From Thermodesulfobacteriota bacterium (GTDB taxonomy: Bacteria; Desulfobacterota; Desulfarculia; JACQYL01), in contig CAXXLZ010000002.1 in NCBI GenBank assembly GCA_963675595.2, forward strand, positions 3,648,001-3,712,000: a DNA stretch of 64,000 nucleotides. The letters are read 5' to 3'. The translations under genes and the position numbers were made by a program. This document shows positions 1 to 64,000 of the stretch, one piece after another; the first letter of the stretch is position 1; each line of letters begins with the position of its first letter. The notes below the pieces were generated by a model that was not told where the DNA came from, did not search any database, and was given only the letters and a program-made list of their open reading frames with translations.

Positions 1-922
1 CCCGGGCGCCAACAACACGGCTGCCTGGTATTCCCGCCTGTGGGACGAAAGCCGCGACCGATTCTTCGTGACCGAAGACATCGACGGCGTCACCGTCAAC
101 CTGCCCACCGTGACGGCCAAGGCCAAAGTGGACAAAGTGTTCGAGCGTTTCGACGCGGTTGCCGGCATCAACTGCGAACTGCTCGGCACAGGGCGGGGAA
201 TCGCCGGCCAGGGAGCGTTTACGGATGAAGGCATTGGACCAGAAAACCATATGGCGCTGGGTGGCGACGACGTATGGTTGGCACGGGAACAGGCCGTCGG
301 AGAGCTGCCCTATGATGGCGGCACGGCAAGCAACGTGCTGGATCGCGGCGGCATGATCCTCCTGGGACGTTTTTTTGCAGACCAGAGCGGACTGGTCGCC
401 GACTACGCCAATCGCATGGTCCTTTGGGCGGACACCAACCAGGCTTCGAGCAGCAAGCCGAGAAGCGTGGTTTTGTTCGTGTGCGACGAAGAGGAGGGCT
501 GCTTCTCCTTCCCTCTGGATTTGCCCTACGAACTGAACGTCATCGTGCTGGACGACGTGATCGGTACGATCCTTTCCGGTCATATTTTCTTCCACACCCG
601 CCAGATCGTGAATCCCAACAGCCAAAACGTACAGGTTCCCTACTGGCGTGAAGTGACCGGAAACGGCGAGGCCTTTCCCGGGGGCACCACCGGCTACACG
701 AACGCATGGTATCCGGTGTCCGCCGACGGCACGGCCCTGGAACACGGCAACCAGTTGCAACTCCTCGGCTGGACGCTGAACATCGGGTTCGGTGAGGTCG
801 TGGGAGGTTACGACACAAGTTGGAGCGCGGCGTTTCCCATGATTCGTCGTTACCAAGTGGGGCCTGCAGACACTACCACCCTGCGCCTTATTCCATTGGA
901 CGGCGACGACCAGCCCTTCTAA
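1..922 (+). CDS. Secreted cell-surface (S-layer-like) protein, tandem copy 1, 5'-truncated by window edge
   Basis: The frame is open from nt 2 (PGANNTAAWYSRLWDESRDRF...) and nearly identical to the C-terminal half of 1418..3031. Confidence 0.85.
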   Translation, partial: PGANNTAAWYSRLWDESRDRFFVTEDIDGVTVNLPTVTAKAKVDKVFERFDAVAGINCELLGTGRGIAGQGAFTDEGIGPENHMALGGDDVWLAREQAVGELPYDGGTASNVLDRGGMILLGRFFADQSGLVADYANRMVLWADTNQASSSKPRSVVLFVCDEEEGCFSFPLDLPYELNVIVLDDVIGTILSGHIFFHTRQIVNPNSQNVQVPYWREVTGNGEAFPGGTTGYTNAWYPVSADGTALEHGNQLQLLGWTLNIGFGEVVGGYDTSWSAAFPMIRRYQVGPADTTTLRLIPLDGDDQPF

Positions 923-987
923 GGCAATCGACTGCTGCAATCCGAGGCACGTCCATTCGACGGCCCGCAATCAAGCAGACTGATCCG

Positions 988-1022
988 GAGGCTGAGGGAT
1001 TTTTCCTCAGCCTCTTCTTTTT
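988..1022 (+). terminator. Rho-independent terminator after copy 1
   Basis: GAGGCTGAGG-GATTTTT-CCTCAGCCTC perfect stem followed by TTCTTTTT. Confidence 0.75.
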
Positions 1023-1417
1023 GAGCACATCGCGGCCAACCCACCCACCGTTTTCGCAAAATGACCTACGGAATCTCCATTGAGATCAAAAGCAGTCCCA
1101 TCCGACAAAGGCATCCGCTTCCGAATCCCGGCAGCAGAAATTCAAGGTGGGATTTTGAGGGAAATACCAGGGACAAACCAATCGGAAGGTTGGTAAGAAG
1201 AAAACAGCTGGATGAAGGCCGGCTGTTGCAACTCCCTTGGTTGCGTTGTAATGCACTTTGGTGTATATAATCACAATCGGAAGACCTATGATCAGAATTC
1301 ATGGTAGGTAGTGCCATGGGGCAAGTTCGGCATCCGAACCTGGAGTTACGGAAGATAAAGTCGCTTTTTCGGCCACAGTGAAAGGAATTCAACCAACATT
1401 GTCAGGGGAGAAAGAGG

Positions 1418-3031
1418 ATGAAGGGATCAAGCAACAAGTTGTTGGTCTTCGCCTTGGTCGCGGTCATGACCATGTCGTTTGCCGGGGTCGCAAAAGCGGG
1501 AGCGTACGGCGTTCCGGACCCCACGCCGGGTGCCGTGGTAACGGGATGGTTCGATCTGGCGGTGGACGGCACGGACGATGTGCTTCCGGTTATCGTGAAC
1601 ATGGGCGGCAGCGCCGACCAGATCGTGCATTTCATTATCTGGAACCGTGAAAGCGCTCACGTATGGGACAAGAACATCACGTTGACGCCTTGGGATGCTT
1701 CTCCGCAGGAGTTCGGCAACATCCGCGGCGTGATCGAAAACGAAATGGCGCAGGGCCAGAGAAACAACCTCAAAGTGACCATGACCTACGCCGACGAAAC
1801 CACGGAGGAGCGTTACCAGGGCTACTGGACGGCCGCCACGGTTTACGAGACGGTCACCGTGACCACGCCTCAGGAACTTTCCTATCCCCACGCCTACCTG
1901 AACAAACTGGCCGGCTGGGTGTACCTGGTGGATATCGTCAAAGGGATTACGGACGGGTACCCTATGGTGGCCATCGAAGCCGCCACCCTGTGGGCCGGTG
2001 ATCAGTTTGTGGCCTTCATGCTGTCCCAGTCCGCGGATTACTTCAACCGCACCTGGTGGTGGAAGAGCAACACCGCAACCGACAGCAAGTACGCGGTGGT
2101 TGCCGCGGACAACCCGGGCGCCAACAACACGGCTGCCTGGTATTCCCGCCTGTGGGACGAAAGCCGCGACCGCTTCTTCGTAACCGAAGACATCGACGGC
2201 ATCACCGTCAACCTGCCCACCGTGACGGCCAAGGCCAAAGTGGACAAAGTGTTCGAGCGTTTCGACGCGGTGGCCGGTATCAACTGCGAGCTGCTCGGCA
2301 CGGGGCAAGGGATCGCCGGCCAGGTAGCCCCTCCGGATGAAGGCATTGGAATCGCCATAAGGATGACCGCGAGTGGCGACGACGTGTGGCTGGCTCGGAG
2401 CCCCGCCGTGGGCGAGCTGCCCTACGACGGAGGCACGGCGAGCAATGTGCTGGATCGCGGTGGAATGATTCTCCTGGGACGCTTCTTCGCGGACCAGAGC
2501 GGATTGGTCGCCGACTACGCCAATCGCATGGTCCTTTGGGCCGATACCAACCAAGCTTCGAGCAGCAAGCCGAGAAGCGTGGTTTTGTTCGTGTGCGACG
2601 AAGAAGAAGGCTGCTTCTCCTTCCCCCTGGATCTACCTTATGAGCTGAACGTGATCGTGCTGGACGACTTGATCGGTACGATCCTTTCCGGTCATATTTT
2701 CTTCCACACCCGCCAGATCGTGAATCCCAACAGCCAAAACGTACAGGTTCCCTACTGGCGTGAAGTGACCGGAAACGGCGAGGCCTTTCCCAGGGGCACC
2801 ACCGGCTACACGAACGCGTGGTATCCGGTGTCCGCCGACGGCACGGCTCTGGAACACGGCAACCAGTTGCAACTTCTCGGCTGGACGCTGAACATCGGGT
2901 TCGGGGAGGTCGTGGGAGGCTTTGACACGAGTTGGAGCGCAGCGTTTCCCATGATTCGTCGCTACCAGGTGGGGCCGGCCGAGATTACCACCCTGCGCCT
3001 GATACCCTTGGACGGCGGAGAAGTCTCCTAA
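1418..3031 (+). CDS. Secreted cell-surface (S-layer-like) protein, tandem copy 2 (537 aa)
   Basis: RBS GGGGAG/GAGG and a signal peptide ending AKA/AGA. The N-terminal PTPGAVVTGWFD..IVN..IVHFIIWNRES.HVWDKNITLTPWD resembles proteobacterial/acidobacterial surface-layer proteins (family call is inference). Confidence 0.85.
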   Translation: MKGSSNKLLVFALVAVMTMSFAGVAKAGAYGVPDPTPGAVVTGWFDLAVDGTDDVLPVIVNMGGSADQIVHFIIWNRESAHVWDKNITLTPWDASPQEFGNIRGVIENEMAQGQRNNLKVTMTYADETTEERYQGYWTAATVYETVTVTTPQELSYPHAYLNKLAGWVYLVDIVKGITDGYPMVAIEAATLWAGDQFVAFMLSQSADYFNRTWWWKSNTATDSKYAVVAADNPGANNTAAWYSRLWDESRDRFFVTEDIDGITVNLPTVTAKAKVDKVFERFDAVAGINCELLGTGQGIAGQVAPPDEGIGIAIRMTASGDDVWLARSPAVGELPYDGGTASNVLDRGGMILLGRFFADQSGLVADYANRMVLWADTNQASSSKPRSVVLFVCDEEEGCFSFPLDLPYELNVIVLDDLIGTILSGHIFFHTRQIVNPNSQNVQVPYWREVTGNGEAFPRGTTGYTNAWYPVSADGTALEHGNQLQLLGWTLNIGFGEVVGGFDTSWSAAFPMIRRYQVGPAEITTLRLIPLDGGEVS

Positions 3032-3324
3032 AGCAATCGACTGCTGCAATCCGAGGCACGTGCGTCCGACGGCCGTCGATCGAGCAGACTGATCGGGAGG
3101 CTGATAGATTTTTCCTCAGCCTCTTCTTTCTGTTCCGACTCCCCGGGTTGCGGCGTAAGGTATTTTGGGGTAAATATTCCCATTCGGAAGCGATACGACC
3201 ATAATGCATGATAGGTAGCGCCATGGGGGAAGCTCGGCATCCGAAACTGGAGTTCTGAAAGACAAAGTCGTTTTTTCGGGTGTAGTGAATGGACTTCAAC
3301 CGACATCGTCAGGGGAGAAACAGG

Positions 3325-4881
3325 ATGAAGGGATTAAGCAGCAGGTTGTTGGTCGTCGCCTTGGTCGCGGTTTTGACCATGGCGTGTGCCGGTGTCGCAA
3401 AGGCGGGAGCGTACGGCGTTCCGGATCCCACACCGGGTGCCGTGGTAACGGGATGGTTCGATCTGGCGGTGGACGGCACGGACGATGTGCTGCCCGTGAT
3501 CGTGAATATGGGCGGCAGCAGCGATCAGATCGTGCATTTCATCATTTGGAACCGCGAGAGCGCTCACGTGTGGGACAAGAACATCACCCTCACGCCCTGG
3601 GACGCTTCTCCGCAGGAGTTCGGCAACATCCGCGGTGTGATCGAGAATGAAATGGCGCAAGGTCAGAGAAACAACCTCAAAGTGACCATGACTTTCGCAG
3701 ATGAAACCACGGAGGAACGTTACCAGGGATATTGGACGGCGGCCACGGTGTACGAATCGGTGACCGTGACCACGCCTCAGGAACTTTCCTATCCCCACGC
3801 CTACCTGAACAAGCTGGCCGGATGGGTGTACCTGGTGGACATCGTCAAAGGAATTACGGACGGCTATCCCATGGTGGCCATTGAAGCCGCCACACTGTGG
3901 GCTTCGGACCAGTACGCAGGCTTTACGGTGGGCAACTCCGCGGACTATTTCAACCGATCGTGGTTTTTGAAGAGCAACACGGCCGCCGACAGCAAGTACG
4001 CGGTGGTGCCTGCGGACAACCCCGGCTCCAACACCTCGCCCGCCTGGTATTCCCGTTTGTGGGATGAAAGCCGCGATCGCTTCTTTGTGACCGAAGACAT
4101 CGACGGCATCACCGTGAATCTACCCACCGTCACGGCCAAGGCGCAAGTGAACAAAGTGTTCGAGCGCTTCGACGCGGTGGCGGGTATAGGCAGCCAGCTC
4201 CTGAGCATGGGGCAAACCACCATCGGCGATGATGTGTGGCTGGCCCGGAATCCGTCCCAGGGCGAGCTGCCCTTTGACGGCGGCACCGCCAGCAACGTAC
4301 TGGATCGGGGCGGCATGATCCTCCTGGGACGCTTCTTCGCGGATCAGAGCGGTCTGATTGCCGATTACGCCAATCGCATGATCATCTGGGCGGATACCAA
4401 CCAGGCTTCCAGCAGCAAGCCGAGAAGCGTGGTATTGTTCGTGTGCGACGAAGAGGAAGGCTGCTTCTCCTTCCCTCTGGACTTGCCTTACGAACTGAAC
4501 GTCATCGTGCTGGACGACGTAATCGGTACCATCCTGTCGGGCCACATCTATTTTCATACCCGCCAGATCGTGAACCCCAACAGCCAAAACGTGATCGTCC
4601 CATATGTACGTGAAGTGACCACCAACGGCGAGGGCTTCATCGGCGGACCTATCGGAGATTATCAGAGCGCCTATTATCCGGTCCTCGGAGGCGGCACGGC
4701 TCTGGAACACGGCAACCAGCTGCAACTCCTCGGTTGGACTCTCAACATCGGATTCGGTGAGGTCATCGGGGGATTTGAAACGAGTTGGAGCGCCGCATTT
4801 CCCATGATCCGCCGCTACCAAGTGGGCCCGGCAAACATGACCACGATGGGCCTCGTCCAGCTGGACGGCGAACGGCGGTAG
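3325..4881 (+). CDS. Secreted cell-surface (S-layer-like) protein, tandem copy 3 (518 aa)
   Basis: Paralog of copy 2 with the same RBS context. ATG at 3325 aligns with the copy 2 start; one loop has a 19-aa deletion. Confidence 0.85.
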   Translation: MKGLSSRLLVVALVAVLTMACAGVAKAGAYGVPDPTPGAVVTGWFDLAVDGTDDVLPVIVNMGGSSDQIVHFIIWNRESAHVWDKNITLTPWDASPQEFGNIRGVIENEMAQGQRNNLKVTMTFADETTEERYQGYWTAATVYESVTVTTPQELSYPHAYLNKLAGWVYLVDIVKGITDGYPMVAIEAATLWASDQYAGFTVGNSADYFNRSWFLKSNTAADSKYAVVPADNPGSNTSPAWYSRLWDESRDRFFVTEDIDGITVNLPTVTAKAQVNKVFERFDAVAGIGSQLLSMGQTTIGDDVWLARNPSQGELPFDGGTASNVLDRGGMILLGRFFADQSGLIADYANRMIIWADTNQASSSKPRSVVLFVCDEEEGCFSFPLDLPYELNVIVLDDVIGTILSGHIYFHTRQIVNPNSQNVIVPYVREVTTNGEGFIGGPIGDYQSAYYPVLGGGTALEHGNQLQLLGWTLNIGFGEVIGGFETSWSAAFPMIRRYQVGPANMTTMGLVQLDGERR

Positions 4882-4945
4882 TAGCGGGCAAGTTCGTTGA
4901 CGGTCCGGGCGTGTTTTCCAATGCCCGGCATGAATTGATTCAATG

Positions 4946-4975
4946 AAGGGGCCGAGGTGAAATTCTCGGCCCCTT
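4946..4975. terminator. Hairpin terminator between convergent genes
   Basis: AAGGGGCCGAG-GTGAAATT-CTCGGCCCCTT followed by a T-rich tract. Confidence 0.7.
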
Positions 4976-5085
4976 GTCGTTTTTGGGTTCCGCTCGACGA
5001 GTCGGCACGGATAATCGAAGACCGACATCTCCCACGAAGAGATCCCCCGCCGAGGAGTGAGACTTGTTTCCGGGGAAGGAAACCT

Positions 5086-5706
5086 CTATAGAGCCCGGCT
5101 CCAGCCGTCCTTCCTGATACGCCAGAAATGATAGGTACAGAGGCCCGACAGAAGAAGCGGGAGACCCACGCAGTGCCATGCATACCAGCGCAGCAGGGTC
5201 ATGGCGGTTTCCGGCTCATTTCCCAGGAAAACACGCGACGCTCCGGACCCTAAAAGCGGGACATTCCGCAGAAGATTCCAGCCCACCAAGCCAGCCAAAC
5301 GCCCTTGTTCGTCCCATCGGAGCACATACCCGCTGAAATCCAGGAGTGAAACCGTCAGAAGCAGGGTCATGCCTATGACCCAGTTGAGACGCCGGGGAGG
5401 CAGGTAGGCCCGGGTCAGGACGACACGGGTCATGTGCAGCAAAACCGCGACGAGCATGAGCTGTGCGGAGACATAGTGCAGGGATCGTAACAACCTGCCG
5501 AAAGGAACGGCTGAATCGATATCGGCTATGGAGGAGGGCGCGCTGCCGGGAAGGGGCAAATAAAAAAACATGAGGAGTGCGCCGGTCACCACGAGGACAA
5601 TAAAGAAGAAGAACGCCGTTCCTCCCAAACAAAAAGTCTCGGAAAAGGAAATTCGGGTTTCCGAAAGCCGGGCCGGGTGCAGATGGCGGAAGAAACCTTG
5701 AGTCAC
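5086..5706 (-). CDS. Cytochrome b/b6 N-terminal domain protein
   Basis: HLHP..FCLGG, TGALLMFFY, RSLHYVSAQLM..LLHMTRV, NWVIG, SGYVLRWD, YAWHC..YHFWRIRKDG heme-ligand pattern; GTG start with AAGGAG RBS. Confidence 0.88.
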   Translation of the reverse strand: MTQGFFRHLHPARLSETRISFSETFCLGGTAFFFFIVLVVTGALLMFFYLPLPGSAPSSIADIDSAVPFGRLLRSLHYVSAQLMLVAVLLHMTRVVLTRAYLPPRRLNWVIGMTLLLTVSLLDFSGYVLRWDEQGRLAGLVGWNLLRNVPLLGSGASRVFLGNEPETAMTLLRWYAWHCVGLPLLLSGLCTYHFWRIRKDGWSRAL

Positions 5707-5864
5707 CGGTCGTATCTCCTTGAGGGGGCGTTCGGCGCAAGGGAGCGAAATACCGGAGCAACGGTTACCCGTCCCCGACGTTCGGTTTCATCATGAGATA
5801 GGAGGCGCATTTCCGGCTTACCTTGCCTGGAAAATATCAATCCGGCAAGCGGTACGGTAACCCG

Positions 5865-6914
5865 TCACATTCTGAGAAGCCAGAGTTGTCCCCCTTTTTC
5901 GTGCAGACACAAGGGCAGATGTTCTTTGAAGAAGCTCAAATGGAAGTGTTGGAGGAAACTGCTGAAAAGCGCCATCTTGAAGGCGGTGTTATATTGCAGA
6001 AACGCACGAAGTATGTACATTTCGTTCCATGCGCGGCCTTCGTATACCCACTGCTTGGGGTATTCAAAGGGATGGAAGACATCGTGGAAATGAACGTAGA
6101 CTCCAGGTTGAAGGAGGGGAAGGATTTCAAAGAAAATAAGATTCACGTCGCTGAAGACTTTGGACACGTGGGATGAATCCACGAAGAGAACGTCGCGATC
6201 ACCGAGTGAGGAAAAAACCGAGCAGTCGACGTCTTGGAGTTTCAGTGGCAGCAAACGCATCCGTTCTCGATCTCCGGGTTTGAGGAGGCTGAGGAACAAC
6301 TCGGGATCCGGGTCGATAAACGTGCAGGAAACCGAGTGGTCGAAAAACAATTCATTGGTATCGAGAATCAGCGCCGACGAAAAACCGGCGCCGATCTCCA
6401 CGATCCTGCGCGGCTGAAGGTGGCGAAGCATGCAAAACAGAAGCACGGCGTCGCCGAACCCATAATTGAAATTCTCGAACCAGAAGCGTAACGAAGGGGA
6501 TTTGCGGGAACGCACAAACGAGTCGAATACGGCATGCAGGCGTTCGATTTCGGTGGGATCGGTGGTTTGGAAGCGCTTTACGGTCAAGTCCGCCAGGAGC
6601 TCACGGGCCCCTTCGATGGGTTCATAGGGTATTTCATGATAGAAACGGGCGATTTGACGAAGCAACTCCACCTGGGAGCGCTCATTCAAGTCGATGCCCG
6701 GCAGTTCGGAAGGCATCCCGTCGAATATTCTGTTTTCGTATCGGCGAATTTCTTCGATGGACGGAAGGGGGGAGTAGTAGTGTCCCGGCGGGACGAATCG
6801 GTGGGTATCGCTTTTCAGCCGTTCGAATTGCGAAAGCGCTGCGTCCCGTTCCAGCCTTAAAGCTGCAACAGTGGGAATCCTCGAAAGAATCTTCTCGACG
6901 ACACTGTTTCTCAT
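5865..6914 (-). CDS. Class I SAM-dependent methyltransferase (Methyltransf_24-like)
   Basis: PGHYYSP, IVEIGAGFSS, DVLFVDSSHV, GVYVHFHDVF, WNEMY motifs; start codon uncertain. Confidence 0.8.
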   Translation of the reverse strand: MRNSVVEKILSRIPTVAALRLERDAALSQFERLKSDTHRFVPPGHYYSPLPSIEEIRRYENRIFDGMPSELPGIDLNERSQVELLRQIARFYHEIPYEPIEGARELLADLTVKRFQTTDPTEIERLHAVFDSFVRSRKSPSLRFWFENFNYGFGDAVLLFCMLRHLQPRRIVEIGAGFSSALILDTNELFFDHSVSCTFIDPDPELFLSLLKPGDRERMRLLPLKLQDVDCSVFSSLGDRDVLFVDSSHVSKVFSDVNLIFFEILPLLQPGVYVHFHDVFHPFEYPKQWVYEGRAWNEMYILRAFLQYNTAFKMALFSSFLQHFHLSFFKEHLPLCLHEKGGQLWLLRM

Positions 6915-7255
6915 AATACCATCGATTTTCCCCATATTTTGGCTCATGAGAAGCCTGCTTGTCCAGCCAAATCGAACATAGGGTCGGAGTCGTTTCACCC
7001 GATTGTGAAACATTTGGCGGGCGGAAGTCTTGATGGTGAGAAAGCAAAGGCGAACCAACGGCGTACCGTCACGAAGCATCAACAACTAGGGCATACCGGG
7101 TCGGGTCAAACGATTCGCCGAACAAACAGAGGGTGACGGAAATCCGGAAGCGGGACGAGAGAACTCTTTGAAATCAGGACACCAGAGGGTATGATTCTTA
7201 TGAATGAACGTTTCGCTCCATCGGAAGCACTACTGCGAATTGGGGGAGTCTCGTG

Positions 7256-7642
7256 ATGTATGAGCTGATCAGGAAGCGGTCGAAAGAGGCGGTCAAACTG
7301 ATACCCAAAGGGTATCTTTCGGATACGTCGATCAAAGAGACGATCCGTTGCGTGCTGTTTGGAATCCTCAGAGAGGAAGGCCTGGTGGCGGTACCGGCTT
7401 TTCGGAATCCCAGATTTCCCGAAGGGCCCGCCGACATGGTGGGTCTTGATCCCGTCGATGATACCGTCAAATTCGCTTTTTGCTCAAACCCGTTGGTCGA
7501 GTTGGCGGACGTGAAAAGTCTTGAGCGGATCGATGCGGAACACAAGTGTGTCATCACTTTCTCGAAGATGGAAAACAAGGTGAAACAGAGCGCCTTTTTC
7601 CTCAAGCCGGGAATCGATCACGTTGATCTCCACGGAAGCTGA
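7256..7642 (+). CDS. Hypothetical protein (128 aa)
   Basis: GGGGAG RBS and protein-like composition; no motif recognised with confidence. Confidence 0.7.
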   Translation: MYELIRKRSKEAVKLIPKGYLSDTSIKETIRCVLFGILREEGLVAVPAFRNPRFPEGPADMVGLDPVDDTVKFAFCSNPLVELADVKSLERIDAEHKCVITFSKMENKVKQSAFFLKPGIDHVDLHGS

Positions 7643-7708
7643 AGCGTCCACCGATCAGAACCCGTCTCATGCGGGCTCTCGTTCGGAGCACGAAGGAGTA
7701 CCGGCGCC

Positions 7709-8581
7709 ATGCCGAGTTCGGACATCCGTCCACTGGCCGACATCAAAGAGATTCTAACGCGACTGTCGCTGGAAGCCTTTGGGGACGAAGGCCTGCTGAG
7801 TTACGAACATTTCCGAGACCGTGATTTCGGTGAGATTTCCATTTCGGAAAAGGAATATGAAATCACCGAAAACGACAACGAAGTCTTGAGGACGGTGTCG
7901 CGGGTTCTTAAAGAGGTGGTGGACCAACTGGCGGTGGCGGAGGATTCCATCGACCGAGTCGGCCCGGAAGAGAGCTTCGAACGAAACAGCGTCGCGGCCA
8001 AAATCACCTACAAGCGAGCGCTGTATATGGTCCGCCTGGACAAGTTTTGCGAAGCGGCCAAGGCCGCGGCATTCGCCATGGACTATATTACCGACGCGGC
8101 TCCCCAGCTCAAGCTCGAGCCCCAGAAGATCATCGAGCCCGCGGTGGTGATGGCCGTGGGGCTTCTTGAGGAAACCTTCACCGCCTACATGAATCCCAAC
8201 CGGTACGTGGAAAGCGATTGCCCCTCCAGCTGCGGTTACTGTCAGGACCCTGTTTCCACGGTGGCCCAGTATTGCACTCAGTACCTGGAAAGTCTGGGAG
8301 CGGGGGACATTACCATCAAACAAATCTGGGAGACGGCTGCGGCCATGTTGGGGGGGTATCTGAAATCGAAAGGGGGAGATCTCCTCAAGATGAGTTTTCC
8401 GGAGCACATCTCCCGAAAAGCCGTAACCGCGTACAAGTTGATCCTCTACCACGGCAAAGCCGATAAGGAGATGGTGCTCGCGGCGGTGGAACATTACGCT
8501 CGCAAACTCAGAGCGTGCGAACTGGATTTCTTTATCAGCCAATATTCCGAGGAAACCCCGGTCATACCGCATGATTTTTGA
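7709..8581 (+). CDS. Hypothetical helical protein with a CxxxCxxC motif
   Basis: AAGGAG RBS; 290 aa; contains CPSSCGYC. Confidence 0.75.
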   Translation: MPSSDIRPLADIKEILTRLSLEAFGDEGLLSYEHFRDRDFGEISISEKEYEITENDNEVLRTVSRVLKEVVDQLAVAEDSIDRVGPEESFERNSVAAKITYKRALYMVRLDKFCEAAKAAAFAMDYITDAAPQLKLEPQKIIEPAVVMAVGLLEETFTAYMNPNRYVESDCPSSCGYCQDPVSTVAQYCTQYLESLGAGDITIKQIWETAAAMLGGYLKSKGGDLLKMSFPEHISRKAVTAYKLILYHGKADKEMVLAAVEHYARKLRACELDFFISQYSEETPVIPHDF

Positions 8582-8713
8582 GGTTCCCGCCGGGAAATCG
8601 ACCTTTTCCTGGATATTCGAGTATTGGGTGACTTTTCGATCCGGCCGGCGCAGCTCTCTCCGCGCATGCACTCTTGACTTCTTTGGGCGGCTTGCCTATG
8701 AGTCTGTTCCCAA

Positions 8714-10204
8714 ATGAACATCCACGACCCGAGGAACTACATGAAACGCATCACCTACTACAGCACCAACAACCGAGCGGAGAGCGCCGGTTTCCAGGAA
8801 GCCCTCATGCGGGGACTTGCCTCCAATTACGGCCTGTATATGATGGATCGTCGGGACATCCCCAAACTGTCCAAAGAGACGATTCAGTCGATGGCGGGAA
8901 AATCGTACGCTGAAACGGCTTGTGAGGTCCTCCATCCCTACCTTGTTTCCGAGATGCCGGAATCCGACGCGCAGACCCTCTTGGAAGACGCGTACGACGA
9001 ACGTGTGATCCCCACGAAGGTGCAACACGTAACGGGCGAGACTTCCATCATGTGGCTCACCCGGGGGCCCACCTACTCTTTCAAAGATTACGCCGCGAGA
9101 TTCTTTGGGCGTACGTTGAACTATTTCCTCGGCCGGACCGGCCGGAAGCGCGTGGTGTTGGTGGCCACCAGCGGCGATACCGGCGGCGCGGTGGCTGATG
9201 CCCTCCATGGCTTGGACAACGTGGACAACGTGGTCTTCTACCCCAGGACCTCCATCAGCGAGCGCCAGAGGAGGCAAATGACCACCCTGGGCGGCAATGT
9301 GTTCGCCGTGGCGGTGAACGGAGACTTCGATGTGTGTCAATCTCTGGTGAAGCGGCTTCTGGGCGATAAGGCGCTGGCGGAAGAGCTTTTTCAGGATGCC
9401 GATCGCTTCACCTCGGCCAACAGCATCAGCTTGGGGCGACTGCTGCCTCAGGCGGTCTACCCGTTCTATGCCTATTCCAGAGTGGCGACATTTGACGCAC
9501 CCATGATCGCCTCCGTACCCTCGGGCAACTTCGGAGATATGATGGGGACCGTCATTGCCCGGGAAATGGGGCTCCCCATCGGCAAGATCGTATGCGGGGT
9601 CAATGAGAACACGGAATTCCCCGACTTTCTGGAAACCGGGCGGTACGTTGTCCGCCCGTCCGTCGAATCACCCTCGTCGGCCATGATTGTATCCAACCCC
9701 AGCAACTTGGCGCGACTCATCGATCTTTACGGCGGTCACATCCATGATGAACGAGATCCCGATTCGGGGAAGGTCGTCTGCGAAGGGGTGATCGACCGGA
9801 TGCCCGACCTGGACGCCATGCGCAGGGACCTGTATTCCGTGGGGATTATGAATCCGCAGCATTTCGAGACCATTCGGGAAGTCTACGAAACGTACGGGGT
9901 GCTGCTGGATCCGCACGGGGCCGTGGGATGGCGGAGCCTTGATCTGTTTCTCGGCGGACGGCACGATCGACCGGCGGTGATTTATGAGACCGCGGATCCC
10001 GGAAAATTTCCCGAAGACATCCTGAAAGCCGTTGGGTTCCTTCCGCCGGTGCCGGCGGGTATGGCGGCCCAAGCGAACCTTGAAGAGCGGATTTACCAAG
10101 TGACCCGCGATCCCGGGCGGAAAAACGGGGCGCAGGTCCTCAGCGACGAGCAGTATCAGGAAGCCGGGGACCTGCTGCGGTCCATTTATTCCCGGAACGT
10201 TTAG
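8714..10204 (+). CDS. thrC: Threonine synthase
   Basis: GPTYSFKD (PLP lysine), ATSGDTG, SANSISLGRLLPQ, VPSGNFG, DPHGAVG motifs. Confidence 0.95.
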   Translation: MNIHDPRNYMKRITYYSTNNRAESAGFQEALMRGLASNYGLYMMDRRDIPKLSKETIQSMAGKSYAETACEVLHPYLVSEMPESDAQTLLEDAYDERVIPTKVQHVTGETSIMWLTRGPTYSFKDYAARFFGRTLNYFLGRTGRKRVVLVATSGDTGGAVADALHGLDNVDNVVFYPRTSISERQRRQMTTLGGNVFAVAVNGDFDVCQSLVKRLLGDKALAEELFQDADRFTSANSISLGRLLPQAVYPFYAYSRVATFDAPMIASVPSGNFGDMMGTVIAREMGLPIGKIVCGVNENTEFPDFLETGRYVVRPSVESPSSAMIVSNPSNLARLIDLYGGHIHDERDPDSGKVVCEGVIDRMPDLDAMRRDLYSVGIMNPQHFETIREVYETYGVLLDPHGAVGWRSLDLFLGGRHDRPAVIYETADPGKFPEDILKAVGFLPPVPAGMAAQANLEERIYQVTRDPGRKNGAQVLSDEQYQEAGDLLRSIYSRNV

Positions 10205-10224
10205 TCCGACGGCGCGACTTCCCG

Positions 10225-20700: not shown

Positions 20701-21029
20701 AATCCGGTGAAGTGCAACTGACTTTCACCCAGGCTAAGAAGATTCTGGACCTCTTCAAGAAACTGTCTCTCGGCCGTTCCCGGCCCAATGTTCGAGCCGT
20801 GACCCGGTTCGAAGCGGGTACAAAGGACGGAGCCGATATGAGCAAATACCAGGCGCTTCTGGCCGGGGCGGTGGTCGCCGTCACGGGCAAGGCCGAAGAG
20901 AAGGGCGTGGAGAGCCTTTTCCGGCGCGGAGGCACCGTTTTGACCAAGGATTCATTCAAAGGGATCGATGACTTCGAGGTAATCGCCTACCTCGTCATCT
21001 TGGGCGATGTGTCGGAGAGCAACGAATGA
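17778..21029 (+). CDS. SNF2-like SF2 helicase with a degenerate PLD-like N-terminus
   Basis: IADSVGLGKT, DESHNFRN, LSATPVN, STDCLSEGQNLQ, QRFGRIDR; N-terminal GSSPFTSAGLG. Confidence 0.92.
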   Translation: MSMFLDNKSHGKVGDALAEAIRTGAHLSVLSGLFSIYGYSVLKKQLSRVGALRLLIPSHSTPAGVGAEQPFRLEGLTGSDADRRFRNTLTLARVARECAEWLQEKADIRSISLPVPQNLFHVENPDGSAIAVNGSSPFTSAGLGAVPSDGYEMNTCFTTPEETTSLLKWFDTIWSNPEATKDVKDFLVAQLEGIFADKSPELVYFLTLYNLFREYLGDLEEEKIIKTKTGIKDTLVWGKLYRFQRDGVLGAIDKIERYNGCIIADSVGLGKTFEALAIIKYYELRNDRVLVLCPKKLRENWTLYTVNDRRNLFAADRFNFDVLNHTDLSRLSGMSGEINLETLNWGNYDLVVIDESHNFRNNPPRKDGLTRYSRLMREIIKAGVRTKVLMLSATPVNSRMNDLKNQVAFITEGADDALYESGIVSIEQTLRKAQMRFNHWLRTDADERTTQGLLDALNFDYFKLLDLLTIARSRKHIEKYYDLGEVGAFAERAKPLNIKADIDTKDLFPDLREINRDIRRLNLASYAPLRYVLPGKLNEYSRKYDMVLAGGSVFKQIDREESLIHLMRVNLLKRMESSINSFALTLGRLLANVRQMIGRIDAHEGSEVEELSIEDIEVDEDEFAPYLIGSKIKVLLQDVDRVRWRQELEEDKELLIKLLRQAREIDASRDEKLLRLKEVIAAKCADPMNPGNKKVLVFTAFADTAEYLYKNIASWAKSEVGVHSALVTGGSNGNQTTMPGIRKDIASIITSFSPLSKERAKIDESLEDEISILISTDCLSEGQNLQDCDYVVNYDIHWNPVRIIQRFGRIDRLGSRNAIIQLVNFWPNMELDEYINLEARVSGRMVLLDISATGEENIIEFSDAGRMNDLEYRRRQLEQLQNEVMDLEDLGGGISITDMTLNDFRMDLSEYLKGHSDQLEHMPPGAFAVTHIDDLMDEDESVGPGVIFCLRSDTARIKADGTYALAPYYLVWVSESGEVQLTFTQAKKILDLFKKLSLGRSRPNVRAVTRFEAGTKDGADMSKYQALLAGAVVAVTGKAEEKGVESLFRRGGTVLTKDSFKGIDDFEVIAYLVILGDVSESNE

Positions 21030-21781
21030 CCGAGGCTCTCTATGAAAGCATGGGCATTCCCGACGCTTGTCATTTAGGCAAGCGCGTTTTCAAGAGGCTT
21101 TTCCGCGAAAACGCCAAGCTCGGTGCGACCGATGAAAAGGCGTTCCGTGAGGATATCGACACCATCACCTGGATGCATACGCTGAAGCCTTCAACCATCC
21201 CAATAAAACCTTACGAAGACGAACAACGCGAATATCATGAAGTCGCATTGCTTCACGTGGAGCTCAAAACGCAAAAGCGGACGGCCCGTATTGCGGAGAT
21301 CATGCATCGCGCCATCCCCTACCCGTTGGTGATCGTCTTCGCCTTTGAAAAGATGTGCGCCCTGAGTACGGCGCACAAGCGGTTCAGCTTGGCGGAGAAG
21401 GGAGCCATTATCGCCGAAGAACTGATCCTCACGGATTGGATTGACCTCTCCAATGTTTCATCCGTGCAGAGGGATTTCATGAATAGTCTGGCCGTCGCCG
21501 GCCTGCCGCATACGCACTTTCTCGCGTTCTACTCGGCCATCGTGGACCGGCTCGTTGCGCTCGACTGTGCGCACTTGACCGGCGAGTACCGCTTGGAGTC
21601 CGCAGTGGAAAAGCGCCGTGATCAGCGTCAACGGCTGTCTGTCTGTCATGACTTGGAGAACCGGATTGAAGAACTCAAGACTGCCATCAAAAAGGAAACT
21701 CAGTTCAACCGGCAGGTGGAACTGAACATGAAAATGAAGGCCTTAGAGAATAAGCTCAAAGAGAAAGTTGCTCGGCTTTGA
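21026..21781 (+). CDS. DUF4391-domain protein
   Basis: IAEIMHRAIPYP and KKETQFNRQVELN motifs; ATGA overlap with the helicase gene. Confidence 0.85.
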   Translation: MTEALYESMGIPDACHLGKRVFKRLFRENAKLGATDEKAFREDIDTITWMHTLKPSTIPIKPYEDEQREYHEVALLHVELKTQKRTARIAEIMHRAIPYPLVIVFAFEKMCALSTAHKRFSLAEKGAIIAEELILTDWIDLSNVSSVQRDFMNSLAVAGLPHTHFLAFYSAIVDRLVALDCAHLTGEYRLESAVEKRRDQRQRLSVCHDLENRIEELKTAIKKETQFNRQVELNMKMKALENKLKEKVARL

Positions 21782-21798
21782 ACAGGAGGATAGCGCGC

Positions 21799-23709
21799 AT
21801 GGAAAAGCTGGACCCGAAAACGGACGGCGCCACGCCGGATATCGTCCAACAGAATATCGAGAAGATGAAGGAACTCTTCCCCGATGTTTTCACCGAAGGG
21901 AAGGTCGATTGCGACGCCCTGCGCGAGATTTTGGGCGATTACGCGGAGGATCAACCGGAGCGTTACAGCTTCACCTGGAACGGCAAGGCCCGCGCTCGCC
22001 GAATCGCCCAAACACCGTCCACCGGCACGCTCCGTCCATGCCCCGAGGAATCGGTCAATTGGGACACCACGCAGAATCTGTTCATCGAGGGAGACAATCT
22101 TGAGGTGCTCAAACTCCTGCAGAAGAGCTACCACAAGCGGGTCAGAATGATCTACATCGATCCTCCTTACAACACCGGGAATGAATTTATATATCCGGAC
22201 AAATTTGCAGACAATCTGGAAACCTACCTACGTTATACAGGACAGACTGATTCCGAAGGCCGAAAATTTTCTGCTAATTCAGAGACTGGCGGCAGATACC
22301 ATACCAACTGGCTGAACATGATGTTGCCGCGCCTAAAGCTTGCTCGCAATCTACTCAGTGATGACGGAGCAATTTTCATCTCAATTGATGACCATGAAGT
22401 GGGGAACTTGCGTCATCTATGTGATGAGACCTTCGGGGAGGAGAACTTCATAGCTACCGCAATATGGCAGCGAGTGTATAGCCCGAAAAATAGCGCACGC
22501 TACTTCTCCGAAGATCATGACTATGTCGTAATTTACGCTAAACGATTAGAGATGTGGGAGCCCACGCTGCTTCCTCGGAACGCGGAAGCTGATGCCCGTT
22601 ACCAGAATTACGACGATGACCCCAGAGGGCCATGGAAACCAAGTGACCTCACAGCACGAAATTACTATGGAGATGGACAGTACGAAGTGCAAGGTCCGAC
22701 GGGTAAGACGTTCAAGCCGGGGCGAGGCAGTTACTGGCGTATCTCGCTGGCCAACTTCAAGAAGTTGGAAGAAGATAACAGAATATGGTGGGGTCCCAAA
22801 GGCGGCAGCATGCCGGCTCAGAAGCGTTTCCTAAGCGAAGTCAAGCAGGGAATCGTTCCACAAACACTGTGGAACTACTCACTGGTCGGTCATACGCAGG
22901 ATGCTAAGAAAGAACTCCTTGAGTTTGTGGACTTTTTGCATACTGAGAATGTTCTTAACTCGGTAAAGCCAACGAAGCTCTTAAGGCACATTCTAAAGAT
23001 TGGAACCTCACCGACTGAGTCACATATCGTTTTGGATTTCTTTTCCGGCAGCGCCCCTCTTGGGCATGCGGTTTTTGCACAGAATAGGGTTGACGGAGGG
23101 AATCGGAAATTCATCCTCGTACAGCTCCCCGAGCCTTTACCCAGACATGAGCCACGGATTCACACTATTTCAGATATGGGCAAGTGCCGTCTCCGGCACG
23201 CCGCCGAACATTTTGCCTCTGAGATAGGACAGATCGGGAACGACTATAGAAGGAATCTTCCTGGTACAGAAGAAGACATACCGGCGTTGGATCTCGGTTT
23301 TAAGGTTTTAAAGCTCGATGCCAGCAATATCAGACCCTGGGATGCCGACTTCGACAACTTTGAGAAGTCCCTATTCGACGCGGTGGAAAACATCAAACCC
23401 GACCGCACCGAGTCGGACGTGCTCTACGAATTGCTGCTCAAGTTCGGGCTGGAACTCACCGTGCCCATCGAGGAACGAGAAATCGCCGGGAGGTCGGTAT
23501 TCATTGTCGGAGCGGGTGCGCTTATTGTCTGCTTGGACAATCAGATCAACCTGGAGGTCGTGGAAGGGATCGCGGCTCTGAAGGAAGAACTTCGCCCCGA
23601 GATCATGCGTGTGGTCTTTAAGGACTCCGGTTTTGCCGACGACGTGGTCAAGACCAATGCCGTGCAGATTCTCCGCCAAGCCGGAATTGAAGACGTGAAG
23701 AGCTTGTAG
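21799..23709 (+). CDS. mod: Type III R-M methyltransferase (Mod)
   Basis: FIEGDNLEVLKLL, IYIDPPYNTG, KPTKLL, LDFFSGS; AGGAGG RBS. Confidence 0.93.
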   Translation: MEKLDPKTDGATPDIVQQNIEKMKELFPDVFTEGKVDCDALREILGDYAEDQPERYSFTWNGKARARRIAQTPSTGTLRPCPEESVNWDTTQNLFIEGDNLEVLKLLQKSYHKRVRMIYIDPPYNTGNEFIYPDKFADNLETYLRYTGQTDSEGRKFSANSETGGRYHTNWLNMMLPRLKLARNLLSDDGAIFISIDDHEVGNLRHLCDETFGEENFIATAIWQRVYSPKNSARYFSEDHDYVVIYAKRLEMWEPTLLPRNAEADARYQNYDDDPRGPWKPSDLTARNYYGDGQYEVQGPTGKTFKPGRGSYWRISLANFKKLEEDNRIWWGPKGGSMPAQKRFLSEVKQGIVPQTLWNYSLVGHTQDAKKELLEFVDFLHTENVLNSVKPTKLLRHILKIGTSPTESHIVLDFFSGSAPLGHAVFAQNRVDGGNRKFILVQLPEPLPRHEPRIHTISDMGKCRLRHAAEHFASEIGQIGNDYRRNLPGTEEDIPALDLGFKVLKLDASNIRPWDADFDNFEKSLFDAVENIKPDRTESDVLYELLLKFGLELTVPIEEREIAGRSVFIVGAGALIVCLDNQINLEVVEGIAALKEELRPEIMRVVFKDSGFADDVVKTNAVQILRQAGIEDVKSL

Positions 23710-24066
23710 CCCAATTGGCGGTTTACCGGGTTGCCGAAAAACGGTTTTCAGGGGAGTTCGATCTGCCTGGGCCTGTGCGATATCATGATGGATAATCCCC
23801 ACCCAAGAATCCGAACCGGCCCCGTCTTATCCCCCTGATCGGGCCGGCAAGCGGCCGCCGGTCGGCTGTTCCGGCCTGTCGTGAGCTTCTCAATACGGCT
23901 GAGGGACGAGAGGTATTTTGATGCCTGCAGATTCACAACAAAGTACTTTGTTCATAATGAAGGGCTGATTGGTAGCAATAAAAGGTCTTGTTGCTATCCG
24001 AATAGCATCGACTTGTCGGACAATTCGGTACCTGCCTGGAATTATTCGAATTTTTAGGGGCATTTC

Positions 24067-27000
24067 ATGAAGCTGCAATTCGACCCGAACCTCGACTTCC
24101 AACACGAAGCGATCAATGCCGTGGTGGACGTCTTCAAGGGGCAGGAAACTTGCCGGACCAACTTCACGGTTCTGCCTCTGAAATACGATCCGCAGGCTAT
24201 CCTGACCGGAATGGCGAACGACCTCGGCGTCGGCAACCGTCTACGCCTTCTGGACGATGACATTCACAAGAACGTTCGGGACGTCCAGCTCCGCAACGGG
24301 CTGGCCCCCTCGGAAGGACTCGATTCGAAGGATTTCACCGTTGAGATGGAAACCGGCACCGGTAAGACCTACGTTTATCTGCGGACGATCTTTGAAATGA
24401 ACCGGCTGTACGGTTTTACGAAATTCATCATCGTCGTGCCTTCGGTGGCCGTTAAAGAGGGCGTTTACAAGTCTCTCCAGATGACTGAGGAGCATTTCAA
24501 AGGGCTCTATGAAAACATCCAGTTCGACTATTTCGTCTACGATTCCCAGAAGCTCGGCCAGGTGCGTAACTTCGCCGTCAGCGACTACATCCAGATCATG
24601 GTCATCAATATCGACGCCTTCCGCAAGAGCTTTGCCGACCCGGAGAAGGAAGACAAGGCCAATATCATCCACCGACCGCATGACCGTATGACCGGCAGTC
24701 GCCCCATCGAATTCATTCAGGCCACGGACCCCATTGTGATTATCGACGAGCCCCAGAGCGTGGACACCACCGAAAAGAGCAAGGAGGCCATCGCGTCGCT
24801 GAATCCGCTTTGCACGTTGCGCTATTCGGCCACCCATGTGCGCAAACACCACATGATGTTCAAGCTCGATTCGGTGGAAGCCTACGAGCGGAAGTTGGTC
24901 AAACAGATCGAAGTGGCGGGGATCGAAGTCAAAGACAGCCACAACAAGGCCTACGTCAAACTGATGAAAGTGGACAACCGGAAGAGCCCCATCCGCGCGC
25001 AGATCGAGTTGGACGTCGCCGGGCGGGACGGCAAGGTGATCCGGAAAAGCAAATGGGTCCGAAGCGGTGACGATCTGCTGGACCTTTCCGGCGGCAGGCA
25101 CGTTTACGACGGTTATATCATCGAGGACATCTATTGCGAAAAGGGAAACGAATACATCAGCTTCACCAGCAAGCCGGAAATCGTGAGGCTGGACCAAGCC
25201 GTCGGCCAAGTCAACGACGATGAATACAAACGTCTACAGATACGAAAGACCATCGAAGAGCATCTGGATAAGGAGATGCAACTTCGGCCTCAAGGAATCA
25301 AGGTCCTGAGCCTGTTCTTCATCGACCGGGTGTCAAACTACCGCCGGTATGACGACGACGGTAACCCGCAACCCGGCAAGTACGCCCGGATGTTCGAGGA
25401 GGAATACAACCGTGCCGTACGAAAGCCCAAATACCACACGTTGTTTGAAGGCGCGGACCTGGAAACCACCGCTGAGGGGGTGCATGACGGGTATTTCGCC
25501 GTGGATAAGAAAAGGGATGCGACCGGGAGCGGTATGCTCAAGGATTCTCGTGGGGGTGGAACCACTCAGGCGGACGAGAGCGCCTATCAACTGATCATGA
25601 GGGACAAGGAGAAGCTGCTCAGCTTTGATTCGAACCTGAAGTTTATTTTCTCTCATTCCGCCTTGAAGGAAGGTTGGGACAACCCGAACGTCTTCCAGAT
25701 CTGCACCCTGAATGAAACGGCGTCCGTTCTGAAAAAGCGGCAGGAGATCGGCCGGGGACTTCGGATTGCCGTGAACCAGCACGGTGAACGGGTCCACGGG
25801 TTCGACGTGAACCGCCTGACCGTCATGGCCAACGAATCCTACGAGGACTTCGCCCGCCGGCTCCAGAAAGAGATCGAAGAGGAAGAAGGGATCAGGTTCG
25901 GCGTGGTCGAGCGGCATCTCTTCGCCAATATTCCCGTTACGACGGATGATTACAGGACCGAATATCTCGGAGTGGATACCTCTCGGAAGATATGGGAACA
26001 CCTGAAAGACAAGGGCTACATCGACGCGAACGGCAAGGTCCGGGATGCCCTTCGATCGGACCTGAAAGACGGAAAGGTGGATCTACCGGAAGAGGTGCGG
26101 GACCACACGGCGCAGATCATCGCCGTGCTCCGCAAGGTCGCGGGCAACCTCAACATCAAGAACGCGGACGACCGCAAGCGGGTTCAATTGAACAAGGCCG
26201 TGTTCCTGGGCGAGGAGTTCAAGGAGTTGTGGGAGCGCATCAAGTATCGAACCACCTTTCGGGTGGAATTCGATTCGGAGGCGCTGATCGAGAAATGCGC
26301 CTACGAAATTCAACGGTCCCTGGTGGTCGGCAAAGCGCGTTTCACTACCTACACGGCCATCATCGACATTGATCGCGGTGGGGTCCAGACCAGACCGATT
26401 CACGAAACCAAGGCCGTTTACGAGGGGCTTGATTACCAGCTACCGGACGTAATCGGTTACCTCCAGAACGAGACCAATTTGACGCGTCGCACCCTGGTGG
26501 AAATCATGGTCGGGAGCAAACGTCTCCAGGACTTCAAGAACAACCCGCAGAAATACATCGAGCAAGTTTCGGGGATCATCAAGCACCAGATGCGTCTCTT
26601 TATTGTTGACGGCATCAAGTATCGGAAGCTCGGCGACCGGCACTATTACGCCCAGGAGCTTTTCGAGGAAAACGAGTTGTACGGTTACCTGAACAAAAAC
26701 ATGCTCGAAAGCAAAAAGTCGGTGTTTGATCATGTGGTCTATGATTCGGACGTGGAGAAGGGATTCGCCCGCTCGTTCGAGCTGAACGACGAGGTGAAGG
26801 TCTACGCCAAGCTGCCGGGATGGTTCAAGATCGACACGCCCCTGGGCAGCTACAATCCGGACTGGGCCGTGCTGGTGGAAATGGACGGCCGGGAGCGGCT
26901 GTATTTCGTGGTGGAGTCCAAGGGCACCCTGTTTACCGATGTGCTCCGACCGACGGAACAGGCAAAGATCGACTGCGGCCGAGAGCATTTCAAAGCCCTC

Positions 27001-27069
27001 GGAACGGACGTGGGGTTCACCGTGGCCAACAGCTATGAAAACTTTTCGGAAAAGGTCTTGGCGGAATGA
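24067..27069 (+). CDS. res: Type III R-M restriction subunit (Res)
   Basis: METGTGKT, IIDEPQ, SALKEGWDNPNVFQIC, QEIGRGLR, YNPDWA..VVESK nuclease motif. Confidence 0.95.
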   Translation: MKLQFDPNLDFQHEAINAVVDVFKGQETCRTNFTVLPLKYDPQAILTGMANDLGVGNRLRLLDDDIHKNVRDVQLRNGLAPSEGLDSKDFTVEMETGTGKTYVYLRTIFEMNRLYGFTKFIIVVPSVAVKEGVYKSLQMTEEHFKGLYENIQFDYFVYDSQKLGQVRNFAVSDYIQIMVINIDAFRKSFADPEKEDKANIIHRPHDRMTGSRPIEFIQATDPIVIIDEPQSVDTTEKSKEAIASLNPLCTLRYSATHVRKHHMMFKLDSVEAYERKLVKQIEVAGIEVKDSHNKAYVKLMKVDNRKSPIRAQIELDVAGRDGKVIRKSKWVRSGDDLLDLSGGRHVYDGYIIEDIYCEKGNEYISFTSKPEIVRLDQAVGQVNDDEYKRLQIRKTIEEHLDKEMQLRPQGIKVLSLFFIDRVSNYRRYDDDGNPQPGKYARMFEEEYNRAVRKPKYHTLFEGADLETTAEGVHDGYFAVDKKRDATGSGMLKDSRGGGTTQADESAYQLIMRDKEKLLSFDSNLKFIFSHSALKEGWDNPNVFQICTLNETASVLKKRQEIGRGLRIAVNQHGERVHGFDVNRLTVMANESYEDFARRLQKEIEEEEGIRFGVVERHLFANIPVTTDDYRTEYLGVDTSRKIWEHLKDKGYIDANGKVRDALRSDLKDGKVDLPEEVRDHTAQIIAVLRKVAGNLNIKNADDRKRVQLNKAVFLGEEFKELWERIKYRTTFRVEFDSEALIEKCAYEIQRSLVVGKARFTTYTAIIDIDRGGVQTRPIHETKAVYEGLDYQLPDVIGYLQNETNLTRRTLVEIMVGSKRLQDFKNNPQKYIEQVSGIIKHQMRLFIVDGIKYRKLGDRHYYAQELFEENELYGYLNKNMLESKKSVFDHVVYDSDVEKGFARSFELNDEVKVYAKLPGWFKIDTPLGSYNPDWAVLVEMDGRERLYFVVESKGTLFTDVLRPTEQAKIDCGREHFKALGTDVGFTVANSYENFSEKVLAE

Positions 27070-27186
27070 TCCTACGAGGGAAGGCTTCCATGAAAATGCG
27101 GGTTCGCAACGGCAACCGGCCCTCCCCGCCTTCACGGAGTCGCCCGTTCCTTTCAAAAGCGAACCCATCCGCGTCCCACTCCAAAC

Positions 27187-27221
27187 AAAAAGGCGTAACC
27201 CTTTTGAGTTACGCCTTTTTT
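27187..27221. terminator. Bidirectional terminator between res and the tRNA
   Basis: AAAAAGGCGTAAC-CCTTTTGA-GTTACGCCTTTTTT. Confidence 0.8.
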
Positions 27222-27228
27222 CTCTCTT

Positions 27229-27304
27229 TGGTGGAGATGATGGGATTCGAACCCACGACCTGTACGTTGCGAACGTACCGCTCTCCCAGCTGAGCTACAT
27301 CCCC
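27229..27304 (-). tRNA. tRNA-Ala (anticodon CGC)
   Basis: GGGGATGTAGCTCAGCTGGGAGAGCGGTACGTTCGCAACGTACAGGTCGTGGGTTCGAATCCCATCATCTCCACCA; G3:U70 pair; CCA encoded. Confidence 0.96.
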
Positions 27305-27320
27305 GTCGATGGAAAAACGT

Positions 27321-27349
27321 ACTATAGCCGGAATCCGGATTCATTGCAA
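27321..27349 (-). promoter_or_regulatory. Sigma70 promoter of tRNA-Ala
   Basis: TTGCAA-N17-TATAGT on the minus strand. Confidence 0.7.
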
Positions 27350-27797
27350 CGGAATTTTGACACGGCATGTTGAAACGAATCCCGCCGGCCGGTGGGCGCC
27401 TAATGCGAGGGGCGTTGCCGGACGGCGTTCCCGCGCGGTTGGGCAAGCGGGTTTTGGGGGGCTCCGCTCCGCATGCGATCAAAGCCCCCGTGTTGCAGGC
27501 GTTCACGGGGTAGGCAATCGGCTCGTATTAACAGGGTCACCGGGGGAACGCTCTTACCGCCGGACCCCTTGTATCGGCTCCACCCCGCCTGTGCGTGACA
27601 AAGCCGAACCGGGGAGCTTCTTTGCCGATTCAGGAGATGTCAGGAACGCCGGCAATCAGCGAGGAAACCTATTTCTCCCTCAGCCTCTCCGCCGAAGGCG
27701 GTGAGGCCTGCTTGAAATGTTTCAAGGGGGGCGCACGGGGGGAACTTTTTTAAAAGTTCCCCCCGTGAATGATCACCCCGCGTTTTCATGGTTTTTA

Positions 27798-30296
27798 TCA
27801 TTCTCCGTCGTGGGGCGGGCCGTCCTCGGACCGGACGCGAGCCCAGATGCGCCGCAGCCGCAGGGAGTTGCTCACCACGCAAACGGAACTCATGGCCATG
27901 GCGCCGGCCGCGAACACCGGGTTGAGCAGGATGCCGAAGGCCGGGTACAGCACGCCGGCGGCCACGGGGATCCCCAGGCTGTTGTAAAAGAAAGCCCAGA
28001 ACAGGTTCTGTCGGATCACCCGGAGGGTCATTTCGGACAGGCGGATGGCCTTGGGCACCAGGTTCAGGTCGTTGCGCACCAGGGTGATGTCGCTCGCCTC
28101 GATGGCCACGTCCGTGCCGGCTCCGATGGCGATGCCGATGTCCGCCTGAGTCAGTGCCGGAGCGTCGTTGATGCCGTCTCCCACCATGGCCGTGATTTCG
28201 CCTTTTTCCTGCAGGGACCGGACGGCTCCGGCCTTGTCACCGGGGAGCACTTCCGCCATGACTTCGTCGATTCCCAGGAGGTTGCCCACGGCGCGGGCCG
28301 TCTTTTCGTTGTCCCCGGTGATCATGGCGACCTTGAGCCCCATCTGCTTGAGCCGTTCCACCGTGCCGGCGGCGGATTCCTTGGGCGTATCGGACAGGCC
28401 TAAGACGCCCGCGGGCTTTCCGTCCAGGGCCAGGAAGACTGTGGTCTTGCCCTGGTCCGCGAGTCGCCTGCCTGCGTTTTCAGCTTCCGGACCGACCGTG
28501 CCTTCCTGTTTCATCAGTTTCAGGTTTCCGAGGAGCACGGAGCGCTCCTCGGTTGTGGCGCGCGCTCCCATGCCGGACAGGGCTTCGAAGTCCCGAATGG
28601 AGGAGAGACGAAGGTTCCGTTCTTTGGACGCCTCCACAATGGCCTGTCCCAGGGGATGCTCCGAAACGGCCTCCACGGAAGCGGCGATGCGCAGGAGTTC
28701 ATCCACGCCGAGACTTTCATCCAAGGGCAGGATGTCCGTGACGCGAGGTTCCCCTCGGGTCAGCGTCCCGGTTTTATCGAAAACGATGGTGGTGAGCTTG
28801 TAGGCCTTTTCGAGGCTTTCCCCGCCTTTGATCAGAATGCCGTCGTCCGCGCCCAGCCCCGTGCCCACCATGACGGCCGTGGGAGTGGCCAGGCCCATGG
28901 CGCACGGGCAGGCAATGATCAGCACGGACACGAAATTCAACAAGGCCCGGCTGAACTGGGGATCCCTGGGCAGGAGCATCCAGAGGGCGAAGGTAACCAA
29001 AGCGACGGCGAACACGCAAGGCACGAAAATCGAAGCCACCTTGTCCGCCAGTCGCTGAATGGGAGCCTTGGACCCCTGGGCGTCCTCCACCAGGCGAATG
29101 ATCTGGGCCAAAGCGGTTTCCGAGCCCACGCGCACGGCCTCGAAGACAAAGGCGCCGCTCTTGTTCAACGTGGCGGCGAACACCGTGTCTCCCTCTTCTT
29201 TGGACACGGGCAGGCTTTCACCGGTGAGCATGGACTCATCCACGGAAGAGGCGCCGGACACCACCTTGCCGTCCGTGGGTATCTTTTCTCCCGGCCGGAC
29301 CGACACCCGATCCCCCACGACCACGGATTCAATGGCGACCTCCATTTCCTCCCCGTTGCGGATGATTCTGGCGGTCTTGGGTTTGAGGCCCATGAGACGC
29401 TTGATGGCCTGAGACGTCCTGCCTCGCGCTCGTGCTTCCAGGAATCGTCCCAGGAGAATGAGCGTGACGATCATGGCCGCGCCGTCGAAATACACATGAG
29501 GCGCCACTCCGGCTTTCGTGAAGAATCCGGGGAAGAAGGTGGCCGCGGTGGAATACAAATACGCGGACAAGGCCCCCACGGCCACCAGGGTGTTCATGTC
29601 CGTGGTTTTCTGTTTGGCCGCCTTCCACGCTCCCTGGAAGAAGCGGGTTCCCACCCAGAACACCGCCGGGGTCGCCAGGAGGAATACCAGGACGAGCATG
29701 GTGTTTCGAGGGATGGTGGAGAGAAACGGGAACCAATGCTGCATGGTGCCGACAAAGGTCAACAGGCTCAGCACGATCCCCACGGAGAGTTTCCGCTTCA
29801 GATCGGTCAAATCCTTGACTCGGGCCGCCTCCAGAGGATCGGCCACCGCGGCGTCCACGACCCCCAGATATTCGTAACCGGCATCGGTCACCGCTTTTTC
29901 GACGTCCGAAAGACCCGTCCAACCGGGGTCGTGGCGCACCGTGGCGCGACCCGTGGCCAGGTTGACGGAAGCGTCCCGCACGCCGGGAATCTCATTCAGG
30001 ACGTTTTCCACACGGCGAACGCATGCGGCGCAACTCATCCCTCCGACGGAAACGGTGCTCTGCAGCGCCCCGGCCGGATCGGCCGCTCCCACGACTTCAT
30101 ACCCCAGTTCGGAAACCTTCGATTTGAGGGCGTCGGATTTCACCACGTCGGAATCGAATTCCACGGAAGCCTTTTCCGTAGCGAAGTTCACGGCTGCGGA
30201 TCGGACTCCCTCCATCTCCTGCAGGCCTCGCTCCACGCGTCGCACGCACGCGGCGCAGGACATGCCCTTGATGTTCAGCGTTATTTTGTCAGGCAC
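27798..30296 (-). CDS. copA: Cu(I)-translocating P1B-type ATPase
   Basis: Two GMSCAAC HMA domains, [24 protein letters not shown] and MAMSS. Confidence 0.95.
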
Positions 30297-30390
30297 CGGT
30301 CCTCCCGTATTGGTTGAAGGATTTGAGGAACCCCGGGTTCCGTTTCAGGCGGCGCACGAGGGACGCCACGGAACGCGCCGCTTCATGGAG

Positions 30391-31230
30391 TCAGCCTTGT
30401 CTTTTTCGCGTCGCTTTTTCCATCAGTATGGCGAAGGCTTCCAGGTGTTTCTTTTCCTCACCGGCCAAGGTGAGCAACACGGCCTTTACGGTCTCGTCAT
30501 TGGTTTCTTCCGAGAACCGCATGTACAGGTCCATGGCCTGGGCTTCGAACATCATGCCGGAACCGATGACGTCGAGGGGTGTTCGAATGCTTTCCCGGGC
30601 CTGATCCATCATTTCCTGCAGGCTCAGGCCGCCCTCCATGACCTGCGGATCGTTGGCGGACCCGATGTCTTGGGGGTCGAATCCCATGTCTTCGTAGAGT
30701 TGCAGCACGAGGGCGATATGACGGTCTTCCACCCCGGCCAGCTTGAGCAATGCATTCTTGAGCTCCGGAGATTCGGCCTTGTCGGCCAGACCGCTGTAGA
30801 AGGCGGCCAAACCACGCTCCATGTGGTAGGCGGATTGGACGACGTCTTTAACGGTGAAGGCCCCTCGAAGGAGGTACAGGGCGAGTTCTCTGGGCCCCTT
30901 GGCCACGCCTCCTTGCCAGGCCCGGATGCCTCCCTCGATGTTGTAGACTTCACGGAAGCCTCTGCCGATGAGCAGCTTCGCCGCCGCGAGGCTTCTCTTT
31001 CCCACGGCGCAATACACCAGGGTCGTCTTGTCCGGATCCAGGAGTTCCAGGGAATCTGCGAGCTCGGGCAGAGGGATCAGTTTGGCGCCCGGAATCCGGT
31101 ATTCGGCATATTCAGCGGGTTGCCGAACATCCAACAGCGTGTAGGCGCCCTCGTCGTGTTCCCGGATGAACTTGCGAGCCTCTTCCGGTTCCATGCTTCG
31201 CGTCTCAACGAAAAAATCCTTCAATCCCAT
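30391..31230 (-). CDS. Rhodanese plus ferritin/rubrerythrin-like domain protein
   Basis: LLDVRQPAEY, VYCAVGKRS, then ExxH helical motifs (EDRH, EKKH). Confidence 0.85.
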   Translation of the reverse strand: MGLKDFFVETRSMEPEEARKFIREHDEGAYTLLDVRQPAEYAEYRIPGAKLIPLPELADSLELLDPDKTTLVYCAVGKRSLAAAKLLIGRGFREVYNIEGGIRAWQGGVAKGPRELALYLLRGAFTVKDVVQSAYHMERGLAAFYSGLADKAESPELKNALLKLAGVEDRHIALVLQLYEDMGFDPQDIGSANDPQVMEGGLSLQEMMDQARESIRTPLDVIGSGMMFEAQAMDLYMRFSEETNDETVKAVLLTLAGEEKKHLEAFAILMEKATRKRQG

Positions 31231-31252
31231 ATCCGACCAACCTTTTTAGCGT

Positions 31253-32044
31253 TCACTTCACCGCCCTGGTAAAGGGCATCAATAGAAGGTCCCTCAAACG
31301 CACCTTTTCGAACCGTGGATAAGCGCCCACCCCGATGCGTATTCTTTCCTGCGGAACGTCCTTCAACAGGGTTTCCAGCATGCGGTCCCAAAGCGAGAAG
31401 ATGGTTCCGTAGTTGGTGTTTCGTTCTTTGATGACGACCGAGTGATGAATTCGGTGCATGGACGGCGGTACGAAGAGAATCCAATAAATGCGCTCGAACC
31501 ACTCGGGCACTTTGAGGCTGCTGTGGTGAAACTGGGCGCAAAGCACCAGGAGTGTTTCGAACACGATCACCGCCGTGAAGTCGGCTCCGAGAAAGTAGAC
31601 CAGCCCGATTTTGATCCCGGCGGAAATCGCCAACTCGCCGAGATGAAAACGAGTGGCGGTGGATACGTCCATGTTCAGATCGGTATGATGCACCCGATGG
31701 AAACGCCAAAGCATGGGCATTTCATGGTTCAACAGGTGCCATACGTAGAGCATGAAATCCATGAACACCACGGTGACGGTCACCTTGATCCAATAAGGCA
31801 GCGGGATCAGGTTGAGCACCCCGATGCGATGCTCGGTGACATGGTAGGCGGTGGCCGCAACCGCGGAGCCGAAGATCAAAAACAGGATCAGGTTATTGAA
31901 CAAGGTGAGCCCGAGATTATCGAACCAGCGAGCCGTCTTGGATACGGAGGATTCACGATAGGGGACGGTCAATTCGAGCATCAGGAACAGCGCCAATCCT
32001 CCGAGGCTGATAAGCGGGCGAAACAGGGCGTCCGGATCGAACAT
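31253..32044 (-). CDS. Sterol desaturase / fatty acid hydroxylase family protein
   Basis: His boxes WHLLNH, FHRVHH, FHHS, HRIHH; NYGTIFSLWDRM. Confidence 0.9.
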   Translation of the reverse strand: MFDPDALFRPLISLGGLALFLMLELTVPYRESSVSKTARWFDNLGLTLFNNLILFLIFGSAVAATAYHVTEHRIGVLNLIPLPYWIKVTVTVVFMDFMLYVWHLLNHEMPMLWRFHRVHHTDLNMDVSTATRFHLGELAISAGIKIGLVYFLGADFTAVIVFETLLVLCAQFHHSSLKVPEWFERIYWILFVPPSMHRIHHSVVIKERNTNYGTIFSLWDRMLETLLKDVPQERIRIGVGAYPRFEKVRLRDLLLMPFTRAVK

Positions 32045-32761
32045 GGTTCGAGGCCTTTCTTATGATCATGGGGCTATGGGGTTTGGGAAGTCCCGCATCT
32101 TGTACGCTCGTTGGGGGCCGACGCCCGGTTTTCCCCATCTATATTCATGGGGTATGCATTCACGGGGGAAGACTTTCGAGAAAGTATTCCCCCGTACCCC
32201 GATCCAAACTCCTCAATTAGGCCCCACCGCCTTCGGCGGAGAGGCTGAGGCGGAAATAATTCTCCTCACGTATCTCCAACGAACTCCCCATCCCCTGACT
32301 CGGCAAAGGAATTCCCACTAAAAACTTCCGAATAAGTCCCGCCTTTTGACCCCATCGTGCTTAAATTGTACGATCATAATCAAAATATAGGTTTGGGATG
32401 TTGATTAGTCCAGGGGGGCGGGGCTCGAGGGGCTCGGCGGAACCACACGTATTGGTGCCCATCGGCGAGAATATGCTATACTAGTACTTTAGGCTTGACG
32501 TCGGGTGCCGCTCTCGAAAGGGGGCCGTCCCGGCTTTTTCGCATCGTGGAACCTCTCCATTACCGGTAAGCGCCGGCCGGTTGATCGGAGCGTGTCACGG
32601 GTATGGCCCCGAGGGGGGCCGAGCTCATTTGAGTGCCCGTTTTGAGGATCGGGACGTGAATGAATTTCCTAATGAGCTGCTAAAGCGTGATCGGATTGAA
32701 CCATCAAGGCTTCGAATGGACAATCGAGCCTAACCTCCCGTTACAAAAAGCCGGTTGCCGC

Positions 32762-32886
32762 AGGCTGGTGAAAAACCCTGACATGCAAGGCGCGCAAATG
32801 CCGAGGAATGAGCCGTGCATTGAGTACGTCTCAGTGACGGGGGATGCGGCGCAACGCCGCAGATCGCGTTTTTCAACGGCCTGCTG
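32762..32886. repeat. MITE-like repeat module B
   Basis: CTGTTGAAAAA..GCGATCTGCGGCGTTGCGC..CATCCC.CG.CACTG.GACGTA...TTTTTCA.C.G with terminal inverted repeats; copies at ~45345-45490, 53888-54001 and 56199-56345. Confidence 0.8.
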
Positions 32887-32901
32887 AATTTCGAGGAAGC
32901 A

Positions 32902-34791
32902 ATGAAACAAGTACTGATTGCCGTTTTGACCCTGTTGCTCTTGACTTCGGGGGATGACGCGGCCACCGTCGGTCGGATTTGTGATGGTCCCCAGATTTGG
33001 TCGGCTTATCGTTTTTTCGATCCGAGCGCCAACCACTATTTCTACACCATTGACGAGGATGAGAAAAAGATCATACAGGAGATGTGGCCGGATATCTGGA
33101 TTTATGAGAAGGAAGCCTTCTGCGTGTATAACGTTCAGGCGTCCGGCATGGACCTGAAACCGGTGTTCCGATTCTACAGCGACACGCACGGGGTGCACTT
33201 TTTCACCATCTCGGAAACGGAAAAGGACATTATTCTAGAGACGTACCCCGAGGAGGTATGGCGATATGAGGGGATCGCCTGGTATGCGTGGGCCGGGAAG
33301 CCTTCCGTGGAGACGGCATCCACGGCGATGCCGGTTTATCGGTTCTGGTCGGATCGGTATAACGGGCATTTTTTCACCACGGATGAGGATGAGAAATCGG
33401 CTCGTGAGGCCGATCCCAACTGGCGATACGAAGGCATCGCCTATTACGCATTGGCCGGAGAGTCCGAGGTTCCCGAAGGAGTGGAGGTTTCTCCTCTGGG
33501 GTGGGATTTCGGCACGATCAATCCGGGAGCCTATTGCGAACGCACGATAACGCTTACCAACAACGGGGAAGACCTGACGACCGTGTTCGAATTGACCGGA
33601 TTGCCGGCGTCGGGATTCAGCCTGGTGGAATCCCCCTCCCTTCCCTTCCTGATCGAGCCGGGTGGCACGGTTTCGTTGCGGATACGGTTCGCTTCCGAGC
33701 AACATGGGAGAAATTCGGCCAATCTCGGCATTGAAACGGATGATCCGTACAATCCCGTGCAGTACGTATCCTGCACGGGGAATGTACGCTCCTTTAATGA
33801 GTTCGGTTTTCACCTGAATCCCGTGATGCTCAACGGTTCTTTCGAAGGGGGCGCGTACCGGGAGCCGTCCAAGTCCATAGGTGCGGCTTCGAGGGCTCGG
33901 TTCTTCTCTTATGAAACCCCTGTGGGCACCCGTCATGTCAAGCTGCCGCTCGCGGCGAGCCTGAGCAAGGCCTATCCCACGGACGAAGACTACAAACGGA
34001 TGAAGGCCATAGGGGACATCGTCGTGTCCAACATTTGGCTTTCCTACTGGGACGATGCGGGGGATCGTCCGGAAATGGAGAAGATCATAGACCGTTGCGC
34101 CGGGTACGGCCTTCTATTGATCGTCCGCCTTGAGGACCAAAGCCGCATCTCGAACTACCCAACTCCGGGACCTTCCGACGATACGTGGTTCACGGAAGTG
34201 TGGGAGCCGTACGTGCGGTCCATTGTGGAATATGGAAAAGGAAAAGTTTTTGCCTATCAAGTGGGTAACGAAGTGTGGGAACCGTCGCGCTACATGCTGG
34301 GACCCACGGGCGAGAAGATTTCCAACGGGGAATACATCGATTTTCTCGCACGGACCAGGGAGCTGATCCTGTCCATTGATCCCGGTGTGGACGTGTACAA
34401 TTCCGCCCTTACCAGTATCGTGGAATCCGGATATAATCCCAGGGTCAAGGACCTGTTGGATATGGACATTGAAGATTACACCAATATCTTCAACTTCCAT
34501 TATTTTCCCCATGGAGAAGTGGACTTCGATGAATTCCTGAAACTTCTGGAGCTCAGTTTTTACATCGACGACGACGTGATCATCACGGAATGCAACCACA
34601 TCGATCCCGAGGCGAGTGATCAGGACAAATACGAAGCCATCATGGACGTCATGGATGAAGTGTCCGGACTGTTCAGCCTAAGAGGGACATTGGCCTTTGC
34701 GTGGAACGCCGGAACCGCGGATCAAACCCTGCTTCCATGGGTCATCAAGGATACGTCCCTGGAGCAGATGCTTTACGACCATTTCAACTAA
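32902..34791 (+). CDS. Secreted multidomain protein: DUF5648-like repeats, Ig-like (ASH) domain and glycoside-hydrolase-like TIM barrel
   Basis: Signal peptide; three YRF....HF(Y/F)T..E.E....W.YEG repeats; DFG...TITLTNNG Ig domain; YQVGNE and IITE catalytic-type motifs. Confidence 0.8.
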   Translation: MKQVLIAVLTLLLLTSGDDAATVGRICDGPQIWSAYRFFDPSANHYFYTIDEDEKKIIQEMWPDIWIYEKEAFCVYNVQASGMDLKPVFRFYSDTHGVHFFTISETEKDIILETYPEEVWRYEGIAWYAWAGKPSVETASTAMPVYRFWSDRYNGHFFTTDEDEKSAREADPNWRYEGIAYYALAGESEVPEGVEVSPLGWDFGTINPGAYCERTITLTNNGEDLTTVFELTGLPASGFSLVESPSLPFLIEPGGTVSLRIRFASEQHGRNSANLGIETDDPYNPVQYVSCTGNVRSFNEFGFHLNPVMLNGSFEGGAYREPSKSIGAASRARFFSYETPVGTRHVKLPLAASLSKAYPTDEDYKRMKAIGDIVVSNIWLSYWDDAGDRPEMEKIIDRCAGYGLLLIVRLEDQSRISNYPTPGPSDDTWFTEVWEPYVRSIVEYGKGKVFAYQVGNEVWEPSRYMLGPTGEKISNGEYIDFLARTRELILSIDPGVDVYNSALTSIVESGYNPRVKDLLDMDIEDYTNIFNFHYFPHGEVDFDEFLKLLELSFYIDDDVIITECNHIDPEASDQDKYEAIMDVMDEVSGLFSLRGTLAFAWNAGTADQTLLPWVIKDTSLEQMLYDHFN

Positions 34792-34962
34792 TGCCGGCGG
34801 TAGCCGTTGTCCGGGAATTTCGGGCTCACCGTTTGTGGGACCATCGTCGTTCGAAGGGAAGGGGTTTTCCCCGGAAAATGGGTTGTTGTTTTCGTTCCGT
34901 CGAAAAAGAAGCGCCCGGCGGTTGCGGAATCTCTTTGCGGCAGGGAAGGAAGATGTAGAAAC

Positions 34963-36207
34963 ATGGATGGCGAATGCGGGAAGATGCCCGAAAAAGCGCG
35001 GCTGTTGGCCAAACTGGCGGAAGGGAATTTCAGCGTCCCTCCGTTTGTGTATGTTCCGGCGGAGGATTTCAAAAATAAACGTTTTGATGCTCTCGAAACC
35101 TATCTCAAAGATCATTCCGAGCGCTTCAAGGTGATTGCGCGCAGTGCGCATCCGCAGGAGAATTGTTTTAAAGGAGGTACTTTCGACTCCTTGGAAACCT
35201 ATGCGGATGTGGCGGGAATCACCTATGCCCGCACCAAGATCGTAAATTTGGCGCGCACGGCCAAGCGCCTTTCCATACTCCGACAGCAAAAGTTCAACCA
35301 CGCCCCCGAGATCGACGTGGAAGACATGGGCATCGTGGTCATGCCTTTTGTCGAAGGACGGAACGTCATGGCCAAGGTGCTCGGAAACAGTTGGGAATTC
35401 GGGTACGCGGCGGACCGCTCCCAACGGGTGGGTTCCGAGCCGTATCTCACCAAGACGCCCCATGACATGCGTCTCCTGCAGCTGTCCGAGGAGGTGCAGA
35501 ATTACCTGGGTTTTCGATGCGAGATCGAGTTCGTGGTTTCGGAGGAGGGGGATATCTACATCGTGCAGGCGAAAGACATCTCCCAGGCGGACTCGGTGGA
35601 TTTGCAGGATTCGCACAGGAGTCTCCGTTTGGACGGAGTGCGGAGGACGCGAAGGCGAAGGAACTACCGGGAGCGTCCGTTATACGTCATGGACAATCGG
35701 GAGATTTACCTCAATATCATCAGCGTTTGCGAAGACATGGTTCTCGATGCTTCGGAATCGCGCACCACCATCGACGACGTTTTGAGCCTGATCAACGCCT
35801 TTGAAACCGAACTGGAGGAATTCGCCCTCCGGAATCCCCACTTTGCCGTTTTGGGGATTTCCATAAGAATTCCCCAAAACATCTACCAGATCGCCAACCA
35901 TTATCTGGACGATACTCCGGAATTGCAGAAGCAGCTATCCGAGGCCCTTCGCGCCAACATGTATCGCATCGATCAGTTCATATCCGAAGCCGATACCTTG
36001 ATCGCCAAAGCGCGAATCCGGTTTAATCTGTGCAGTCACGACGCCTACGGGGTGGATACGGTGCGCAACCCGCTCTGGTCGGTCTACTGGCACGTGGAGA
36101 ACCACGACACGGCGATACGGGATATCAGGCGGCTGGGTTTCAAGACGGGGGATGAAATCGGCATCGATATCGACTGTGACGAACGACCCACCATGCAACG
36201 GCTTTGA
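34963..36207 (+). CDS. PEP-synthase/PPDK N-terminal (ATP-grasp)-like protein with unknown C-terminal domain
   Basis: EKARLLAKL..FSVPPF, VIARSAHPQE, GGTFDS, IVVMPFV, EIEFVV...IYIVQAKDI; start uncertain. Confidence 0.7.
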   Translation: MDGECGKMPEKARLLAKLAEGNFSVPPFVYVPAEDFKNKRFDALETYLKDHSERFKVIARSAHPQENCFKGGTFDSLETYADVAGITYARTKIVNLARTAKRLSILRQQKFNHAPEIDVEDMGIVVMPFVEGRNVMAKVLGNSWEFGYAADRSQRVGSEPYLTKTPHDMRLLQLSEEVQNYLGFRCEIEFVVSEEGDIYIVQAKDISQADSVDLQDSHRSLRLDGVRRTRRRRNYRERPLYVMDNREIYLNIISVCEDMVLDASESRTTIDDVLSLINAFETELEEFALRNPHFAVLGISIRIPQNIYQIANHYLDDTPELQKQLSEALRANMYRIDQFISEADTLIAKARIRFNLCSHDAYGVDTVRNPLWSVYWHVENHDTAIRDIRRLGFKTGDEIGIDIDCDERPTMQRL

Positions 36208-36371
36208 ACAAGGCGGCGGGGTCGCCTCCTTATTCGAGGCTCCGGTGTCCGAGGGGAATCTTCAAGAGAAACAAGCCCGCTTCTTCCCGGCATTGTCGGC
36301 CGGGATGATTCAAGCGGGCTTTGTTTTGCGCGTCGGCGGTGAGGCCGGCATCACGGGGATCGACGAGAACG

Positions 36372-37316
36372 CTATTTTTCGGGAATCAGAACGGACACGT
36401 CCACTCTCCGATTCTGAGCCATGCTCCATTTGGAGTCGTTGGCTTCCGGGGCCCCGTATTCGCCTTTGCTCGTCGCACTGATGTCGGATTCCGGGACTCC
36501 GAAAGAGGCCAGAATTCGAGCCGCGTTCGTGGCCCTGCCCGCGGCCAGTTCCCAGTTGGAGGGATACTTGGACGTCTTTATGGGCCGGCTGTCCGCGGAA
36601 CCTACCAGTTGAATCCGTCCCGAATAAGCGGACGCGACTTCGGCGACCTTTTTCAGAAACAGATGATCGTTTTGAGGGACTTCCGTCTTGCCGGAATCGA
36701 ACAGGATCGGGCGGCTGAATTTGACCAAGAGTCCTTGGTCGGTGGATTTCATGGAAGTCCAGGGGTCGAGACTCTTGTCCTCCAGTGTTTTGGACACGCG
36801 TTTCATCAGCTCGCTCTGTCCAAATTCCGTTGATCCGGCTTCGCCCATATTCATCATGTCCGCGACCCGCTGCCGAAAGCTCCACCAGTCCAGAGGCTTG
36901 CCGGCAAAAGCGTTACGCACTTCGCCATCCAACGCCGTAAGCCGGTCCAAGTGCCCTTTGATCATGGTGACCAAGCGGCTTTTTTCCTGGGCGAGTTGAT
37001 CCCGTCGTGCCTGCAGGGTTCGTTGCCGCTGCAGCAATTCACTGGGCACGGCGTCGGTCCGGTCCCTTACCCGCTCGATCTGTAGGTCCACCCAATCCAG
37101 GTCTTTCTTGACCTCCAGGGCTTCCTTGCCGATCTCCAGAATTCGTGCGTCGTAATCAACAACGGCATCCTCGAGAATCCGCTTTTCGTCCATGGCCACC
37201 ACGCGAAAAGACTCGAGGGAACCCGCGGGGCTTTGGCTCCAGGCGGAAACCACGGGCAAGCCAAGGATCAAGAAACACAATACGACCACTTTCAACGATT
37301 GCTTCCTTGCGTACAT
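36372..37316 (-). CDS. Periplasmic coiled-coil plus OmpA/MotB-type peptidoglycan-binding protein
   Basis: Signal peptide, coiled coil, ILFDSGK, GSADSRPI...YPSNWELAAGRA, NRRVDV; GGAGG RBS. Confidence 0.85.
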   Translation of the reverse strand: MYARKQSLKVVVLCFLILGLPVVSAWSQSPAGSLESFRVVAMDEKRILEDAVVDYDARILEIGKEALEVKKDLDWVDLQIERVRDRTDAVPSELLQRQRTLQARRDQLAQEKSRLVTMIKGHLDRLTALDGEVRNAFAGKPLDWWSFRQRVADMMNMGEAGSTEFGQSELMKRVSKTLEDKSLDPWTSMKSTDQGLLVKFSRPILFDSGKTEVPQNDHLFLKKVAEVASAYSGRIQLVGSADSRPIKTSKYPSNWELAAGRATNAARILASFGVPESDISATSKGEYGAPEANDSKWSMAQNRRVDVSVLIPEK

Positions 37317-37381
37317 GAACACCTCCACTAACGCCCGAGCCTTGCCGATGCCGGCGAAAACCGGCTGACGACGGCTCCGGG

Positions 37382-37912
37382 TCAGCCTTTGCCGCCTCGT
37401 TGAGGCGGAGCCGATCTACCGGCGTCGACGCGATCATAAAGGATATGATCCGGAGACACATGTATCCGGGCTCGCATGGACACCTCGGTGATTCCGTTGG
37501 AAAGGCGTTTTGTCTCGAGCACTTGAGCTCCCCGCAACCAGGTTTCCGTTTCCAGCCGAACCCGGTCGTAGTCCACCGCGTTGCTCCCCATGCTCATATA
37601 GGCCTGGACGTAGATTCCGTGGATCTCCTCCGCCAGCTTCCGATAAGCGTCGGCAGTGGCGGCGCGTTCGGCCATGAGCATGGCCTGCGCTTTGCTCGAC
37701 GCCTGGTCGGGCTCGACCCCCTTGCCCACCACCGTTACCGTAAGGAGTCCTTTGGTGTCGGGCTCACCGGGATAATTACCCAGCACGCGGTAAGGGTCAC
37801 CGGGGCTGAGGGGCCTGATATAGCCGCCCACCGGAACCCCTCTGGAGCAGGCGGAGAGCGCCAACCCCGAAACCAGGATCACACCAAGACAGCCAATCCA
37901 AAACTTCCTCAT
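37382..37912 (-). CDS. LPP20/FlgP-like lipoprotein
   Basis: Lipobox LSAC; AMLMAERAATADAYRKLAEEIHG. Confidence 0.75.
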   Translation of the reverse strand: MRKFWIGCLGVILVSGLALSACSRGVPVGGYIRPLSPGDPYRVLGNYPGEPDTKGLLTVTVVGKGVEPDQASSKAQAMLMAERAATADAYRKLAEEIHGIYVQAYMSMGSNAVDYDRVRLETETWLRGAQVLETKRLSNGITEVSMRARIHVSPDHILYDRVDAGRSAPPQRGGKG

Positions 37913-37947
37913 ATCTTCCTCCTTTTTCCCACTTGAATGCACTCCGG

Positions 37948-38754
37948 TCAATCCTTTCGAACCAGGGCCACCTCCACTCGCCGGTTGGTTCGACGGTGAG
38001 CCTCGGTATCGTTTTCGACCAATGGCCGATACTCGGAAAAGCCCTCCACCACGATTCTGCGGGGGTCCACCCCCTGGGAAAGCAGCGCCTTGGCCACATT
38101 GACGGCCCGCGCCGTGGACAATTCCCAATTGCTGGGAAAACGATCCGTGCATATGGGAGCATCGTCGGTATGCCCGGATATTTTAATGCTGTATTCCTTC
38201 ATTCTTAGCAGGAATTGGGCCAAACGTTCAAGAACCGGTTGGAAAGGTTCCAGAACTTCCGCCCGACCCGTCTCGAAAAGCACTTGTTCCCCCAACACCA
38301 GAACCGGACCCTGCCGATCGGACCTCAGGTAAAAGTCTTCGGACTCCGAAAGGCTCAGCGCGCTCAGGATCTCTTCCTTGATTTCGCTCCAATCTTCCGT
38401 AGGCGGCGGGACAACGATGCGATGGGTCACTTCATGGGCGGGCGGATATGACTCGGGACGTTGATCATGTATCGGTCGGATGACGGTAAACGGTTCGATG
38501 ACCGACGCTCGAGTGACGCCCGACGAAACCATGGGCGCCGACGTTTCCTTCATACGGCTGTCTCCCTTGGAAACGCCCACCTGGGAAAGCAGCACGAAAA
38601 ACATCAATAGGATGGTCATCAAGTCGCTGAGACTGATCAGCAGCGAATCCCCTTCGGGTTCGCCCTTGAGCAGCCGTTCCCGCCACCGGGACGTCTTCTT
38701 GCGTTCGACCTGCTCCAGGCGGCGGGTAAGCTCTCGAACGTGAGTCTCACGCAT
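37948..38754 (-). CDS. motB: Stator protein MotB
   Basis: TM SLSDLMTILLMFFVLL with the conserved Asp; GHTDD, PSNWELSTARA, NRRVE. Confidence 0.9.
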   Translation of the reverse strand: MRETHVRELTRRLEQVERKKTSRWRERLLKGEPEGDSLLISLSDLMTILLMFFVLLSQVGVSKGDSRMKETSAPMVSSGVTRASVIEPFTVIRPIHDQRPESYPPAHEVTHRIVVPPPTEDWSEIKEEILSALSLSESEDFYLRSDRQGPVLVLGEQVLFETGRAEVLEPFQPVLERLAQFLLRMKEYSIKISGHTDDAPICTDRFPSNWELSTARAVNVAKALLSQGVDPRRIVVEGFSEYRPLVENDTEAHRRTNRRVEVALVRKD

Positions 38755-39571
38755 TCTCTCGCCTCAGGTTCATGAACTTGGCTCGATCCATCACTCCGTG
38801 ATTGGACCCTTTACGGCTGAAATCGCCTCCCGATTGTTGTTCGAGAAAATACTTCAGCCGATGTTGAATGCCCCTCGAGTTCTCTCCTTCGGCGATGGCC
38901 GTTATGCCTTCGATCAGCAGTCCCTTGACGGCCAGTTCCGTGCGAATGTGCTCGGAGAGTTTGCGGGATATGGGAAGAAAGAGGACATTGGCCAGAAGCA
39001 GTCCATAGAAGGTGGTGAGGAGAGCCACGCTCATGGCTTTGCCCACTTCCGCGGCGGATGAGAGATTGCCCAAGGCGCCGACCAAACCGATGATGGTGCC
39101 CACAAAGCCGAAAGCGGGCGCCAGTTTGCTCATGGTGTTCAGAACCGCCAACTGGGACTCGAGGCGAGAGGCATGGAATTCATGCTCTCTTTCCAGAACG
39201 TCCCGAATCTCGTATCTCTCGTAGCGATCCACCACCAGCTCGACGCCGAACTTGAGAAAGGGGTTCCCGATTTTCGCGGCTTCCTGTTCGAGGGCTTTGA
39301 TGCCTTTCAGCCGACCGACGCGAGCCAGAGACACGATCTGCCTGACGGTGGCGTTCATGCCCACGGGCTTGGCGGTGAACATGTGGCGCACCGTTCCCCC
39401 CAATTCCTTCACCGTGGAAACGGGGAAAGCGACCAATACGCCCAACAGGGTTCCTCCCAACACGATCGCCAGACTTTTGACGTTGGAAAAGAGAGAGACT
39501 TCTCCGGCGAAGGAGGTGGATACGAAGACGATAAACGCCAGTACGCCCATGATGACCAGTTTCTGAACCAC
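38747..39571 (-). CDS. motA: Stator protein MotA/PomA
   Basis: IVLGGT, APAFGFVGTIIGLV, ALLTTFYG..ANVLFLP; overlaps motB. Confidence 0.9.
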   Translation of the reverse strand: MVQKLVIMGVLAFIVFVSTSFAGEVSLFSNVKSLAIVLGGTLLGVLVAFPVSTVKELGGTVRHMFTAKPVGMNATVRQIVSLARVGRLKGIKALEQEAAKIGNPFLKFGVELVVDRYERYEIRDVLEREHEFHASRLESQLAVLNTMSKLAPAFGFVGTIIGLVGALGNLSSAAEVGKAMSVALLTTFYGLLLANVLFLPISRKLSEHIRTELAVKGLLIEGITAIAEGENSRGIQHRLKYFLEQQSGGDFSRKGSNHGVMDRAKFMNLRRENA

Positions 39572-39612
39572 GCGTATCTCCTTTCGACCAAACGAATGTT
39601 CACGTTTTGGGA

Positions 39613-39628
39613 TGCATCTATTATGCCA
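39613..39628 (-). promoter_or_regulatory. Sigma54 (-24/-12) promoter for the motAB operon
   Basis: TGGCAT-AATAG-ATGCA on the minus strand, 42 nt upstream of motA. Confidence 0.7.
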
Positions 39629-39825
39629 ATGATCACCCTTCGCCAGCTTGGGCAGGAAGTCTATTAATATCGATAGGTTATCTTCATCGGATGATTCGGA
39701 ATGTTGGGATTTGGCTTCTCCCCGGTCATTTTTTGCCTATACAGTGGGAAGCAAGGCTTCCCGGTCCTTCGGCCAACTATTTGAATTTAAAATCTATTTT
39801 TGTTGGACGAATGGGCTCTAGTCAG

Positions 39826-39841
39826 TGGCACGGAATATGCT
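39826..39841 (+). promoter_or_regulatory. Sigma54 promoter for the GGDEF gene
   Basis: TGGCAC-GGAAT-ATGCT. Confidence 0.7.
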
Positions 39842-39936
39842 TGCTCAAAAATCGGGATCGCTTCTATTGCGGCGAGGAAATCCCCCACCCGCCGCGCCGC
39901 ATGATCGAACGGGGATACAGGAAGGAAATATCGTCT

Positions 39937-41322
39937 ATGCAAGCGTTCAGGTCCGTGATCGACCGTCAAGCTCTTGACTCGAACAAAGCCGTCACCCGGG
40001 ACATCCTTAATTTCCCCAGGCTGCTGAGGGACGAATACGACGTCATTATGATCGGATTGACCAAAGACGCGGAATGGAACCGGGACGTGGTGGATGCACT
40101 GAATAAGGACCACGACGGCAAGCGAATCGTTTTGATGACCGATGACTCGGTGCTGGCCGAAGTGGTGCCTTTGCTCCGCAGAGGAGGCTCCAATCTGGTG
40201 GTGTCTCCGTCGTTGTGTGCGGAAGACCCGCTACGGGAATCGAGAACGGGGACGGTGGTCGCCTCTTCTTTGTCCAGCCGTTCCGAAGAGTCGACCGAAG
40301 ACCGATTCAGAGGGCTTTCAAGGGCGGAACCGCCGGGCGAACTTGCCTTCTTACGAGAGTTTACCCGAAACGTGCATCAATCTCTCGATCCTGTCGAGAT
40401 TGTGGATAAGACCCTCGAAATGGTGGGCTGTGCCGCCGGCGTCGAGATGATAACGGTTCTCTTATTGGAAGAGGAACGGAATTTTTTCGTCACATGGCTT
40501 AAAGGCGATCCTTCCATCGAAGAGAAAACCCGCCTCCAAGGGGAAATCCAGAGGAGCCTCGCATCCTGGGTGAACGGGAAGCCTTCCGCCTTCGATTGGC
40601 GCTTGGAACGATACGATGATGGGATAGCTTACGACGGAACGCCGAAACCGGAAGGGATGCAGGCCTTTCCTCTCGAATTCAAGGGAGAGCGAGTGGGGGT
40701 CTTGGCGTATAAGTCAGGTTCCTCCGGGGGAAACAAGGAAGAAATCGATTCGCTGTTTCGGAGTGTCGCCGAGCCCCTGGCTTTGGCTTTGTGGAATGCG
40801 GAAAAGTACGATCGGATGTTGCGGCTGGCCGAAACGGACGAGCTGACCGGTTTGCCCAACTATAGGGCCACCATAAGGCGGCTTAGGCAGGAAGTGGAAC
40901 GGGCGGTTCGCCATAATGAACCCCTTTCCATCATTCTCCTGGACCTGGATCACTTCAAGACCATCAACGATACGCTGGGACATGCGACCGGAGATTTGGT
41001 GCTCCGGGAGTTCTCACGCATATTGGAGGGCAGCCTGCGCGCCTACGATTTGGCCGGAAGATACGCCGGGGACGAGTTCCTGCTGGTGTTGCCCAAGACC
41101 ACGAGCGCCCATGCCGCCCGCATCGCGGAACGCATCCATGCCGAGATTCACAAACATGCATGGCCCGATGCATTGAACGGAAACCAGGTGACCGCGAGCA
41201 TCGGAGTGGCTTCGCGCGAGGACGACGATCCCTGCGCTACCATGGAAGACTTGTTCAGGGACGTGGATGATGCGCTTTATCGAGCCAAACGGGAAGGGCG
41301 GGACCGGACCATGTCCGCCTGA
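39937..41322 (+). CDS. Diguanylate cyclase (GAF-like plus GGDEF; AGDEF variant with RxxD I-site)
   Basis: DELTGLPN, DLDHFKTINDTLGHATGD, RAYDLAGRYAGDEF; start uncertain (39901 or 39937). Confidence 0.9.
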   Translation: MQAFRSVIDRQALDSNKAVTRDILNFPRLLRDEYDVIMIGLTKDAEWNRDVVDALNKDHDGKRIVLMTDDSVLAEVVPLLRRGGSNLVVSPSLCAEDPLRESRTGTVVASSLSSRSEESTEDRFRGLSRAEPPGELAFLREFTRNVHQSLDPVEIVDKTLEMVGCAAGVEMITVLLLEEERNFFVTWLKGDPSIEEKTRLQGEIQRSLASWVNGKPSAFDWRLERYDDGIAYDGTPKPEGMQAFPLEFKGERVGVLAYKSGSSGGNKEEIDSLFRSVAEPLALALWNAEKYDRMLRLAETDELTGLPNYRATIRRLRQEVERAVRHNEPLSIILLDLDHFKTINDTLGHATGDLVLREFSRILEGSLRAYDLAGRYAGDEFLLVLPKTTSAHAARIAERIHAEIHKHAWPDALNGNQVTASIGVASREDDDPCATMEDLFRDVDDALYRAKREGRDRTMSA

Positions 41323-41480
41323 TCGGACAGCCGTCCATGGCAATTCTTCACGGGGGAAATTCCCGATACGGGGCTTTCCCCCGTTTTGCATTTTCGGGCC
41401 CGCTACAACCCTTCAATGGGCCGGAAAGTATCCTTCCGGGAAAGAATCACTGAAGAACCGCATGAGACTTGGGTTCGGCC

Positions 41481-42122
41481 TCAACGCGGGCCGGGGCGGA
41501 TTTCCGCACCCACACGGTTCATCCAGCGTGTGATCAGCGTGGACAGACGGCCGGCGGATCGCCCCGCTTCCTCGAAAGCTTCTCCCAATTCTCTGGGCGC
41601 GGCGCCGAGCAGCTCGATCCATCCGGCAGCGGGCTTTCGGCCGTCCCAAGGACGCATGGGAACCCTCACCGTGACGGTCATCTCCGCTCCTTCCACCTTT
41701 CGCTCCACAACGGAAAGATCGGGTCCTACCAGATAATATTCCCGTATGTGCGTTTCGTCCAAGGCCACGGCCGCGTCCTGAACCAGGACCCGCTGAGCCA
41801 CGTGGGCAGTTTTTTCCCCTTGGGTGTAGGCGATTCGGCTCAATGCGTCGACAACCGCTCTGCGTTCCACGGCCTCCATGGTTTCTCCGGCCCGGCCAAC
41901 GGCGCAGCCCTGGATGTAAACCGTGCGGGGGGCCTCACCTTCCAAGCCGTCCGGCGGCCTTTCGAAGAGAACTTCACCCTTGTGGAAGGCCCCGTTCCGG
42001 AATCCTTCGGAAACCCGGACGAGCAACACGTCGGCATACTCCGCGGCCTTCACCTCCCGGAGGAGGGGCGTAGCCGCAAGCGAAAGGGCGATAAAGAGGG
42101 ACATTAGGATCAAGGTGCGCAT
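41481..42122 (-). CDS. Exported hypothetical protein (weak FlgT-N/LPP20-like similarity)
   Basis: Signal peptide ..EVKA; AVERRAVVDAL helix; sigma54 site upstream. Confidence 0.65.
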   Translation of the reverse strand: MRTLILMSLFIALSLAATPLLREVKAAEYADVLLVRVSEGFRNGAFHKGEVLFERPPDGLEGEAPRTVYIQGCAVGRAGETMEAVERRAVVDALSRIAYTQGEKTAHVAQRVLVQDAAVALDETHIREYYLVGPDLSVVERKVEGAEMTVTVRVPMRPWDGRKPAAGWIELLGAAPRELGEAFEEAGRSAGRLSTLITRWMNRVGAEIRPGPR

Positions 42123-42240
42123 GGTTTCCCGTTGCAGACTCGGCGCCGTCGTCCGGCCGTGGCCGGCGCCGGATTGCGTCCCGCACGGTCGATACGGCCG
42201 ACAAGTGATGGAACGATTCCACTTTTGCTCTCATTCGTTA

Positions 42241-42256
42241 AGCAAGAAAAGTGCCG
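42241..42256 (-). promoter_or_regulatory. Sigma54 promoter
   Basis: CGGCAC-TTTTC-TTGCT on the minus strand, upstream of 41481..42122. Confidence 0.6.
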
Positions 42257-42354
42257 AAGCCGGCCGTTGAAGCGGTTTGGGAAGAGGAGTCCAAGGAAAC
42301 ACTTGAAGGGAGCGGCTCGCCCGGAAAGCGGGCGGAGGAATCACCGGAACAACT

Positions 42355-42876
42355 TCATTCCTCCTCTTCTTGAATCCAGCCTCGATCCACCCAGAGTCCA
42401 TAGTACCTGGGTTCCGGCAGGCAGCAGGCGGGGTCGAAATCGGAAGCTTCCACCGGCCAGATGCCTCCTTGCCGATCGGGAGCGGACCAGCCGAACTCGA
42501 TTTCCTTCTCGCATTCCCCGCAGAACACGTAGAATTCGTGGTCCAGGTCTTCGGTGAACTCGTCAAGGACTTCCCAGTCCGAATCTTCTTCGGCTCTAGA
42601 GGCGCAGCGTTCGCAAAGCACCTGATAGTCCTCGCCCCGGTCCTCGACTTCTTCCAGGTTCTTCGCTTCCCAGGCCCAACCGTGCTCTTCGTCCAGTCGG
42701 CCCCATTCCGCGAATTCCTCCACCACGATTCGGGTCTTGTGAGCCGCCACGCCGTCCGGGCCCCTGCCGCACCGACACCGGAGCATTTTCAGGTTGTTGG
42801 TGACCATCCGGCACCCGTGCACCACGATGAAGACGTGGCCGGAACAACGTTCACACCTATACAACTCTTGCGCCAT
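42355..42876 (-). CDS. Acidic multi-Cys (zinc-ribbon-like) hypothetical protein
   Basis: CERC, CRC, CERC, CGEC, CC. Confidence 0.75.
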   Translation of the reverse strand: MAQELYRCERCSGHVFIVVHGCRMVTNNLKMLRCRCGRGPDGVAAHKTRIVVEEFAEWGRLDEEHGWAWEAKNLEEVEDRGEDYQVLCERCASRAEEDSDWEVLDEFTEDLDHEFYVFCGECEKEIEFGWSAPDRQGGIWPVEASDFDPACCLPEPRYYGLWVDRGWIQEEEE

Positions 42877-42967
42877 TTTAATTCCAAAGTCCGATCGTTT
42901 TAGTGGGTGGCCGGAGTTCCCCCGAAGGACTTTTCCGCCACTCCACGATTGTGGTCCGGGATTGCCG

Positions 42968-43171
42968 TCACCGTCTGAACAGCCAGAAAATCAGGCTCAG
43001 CACCACGCTGATGAGGATGCAGGTGCCCAGCGGGAAATAAAACGAGAAATTTTCACGCTTGATCGCGATATCGCCCGGCAACCGACCCAACCAGGGAATC
43101 TTGGGGCCGATCATAAGAAACAGGCCGATACCCGCGATGACCAAACCCGCAATAAGCAGCGTCTTTCCCAT
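42968..43171 (-). CDS. DUF2905 small membrane protein
   Basis: LGRLPGDI.IKRENFSFYFPLGTCILISVVLS. Confidence 0.88.
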   Translation of the reverse strand: MGKTLLIAGLVIAGIGLFLMIGPKIPWLGRLPGDIAIKRENFSFYFPLGTCILISVVLSLIFWLFRR

Positions 43172-43626
43172 AAGGTGCCCGTACCCTTTCCCGAAATCCG
43201 CCTGTCGAGCCGTGAAGGTTGTCTTACATGACGGATTCAATCGCCGGAAATACAAGGTAAGCGAGGGTACCACTCGTGTCAAGGACGGGAGAGAGCGGTT
43301 TACTCCAACCTCGGCCGATGCGTCCAACCGGTCCGTCTCAAAGGCCGGTTCACACCGTCCGGTGAAGCACGATGAGATGCAGGGCCCGTAAGCGCCGAGG
43401 GGTCAACAAGCGCATGGGTCCAAAAGGTCCTCGGTAGCGTGTTCACGGCTCCGAAATTCGTCTTTGATGTGAGCCTCTCCGCCTTCGGCGGGGAGGCGTT
43501 TGGAATGGGCACGGGAGAAGACTCTTTCGGAAGCTCCCCCCAGTGCATTTTCTCGTACGTGGAGTGTGATTCACTGACGAGGCATGAAGCGCAACACCAC
43601 GGATTGCGTTGCTCGACAATCCGGTA

Positions 43627-44685
43627 TCAGGCGTCGCAGTCTTCCTCGACAATGCTTTCCTTCAGAGCCTTGAAGCTCGGTACGGCCACCGGAAACAGCC
43701 GATCCCGTTCCGGGTAATACATGAGGCGATAGGAAAACCCCATGTTGCCTTGCTCGTTCATCACGTCCCATCCCCTTCGGAAATAGCAGCAGTCGTCGTT
43801 AAAGCATACGTACATGAACTCGTTTTCCCACTCCGTGAAGGGATTCTGGGGCACGGCCCATTTCTTCATCCGCTCGCCGCAGTATGGACAGATAAGGGAA
43901 CTCTTGACCTGCGCACTTCTTGCCTCCACCAGGGCCGGGTCCGTTATCTCCACGGAATCCAACTTGGGCAGCGGTCTTTCGGGGCGATCGGGATTTCCGC
44001 CCTTCTTGTCGGCAGACACCGCATAAATCGGATCGCTGGGAATCCCGAGGTAGGCGTATTTGTCGTCCGTCGGTCGCGGCTTTCCCTTGGAAACGAACAC
44101 GCGAGCCGGCTCGAAGTCATTCGTCACGCGGAAGAAATCCTCCACAAGCATGACTCGTTCCGCTTCGTTGGATTCTTTCCAGATTTTCACCGCTTTTTGC
44201 GGAAACATGCGGTTGGAAAAGATCACCAGAAACAGACCCCCCGGTTTCAGTATCCGGGCGATTTCCCGGAAGACCTCCAACGGCCGGGTCATGTAGTCCA
44301 CGGACACGGTATTGAGCACCACGTCAAAGGTTCCATCCTCGAAAGGCAGGATCGGGTCCTCATTGAGGTCATGCAGCACGTATCGAGTCAGACGCGGGTT
44401 CTGCTTCAGTTCGTTGTCGTTGAGCCCCACGCCCACCACTTCGCGAGCGGAAAAATCCTCCGGCAGGTGGGAGTCCCATCCGGCCATGAGGTCCAGAACC
44501 ACCGGGTCCTTCTCCACCGTCAGATTGCCGATGAGTTTTTCCACCGTGTCCAGGGCCAATCGGTCCAGATGGCTGACAAAACGATCCCTCGCGTAAAACT
44601 CGCGGTCGCTGCTCTCGTCCATTCGAGAGAACAACTCGGAGGTATACACGGAAGTCCTCGCTCCGTGAGATTGGGTTTCCATCAT
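43627..44685 (-). CDS. Class I SAM methyltransferase with a C-terminal Cys4 zinc-binding domain
   Basis: RMDESSDREFY..DRFVSHLD, VLDLMAGWDSH, FSNRMFPQKA; tail CPYC...VCFNDDC.YF.RGW. Confidence 0.85.
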   Translation of the reverse strand: MMETQSHGARTSVYTSELFSRMDESSDREFYARDRFVSHLDRLALDTVEKLIGNLTVEKDPVVLDLMAGWDSHLPEDFSAREVVGVGLNDNELKQNPRLTRYVLHDLNEDPILPFEDGTFDVVLNTVSVDYMTRPLEVFREIARILKPGGLFLVIFSNRMFPQKAVKIWKESNEAERVMLVEDFFRVTNDFEPARVFVSKGKPRPTDDKYAYLGIPSDPIYAVSADKKGGNPDRPERPLPKLDSVEITDPALVEARSAQVKSSLICPYCGERMKKWAVPQNPFTEWENEFMYVCFNDDCCYFRRGWDVMNEQGNMGFSYRLMYYPERDRLFPVAVPSFKALKESIVEEDCDA

Positions 44686-45604
44686 TGCGAACTCCTTTCC
44701 AACATTTCTTCGGAGAGGAAGCGCGATTGCAGAACGCGGCCTTCCACCCCGTGCAAGCGGGGGGCCTTATGGCTCGTCTTCTTTGAATCCGGTGTGAGGC
44801 GCTTTTGAGAAAAACGTCCTACACGCAACCCCGCGGAAGAATTGGACTCAGCCGCGCCGCTCTTCGCGAAGCGGCCGAGGAAGAAATGGGACCCCCGAAG
44901 CCGAGTTGGTGGAACCATTGGTCGACTTCGAACGGCCCGGGTAACGCAACCACGCCGGTCCGATGTGGGCGGTTCGGCTTTCACAAGATTCCGAATTCAT
45001 GGATCGGAAAGCCTGATAAAATGACCTCGCGTGATTGTCCTTTCTTAATACGGTAAGGACGACCGGCACCTTGTCAATGAGACGGCTAGGCGCTCGCCGT
45101 ATAGCCGACCAAAAGTAAAGGAGGGAAACCGACAAGCCGAACCACACCCCGTTCATATTGACTGGGAGCTTCCTTGCCGATTCGGGAGATGCAGGGAACG
45201 TTGAAAATCGGTACGGAAGTCGATTTCCGCCTCAGCCTCTTCGCCGAAGGCGGTAAGGCCTGTTCGGAAAGTTCCCTTCGGTGAATGATTACCGGGCTCC
45301 TATATGGTATGGCAGGGATGGTTGGGGCATGCGGGAGCTTGTGAGGCTGTTGAAAAAAAAGCGATCTGCGGCGTTGCGCTTCATCCCTCGGCACTGCGAC
45401 GTATTCCATGTGCGTCTCATTCTTCAGGATTTGCGCGCCTCGCATCTCATCGTTATTCAGCGGCCTGCCCCAACCGGCTTTTTTCAACGGGATGTTGAGG
45501 CCGTGCGCACCTCGGGAGATCAAGCGCTTTGCCCTCAACCGGATTTCCGAATACGGCCGAAAAACGTAGGATCACTTCGACTCTGCGAACTGTGGGGGGG
45601 AACC

Positions 45605-46246
45605 GTGTCCGCTCTGGAAGAAATCAAGGCTGCGATTGTGGACGGCGACATTTACGGCGCCGGGGACAAGACGACTCAAGCCGTGGAGCAAGGCGTCTCC
45701 GCGGCGGACGTACTCAACGAAGCCGCATTGCCGGCGATCCGCGAAGTGGGGGACCTCTGGAATCGGGGGCGGTATTTTCTGCCCGAGGTGGTCATGAGTT
45801 CCGAGGCTTTCAACGAAGTCACCGCGCGGCTGCGACCCTACCTTACCGGCGATGAACGGCCCTCTTTGGGGCGGGTGATCATGGGTACCGTTTCCGGAGA
45901 CCTGCACGATCTGGGCAAGAATATCGTCATCGCCCTGCTCGAGGGAGAGGGATTCCAGGTGACGGACCTTGGGGTGGACGTGGCCGTCGAGCGGTTCGTG
46001 GAGCAGGTGGAAGAGCTTCGACCGGACATCCTGGGGCTTGGAGCCTACATGTCCACCACCATGCGGGCCATTCCCGAAGTCATCGAGGCGCTGGACAAAC
46101 AGGGCCTCCGCTCGGGCGTGCGCATCATGGTGGGCGGCATTCCCGTGACGCCCAAATTCGCCGAGGACGCGGGCGCCGACGGCTACGGCGAAGACGCTTT
46201 CGAAGCCCTGTCCAAAGCCAAGGCTCTTGTGAAAGGAGGCGTTTGA
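45605..46246 (+). CDS. Corrinoid (B12-binding) methyl-carrier protein
   Basis: FLPEVVMS, GTVSGDLHDLGKNIV, DLGVDV, MVGG; GTG start. Confidence 0.92.
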   Translation: MSALEEIKAAIVDGDIYGAGDKTTQAVEQGVSAADVLNEAALPAIREVGDLWNRGRYFLPEVVMSSEAFNEVTARLRPYLTGDERPSLGRVIMGTVSGDLHDLGKNIVIALLEGEGFQVTDLGVDVAVERFVEQVEELRPDILGLGAYMSTTMRAIPEVIEALDKQGLRSGVRIMVGGIPVTPKFAEDAGADGYGEDAFEALSKAKALVKGGV

Positions 46247-47359
46247 ATGAGCGCGGCTCCCAAGAAGAAACGCATCCGCATCGCGGCCCAGTGTCACGAC
46301 CATTCCGTTTTGCTGGCCGGGGTTTCCTTCAACGATTTCTACACCGACGCGCGGGTGTTCACCGACACCCAGCTCCTGGTGACGGAATACTACGGCTTCG
46401 ACGCGCCCAATGATTGTTGGGACATGTACAACATTGAAGCCGAGGCCATGGGGCAGAAGATGATCTACAGCGGCAAGGCCATGCCGGATATCGACCGCCG
46501 AGAGCCGCTCATCCGCACACACGCCGACCTGGACCGCATCCAAATCCCGGACCCGCACCGATCCGGACGCATGCCCTACGTTCACCAAATCAACAAGCTG
46601 TTCCTCGAACGCACGGGCCGACCGGCGCGCATCTATTTCTGCGCCCCCTTCAGCCTGGCCATGAATATCCGGGGTTACGTGAGCCTCATCAAGGACATGA
46701 AAACCGATCCGGCCTTCGCACACCGGCTGATGGAATTCCTGTGCGAACGGATATTGGCACCCTATATCCAAGCCATGCGCGACGAAATCGGCCAACCGGA
46801 ATACATCGCCTTCGGCGTGGACGCCTGGGCTTCGCCGCCCAATCTAAGTTTGGACATGTTCGACGAGTTCGTGATCCCCTACACGGACCGGCTGCGGGAA
46901 CTCGCCGGCGGCACGGTGGTCACCCTGGGTCAATGGGGCGACGTGAAAAGCCGTGATCCCGAGCGGTTCCTGCTCCAGAAACTCGCCACCTGCCCCATTT
47001 TCGTCAATGTGCTGGACCCGGACCTCAACCAGATGGACGCTCGCTGGGTGAAACGATTCGCCCTGGACCGGAAACTCATGGTGTCCGCCGGGGTCGACGC
47101 CGCCCTGATCATGGACGGTCCGGTGGAAGCCATTGTGCAACGCCTCAAACGATACATCGACGAAATGGGACGCGACGGCGGTCTGATCCTCTACCTCAAC
47201 CAGATTCCCGTGGATACCCCTCCGGAACACGTGCACGCCGCCGTGGCCGTGGTCAAGGCCCTGGGAGAACTCCCCATTCCGGAAAACCTGGACGAGATCG
47301 ATATTCCGATTCCCAAACGGGAATCCTTCGCCGAGTTCGTTCGACGGAAGAATGTGTGA
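46247..47359 (+). CDS. UroD/MetE-like TIM-barrel methyltransferase
   Basis: YNIEAEAMG, PDPHRSGRMP, APFSLAMNIRG, TPPEHVHAAV; GGAGG RBS directly after the corrinoid gene. Confidence 0.85.
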   Translation: MSAAPKKKRIRIAAQCHDHSVLLAGVSFNDFYTDARVFTDTQLLVTEYYGFDAPNDCWDMYNIEAEAMGQKMIYSGKAMPDIDRREPLIRTHADLDRIQIPDPHRSGRMPYVHQINKLFLERTGRPARIYFCAPFSLAMNIRGYVSLIKDMKTDPAFAHRLMEFLCERILAPYIQAMRDEIGQPEYIAFGVDAWASPPNLSLDMFDEFVIPYTDRLRELAGGTVVTLGQWGDVKSRDPERFLLQKLATCPIFVNVLDPDLNQMDARWVKRFALDRKLMVSAGVDAALIMDGPVEAIVQRLKRYIDEMGRDGGLILYLNQIPVDTPPEHVHAAVAVVKALGELPIPENLDEIDIPIPKRESFAEFVRRKNV

Positions 47360-47389
47360 GTGCTGGTTGGGGCCTATTCATAGACGTTC

Positions 47390-47690
47390 CGGTTCATCCG
47401 ACGGCGGCATTTAGCGGGTGCGGATTTCCCCGGCCGCTGACATTCGTTTCCCCTGTGAACCTCTCCGCCGAAGGCGGTGAGGTCCGCCTAAAGGGTTGCC
47501 CAAGCCCCTCAGAAAACTCTGGAGTGCGGGTCATGCGCCTGCGGCGTATGATCGAGGCATGGAACTCCGAGGGGGCCTATTCATAGACGTTGCGGTTCAT
47601 CAGCCGGCGGCATCTAGCGGATACGGATTTCCCCGGCCGGACATTTGTTTCCCCTGTGAACCTCTCCGCCGAAGGCGGTGAGGCCCGTTT
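47390..47690. repeat. Tandem ~110-bp imperfect direct repeat ending in the module A hairpin
   Basis: GGCCTATTCATAGACGTT.CGGTTCATC...GTTTCCCCTGTGAACCTCTCCGCCGAAGGCGGTGAGG at ~47391 and ~47574. Confidence 0.75.
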
Positions 47691-47830
47691 ATCGGAGCAT
47701 GGCGGCTGGAAGTTGAACTCCCGAGGGCTCGGGCCGAAAGGCCCGCTGCCCACGCTTAAAAGGTTTGGGGAAGGGTGAGGGAAACCCTTTTTCAAAAGGG
47801 TTTCCCTCCTTCAACGATAAAGGAATATTC

Positions 47831-48730
47831 ATGGATTCATTTGAAGCCGAACAGAAAGTCCTGCGTATTGGTGACGTGGTCTTGGGTGGGCGTACGGGGG
47901 AGTATCCCACGGTGCTTATCGGGAGCCTGTTTTTCAACGGCCATCGTATAGTAAAGGATGCGGACAAAGGGGAATTCGACGAGGATGCGGCTCAGGCGTT
48001 GATCGAGAGGGAGGGGGAACTGTCGAGGAGCACGGGCAACCCGCGCATCATCGACGTTATCGGGGAATCCACGAAAGCGTTGCTTCGATACATTCAATTT
48101 ACGGCTCGGACGACGGATGCTCCCCTGCTGTTGGATTCGCCCTTTCAGAAGGTTCGGATGGAAGTGGTGCGGGAATTGGCCGGCTCCGAACTCATGAATC
48201 GCATCATCTACAATTCCATTGCCGAGGATTATACGGAGGAGGAGGTGGCGTGCCTCAAGGAGTGCGGTGTGAAGCACGCCGTGGTGTTGGCCTTCAGCAA
48301 GCGGGCCATGAGGCCCAAAGACATGCTGCGATTGCTGGAAGACCGGCTGCTTCCCGCGGCGGATCGGGCGGGGATTCGGAACCTGCTGGTGGACGTGGGC
48401 GTGCTGGACGTGCCCGGAGTGGGTTGGGCTTCGGAAGCCGTCCATGAAGTGAAAGACAAGTTCGGTTTGCCCGCCGGCTGCGCCCCGGCCAACGCCTTGT
48501 ACCAGTGGCGTGCGAAATCCAAAGGGTGGAAGGAGTTCACCGGAGCCTCCGCCGCGGTGCTCACCGTGCCCCAGTGCTTCGGAGCGGATTTCCTCATGTA
48601 CGGCTCCTTGGCCAATGCCCCATGGGTGTATCCCGCCTGCGCCGCAACGGACGGCTTGTTGGCCTATCGCGCGCGTTTGCACGGTGTTCGGACTCTCGTG
48701 GAAGAGCATCCGCTGTATCGGATCTTTTGA
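47831..48730 (+). CDS. MtrH-family methyltransferase (corrinoid:pterin, MtgA/CmuB-like)
   Basis: GGRTGEYPTVLIGSLFFNGHRIVKD..KGEFD, IYNSI, GLPAGCAPAN, GADFLMYG. Confidence 0.88.
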   Translation: MDSFEAEQKVLRIGDVVLGGRTGEYPTVLIGSLFFNGHRIVKDADKGEFDEDAAQALIEREGELSRSTGNPRIIDVIGESTKALLRYIQFTARTTDAPLLLDSPFQKVRMEVVRELAGSELMNRIIYNSIAEDYTEEEVACLKECGVKHAVVLAFSKRAMRPKDMLRLLEDRLLPAADRAGIRNLLVDVGVLDVPGVGWASEAVHEVKDKFGLPAGCAPANALYQWRAKSKGWKEFTGASAAVLTVPQCFGADFLMYGSLANAPWVYPACAATDGLLAYRARLHGVRTLVEEHPLYRIF

Positions 48731-49223
48731 GACTGGGCGGAGTGCCGGCTTGAAGTCCTTCATCAGGGCGGCCGCAGGGGAAAGCCGCGCCCCTGCACCC
48801 CTGCCGGGGGACCCATGGCCCCCCGGACCCCCGTTGCGTTTTTGCGAATCGCGTACGCGATTCGTAAAATGAGCAGCATTTGTCGTCCAACATATTGAAA
48901 TGACTAAATGGTTTTGGGGGTGTGCCTCGGATACCCCTCTGAATGCTCGCGCTTCAAGAATGTGTGCCGGTGCATTATAAGCCTCTGGGCGCTCCGCCGG
49001 AGGCGGTGCGGCCGAGCTTGAGAGTTTTGCGGGGGGGCTGGGGGGTGCTTTTTCCCAAAAGCACCCCCCAGTGAAATGATTCAAGCGGCTGTAAGAAGAC
49101 CTTGGTTGCCGACTTACAAATTGTTGGCTGAACGAAAAGCAGAAGCAGTTCCGTCACAAATTCCCGAGTCTTCCGTGAATCCTTGGGGGATGCCGAATGG
49201 TTGATAAGGATGTGTCCGGTGTG

Positions 49224-50693
49224 ATGCCGAGAGCTGAAAACTCTCCGGGTCTTTCAAGCCCCGGGAAAGACGAGACCGCCGGCAGGACGAAATGGATTGT
49301 ATTTTCACTGGTGGCCGTTGCGGTGTTCATGTCGACGCTCGACACCAGCATTGTCAACATTGCCCTGCCGGTGATCATGAAGGATCTAAAGGCGCCGCTG
49401 ACCACCATTCAGTGGATTCCCATGATCTATCTCTTGAGCGTGTCGTCTCTTCTGCTCCCTCTAGGGCGGCTCAGCGATATCCAGGGAAGACGCCGGGTTT
49501 ATTGCGCGGGATTTTTGCTTTTTTCATTGGCATCCCTTTGGTGCGGCGTGGCGCCCAGCGCCGTTTGGCTGATTGCCGCCCGATCGCTGCAGGGCGCTTC
49601 GGCCGCCATGCTCATGGCCTGCTCCCCCGCCATTCTCGTGGATACCTTCCCCCCCGCCGAGAGGGGCAAAGCACTGGGGGCGCTGGGAGCGGTCGTCGCC
49701 TCAGGCCTCATCGCCGGGCCGGTCATCGGCGGCCTGATTATTCAGTCGCTGCCGTGGCGGGTCATCTTTTTTGTCAACGTGCCCATCGGCATTGTGTCCA
49801 CCATACTCGCCCTTCGAATTCTTGAGGATGCGGAAGCAACCATTGACGGCAAACAGGGCTTTGACTGGAAGGGAACATTTTTTCTGGTGGTTGGACTCAG
49901 TTTGTTTATCTACGTCATTTCCAACGCTTATTCCTGGAATCCGACATCTCCGCGCACCATTGCGGGGTTATCCGTTTCAATCCTGGTCATGGTGTGGTTT
50001 CTTCGTGTTGAAAAGCGCACGGATTCTCCCATATTTCAAACGTCACTGCTGAGAATTCGTCTTTTTCTTTTTCCGCTCCTCGCCGCATTCATACTGTACG
50101 TCAGCCTGTTCACCATGATTTTTCTCATGCCCTTCTATCTGGTTTATCCCTGCGGTTTATCCATTGAAAAAGCCGGATACACCATGGTGATCCCTTTTGC
50201 CTTTCTTTCTCTAACAAGCCCTCTTTCCGGGTACGTCTCGGACCGGACGGGGTCCCGCACGCTTTGCACCCTCGGAATGCTGGTGATGTCGGCGGCGCTG
50301 TTCTACCTGTCCCGGATTACGCCCGAACACGGATACCTTTCCGTGGCCTGGCCCCTGGCTTTGGTGGGAATCGGAACCGGTATTTTCGTTTCACCCAACA
50401 GCTCAACCCTGATGAGCGCCGTGCCGCAAACCCACAGGGGGGAAGCATCCGGTATGTTCGCGGCCGCGCGAAATCTGGGAATGGCCATCGGCGTGGCTCT
50501 GTCGGGTCTCATCTTCAACAGCATCTTTCATTCGCAGAGCGGAGGCCTGGCGTTAAAGGAATACAGACCGGACCTCGAGACGGTTTTCCTGGCCGCTTTT
50601 CGGTGGGCTATGCTCGCGGGGGGATTCGTGGCCTGCATCGGTGTCGTCGTATCCTTCCTGCGCGGCGGTGAAGCGGCACGAAATAAGGGGTAA
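49224..50693 (+). CDS. MFS transporter, DHA2 (EmrB/QacA) family
   Basis: FMSTLDTSIVNIALP, LGRLSDIQGRR, WRVIFFVNVPIG. Confidence 0.92.
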   Translation: MPRAENSPGLSSPGKDETAGRTKWIVFSLVAVAVFMSTLDTSIVNIALPVIMKDLKAPLTTIQWIPMIYLLSVSSLLLPLGRLSDIQGRRRVYCAGFLLFSLASLWCGVAPSAVWLIAARSLQGASAAMLMACSPAILVDTFPPAERGKALGALGAVVASGLIAGPVIGGLIIQSLPWRVIFFVNVPIGIVSTILALRILEDAEATIDGKQGFDWKGTFFLVVGLSLFIYVISNAYSWNPTSPRTIAGLSVSILVMVWFLRVEKRTDSPIFQTSLLRIRLFLFPLLAAFILYVSLFTMIFLMPFYLVYPCGLSIEKAGYTMVIPFAFLSLTSPLSGYVSDRTGSRTLCTLGMLVMSAALFYLSRITPEHGYLSVAWPLALVGIGTGIFVSPNSSTLMSAVPQTHRGEASGMFAAARNLGMAIGVALSGLIFNSIFHSQSGGLALKEYRPDLETVFLAAFRWAMLAGGFVACIGVVVSFLRGGEAARNKG

Positions 50694-50769
50694 GGTAAGT
50701 ATTCACGGGGGAGGGGATTTTTTTATTTATTTATCGGGGGAAACTTTCGAGAAAGTTTCCTATGTGGCC

Positions 50770-50990
50770 TCAAGTCAAGCCGGAATTGGATAACCGTTTC
50801 CTATTCGCGCCCGAAGCGCCAAGTACACATGCGATGTAGAAGCGAAGATGCCGCCATTTCCCCAGCGCTACCGATGCAGCCAAACTTTATCGCGGCCGTC
50901 TCCGCTTTTTTCTCCCGGCTTGAGGCTCGGGACCCACCTCAAGTATGGGTCCCGAGCCGGTTGGGTTCTCCTAAACAAGTCCTAACCGGC
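50770..50990 (-). ncRNA. Predicted bridge/seek RNA of the IS1111-type element
   Basis: Nested stems (TCAAGCCGG/CCGGCTTGA; GCGGAGA-GCCGC/GCGGC-TCTTCGC) enclose internal loops whose strands match the target (AAAGUUU, GGGGAAA) and donor (GUACUU, AUAGGAAA). Confidence 0.7.
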
Positions 50991-52079
50991 TCATGCTTGG
51001 TCCGCTTGGAGACGAAATTCATAGGTCCGTTTTTCCATGGTCAATCGCCATAGAACAACGGCCAGTTTCCGTGCCAACGCACAAATGGCCTTTTGTGGAA
51101 GGCCCGTTCGCGACAGGAGTTTTCGATAATGCGAATCAATGGCCGGATCCCTGGACTTCCACGTCCAGGCCGCCTCCACCAACAGACTCCGCAGTCGCGT
51201 CTGACCCACGGGAGGAAGCGCCACTCGAGATTTCCGCTCTCCGCTTTGTCTTACCAACGGTGCGAGTCCCAGATAGCTGGTCACTTCCTCCACCCGATGG
51301 AACCGACTCGGGCGAAACAATTCCAGGAGGAAGGTAGCCGCTGTGATGGGACCCACCCCGGGGACGCTTCGAAGGCATCGCATTTCCTCAAAGTGTTCAG
51401 GTTTCTCGCACACACTGGAAGTCCTTTCCTCCATGAAGGCTTTTTCCTTTGTGAGGAAATTCAACTCACGGAGCAAGCTGAGCAGCGTCGCTTTGGCCTC
51501 CTTCGGCAGACGAAGCTTTCGAAGTTGCGCCACAGCGCTTCGGCCCCAATGATTGAGCCCGGGAGGCGCCTCCACACCGTGAAACAGCAGAAGGGATTGA
51601 ATTCTCTGCTTAACGCGTCGAGTGCCGTCGGCCAGATCGTGCCGACGGCGAATTACGCTGCGTTCGGCCTCCTCTTCCTCCGTGGGAACGGCGATGGACT
51701 TCAATATCCCTCGGGCGGCATGGTCCGCCAACCGCATGCAATCCAGGCGGTCGGTCTTGGCCCCCGCAGTCACCGGCCTAGGGACCCGACTCGGCGCCAC
51801 CACGATCACGCTGAACCCGGCTTTGGCCAAAGTGCGCGCAAGGCCGAAGCCGGTGGGCCCCGCTTCGTAGGCTACGGCTCGGATGCGCCTCAAGTGGGGG
51901 AGCAACATGGCCACGATGGCCTCCGGAGAGGCCGAGGACACAAAAGTCTTCACCTCGCCGTCGCTGCGAAGCACGGCCACGTGGTAGCTCTTTTTGTGTA
52001 CGTCGATCCCGACGTGGAAATCACGGTCGATATCCAGCTCCAAAAACTTGGCCAATTCTGTTACTTTCGTTGCTACCAT
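50991..52079 (-). CDS. IS110-family DEDD transposase/recombinase
   Basis: GIDVHK, YEAGPTG, KTDRLD, and C-terminal SYLGLAP..RQSG (catalytic Ser); AAGGAG RBS. Confidence 0.95.
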   Translation of the reverse strand: MVATKVTELAKFLELDIDRDFHVGIDVHKKSYHVAVLRSDGEVKTFVSSASPEAIVAMLLPHLRRIRAVAYEAGPTGFGLARTLAKAGFSVIVVAPSRVPRPVTAGAKTDRLDCMRLADHAARGILKSIAVPTEEEEAERSVIRRRHDLADGTRRVKQRIQSLLLFHGVEAPPGLNHWGRSAVAQLRKLRLPKEAKATLLSLLRELNFLTKEKAFMEERTSSVCEKPEHFEEMRCLRSVPGVGPITAATFLLELFRPSRFHRVEEVTSYLGLAPLVRQSGERKSRVALPPVGQTRLRSLLVEAAWTWKSRDPAIDSHYRKLLSRTGLPQKAICALARKLAVVLWRLTMEKRTYEFRLQADQA

Positions 52080-52144
52080 GTTGGTCTCCTTTCTGTTTGG
52101 GTGATGCTCCATCATAACGATCGAGCACCTGAGGCCAACATGGT

Positions 52145-52280
52145 ATTTCCCCCGGTCCCCTTTCAAAGCGTTTTAAGAGTGCCTCACCGCCTTCGGCGGA
52201 GAGGCTTCGCTGATTTCCCCCGGTCCCCTTTCAAAGCGTTTTAAGAGTGCCTCACCGCCTTCGGCGGAGAGGCTTCGCTG
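52145..52280. repeat. Perfect 68-bp tandem duplication at the IS junction
   Basis: ATTTCCCCCGGTCCCC...GAGGCTTCGCTG at 52145 and 52213, followed by a third ATTTCC at 52281. Confidence 0.9.
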
Positions 52281-52417
52281 ATTTCCAGCGTCCTTTGATT
52301 TGCTGAATCGGCAAAAACGAGCGGCATGTGCCGTCCAACCTATTAAAACACCTGAAGGTTTTCAAAAAGGGCTCCCTCGGATACCTTTCTGAATGGTCAC
52401 AGGGTAAGCGGTGCCGC

Positions 52418-53635
52418 TTACGGCGTTTTCAAGCCTTCCTCGATGTTTCGGCAGGCCTGGACGAACAGGTCGTTTTCTTCTTCCGAGCAAATGGTCATAC
52501 GGAGAAAATGGTGACCCTGCAATCCATTGACCCGATTGAGGTTGGCCGTGAGAAACCCCTGTTCCGTCAGCGCCTGCCAGAGTTCATCCGCTTTCAGGTG
52601 CGCGTTTTTCAGCATGAGCGTGTTCGTCCGGGAGGGTAGGAAAGAGAACGTCTTCAAGGTTTCCAACTGCCGGTACAAACGTTTCCGGCGGATCACCAGC
52701 TTTTTCCTGGCGCTCTGCACGTGCTCCTCATCAACGGAAGCGATTCCGGCCAGAAAAAGAGAGAACCACGAAAAGGGAAACATGGGCCGGTACAGGGAAA
52801 CGGCCTGCAAAATAGTTTCGCTTGAGCTGATGAGGTACCCGACGCGCAGGTTCGGCAGGGCATGGATTTTGGAAAAAGTCCGCAAGACCATCAAATTCTT
52901 GTATTGTCCCGCAAACCGACTTGCCGACACTATTTCCCGGTCCGTATCCGTGTATTCGCCGTAGGCCTCATCGATCACAACGGCGGTATTCTGCGAAGCG
53001 CATAGGGCCGTCAGGTCTTTCATCCACTCAAGGGAAAGATCCTGGCCCGTTGGATTCACCGGGTTGCTGACCCACAGCAGCTTCGGGCGATGGGCTTGGA
53101 TGAGGTTTCCAAGGCGTTCCACGGTGGCGTCCGTCCACTGAAAGTCGTCCTCAGGCGCAAGGGGTAGATAAACGGGAGTTCCGCCCACGCGAATGGAAAA
53201 ATCGGCGAACACGCTGAAATTGGGAATGGGAACCAAAAAGGCCTCACCGTTTTGCAGAAATACCCGGCTGATGTGATCGATCATGGACTCCAGGCCCGCG
53301 CTCAAGACAAACCGGTCGGGATCCAGTCCGTGCAAATCCGCCAGGCGCCGGCGCAGCAGGCGGTAATGGTTGTCCGGATACTCCACCAGATTCTGCCTGC
53401 ACAGCCCGGCCAGGTCGGCCTCTTCCAAGACCCCGTCGACGAGGTCCGAATAGCCGTCGGAATTCTTCCCGATATCGAACCGGTAGACCTTCTCCAGGTT
53501 ATGGTCCCGTTTGAGCCGGTCGATGAGCTCCTGTTCATCCGTATCCTTGCTGATGTAGTCCTCGGTTTCCGCGCTCAGGGCCACGCGGGTGAGGCAGCTG
53601 ATGATGTCGCGGGTCGTCAAGGGAATCCTCTTCAA
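52418..53635 (-). CDS. PLP aminotransferase class I/II (HisC/CobD-like)
   Basis: EYPD, SNPVNPTG, IDEAY, RTFSKIHALPNLRVGY; TTG start. Confidence 0.88.
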   Translation of the reverse strand: MKRIPLTTRDIISCLTRVALSAETEDYISKDTDEQELIDRLKRDHNLEKVYRFDIGKNSDGYSDLVDGVLEEADLAGLCRQNLVEYPDNHYRLLRRRLADLHGLDPDRFVLSAGLESMIDHISRVFLQNGEAFLVPIPNFSVFADFSIRVGGTPVYLPLAPEDDFQWTDATVERLGNLIQAHRPKLLWVSNPVNPTGQDLSLEWMKDLTALCASQNTAVVIDEAYGEYTDTDREIVSASRFAGQYKNLMVLRTFSKIHALPNLRVGYLISSSETILQAVSLYRPMFPFSWFSLFLAGIASVDEEHVQSARKKLVIRRKRLYRQLETLKTFSFLPSRTNTLMLKNAHLKADELWQALTEQGFLTANLNRVNGLQGHHFLRMTICSEEENDLFVQACRNIEEGLKTP

Positions 53636-54022
53636 TAGGAAAATCCGTGGTATGCATTCACGGGGGGGAACTTTTGAAAAAGTTCCCCCCCGGTCCCCCC
53701 CCTCAAAGGCTTCAAGCAGGCCTCACCGCCTCCGGCGGAGAGGCTCCAATGCGTCCGGCGGTCGGTCTCGTAAGGGCCCCTGAATCCGGTTGCGACGCGG
53801 AAGCGAGCAACCCGCTCAAGAAGTTTTGGATGGGGTCCGGGGAAACCTTTTTCAAAAGGTCTCCCCGCCTGTCCTGTGAATAGAGACGTTGAAAGACGCG
53901 ATCCGCGGCGTTGCACTTCATCCCTCGTCACTGCGACGTACTTCTAGGTACGCCTTCATTCCTCCGGATTGGTGCGCCTTGCATCTCATCGTTTTTCAGC
54001 CGGCCCGCAAGGATCCGACATT

Positions 54023-54805
54023 TTAAGCTGGCTTCTTACACAACAGATAAAAGCTGCGCCTCTTTTCATTCACGACTTGAGAAAAGAACGCCTCCGCCGC
54101 CATTTCTCTTCGGTCCATGTATTCTTCAAAAATCGTTCGAGTGTCCATGCGATACGCCAGGGCCGAGGCTGGGTCTTCCGCCTGGAGACGCCGCAGGTCC
54201 GACGGTATTTCCACCAGCACGGCCTCGGCCTCGGGCATGTTTTCCGGGGTGACGATGGGATAGCGGTCCGGAACCCGCTCCGGGGGATGGTCCCCGTCCG
54301 GGGTGAGCACCTTGTTCACATCCAGTTCAACCAGCAGCCGGTCCTGGGGCATGCCGTGGTGCAGGCCCGAATCGATGTAATAATGCGCTTTCTTGTAGAC
54401 GATCCCGCGCCCTCCCATCTTGTTGATGTAGATGTGGGCATTGCGGGATTCCAGGGGCTCAAAGGTCGTGTAGGCCTTCTTGATCCCGTCTCTTTCAAAC
54501 TGTTCAAAATTGCGCCGGAGTATTTGAAGGCCCACGTTGCTGTCCCGATAATCCGGGTGCACGCCGACCATGTGTCCGAGGGCGGCGTGCGGTTCGGCCA
54601 TCCCGAGAGCGATGAGAAACGAGATCATTTTCTGATCATGATAGGCCCCCAGCACCCAGCCGACGCGGGGACGATCCATGGCCAGGGCCGTCAGGGTGAT
54701 CGGCGACATGGTATCCTCGGGCGGCAGGCCTCCGACGATTGCCTGCAGCCGGATCACCTCTTTCAATTCATCCGGATGACGCAGTTCTCTGATTTCAAAT
54801 TCCAC
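54023..54805 (-). CDS. Predicted GNAT N-acyltransferase (COG3375-like)
   Basis: HMVGVHPDYR..NVG, TFEPLESRNAHIYINKMG, QDRLLVE, VEIPSD..AYR..TR; overlaps the upstream gene. Confidence 0.8.
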   Translation of the reverse strand: MEFEIRELRHPDELKEVIRLQAIVGGLPPEDTMSPITLTALAMDRPRVGWVLGAYHDQKMISFLIALGMAEPHAALGHMVGVHPDYRDSNVGLQILRRNFEQFERDGIKKAYTTFEPLESRNAHIYINKMGGRGIVYKKAHYYIDSGLHHGMPQDRLLVELDVNKVLTPDGDHPPERVPDRYPIVTPENMPEAEAVLVEIPSDLRRLQAEDPASALAYRMDTRTIFEEYMDRREMAAEAFFSQVVNEKRRSFYLLCKKPA

Positions 54806-56180
54806 CCTTTGTCTCCTTACGCATCAGAAAATCGGCAATGGTTTCCCTGACCCGGTCCGGTTCAATGACGCCGTTGAGAAAGCCTTGCTCCGCCAGGAAC
54901 GTAGGCCGGCTTTCCTCTTCCATTTTCCGCAGAATCTTCGCTTTTTCATCCCGAGGCAGGTCCAGTTTGTCCATAAACCGTGTCGCGGCTTCAGGGCCGT
55001 AAACCGCAATGGATGCTCCCGGCAGTGCATAAACGGCCGTTGGGGAGAATCCGGATCCGGACATGGCGTACAGCCCGGCCGTGTAGGCCCGGCGCAGTAT
55101 GATGCAAAGTCGTGGAATCCGGCTTTGCGCAATGGCCCGGAAAAGCTCGGCCCCGGCGGAGACGATCCCCGCTTTTTCCACCTCTTTTCCGATCATGAAC
55201 CCGGGCGCGTCCGCCAGGAAAACCATGGGCACATTGAAGGCGTTGCACAGGTTTACAAATCGGGTCAGCTTGCGGCAGGTTTCCGGAAAAAGGACCCCGC
55301 CGTTTACCATGGGATTGTTGGCCGCGATGCCGACCGCGTGCCCCTCGATGCGCGAAAACCCGGTTACGGCTTCGCCTGCGAAATCGGGGCCCAGCTCCAG
55401 GAATTGATCTTCATCCACCAGCGAACCCATGACCCGACGAACATCAAAGGGACGATGGAGTTCGGGGGGTACGATTTCCTCGATACCCGGAGCCCCGGCC
55501 TTGGGAGGCGCCGGGATCGTGGGAGGCGGCTGTTCATTCGTGTTGGAGGGGAGATAGCTCAGGAAACGACGGATCCAGGCAAGCGCCTCCTCCTCGGTGG
55601 AGACCACCTGGTGGCAGTCGCCGATCACCCGGCCGTGCACGCGGGCGCCGCCCAGTTCCTCGTAAGAGACCTCTTGATTCAACATGGCCTCCACCGCATC
55701 CGGGCGGGCCACGCTGACGGATGCGTCTTTCAGCATCACCATTCCGTCGCACATCACCGTTGGAAAAGCCTGAGCCTGCGCCATTCGACCGAAAACAGCG
55801 CAAACCAGGGGAACTTTTCCGGAAAGTCGGGCAATCTCATAATATTGCCTTCCCACACTGTTCTCGCCCATCATGAGTTCAACGCCGGTCCCCTGAAAAG
55901 CGGTCCGACCGGATTGATAGGGCGCTGGGGAGTCATGGAGGAAAACCACCGGACGGGCCTCGGCCCCCGCCTGCCGAAGGGCCTCAATATAACGGGATGA
56001 GGATGAAGCCAGGTTTGCGGATTCCGGCAACGGGTCCGGATCCACGGCAATGACCATCACCTTGCGGCCGTTGATTTCGGCCCAACCGGTCACAAAAACG
56101 GATTCAGAGGATTCCAGCGGCGTCTCCGGAGACGTCGAATCGCAAAGTGCGCGGAGCCTTCTTGTCAATACGGGACCCAT
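54795..56180 (-). CDS. Acyl-CoA carboxyltransferase/decarboxylase beta subunit
   Basis: VTGWAEINGR, EELGGARVH, FLADAPGFMIG.EVE..G, RRAYTAGLYAMSG. Confidence 0.88.
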   Translation of the reverse strand: MGPVLTRRLRALCDSTSPETPLESSESVFVTGWAEINGRKVMVIAVDPDPLPESANLASSSSRYIEALRQAGAEARPVVFLHDSPAPYQSGRTAFQGTGVELMMGENSVGRQYYEIARLSGKVPLVCAVFGRMAQAQAFPTVMCDGMVMLKDASVSVARPDAVEAMLNQEVSYEELGGARVHGRVIGDCHQVVSTEEEALAWIRRFLSYLPSNTNEQPPPTIPAPPKAGAPGIEEIVPPELHRPFDVRRVMGSLVDEDQFLELGPDFAGEAVTGFSRIEGHAVGIAANNPMVNGGVLFPETCRKLTRFVNLCNAFNVPMVFLADAPGFMIGKEVEKAGIVSAGAELFRAIAQSRIPRLCIILRRAYTAGLYAMSGSGFSPTAVYALPGASIAVYGPEAATRFMDKLDLPRDEKAKILRKMEEESRPTFLAEQGFLNGVIEPDRVRETIADFLMRKETKGGI

Positions 56181-56859
56181 GACGGTTCCTTTGGCAACCT
56201 GTTGAAAAACGCGATCTGCGGCGTTGCGCTTCATCCCTCGTCACTGCGACGTACTCTATGTACGTCTCATTCCTCAGGATTTGCGCGCCTTGCATCTCAT
56301 CGTTTTTCAGCAGCCTGCCGCACCCGGTTTATTTCAACGGGCTGTTGGGACGATATGTCGGCGAAACGATTGTCTGTTTTGTGTCCGCATCCTAACAGAG
56401 GCCGATCATGGTCTTCAATGGAAATGAAAATGTCGCAGGCATTCACGGGGGAGGGGATTTTTTTATTTATTTATCGGGGGAAATAGGGTTGCTCGCTGAT
56501 TTCCAGCGTCCTTTGATTTGCTGAATCGGCAAAAACGAGCAGCATGTGCCGTCCAACCGATTAAAACACCTGAAGTTTTTAGGAAGGAGCCCGAGGGAAC
56601 CCTTTTTTCAAAAAGGGTTCCCTCGGATCCCCCTCTGAATGCTCACAAAATGTCTACTGCGCAGAGGGGTATTCATGGGACCATCACGCCCTGTGTTCCA
56701 AGCAATGGATCGACGGGTTCCTTGACCGGATTCGAGAACCTTCTTATAAGCTCTCTTTTGAACTCTCTCTTTCCTTCTTGAGTCCGGCTCACCGGGGGTC
56801 CGCAGTACCGGGTCGCGGGCCCGGACCGCTCTGAAACAACGCTATATGGAAGGCAACGC

Positions 56860-58389
56860 ATGAATCTCACGGATTTGCTTGTTCGATCTCGGGATCGTTT
56901 TCCGGAAAAGCCGGCCCTGATCATAGACTCGGTCTCCCTGACCTTCAACCGGCTGGCCGAAATGACGGAGTCGTACGCAAGCCGCCTCACCGGGCTGGAA
57001 GTGACCCGCGGTGATCGTGTCTGCTTTTTCATGGGCAATCGGGTCGAACTGGCGGGCCTGTACCTGGCCTGCTTCCGTCTGGGCGCGGTGGCGGTCCCCA
57101 TCAGTTGTTATTCCAAGCCCGACGAAGTGAAGTACGCCGTGGAACACTGCGGGGGAAGATTCCTCATCGTCGAGCCGGAACTGGTTTCCGGTGTGGCGGA
57201 TATGGCCTCCCAAGTGACCTCTCTGTTGCGCGTATATCGGATCGGGGCCGGCGGCCCGAATGAAGTTGCCCGTTTCGAATCCGTCACACCCGCCCCGGGC
57301 CCGCTTCCCCCGGCGAAAGTCCTGGAACCCTCTTCACCGGCGGTGATCCTTTACACCTCGGGCAGCACCGGGGCCCCCAAAGGGGTCACTCATACCGTGG
57401 GCTCTTTGACCCACAGCACCGATAACCGCTGCGCGGCCCTTGCCCACTACTGCGACGACGTCTATTTCATGACGGCCTATTTGTGCCACGGCGCTTCCCT
57501 GACCAGTGTCTTTCTGACCATGTTGGCCGTGGGCGGCACCTCGGTATTCACGCGTGAATTCACTCCCCCGGACTTCCTGGAGACCCTGCGGCACAGGCGG
57601 CCCACCGTGGCGGCGACGGCCCCCGCCCAGCTGAAGGCCGTTTTGGAGGAGCCTTCCTTGTCCCGAGAGGATTTCCGCTCCATCCGCTATTTCCACGTGG
57701 GGGGCGATGCCGTGCCCCGCGAGCTGTATCAGGCATTCGAGGACAAGACCGGAATGAAGTTGGCGGTGGCCATGGGCATGACGGAATGCGGCGGGTATCT
57801 GCTGACGCCTCCCGAGGGACCTTACAAGCCGGGCTCCATGGGCCGGCCCATCCCGGGAACTGAAATATGGCTGCTCGATGAAAACGGAGTGGAGGTCGCC
57901 CCCGGCGAGATCGGGGAGCTTGTGGTGCGCACCGGCGCCCTCATGTCGGGCTACTGGAACGATCCCGAGAGTACAGCCCGGGTCATTCAGGACGGCCGGC
58001 TGATGACGGGCGATCTGGCCCGATGCGATGAAGACGGGTTCGCCTATTTCGCCGGCCGAAATAAGAACATCATCATACGCGACTGCGGCAACGTGGCCCC
58101 GGTGGAAATCGAGGATGTGCTCAACTCTCACCCCAAGGTCAAAGCGAGCGGCGCGGCCGGAGTGCCCGACGGCGACCACGGGCAGGCCGTAACGGCGTTC
58201 ATTGTTCCCGTCGACATGGACGATCCCTCCACTGTCGAAGAGCTGGAAGCCTTCACTCGTAAGCTTCTGGCCGACCGCAAAGTACCAAGTCGGTGGCGGC
58301 TGGTTGGATCCATTCCTCTCACCCCCATGGCCAAAATCGACCGCAAGGCCTTGGCACGGATGGCTGAAGGCAAAGCCCCCCTGGAATGA
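56860..58389 (+). CDS. AMP-dependent acyl-CoA synthetase/ligase
   Basis: YTSGSTGAPKG, GMTE, TGDLA, AGRNKNII, KIDRKAL. Confidence 0.93.
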   Translation: MNLTDLLVRSRDRFPEKPALIIDSVSLTFNRLAEMTESYASRLTGLEVTRGDRVCFFMGNRVELAGLYLACFRLGAVAVPISCYSKPDEVKYAVEHCGGRFLIVEPELVSGVADMASQVTSLLRVYRIGAGGPNEVARFESVTPAPGPLPPAKVLEPSSPAVILYTSGSTGAPKGVTHTVGSLTHSTDNRCAALAHYCDDVYFMTAYLCHGASLTSVFLTMLAVGGTSVFTREFTPPDFLETLRHRRPTVAATAPAQLKAVLEEPSLSREDFRSIRYFHVGGDAVPRELYQAFEDKTGMKLAVAMGMTECGGYLLTPPEGPYKPGSMGRPIPGTEIWLLDENGVEVAPGEIGELVVRTGALMSGYWNDPESTARVIQDGRLMTGDLARCDEDGFAYFAGRNKNIIIRDCGNVAPVEIEDVLNSHPKVKASGAAGVPDGDHGQAVTAFIVPVDMDDPSTVEELEAFTRKLLADRKVPSRWRLVGSIPLTPMAKIDRKALARMAEGKAPLE

Positions 58390-58807
58390 AGCATCCGTAT
58401 CCGTTCCCATCGTTTCCGTGGGAACGGGTTCCCCCGGTGACCCTGTGAACAAAAACGGTATCCGTTCAGAGGGGTATCCGAGGGAGCCCTTTTTGAAAAA
58501 AGGGTTCCCTCGGGCTCCCTCCCAAAAACTTGAAGTATTTTAATACGTTGAACGGCACATGCTGCTCGTTTTGCGAATTCCGTAGGTGATTCGCAAGGGC
58601 GAAACGGAGTCCCGTCCCTTCCGGGACGAAGCCGAACTTGGGAGCATCTTTGCCGATTCAGCAGATGTAGGGAACGTTGTGAGTGAGGAACCTGAATTCT
58701 TCAGCAGCCTCTCCGCCGAAGGCGGTGAGGCCTGTCCAAGCTGCTTTGTGAGGGGGGTCGGGGGAGGACTTTCTCGAAAGTCCTCCCCCGTGAATACATA
58801 CCAAAAA

Positions 58808-59227
58808 CGAACCATGGAAGTCGTCCCTGCGCTTTCATGCCCCGATTCCCCCCGGTCGGGGCCGTCAACGCGGTCCCATCAACCCCACGCGCTGACGGCT
58901 CACCCGTAGGGACGAGCCACAGTGCCCGCCCCGGGCTCGGCGGAACCGAGAAATCCGCCGGGCTGAACCCACGAGGTAGGGGCCACCGGTCTTCAACACT
59001 CATAGAACACGATGGATGTCTCAAAACCGGTTCCCGGCCCTTCCCCTGAAATCGTCCACAAAAATGACGGGAATTACCAATTGACGGTACCCACCTTTTC
59101 GAACATAAGATGAAAATGAGGAAATGCGCTCTTTCCCTGAAGAATCATCCGGACACGGTCAACTTGCCGCAAGACGGAGGCTCTGCCCCCGGTGACCGCA
59201 AGCCCCGATGACACATGGGCTCAAGCC
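58808..59227. repeat. ~420-bp structured direct repeat, copy 1
   Basis: Colinear by eye with 60826..61244; multiple conserved hairpins and an internal TTGACG..TAAGAT promoter-like element. Confidence 0.85.
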
Positions 59228-59706
59228 GCCGATCTGCTTGCCCCTCCTTGCGGAGGATGAAGGAAGGATCGATTTACGCAGACGGTAGGAATCGAAACGA
59301 GTCCGACGGGAACGGTTTTCGTGCGCAAGAAAGGCCGGACCGGGAAGGGTGCGGCTAGCACGGGCAAGTTGAGCCCCGCGTGTCGTACGGTACTTTACTG
59401 GAAATTGTGTTTTCGGTCGCTTCCGAAATCATGGCCACATAAAGCAACCTGTTGTCGGTTACGAGTCCAACCGTTCCTGTGCAATCAATGCCGCCGATCG
59501 TTAGTTATGAATTCATTTCGTATAGTCGACCAAAGTGTGTATCAACCATAATGCAAGAAAGTTTGAATTAAAACTTTCCAATATCACACAGTCACATTTA
59601 CACCATCAGATAATGGAAGGATTTACAGAGGCGTCTTATACGGACGGAAACAAACAACTCAGAACCTTATGCGGATACATCCAATATTGTAGGCCGGAGG
59701 AAGAAT

Positions 59707-60198
59707 ATGAAGAAACTGATCGCTCTCGTAATTCTGATGTTAGCAGTTACCGCAGTCTGCCTCGCGCAAACCGGAGGGAAGCTGGTGTCCTTCGAACAGC
59801 TTTTCCCGCAGCCGCAACAACGCCTAATGGGACTCCACAAGCTTACAGCGAAAGAGAAGGAAGCCCTACGAGCACGCGTGGAAGCTTTGCTCGTTCAGAT
59901 TGCGGCAAACTCCACGTCGAAGGCAGCTGCTGGAGGAGAAGCAAGCGGTGGTGTTTATCCCGGAGTCGGTGGAGGCCATTGGGTAAACAAAAATGTCGAT
60001 AGCGGAACGTACATGATTTTGGAGGACGGATCGCTCTGGCAGATCGATCCTTTTGACAAGATCGATGCCATGTTGTGGTTACCGATCAGCAACATCACCG
60101 TCACGCAATCGTCATCTGGCTCGCCGGGATATGATTACCTTCTGATCAACACAGATGATGGCGAAAAGGCCCATGCCAAATACATAGGCAAACAGTGA
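59707..60198 (+). CDS. Secreted hypothetical protein in a gene-cassette-like unit
   Basis: GGAGG RBS, signal peptide MKKLIALVILMLAVTAVCLA, LEDGSLWQI motif; attC-like site immediately after the stop codon. Confidence 0.8.
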   Translation: MKKLIALVILMLAVTAVCLAQTGGKLVSFEQLFPQPQQRLMGLHKLTAKEKEALRARVEALLVQIAANSTSKAAAGGEASGGVYPGVGGGHWVNKNVDSGTYMILEDGSLWQIDPFDKIDAMLWLPISNITVTQSSSGSPGYDYLLINTDDGEKAHAKYIGKQ

Positions 60199-60199
60199 C

Positions 60200-60284
60200 G
60201 GCCAACAAGAGAATCGACTCGTACTTTTCAGACCGTACTGCTTCGCGTCCCGGCATGAAACAATGGTCATGCTGATCGTTCAAT
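60200..60284 (+). other. attC-like integron recombination site
   Basis: R'' GGCCAAC, L'' AATCGACT / L' GGTCAT with an unpaired C, central TTTCA..CCG-(GCTTCGC)-CGG..TGAAA, R' GTTCAAT. Confidence 0.6.
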
Positions 60285-60825
60285 AAATCATCCGATGGCC
60301 GAATATTCATAGCCTGTTCTTACTAAGGATCGCAGTGTGAAGCAGGGAACGTTGTTGACTAACATGACAAACGCCTGTAGGCCTTTGGAGTTGTTGATAC
60401 AGACGGGATGTCCCGACTAAAATCCCCTTCAAACGTATTCTAATTTCTTGTCAACACGTCCGTTCCGGATCGAAGACGACACATGACACTCCCGCGCGTA
60501 TGAGGCGGCCGATGGATCGTCTTGGTCGGCTTCCGTGAGCTCCTAATGTCTTCTGAAAGCCGGCAATAAGGTAACGGCAAGGAGTCTTTTTTGTTTTCGG
60601 GCGGTAAAAGAGCTTGGTCTATCGCACAGGGAACCGGCGCGACGTTTGGAGCTGAGTGCTCCCGCGATTGGTTATTCCGTTGAAAGAGGAGAATCCATTG
60701 CCGGTGAAAACGGGTATCGTTTAATGGTGGAGTAGCTTTCTTTTTTACCAGCGTCCCCATTGGCATTTATGCGCTCCAGGGATTCAACAACAGCGCCGGA
60801 TGATCTTCCGTACCCTGGGTACGAT

Positions 60826-61244
60826 CGAGCCAAGGAGGTCGTCCCTGTGCCCTCACGCCCCGATTTCCCCCGGTCGGGGCCGTCGACACGGTCCCATCAA
60901 CCCCACACGCTGACGGCTCACCCGTGGGGCGGGCCACAGTGCCAGCCCCGGGCTCGGCGGAACCATGGAATCTGCCGGGCTGAACCCACGGGGTAGGGCC
61001 CTCCTGGCTTCAACACCCCTAGAACAGGGCGAATGTCTCCAAACCGGTTCCCGGCCCTTCCCTCGAAATCGCCCTCAAAAATGACGGGAATTAGCAATTG
61101 ACGGTACTTCCTTTTTGAACATAAGATCAAAAAGGAGGAAATGCCCTCTTTCCTTGTAAAATCGTCCGGGCACCATCACATCCCCGGCAAGGAAGATGGC
61201 GTCCTCAGGTGACCGGAACCGCCGATGACACATGGACGCAAGCC
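60826..61244. repeat. ~420-bp structured direct repeat, copy 2
   Basis: Colinear with 58808..59227. Confidence 0.85.
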
Positions 61245-61338
61245 ATCGACCGGCTTTTACCCGCATACGGAGCAGGAAGGGGCATGGATGTCCATAGACC
61301 GCTTCGGAGGTATTGACCATATAGAACAAACCATTGTT

Positions 61339-63215
61339 GATGAGTTCGTAAAAACCTCTCCGTAAAGGTATCTAGTTGAAAATATGAATAAAAATGGCAT
61401 TTATGGGTTGACCTTTCTTTTGGGTCCTGTATGATAAGTATCTGACTTGATTAATAATATGGTCCTTAGGGGGGTTGTTTTGTTTCGGCCTAAGAGAACG
61501 CAAAAGACCATTTTCGACCACGATATTTGCCTTCCCGCAGACAGGATCGAGGCGTTGGAGAAGACGTGGGCCGGTCCGTTCCGGCGCCTGGTGCTTCCCA
61601 TGATCGATGAGGAGTCTTTCCGGCCTTTCTACTGTGAGGACAACGGCAGGCCCAACAGACCCGTGGCCATCCTTGTCGGAGCGTGTGTTTTGAAGGAAAT
61701 GAACAGCCTGACCGATGCGGAAGTCTTGGGCGCTCTGGACTTCGATCTGCGTTGGCAATATGCCTTCAACATCAACGCCTTTGAATCTCACGTCTGCCAG
61801 AAGACCCTGCACAATTTCCGGACCTTGATTACCGACAACAAGCAAGCGCGGAGCCTCTTTACCGGAATCACGGACGCCATCATCGAGACGGCGGCCCTTA
61901 GCACGGACAAACAGCGGTTGGACTCCACACAGATCACTTCCAACATGGCTCATCTGAGCCGTCTGGGGCTCTTTACGCGCACCATCGAGGCGTTCTTGAA
62001 ACGGCTCCATAAGAAACATCCCAAGTTGTATGAGAAACTGCCCCGACTTTACGACAAGGCCTACTTGAAGCGCGCAGGCTATTTTGCCGATGCAAAATCA
62101 TCGCGGGCCAAGCGTCGTCTGGACAAGTCCGCCCGCCATCTCGCCGACCTGGTGGACCGCTTCCGAGGTCATCCGGAAATCAGCCGAATGAAAGAATACC
62201 GGCTGATGGCCCGACTACTGTCGGAGCAATGCCGTTTCACCGAGGGAGATCCCGACAAAACAGAACTCGAGAAGCCCAAGGAAATCCCTGCGGACTCCCT
62301 GCAGAATCCTTCGGATCCCGACGCCACCTATGGGCGCAAGGGCAAAGGATATAAGGCTTCCCTCACGGAGACCTGCGTGAAGGAAAATCCCTTCCAGGTG
62401 ATCACCGATGTGGACGTGGCCCCTTCCTATGACAGCGACCAGAAAGACGTGATGCCCGTTATCGAACGCCTGGAGGAAACGGGCCGCAAACCCGAAGAGT
62501 TGTTCGCCGACGCAGGCTACGGCAGCGGCGAGAACATCCTTCAAGCTCACGAGCACGGAGTCGAGCTTACCGCTCCGGTGACTTGCGGAAAAGCGCCGGA
62601 TCTCAATAAGATGCAGTTGAGTGACTTTGAAACGAACGAGGACTGCACCCAGGTCGTTTACTGTATCCGGGGGCACGCGCCACTTGAATGCAAGATCGTT
62701 GACCGCGGCAAAGCGGTGGAAGCCGTGTTTTCCCGCGAGCACTGTCTCCTATGCGAATTTCTCCCCATCTGTCCGGTAAAACGGATCAAGGGCGGAAATT
62801 ATCGACTGAAGTACAAGCGCAAGGACATGGCGACCTCCAAGCGCAGACTACAGCAGGAAAGCCATGATTTCAAAGAACGCTACAAAATCCGGTCCGGCAT
62901 CGAGGCCACCATCTCCGAAGCGGATCGGGTCACGGGATTGAAACGATCGTGGACCCGAGGCAAAAAACGGGTCACCTTATCTGTTTTCATGAAGGCCCTG
63001 GCCATCAACATCAAGAGGTTCGTCCAGAGCCGCCTTGATAAGGCCAAGAAGGCCCTTTCCAACTCGATAGAGGGAGGCAGCAACGATAATTTCCGTCGTC
63101 TTTGTAGCCTATGTCACGATGACAGTAACCTTGGCAGTGTTGCAATGGCCGCTTGAACTTCCAATGCTCCAAAAAACAGCCCTGTTCGTAAAGGGGGGTT
63201 CTTACGACGGCATCA
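61339..63215 (+). mobile_element. IS1182/IS5-like insertion sequence with a 6-bp target duplication
   Basis: Imperfect terminal inverted repeats GATGAGTTCGTAAAAACC / GGTTCTTACGACGGGCATC; ATTGTT duplicated at 61333-61338 and 63216-63221. Confidence 0.88.
61480..63156 (+). CDS. DDE transposase (IS1182-like)
   Basis: GRPNRP, RLDST, SDPDATY, ADAGYGS, Cys-rich insert, RSGIEATISE; TTG start uncertain. Confidence 0.92.
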   Translation: MFRPKRTQKTIFDHDICLPADRIEALEKTWAGPFRRLVLPMIDEESFRPFYCEDNGRPNRPVAILVGACVLKEMNSLTDAEVLGALDFDLRWQYAFNINAFESHVCQKTLHNFRTLITDNKQARSLFTGITDAIIETAALSTDKQRLDSTQITSNMAHLSRLGLFTRTIEAFLKRLHKKHPKLYEKLPRLYDKAYLKRAGYFADAKSSRAKRRLDKSARHLADLVDRFRGHPEISRMKEYRLMARLLSEQCRFTEGDPDKTELEKPKEIPADSLQNPSDPDATYGRKGKGYKASLTETCVKENPFQVITDVDVAPSYDSDQKDVMPVIERLEETGRKPEELFADAGYGSGENILQAHEHGVELTAPVTCGKAPDLNKMQLSDFETNEDCTQVVYCIRGHAPLECKIVDRGKAVEAVFSREHCLLCEFLPICPVKRIKGGNYRLKYKRKDMATSKRRLQQESHDFKERYKIRSGIEATISEADRVTGLKRSWTRGKKRVTLSVFMKALAINIKRFVQSRLDKAKKALSNSIEGGSNDNFRRLCSLCHDDSNLGSVAMAA

Positions 63216-63782
63216 TTGTTGGTTTCGAGTTCTACCGATCTTTTTCGTCAGGTTCATGTGCAGTCGATACAGGAAGCTGTTATTCATGAAATCATTTAGG
63301 ATAGTTGGCAGAAGCGTGCCGCAGATATAATTGAAGTATGCTCAATACAAAGTATTATTCTGAGAACGTAAAAATAACATCATACACCTTTACAGCATCA
63401 GTCCTGACGGCAACAGTGCCAGATGATAATGAGCGACGGTACTATTTAATAGAATGGGCTAATTCCCTTTTCGGAAAGCTTCATGCAAGCTCAAAAAACG
63501 CATATAGAAATAGACTAAATACTTACAACAGGTTACGAAAATCGCAATAACTGGCAAGCATGACTTATTTCAGTAGGGAAATAAGAAGTTTAATCCACTA
63601 TGCGACGGGAAAATATGAAAAGTCTGGCAAATCAAAGCTGTTTAGAAAAACCAACATATTAGTTAAGTATCAATCAGTGCAAGCACATATTAATAGGAAT
63701 ACCATAACGCTAACGCTCTATTATTATAGCATATGCGGTGGGCGTCAGTCTTAATGAAAACCTCAATTGAGGGGATTCAGCC

Positions 63783-64000
63783 ATGTGTAAAATTTGTAGA
63801 CTGGTCTTTTCATTGGTTTGCTGTGTATTACTATTTGCGTGCTGTATGAAGAATAGTATCAAAACTGATAAAATAGCTTTAGTCGAAATAAAACCAATAG
63901 AAAATGAAAATTTGTCTGAAAATATATATGAAAACATGGATGCTATCTCCGAGGTGCGGTCATACCCTTTCTCTGTGCCGATCCTTGTATTGGCAGATAA
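63783..64000 (+). CDS. Low-GC putative exported/lipoprotein, 3'-truncated
   Basis: GAGGGG RBS; MCKICRLVFSLVCCVLLFACC..., open to the window end. Confidence 0.5.
   Translation, partial: MCKICRLVFSLVCCVLLFACCMKNSIKTDKIALVEIKPIENENLSENIYENMDAISEVRSYPFSVPILVLAD

Follow-up and report, generated by a model that had tools for sequence, protein, structure and literature searches.

A multi-copy IS1111-group insertion sequence whose predicted guide RNA points to a palindromic repeat of its host

IS4321/IS5075 and the attC-targeting members of the IS1111 group have their targets in conserved sequences that belong to other mobile elements, and IS110-family elements that target REP sequences were reportedly treated by Tobes and Pareja (2006). 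For the IS1111 group, as described in PMC11187229, the transposases typically have 330-350 aa, the sub-terminal inverted repeats are of about 7-17 bp, and of the two target matches in the seekRNA the one complementary to the top strand comes first (5') and the one complementary to the bottom strand second. In many IS1111 orthologues the donor segments are described as lying in a multi-branch region (PMC11208160), and the concept of a promoter formed at the circle junction is found in the discussion of PMC11187229 and in PMC12288879. How such elements work, that their RNA lies on the 3' side and that host repeats serve as their targets is already published. The element described here opens no new question; it clearly adds one more example to a mechanism published in 2024 and brings no new one. 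The original prediction had proposed a new programmable recombinase/RNA pair; of this, the newness of the element stands while the mechanism is that of the published seekRNA and bridge RNA (PMC11187229, PMC11208160), and a name for the element or for its subfamily may already exist in ISfinder or in published tables.

The window, i.e., the whole stretch of 64,000 nucleotides that was analysed, contains at 50756-52150 a 1390-bp element of the IS110 family and IS1111 group, with the transposase on the minus strand (Table 1; all coordinates of the original prediction proved correct when the sequence was re-checked). Taken as a whole, it is very probably an active insertion sequence in which the gene of a DEDD transposase is followed by a guide (seek/bridge) RNA.

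Table 1. Features of the element and of its insertion site, with positions in the window.
Feature	Position	Strand	Remark
IS body	50759..52145	-	1387 bp; 1390 bp including one core copy
Left core copy (window orientation), TTT/AAA	50756..50758		with CC at 50759-50760 gives TTTCC
Right core copy, TTT	52146..52148		CC at 52149-52150 is part of the target
Interrupted host palindrome, left part GGGGGAAACTTTCGAGAAAG-TTTCC	50735..50760
Host repeat remainder, TTTCC-CCCGGTCCCC.. and second hairpin module	52146..52213
Transposase gene	50991..52079	-	362 aa and stop; DEDD_Tnp_IS110 N-terminal, Transposase_20 C-terminal
Sub-terminal inverted repeat, left-end arm (element orientation)	52127..52137		11 nt, 91% complementary to 50765-50775
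Sub-terminal inverted repeat, right-end arm	50765..50775		pairs with 52127-52137
TTGACT, -35-like hexamer	50773..50778	-	in the right end
TACCAT, -10-like hexamer	52140..52145	-	left end; other half of the putative junction promoter
Left-end arm/RBS hairpin	52074..52145	-	52145-52131 against ribosome-binding site and start codon at 52088-52074
Perfect 13-bp hairpin	50924..50958	-	between transposase stop codon and guide RNA
Target-binding arm	50840..50907	-	two guides in an internal loop; single-sequence folds
Outer stem	50907-50899 with 50848-50840	-	single-sequence folds
Inner stem	50896-50892 with 50854-50850	-	compensatory changes and RNAalifold
5' target guide, AAAGUUU	50882..50888	-	complementary to top strand (element orientation), core and right flank
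Capping hairpin, GCUGC-AUCG-GUAGC	50880-50867	-	compensatory changes and RNAalifold
3' target guide, GGGGAAA (and U at 50856)	50857..50863	-	same sense as left flank and core
Small hairpin between the two arms, UACAU-CGC-AUGUG	50826..50838	-	fold
Candidate left-donor guide, GUACUU	50821..50826	-	5/6 against left end and core; weak
Hairpin GCGC-UUCGG-GCGC, separating the two donor-side segments	50807..50819	-	covariation, RNAalifold
Right-donor guide, AUAGGAAA	50797..50804	-	equals right end ..ATAGG and core AAA
Possible closing stem, 3' strand CCGGCUUG	50776..50783	-	pairs with CAAGCCGG at 50922-50915

The assignment to the IS1111 type is borne out by several features of the locus. The protein carries the Pfam domains DEDD_Tnp_IS110 (PF01548, E 1.3e-15, residues 23-165) and Transposase_20 (PF02371, E 4.1e-22, residues 234-319), its translation contains GLAPLVRQSG, i.e., the C-terminal GL-P----S(T)G motif of the IS1111 group, and its C-terminal part resembles the solved transposases of ISCro4 (E 5e-11) and IS621 (E 4e-10; 3.9e-10). 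GIDVHK, AYEAGPTG and KTDRLD are taken by us to be the catalytic D-E-D-D of the transposase. The non-coding end downstream of the gene is 230 nt long (50761-50990) versus 66 nt upstream (52080-52145), the sub-terminal inverted repeat can be extended by eye to ATGT(T)GGCCTCA(A/G)GT with one indel, and the insertion is site-specific, as described below. Against the best explanation it is noted that the transposase, at 362 aa, exceeds the length typical of the IS1111 group. Beyond its own lineage the nearest transposases have about 55-63% identity, and the named relatives are only generic entries of "IS110 family transposase" with 55-57% identity.

It was also claimed that removal of the element rebuilds a host repeat, and this holds: TTTCC is present at both junctions (50756-50760 and 52146-52150), deletion of 50761-52150 gives GGGGGAAACTTTCGAGAAAG-TTTCC-CCCGGTCCCC, and unoccupied copies of the repeat exist elsewhere in the genome, for example at G000:C2:40324. 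Based on the comparison with relatives, the GG of ..CATAGG is the element's own and the target shares only the A-run. The boundaries are supported by contigs of other sequencing runs, which break at 50751/52153. Among all contigs of four runs there was no clean contig spanning an orthologous empty site; in one contig of run X7 position 50743 is connected to 52275 through 9 other letters, which suggests a different intergenic arrangement, not a clean empty site.

By blastn against the whole genome, 8 full-length copies of the element were found, 7 of them at 100% identity and 1 at 99.2%, and a variant of about 99% is found in three other organisms. The copies could be thought to be recently duplicated DNA rather than products of transposition, with the element no longer mobile, as the left flanks of copies c2 and c5 (c5 being the window copy) are 96.7% identical over 60 nt and a repeat-derived right flank is common to both. 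This reading is extremely improbable: the flank shared by c2 and c5 is host repeat only and no further flank similarity exists among the 8 copies, the 7 identical copies have intact reading frames, and a related strain carries the element where the present genome has an empty site. In a contig of run X3 the end of the element passes into sequence that matches, by eye at 27/30, the flank of G000:C2:328996, which is an empty site in this genome. Judged from its sequence, the element is evidently intact and recently active. A 68-bp tandem duplication, considered as a product of recombination between element copies, was discarded, since such recombination should leave the segment both to the left and to the right of the element, and this is not the arrangement seen.

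The other copies of the element are not scattered over unrelated sites, and all 8 of 8 lie at ..[A/G]A[A/G]G(T)TTTCC-CC... The insertion is sequence-specific and of fixed orientation, with 5/8 copies at the exact 11-mer AAAGTTTCCCC and 3/8 at near-cognate sites. The site of c1 is imperfect, with TTTCCCC only and a poor left half, that of c7 has an extra G, and that of c6 is a variant palindrome with an odd core, TTTTC, at the right junction. Six of the eight occupied sites lie within a dispersed host palindrome, and c1 and c7 lie outside palindromes with TTTCCCC kept. The host repeat gives 177 blastn matches, 120 of which include the palindrome, and it falls into several subtypes (..AAAGTTTCCCCC, ..AAAGTCCTCCCCC, ..AAAGTCTTCCCCC, ..AAAGTTCCCCCC) with mutually compensating arms; of the palindrome copies, which number at least 120, the element is found only in those of the ..AAAGTTTCCCCC subtype and in one variant. 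The insertion site thus occurs in a single subtype, a minority one, of this dispersed palindrome of the host. Note that both halves of the palindrome carry the site and therefore either orientation of the element is possible. The 11-mer itself occurs 19 times in the genome versus 2.7 expected from base composition, and because about 16 exact sites are empty, the match of a site alone is no predictor of occupancy.

The host repeat is of REP/BIME-like character, consisting of short imperfect palindromes in many copies that are extragenic at 7/8 of the occupied sites checked. Rfam gave 0 matches at E up to 1 in 50000-53000, covering the non-coding end and the host repeat, only tRNA at the gathering score in the whole window, and only three sub-threshold chance matches on an intact copy of the host repeat. 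Two qualifiers that had been attached to the repeat stand in part. It had been called a safe harbour, which fits the 7/8 intergenic copies and does not fit the remaining one, which interrupts a gene of a Flg_new/fn3 protein (8 occupied sites checked). It had also been called lineage-specific, which is approximately so: the repeat is abundant here and in one genome of the same family and weak in others, so that there is sharing at the family level, but it is not unique to the strain, and a palindrome of like style flanks a related element in a Desulfovibrionaceae MAG.

In the minimum-energy fold of the RNA the two target matches face each other in one internal loop closed by GGCCGC/GCGGC, with AAAGUUU located 5' of GGGGAAA, i.e., in the IS1111-type order. 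The 5' guide in its extended form GAUAAAGUUU (50891-50882) matches the site of the window copy at 9/10, an independent repeat search gave 50748-50758 as complementary to 50882-50892 (11 nt, 91%), and by sequence complementarity GGGGAAA pairs with the bottom strand. When the non-coding end was shuffled with preservation of dinucleotides, 549/5000 shuffles matched both strands of the 29-nt target at >=7 nt, and in 162/5000 the two matches lay within 40 nt. The guide match in this single sequence is thus only modestly unlikely by chance, where it is noted that chance matches are inflated because the target is low-complexity and palindromic. The guide claim is strong because of the other genomic copies and the comparison with relatives.

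The weak single-sequence shuffle test, the palindromic target and the many unoccupied exact sites would also suit a mechanism directed by the protein or by structure, in which the transposase recognises a hairpin or cruciform and the matches in the non-coding end are coincidental or remnants of captured targets. Such a mechanism is very improbable. In a junction-anchored cross-element test with 12 elements, the 5' guide matched its own right-end flank with a mean of 7.5/9 versus 4.6 for the flanks of other elements, and the 3' guide matched its own left-end flank with a mean of 7.5/9 versus 5.0, where the high off-diagonal values belong to elements with a common target. By eye, CUAGAGCUU of L023 matches AAGCTCTAG at 9/9, GAGCGCGAU of L041 matches ATCCCGCTC at 8/9, guide and flank of L009 match at 11/11, and the 3' guide CCAAAAAAU of L041 matches its own left-end flank at 9/9; the weaker right-flank matches are those of L039 (6/9) and L040 (5/9). 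A matrix of longest exact matches between guides and 295-600-nt flanks was set aside as too noisy, with background matches of 5-8 nt. The relatives also insert at non-palindromic sites, for example in the A-run between OrfA and OrfB of IS3-family elements, with their guides changed accordingly, c1 and c7 (2/8) keep TTTCCCC outside palindromes, and the guides stand at fixed positions in a scaffold conserved by covariation. The covariation of guides and targets across homologs that had been suggested as a check was thus run on 12 relatives, in which the two change together, and the claim of readable target guides aimed at the host palindromic repeat is upheld by the folds, by the 8/8 sites and by these 12 relatives.

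The scaffold in which the guides are embedded consists, in its core, of 14 pairs in 3 helices. In an alignment of 7 sequences 95.9% of the cells are paired and 5 pairs have a compensatory change; with 16 sequences, in an alignment fitted to the structure model, the values are 92.5% and 10/14 pairs, and the covariation score was reached by 0/500 shuffles. RNAalifold on an unfitted MAFFT alignment predicted the same 14 pairs. The three core helices are maintained by compensatory changes in 16 relatives. By folding energy, the 230-nt non-coding end is better than its shuffles (z = -4.97, 0/200 as good), and the 136-nt core alone is no better than shuffles (z = -0.89, 35/200 as good). The hairpin between the two donor-side segments has the variants GUGC/GCAC and GCAU/AUGC of its GCGC/GCGC stem in relatives, and the small hairpin shows, by eye, a change from A-U to G-C in the truncated relative L030, with GUACC-GAAY-CGGUAC at its position in relatives. 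The outer and closing stems were not recovered as conserved by RNAalifold in the 7-relative alignment and rest on single-sequence folds and on compensatory changes seen by eye, such as, in the closing stem, G-C to A-U in L030 and another complementary pair in L001. It is possible that the closing stem CCGGCUUG/CAAGCCGG forms, in which case it would put the donor segments in a multi-branch loop. The 13-bp hairpin downstream of the stop codon might, as a guess, serve RNA processing or stability.

On the donor side, the original prediction of a second loop that reads the circle junction holds for one half and is doubtful for the other. AUAGGAAA equals right end and core in 11/11 sequences of the TACC type, and where the right end of a distant relative reads ..CATAAC-AG.. 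or ..CATAGC-AGCC, its right-donor position has AAUAACAGA or AAUGGCAGCC; by eye, the pairs of guide and right end are AAUAACAGA/CATAAC-AGAG in L010, AAUGGCAGCC/CATAGC-AGCC in L006 and AAUGACAGG/CATAAC-AGGG in L008. A co-variation of the right-donor guide with the element's own right end is thereby supported at the level of sequence. GUACUU as the left-donor guide is the weakest part of the earlier observation: its mismatching C is kept in relatives, all close relatives have the same left end, and no convincing left-donor match was found by eye in distant relatives of the AATATG type.

These points bear on whether the RNA reads the target alone, with the transposase recognising the ends by way of their sub-terminal inverted repeats and with no donor guide in the second loop (GUACUU, AUAGGAAA). 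Siddiquee et al. in their account of IS1111 seekRNA report only target matches and describe a short 82-nt form as sufficient (PMC11187229), and long sub-terminal repeats are present here; moreover, the GUACUU segment with its conserved mismatch is predicted to be base-paired in relatives, within the 3' arm of GUACC-GAAY-CGGUAC, and the left-donor segment is missing, by eye, from the AATATG-type relatives. We nevertheless regard this alternative as rather unlikely, since it is at odds with the 11/11 identity of AUAGGAAA with right end and core and with the change of the right-donor segment together with the right end in L010, L006 and L008.

Returning to the guide RNA that reads both target and donor, we propose the following cycle, in which transcription, processing, protein binding, base pairing in recombination and the circle are taken over by analogy from the published mechanism of the family. 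Firstly, the element would excise as a circle with the junction ..CACATAGG-AAA-TACCATG.., in which the joined ends bring TTGACT (50778-50773), 17 nt including one core copy, and TACCAT (52145-52140) together. From the letters, these ends would form a junction promoter for the transposase gene and for the RNA that follows it; CTTGAC is kept at the right-end position in 7/7 aligned relatives, and TACCATGTTGG and likewise TACCATG are conserved at the left end in relatives. Secondly, the RNA would be processed and then bound by the transposase. Thirdly, within one internal loop, AAAGUUU would pair with the top strand of core and right flank and GGGGAAA with the bottom strand of left flank and core, the two guides jointly defining GGGG-GGAAA-CTTT (AAAG-TTTCC-CCCC on the plus strand of the window). 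Fourthly, AUAGGAAA in the second region would pair with right end and core, and GUACUU perhaps with the left end. Finally, strand exchange would occur within the shared AAA/TTT core. Note also that the left-end arm is 93% complementary over 15 nt to the region of the ribosome-binding site and start codon, and the hairpin so formed would probably block the translation of read-through transcripts.

It is conceivable, while distinctly unlikely, that the subfamily forms a natural reprogramming series, with a conserved scaffold directed to at least five target classes by the swapping of two loop segments and with a left-donor hairpin acting as a switch or mimic. In such a series, to be taken just as tentatively, the first two target classes would be the host-palindrome subtype and a neighbouring module of a like repeat in another phylum-level lineage, and the others, on an equally speculative footing, would be the A-run frameshift window of IS3-family elements and at least two further, unrelated sites. 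Depending on the member of the subfamily, the 5' guide pairs with 1 to 3 nucleotides of the core. The hairpin GUACC-GAAY-CGGUAC would copy both strands of the left end and could, though we think it improbable, be a switch or mimic that regulates donor engagement; if so, a left-donor segment held in a hairpin would be a mode of donor recognition unlike the internal loop of IS621.

What the locus offers is a multi-copy IS1111-group element with a fully readable target code, with relatives on the same scaffold that are naturally retargeted, and with an 11-nt guide match that selects one minority subtype among more than 100 similar palindromes, genes being mostly spared. IS4321/IS5075 and the attC-targeting members resemble the relatives in the OrfA/OrfB A-run of IS3-family elements and not the window element, and what they target is a terminal repeat or an attC site and no frameshift window. 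Compared with ISEc11, ISPa11, ISKpn4 and ISPst6, the IS1111 elements with seekRNA described in PMC11187229, the present element has likewise a DEDD transposase with the GL-P----S/TG motif, sub-terminal inverted repeats, a long downstream non-coding region and a natural retargeting of relatives through the guide segments only, whereas its target sequence differs, no close sequence kinship was found with them and its RNA is a predicted one.

ISPpu9 and ISPpu10 of Pseudomonas putida, as described in PMC12288879, share with it the several copies at one position of a repeated extragenic palindrome and the partial tolerance of mismatched sites. Unlike it, ISPpu9 belongs to the IS110 group, is described as having no inverted repeats and as recombining at an AG dinucleotide, and in that account its circles create no new promoter. 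With IS621 (Durrant et al. 2024, PMC11208160; structures 8wt6 and related entries were compared) the element shares two guide segments that flank a hairpin, read both strands and overlap at the core, a circle-junction promoter (here putative, from the hexamers), natural targets of the REP type and a related C-terminal domain. By contrast, IS621 is of the IS110 group and is described as having a CT core of 2 nt, short sub-terminal repeats and an RNA located upstream, within the left end, whereas in the present element the RNA lies downstream, an A-run of about 3 nt forms the core, the guide order is reversed, the donor segments are apparently in a multi-branch region and not in a simple internal loop, and the left-donor guide is a candidate only. 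The element thus has comparative value for setting IS1111-type beside IS621-type guide RNAs in guide order, core length and donor recognition.

It is noted that in two papers (PMC11187229; PMC11208160) the IS1111 group is marked off from the IS110 group by sub-terminal inverted repeats together with a long non-coding region downstream of the transposase gene and a short one upstream. In the window element the repeats and the long downstream region are present (see the table), and upstream of the gene the element extends only 66 nt. The transposase slightly exceeds the length of 330-350 aa described as typical of IS1111 (PMC11187229); its C-terminal motif is GLAPLVRQSG, and the solved ISCro4 and IS621 transposases resemble its C-terminal part (E 4.8e-11 and 3.9e-10, respectively).

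Features of the window element; RNA parts are from the predicted fold
Feature	Position	Strand	Remarks
Element	50756-52150		1390 bp, TTTCC at each border
Transposase gene	52079-50991	minus	362 aa; DEDD_Tnp_IS110 and Transposase_20 domains
Sub-terminal inverted repeats	50765-50775 with 52127-52137		11 nt, 91%
Long non-coding region	50761-50990		230 nt, downstream of transposase gene
Resident promoter-like site	52138-52111		in left end
Possible closing stem	50922-50915 with 50783-50776	minus	single-sequence fold and by-eye compensatory changes in relatives L030 and L001, nothing more
Outer stem	50907-50899 with 50848-50840	minus	
Inner stem	50896-50892 with 50854-50850	minus	GGCCGC/GCGGC
Internal loop		minus	5' side ..GAUAAAGUUUG, 3' side GCUGGGGAAAU
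5' target guide	50888-50882	minus	AAAGUUU
Capping hairpin		minus	GCUGC-AUCG-GUAGC, caps internal loop
3' target guide	50863-50857	minus	GGGGAAA
Downstream parts, in order		minus	small hairpin, GUACUU, hairpin GCGC-UUCGG-GCGC, GAAUAGGAAA

A blastn search of the entire genome (6.79 Mb, 3 contigs) with the element as query finds eight full-length copies (six 1390/1390, one 1388/1388 and one 99.2%), besides one 73-bp fragment and one 5'-truncated relative (L030/L037, G000:C1:339451-339997, G000 being this genome) with 81% nucleotide identity across the 3' 546 bp. The original prediction had left it to be checked whether other copies sit at unrelated sites. They do not: in all eight, read in the window orientation, the left flank is ..[A/G]A[A/G]G(T)TTTCC and the right flank CC.., and five of the rebuilt sites hold the exact 11-mer AAAGTTTCCCC. 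The three near-cognate sites are those of copies c1 (..AGTTTTTCC/CC), c7 (..AAAGGTTTCC/CC) and c6 (a variant palindrome), with a recognisable palindrome hosting six of the eight copies. Copy c1 is intergenic and adjoins a partial repeat module, while c7 (G000:C2:2980057-2981447; L027 1267-2657), the 99.2% identical one, is the only insertion within a gene, a long frame whose product carries Flg_new (Listeria-Bacteroides repeat) and fn3 (fibronectin type III) domains. At c6 (G000:C2:3243951-3245340) the palindrome is GGGACAACCTTTTGAAAAGGTT.. and the right-junction core is TTTTC, not TTTCC, which may be the trace of a donor/target core mismatch. Because the eight copies share no flanking similarity outside the host repeat, they are taken as separate insertions, and because seven are identical with intact frames, the movement is taken as recent. 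Note also that the 73-bp fragment, a lone left end at G000:C2:3813470-3813542 (97% identical), lies away from any cognate site.

A variant of about 99% identity is present in contigs of three other organisms, with 10-11 differences, none in the guides, and these contigs stop at the element's ends. In sequencing run X3, a contig (end at window 52153) leads from the element's end into sequence matching the flank of G000:C2:328996 (27/30 by eye), a cognate site unoccupied in this genome; a related strain seems to hold a copy at the orthologous site, which, on this contig-level evidence only, would be a polymorphic cognate insertion.

The 11-mer has 19 further occurrences versus 2.7 expected from base composition, with 11 in empty palindromes, 3 in the unused half of a palindrome that already holds a copy, 3 in a CRISPR-like array and 2 elsewhere. 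In the array (G000:C2:4378307-4381544) the repeat starts with GTTTCCCCCGCACACGCGGGGATAGGCC, and a spacer ending in AAA creates the exact 11-mer at the spacer-repeat joint; none of the three created in this way is occupied. With one unoccupied copy of the host repeat as the blastn query, 177 matches are obtained, 120 with the palindrome, 112 with the second hairpin module and 53 with the third module. The palindrome has subtypes with mutually compensating arms, ..GGAGGACTTTCGGGAAAGTCCTCC.. (the commonest), ..GAAGACTTTCGAGAAAGTCTTC.., ..GGGAACTTTTGAAAAAGTTCCC.. and the minority ..GGAAACTTTCGAGAAAGTTTCC.., and only this minority subtype and one variant are occupied, implying that the element tells similar hairpins apart by sequence.

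The host repeat, a family of more than 100 copies, consists of a CATTCAC motif, the G-rich palindrome, the second hairpin CCTCACCGCC-TTCG-GGCGGAGAGG and the third module, and at least 8 more copies lie in the window, e.g., at 13494, 14988, 16873, 27772, 32157, 45259, 53655 and 58795. It matches no family in Rfam and may be REP/BIME-like, a MITE or an RNA. Among the 41 genomes searched it is found in 8, this one included (E up to 0.001); high numbers are confined to this genome (38 scored matches) and to one of the same family (24), where no transposase copy is found at E up to 1e-30. At window 52145-52286 a module of the host repeat is duplicated perfectly in tandem (unit of 68 bp, 2.1 copies, 100% match). 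The duplication begins precisely at the element junction and is bordered three times by ATTTCC; the 6-nt repeat could have given rise to it by slippage or by unequal exchange, or a recombinase could have acted on the junction core and a core-like site 68 bp off.

The predicted fold agrees exactly with the coordinates that had been put forward for the parts of the guide RNA. The match complementary to the top strand of the target comes first, which is the order described for IS1111 seekRNAs (PMC11187229). The closing stem, if formed, would turn the region of the donor-side segments into a multi-branch loop, an arrangement that Durrant et al. (PMC11208160) point out for many IS1111 orthologues. 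Between the transposase stop codon and the guide RNA there is also a hairpin (50924-50958; perfect 13 bp, 9-nt loop), most of which is kept in L030 but of which more distant relatives show nothing. Among shuffles of the non-coding end (n=5000), matches of 7 nt or more to each strand of the 29-nt target turn up in 549, and 162 have the pair no more than 40 nt apart. The guide/target match in the element's sequence alone is above chance, not by much; the strong evidence for it comes from the sequences of relatives.

The relatives were collected by protein in species-representative genomes (15 loci, 36-55% identity), in 41 related genomes, and with covariance model R1 over 95 same-class genomes, with matches in 8, this genome included. 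In the three core helices (14 pairs), 95.9% of cells are paired over 7 sequences, with compensatory change in 5 pairs; over 16 sequences, in an alignment fitted to the model, the values are 92.5% and 10 pairs. In that fitted alignment the covariation score is reached by none of 500 shuffles and slid controls drop to 15-56% paired, while RNAalifold on the unfitted alignment gives the identical 14 pairs.

For the guides, the junctions were anchored on each element's conserved ends, and loop segments were compared with the flanks, small register shifts being allowed. Against its own right-end flank, the 5' guide matches at 9, 8, 7, 9, 8, 6, 5, 8, 6, 7, 8 and 9 of 9 positions, with a mean of 7.5 versus 4.6 for other elements' flanks, and the 3' guide has a mean of 7.5 against its own left-end flank versus 5.0 for the others, so the guide/target covariation that the original prediction called for across homologs is observed. 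High off-diagonal values belong to target-sharing pairs: the AAACTTT target is common to the window element, L030/L037 and an element of a Desulfovibrionaceae MAG, and the TTAAAAAAA target to L036, L038 and L039. The lowest own-flank values are those of L040 (5/9 and 6/9) and L039 (6/9, 5' guide). From the relatives, the GG of ..CATAGG is the element's own and only the A-run is common to element and target; strand exchange is thus placed within AAA/TTT, and the CC that the target too happens to carry accounts in part for the 5-nt TTTCC "duplication" here.

In L030/L037 the 5' guide AAAGUUU is kept and the right flank CTTTAGG matches it, while the 3' guide differs (CUGCAAA), which predicts a different left half-site, the own left end and flank being lost. 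The relative in the Desulfovibrionaceae MAG (50% identical; L001-L004, L011, L013, L014) has seven loci at the site ..yTyC/AAAA/CTTT.., immediately beside similarly built palindromes (GGGGGAAACTTTTT..AAAAGTTTCCCCC); the site thus falls in the adjacent module of a comparable repeat, in a distant lineage. Four others, L018/L038 (genome G007), L017/L036 and L023/L045 (G015) and L039 (G083), lie inside the A-run ..TTAAAAAAA/GC.. between two frames of IS3-family elements, those flanking L018 being HTH_Tnp_1 and rve; with 3' guides UAAAAAAA, their guide RNAs are, as read, aimed at the frameshift window of another insertion sequence.

On the donor side, AUAGGAAA reads as the right end (..ATAGG) joined to the core, an identity kept throughout the 11 TACC-type sequences, and is likely the right-donor guide. 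In distant relatives the RNA changes with the right end, by eye: AAUAACAGA with CATAAC-AGAG, AAUGGCAGCC with CATAGC-AGCC and AAUGACAGG with CATAAC-AGGG. GUACUU matches the left end, identical among close relatives, at 5/6 here, and GGUACUU at 6/7 in relatives, where GUACUU is the 3' arm of GUACC-GAAY-CGGUAC. In the proposed donor loop the right-end segment is thus a likely guide, and GUACUU is no more than a candidate left-donor guide, with a C in every case at the position for which the left end would require U.

When the ends are joined, TTGACT (50778-50773) and TACCAT (52145-52140), 17 nt apart, would make a junction promoter, as known for IS1111/IS110-type elements (PMC11187229; PMC12288879); CTTGAC and TACCATG are kept in relatives. 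Over 15 nt, the left-end repeat arm (52131-52145) shows 93% complementarity with the stretch holding the transposase's ribosome-binding site and its start codon (52074-52088), and such pairing would silence read-through transcripts, sparing those begun at the junction promoter. In L001, L005 and L017 the pairing appears, by eye, to be kept with changed letters.

Judged by the features that can be tested, the window element belongs to the IS1111 group and carries a predicted seekRNA/bridge RNA. With the nearest proteins at 79% identity (one short contig) and the next at 63% or less, it is a new member, and perhaps a new subfamily, of a known kind of element; the "new" recombinase/RNA pair originally claimed is thus new as a member but not in kind. 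Host palindromic repeats are also the targets of IS621, ISPa11, ISPpu9 and ISPpu10 (PMC11208160, PMC12288879), and natural retargeting among relatives is described for ISEc11 and ISXne4 (PMC11187229).
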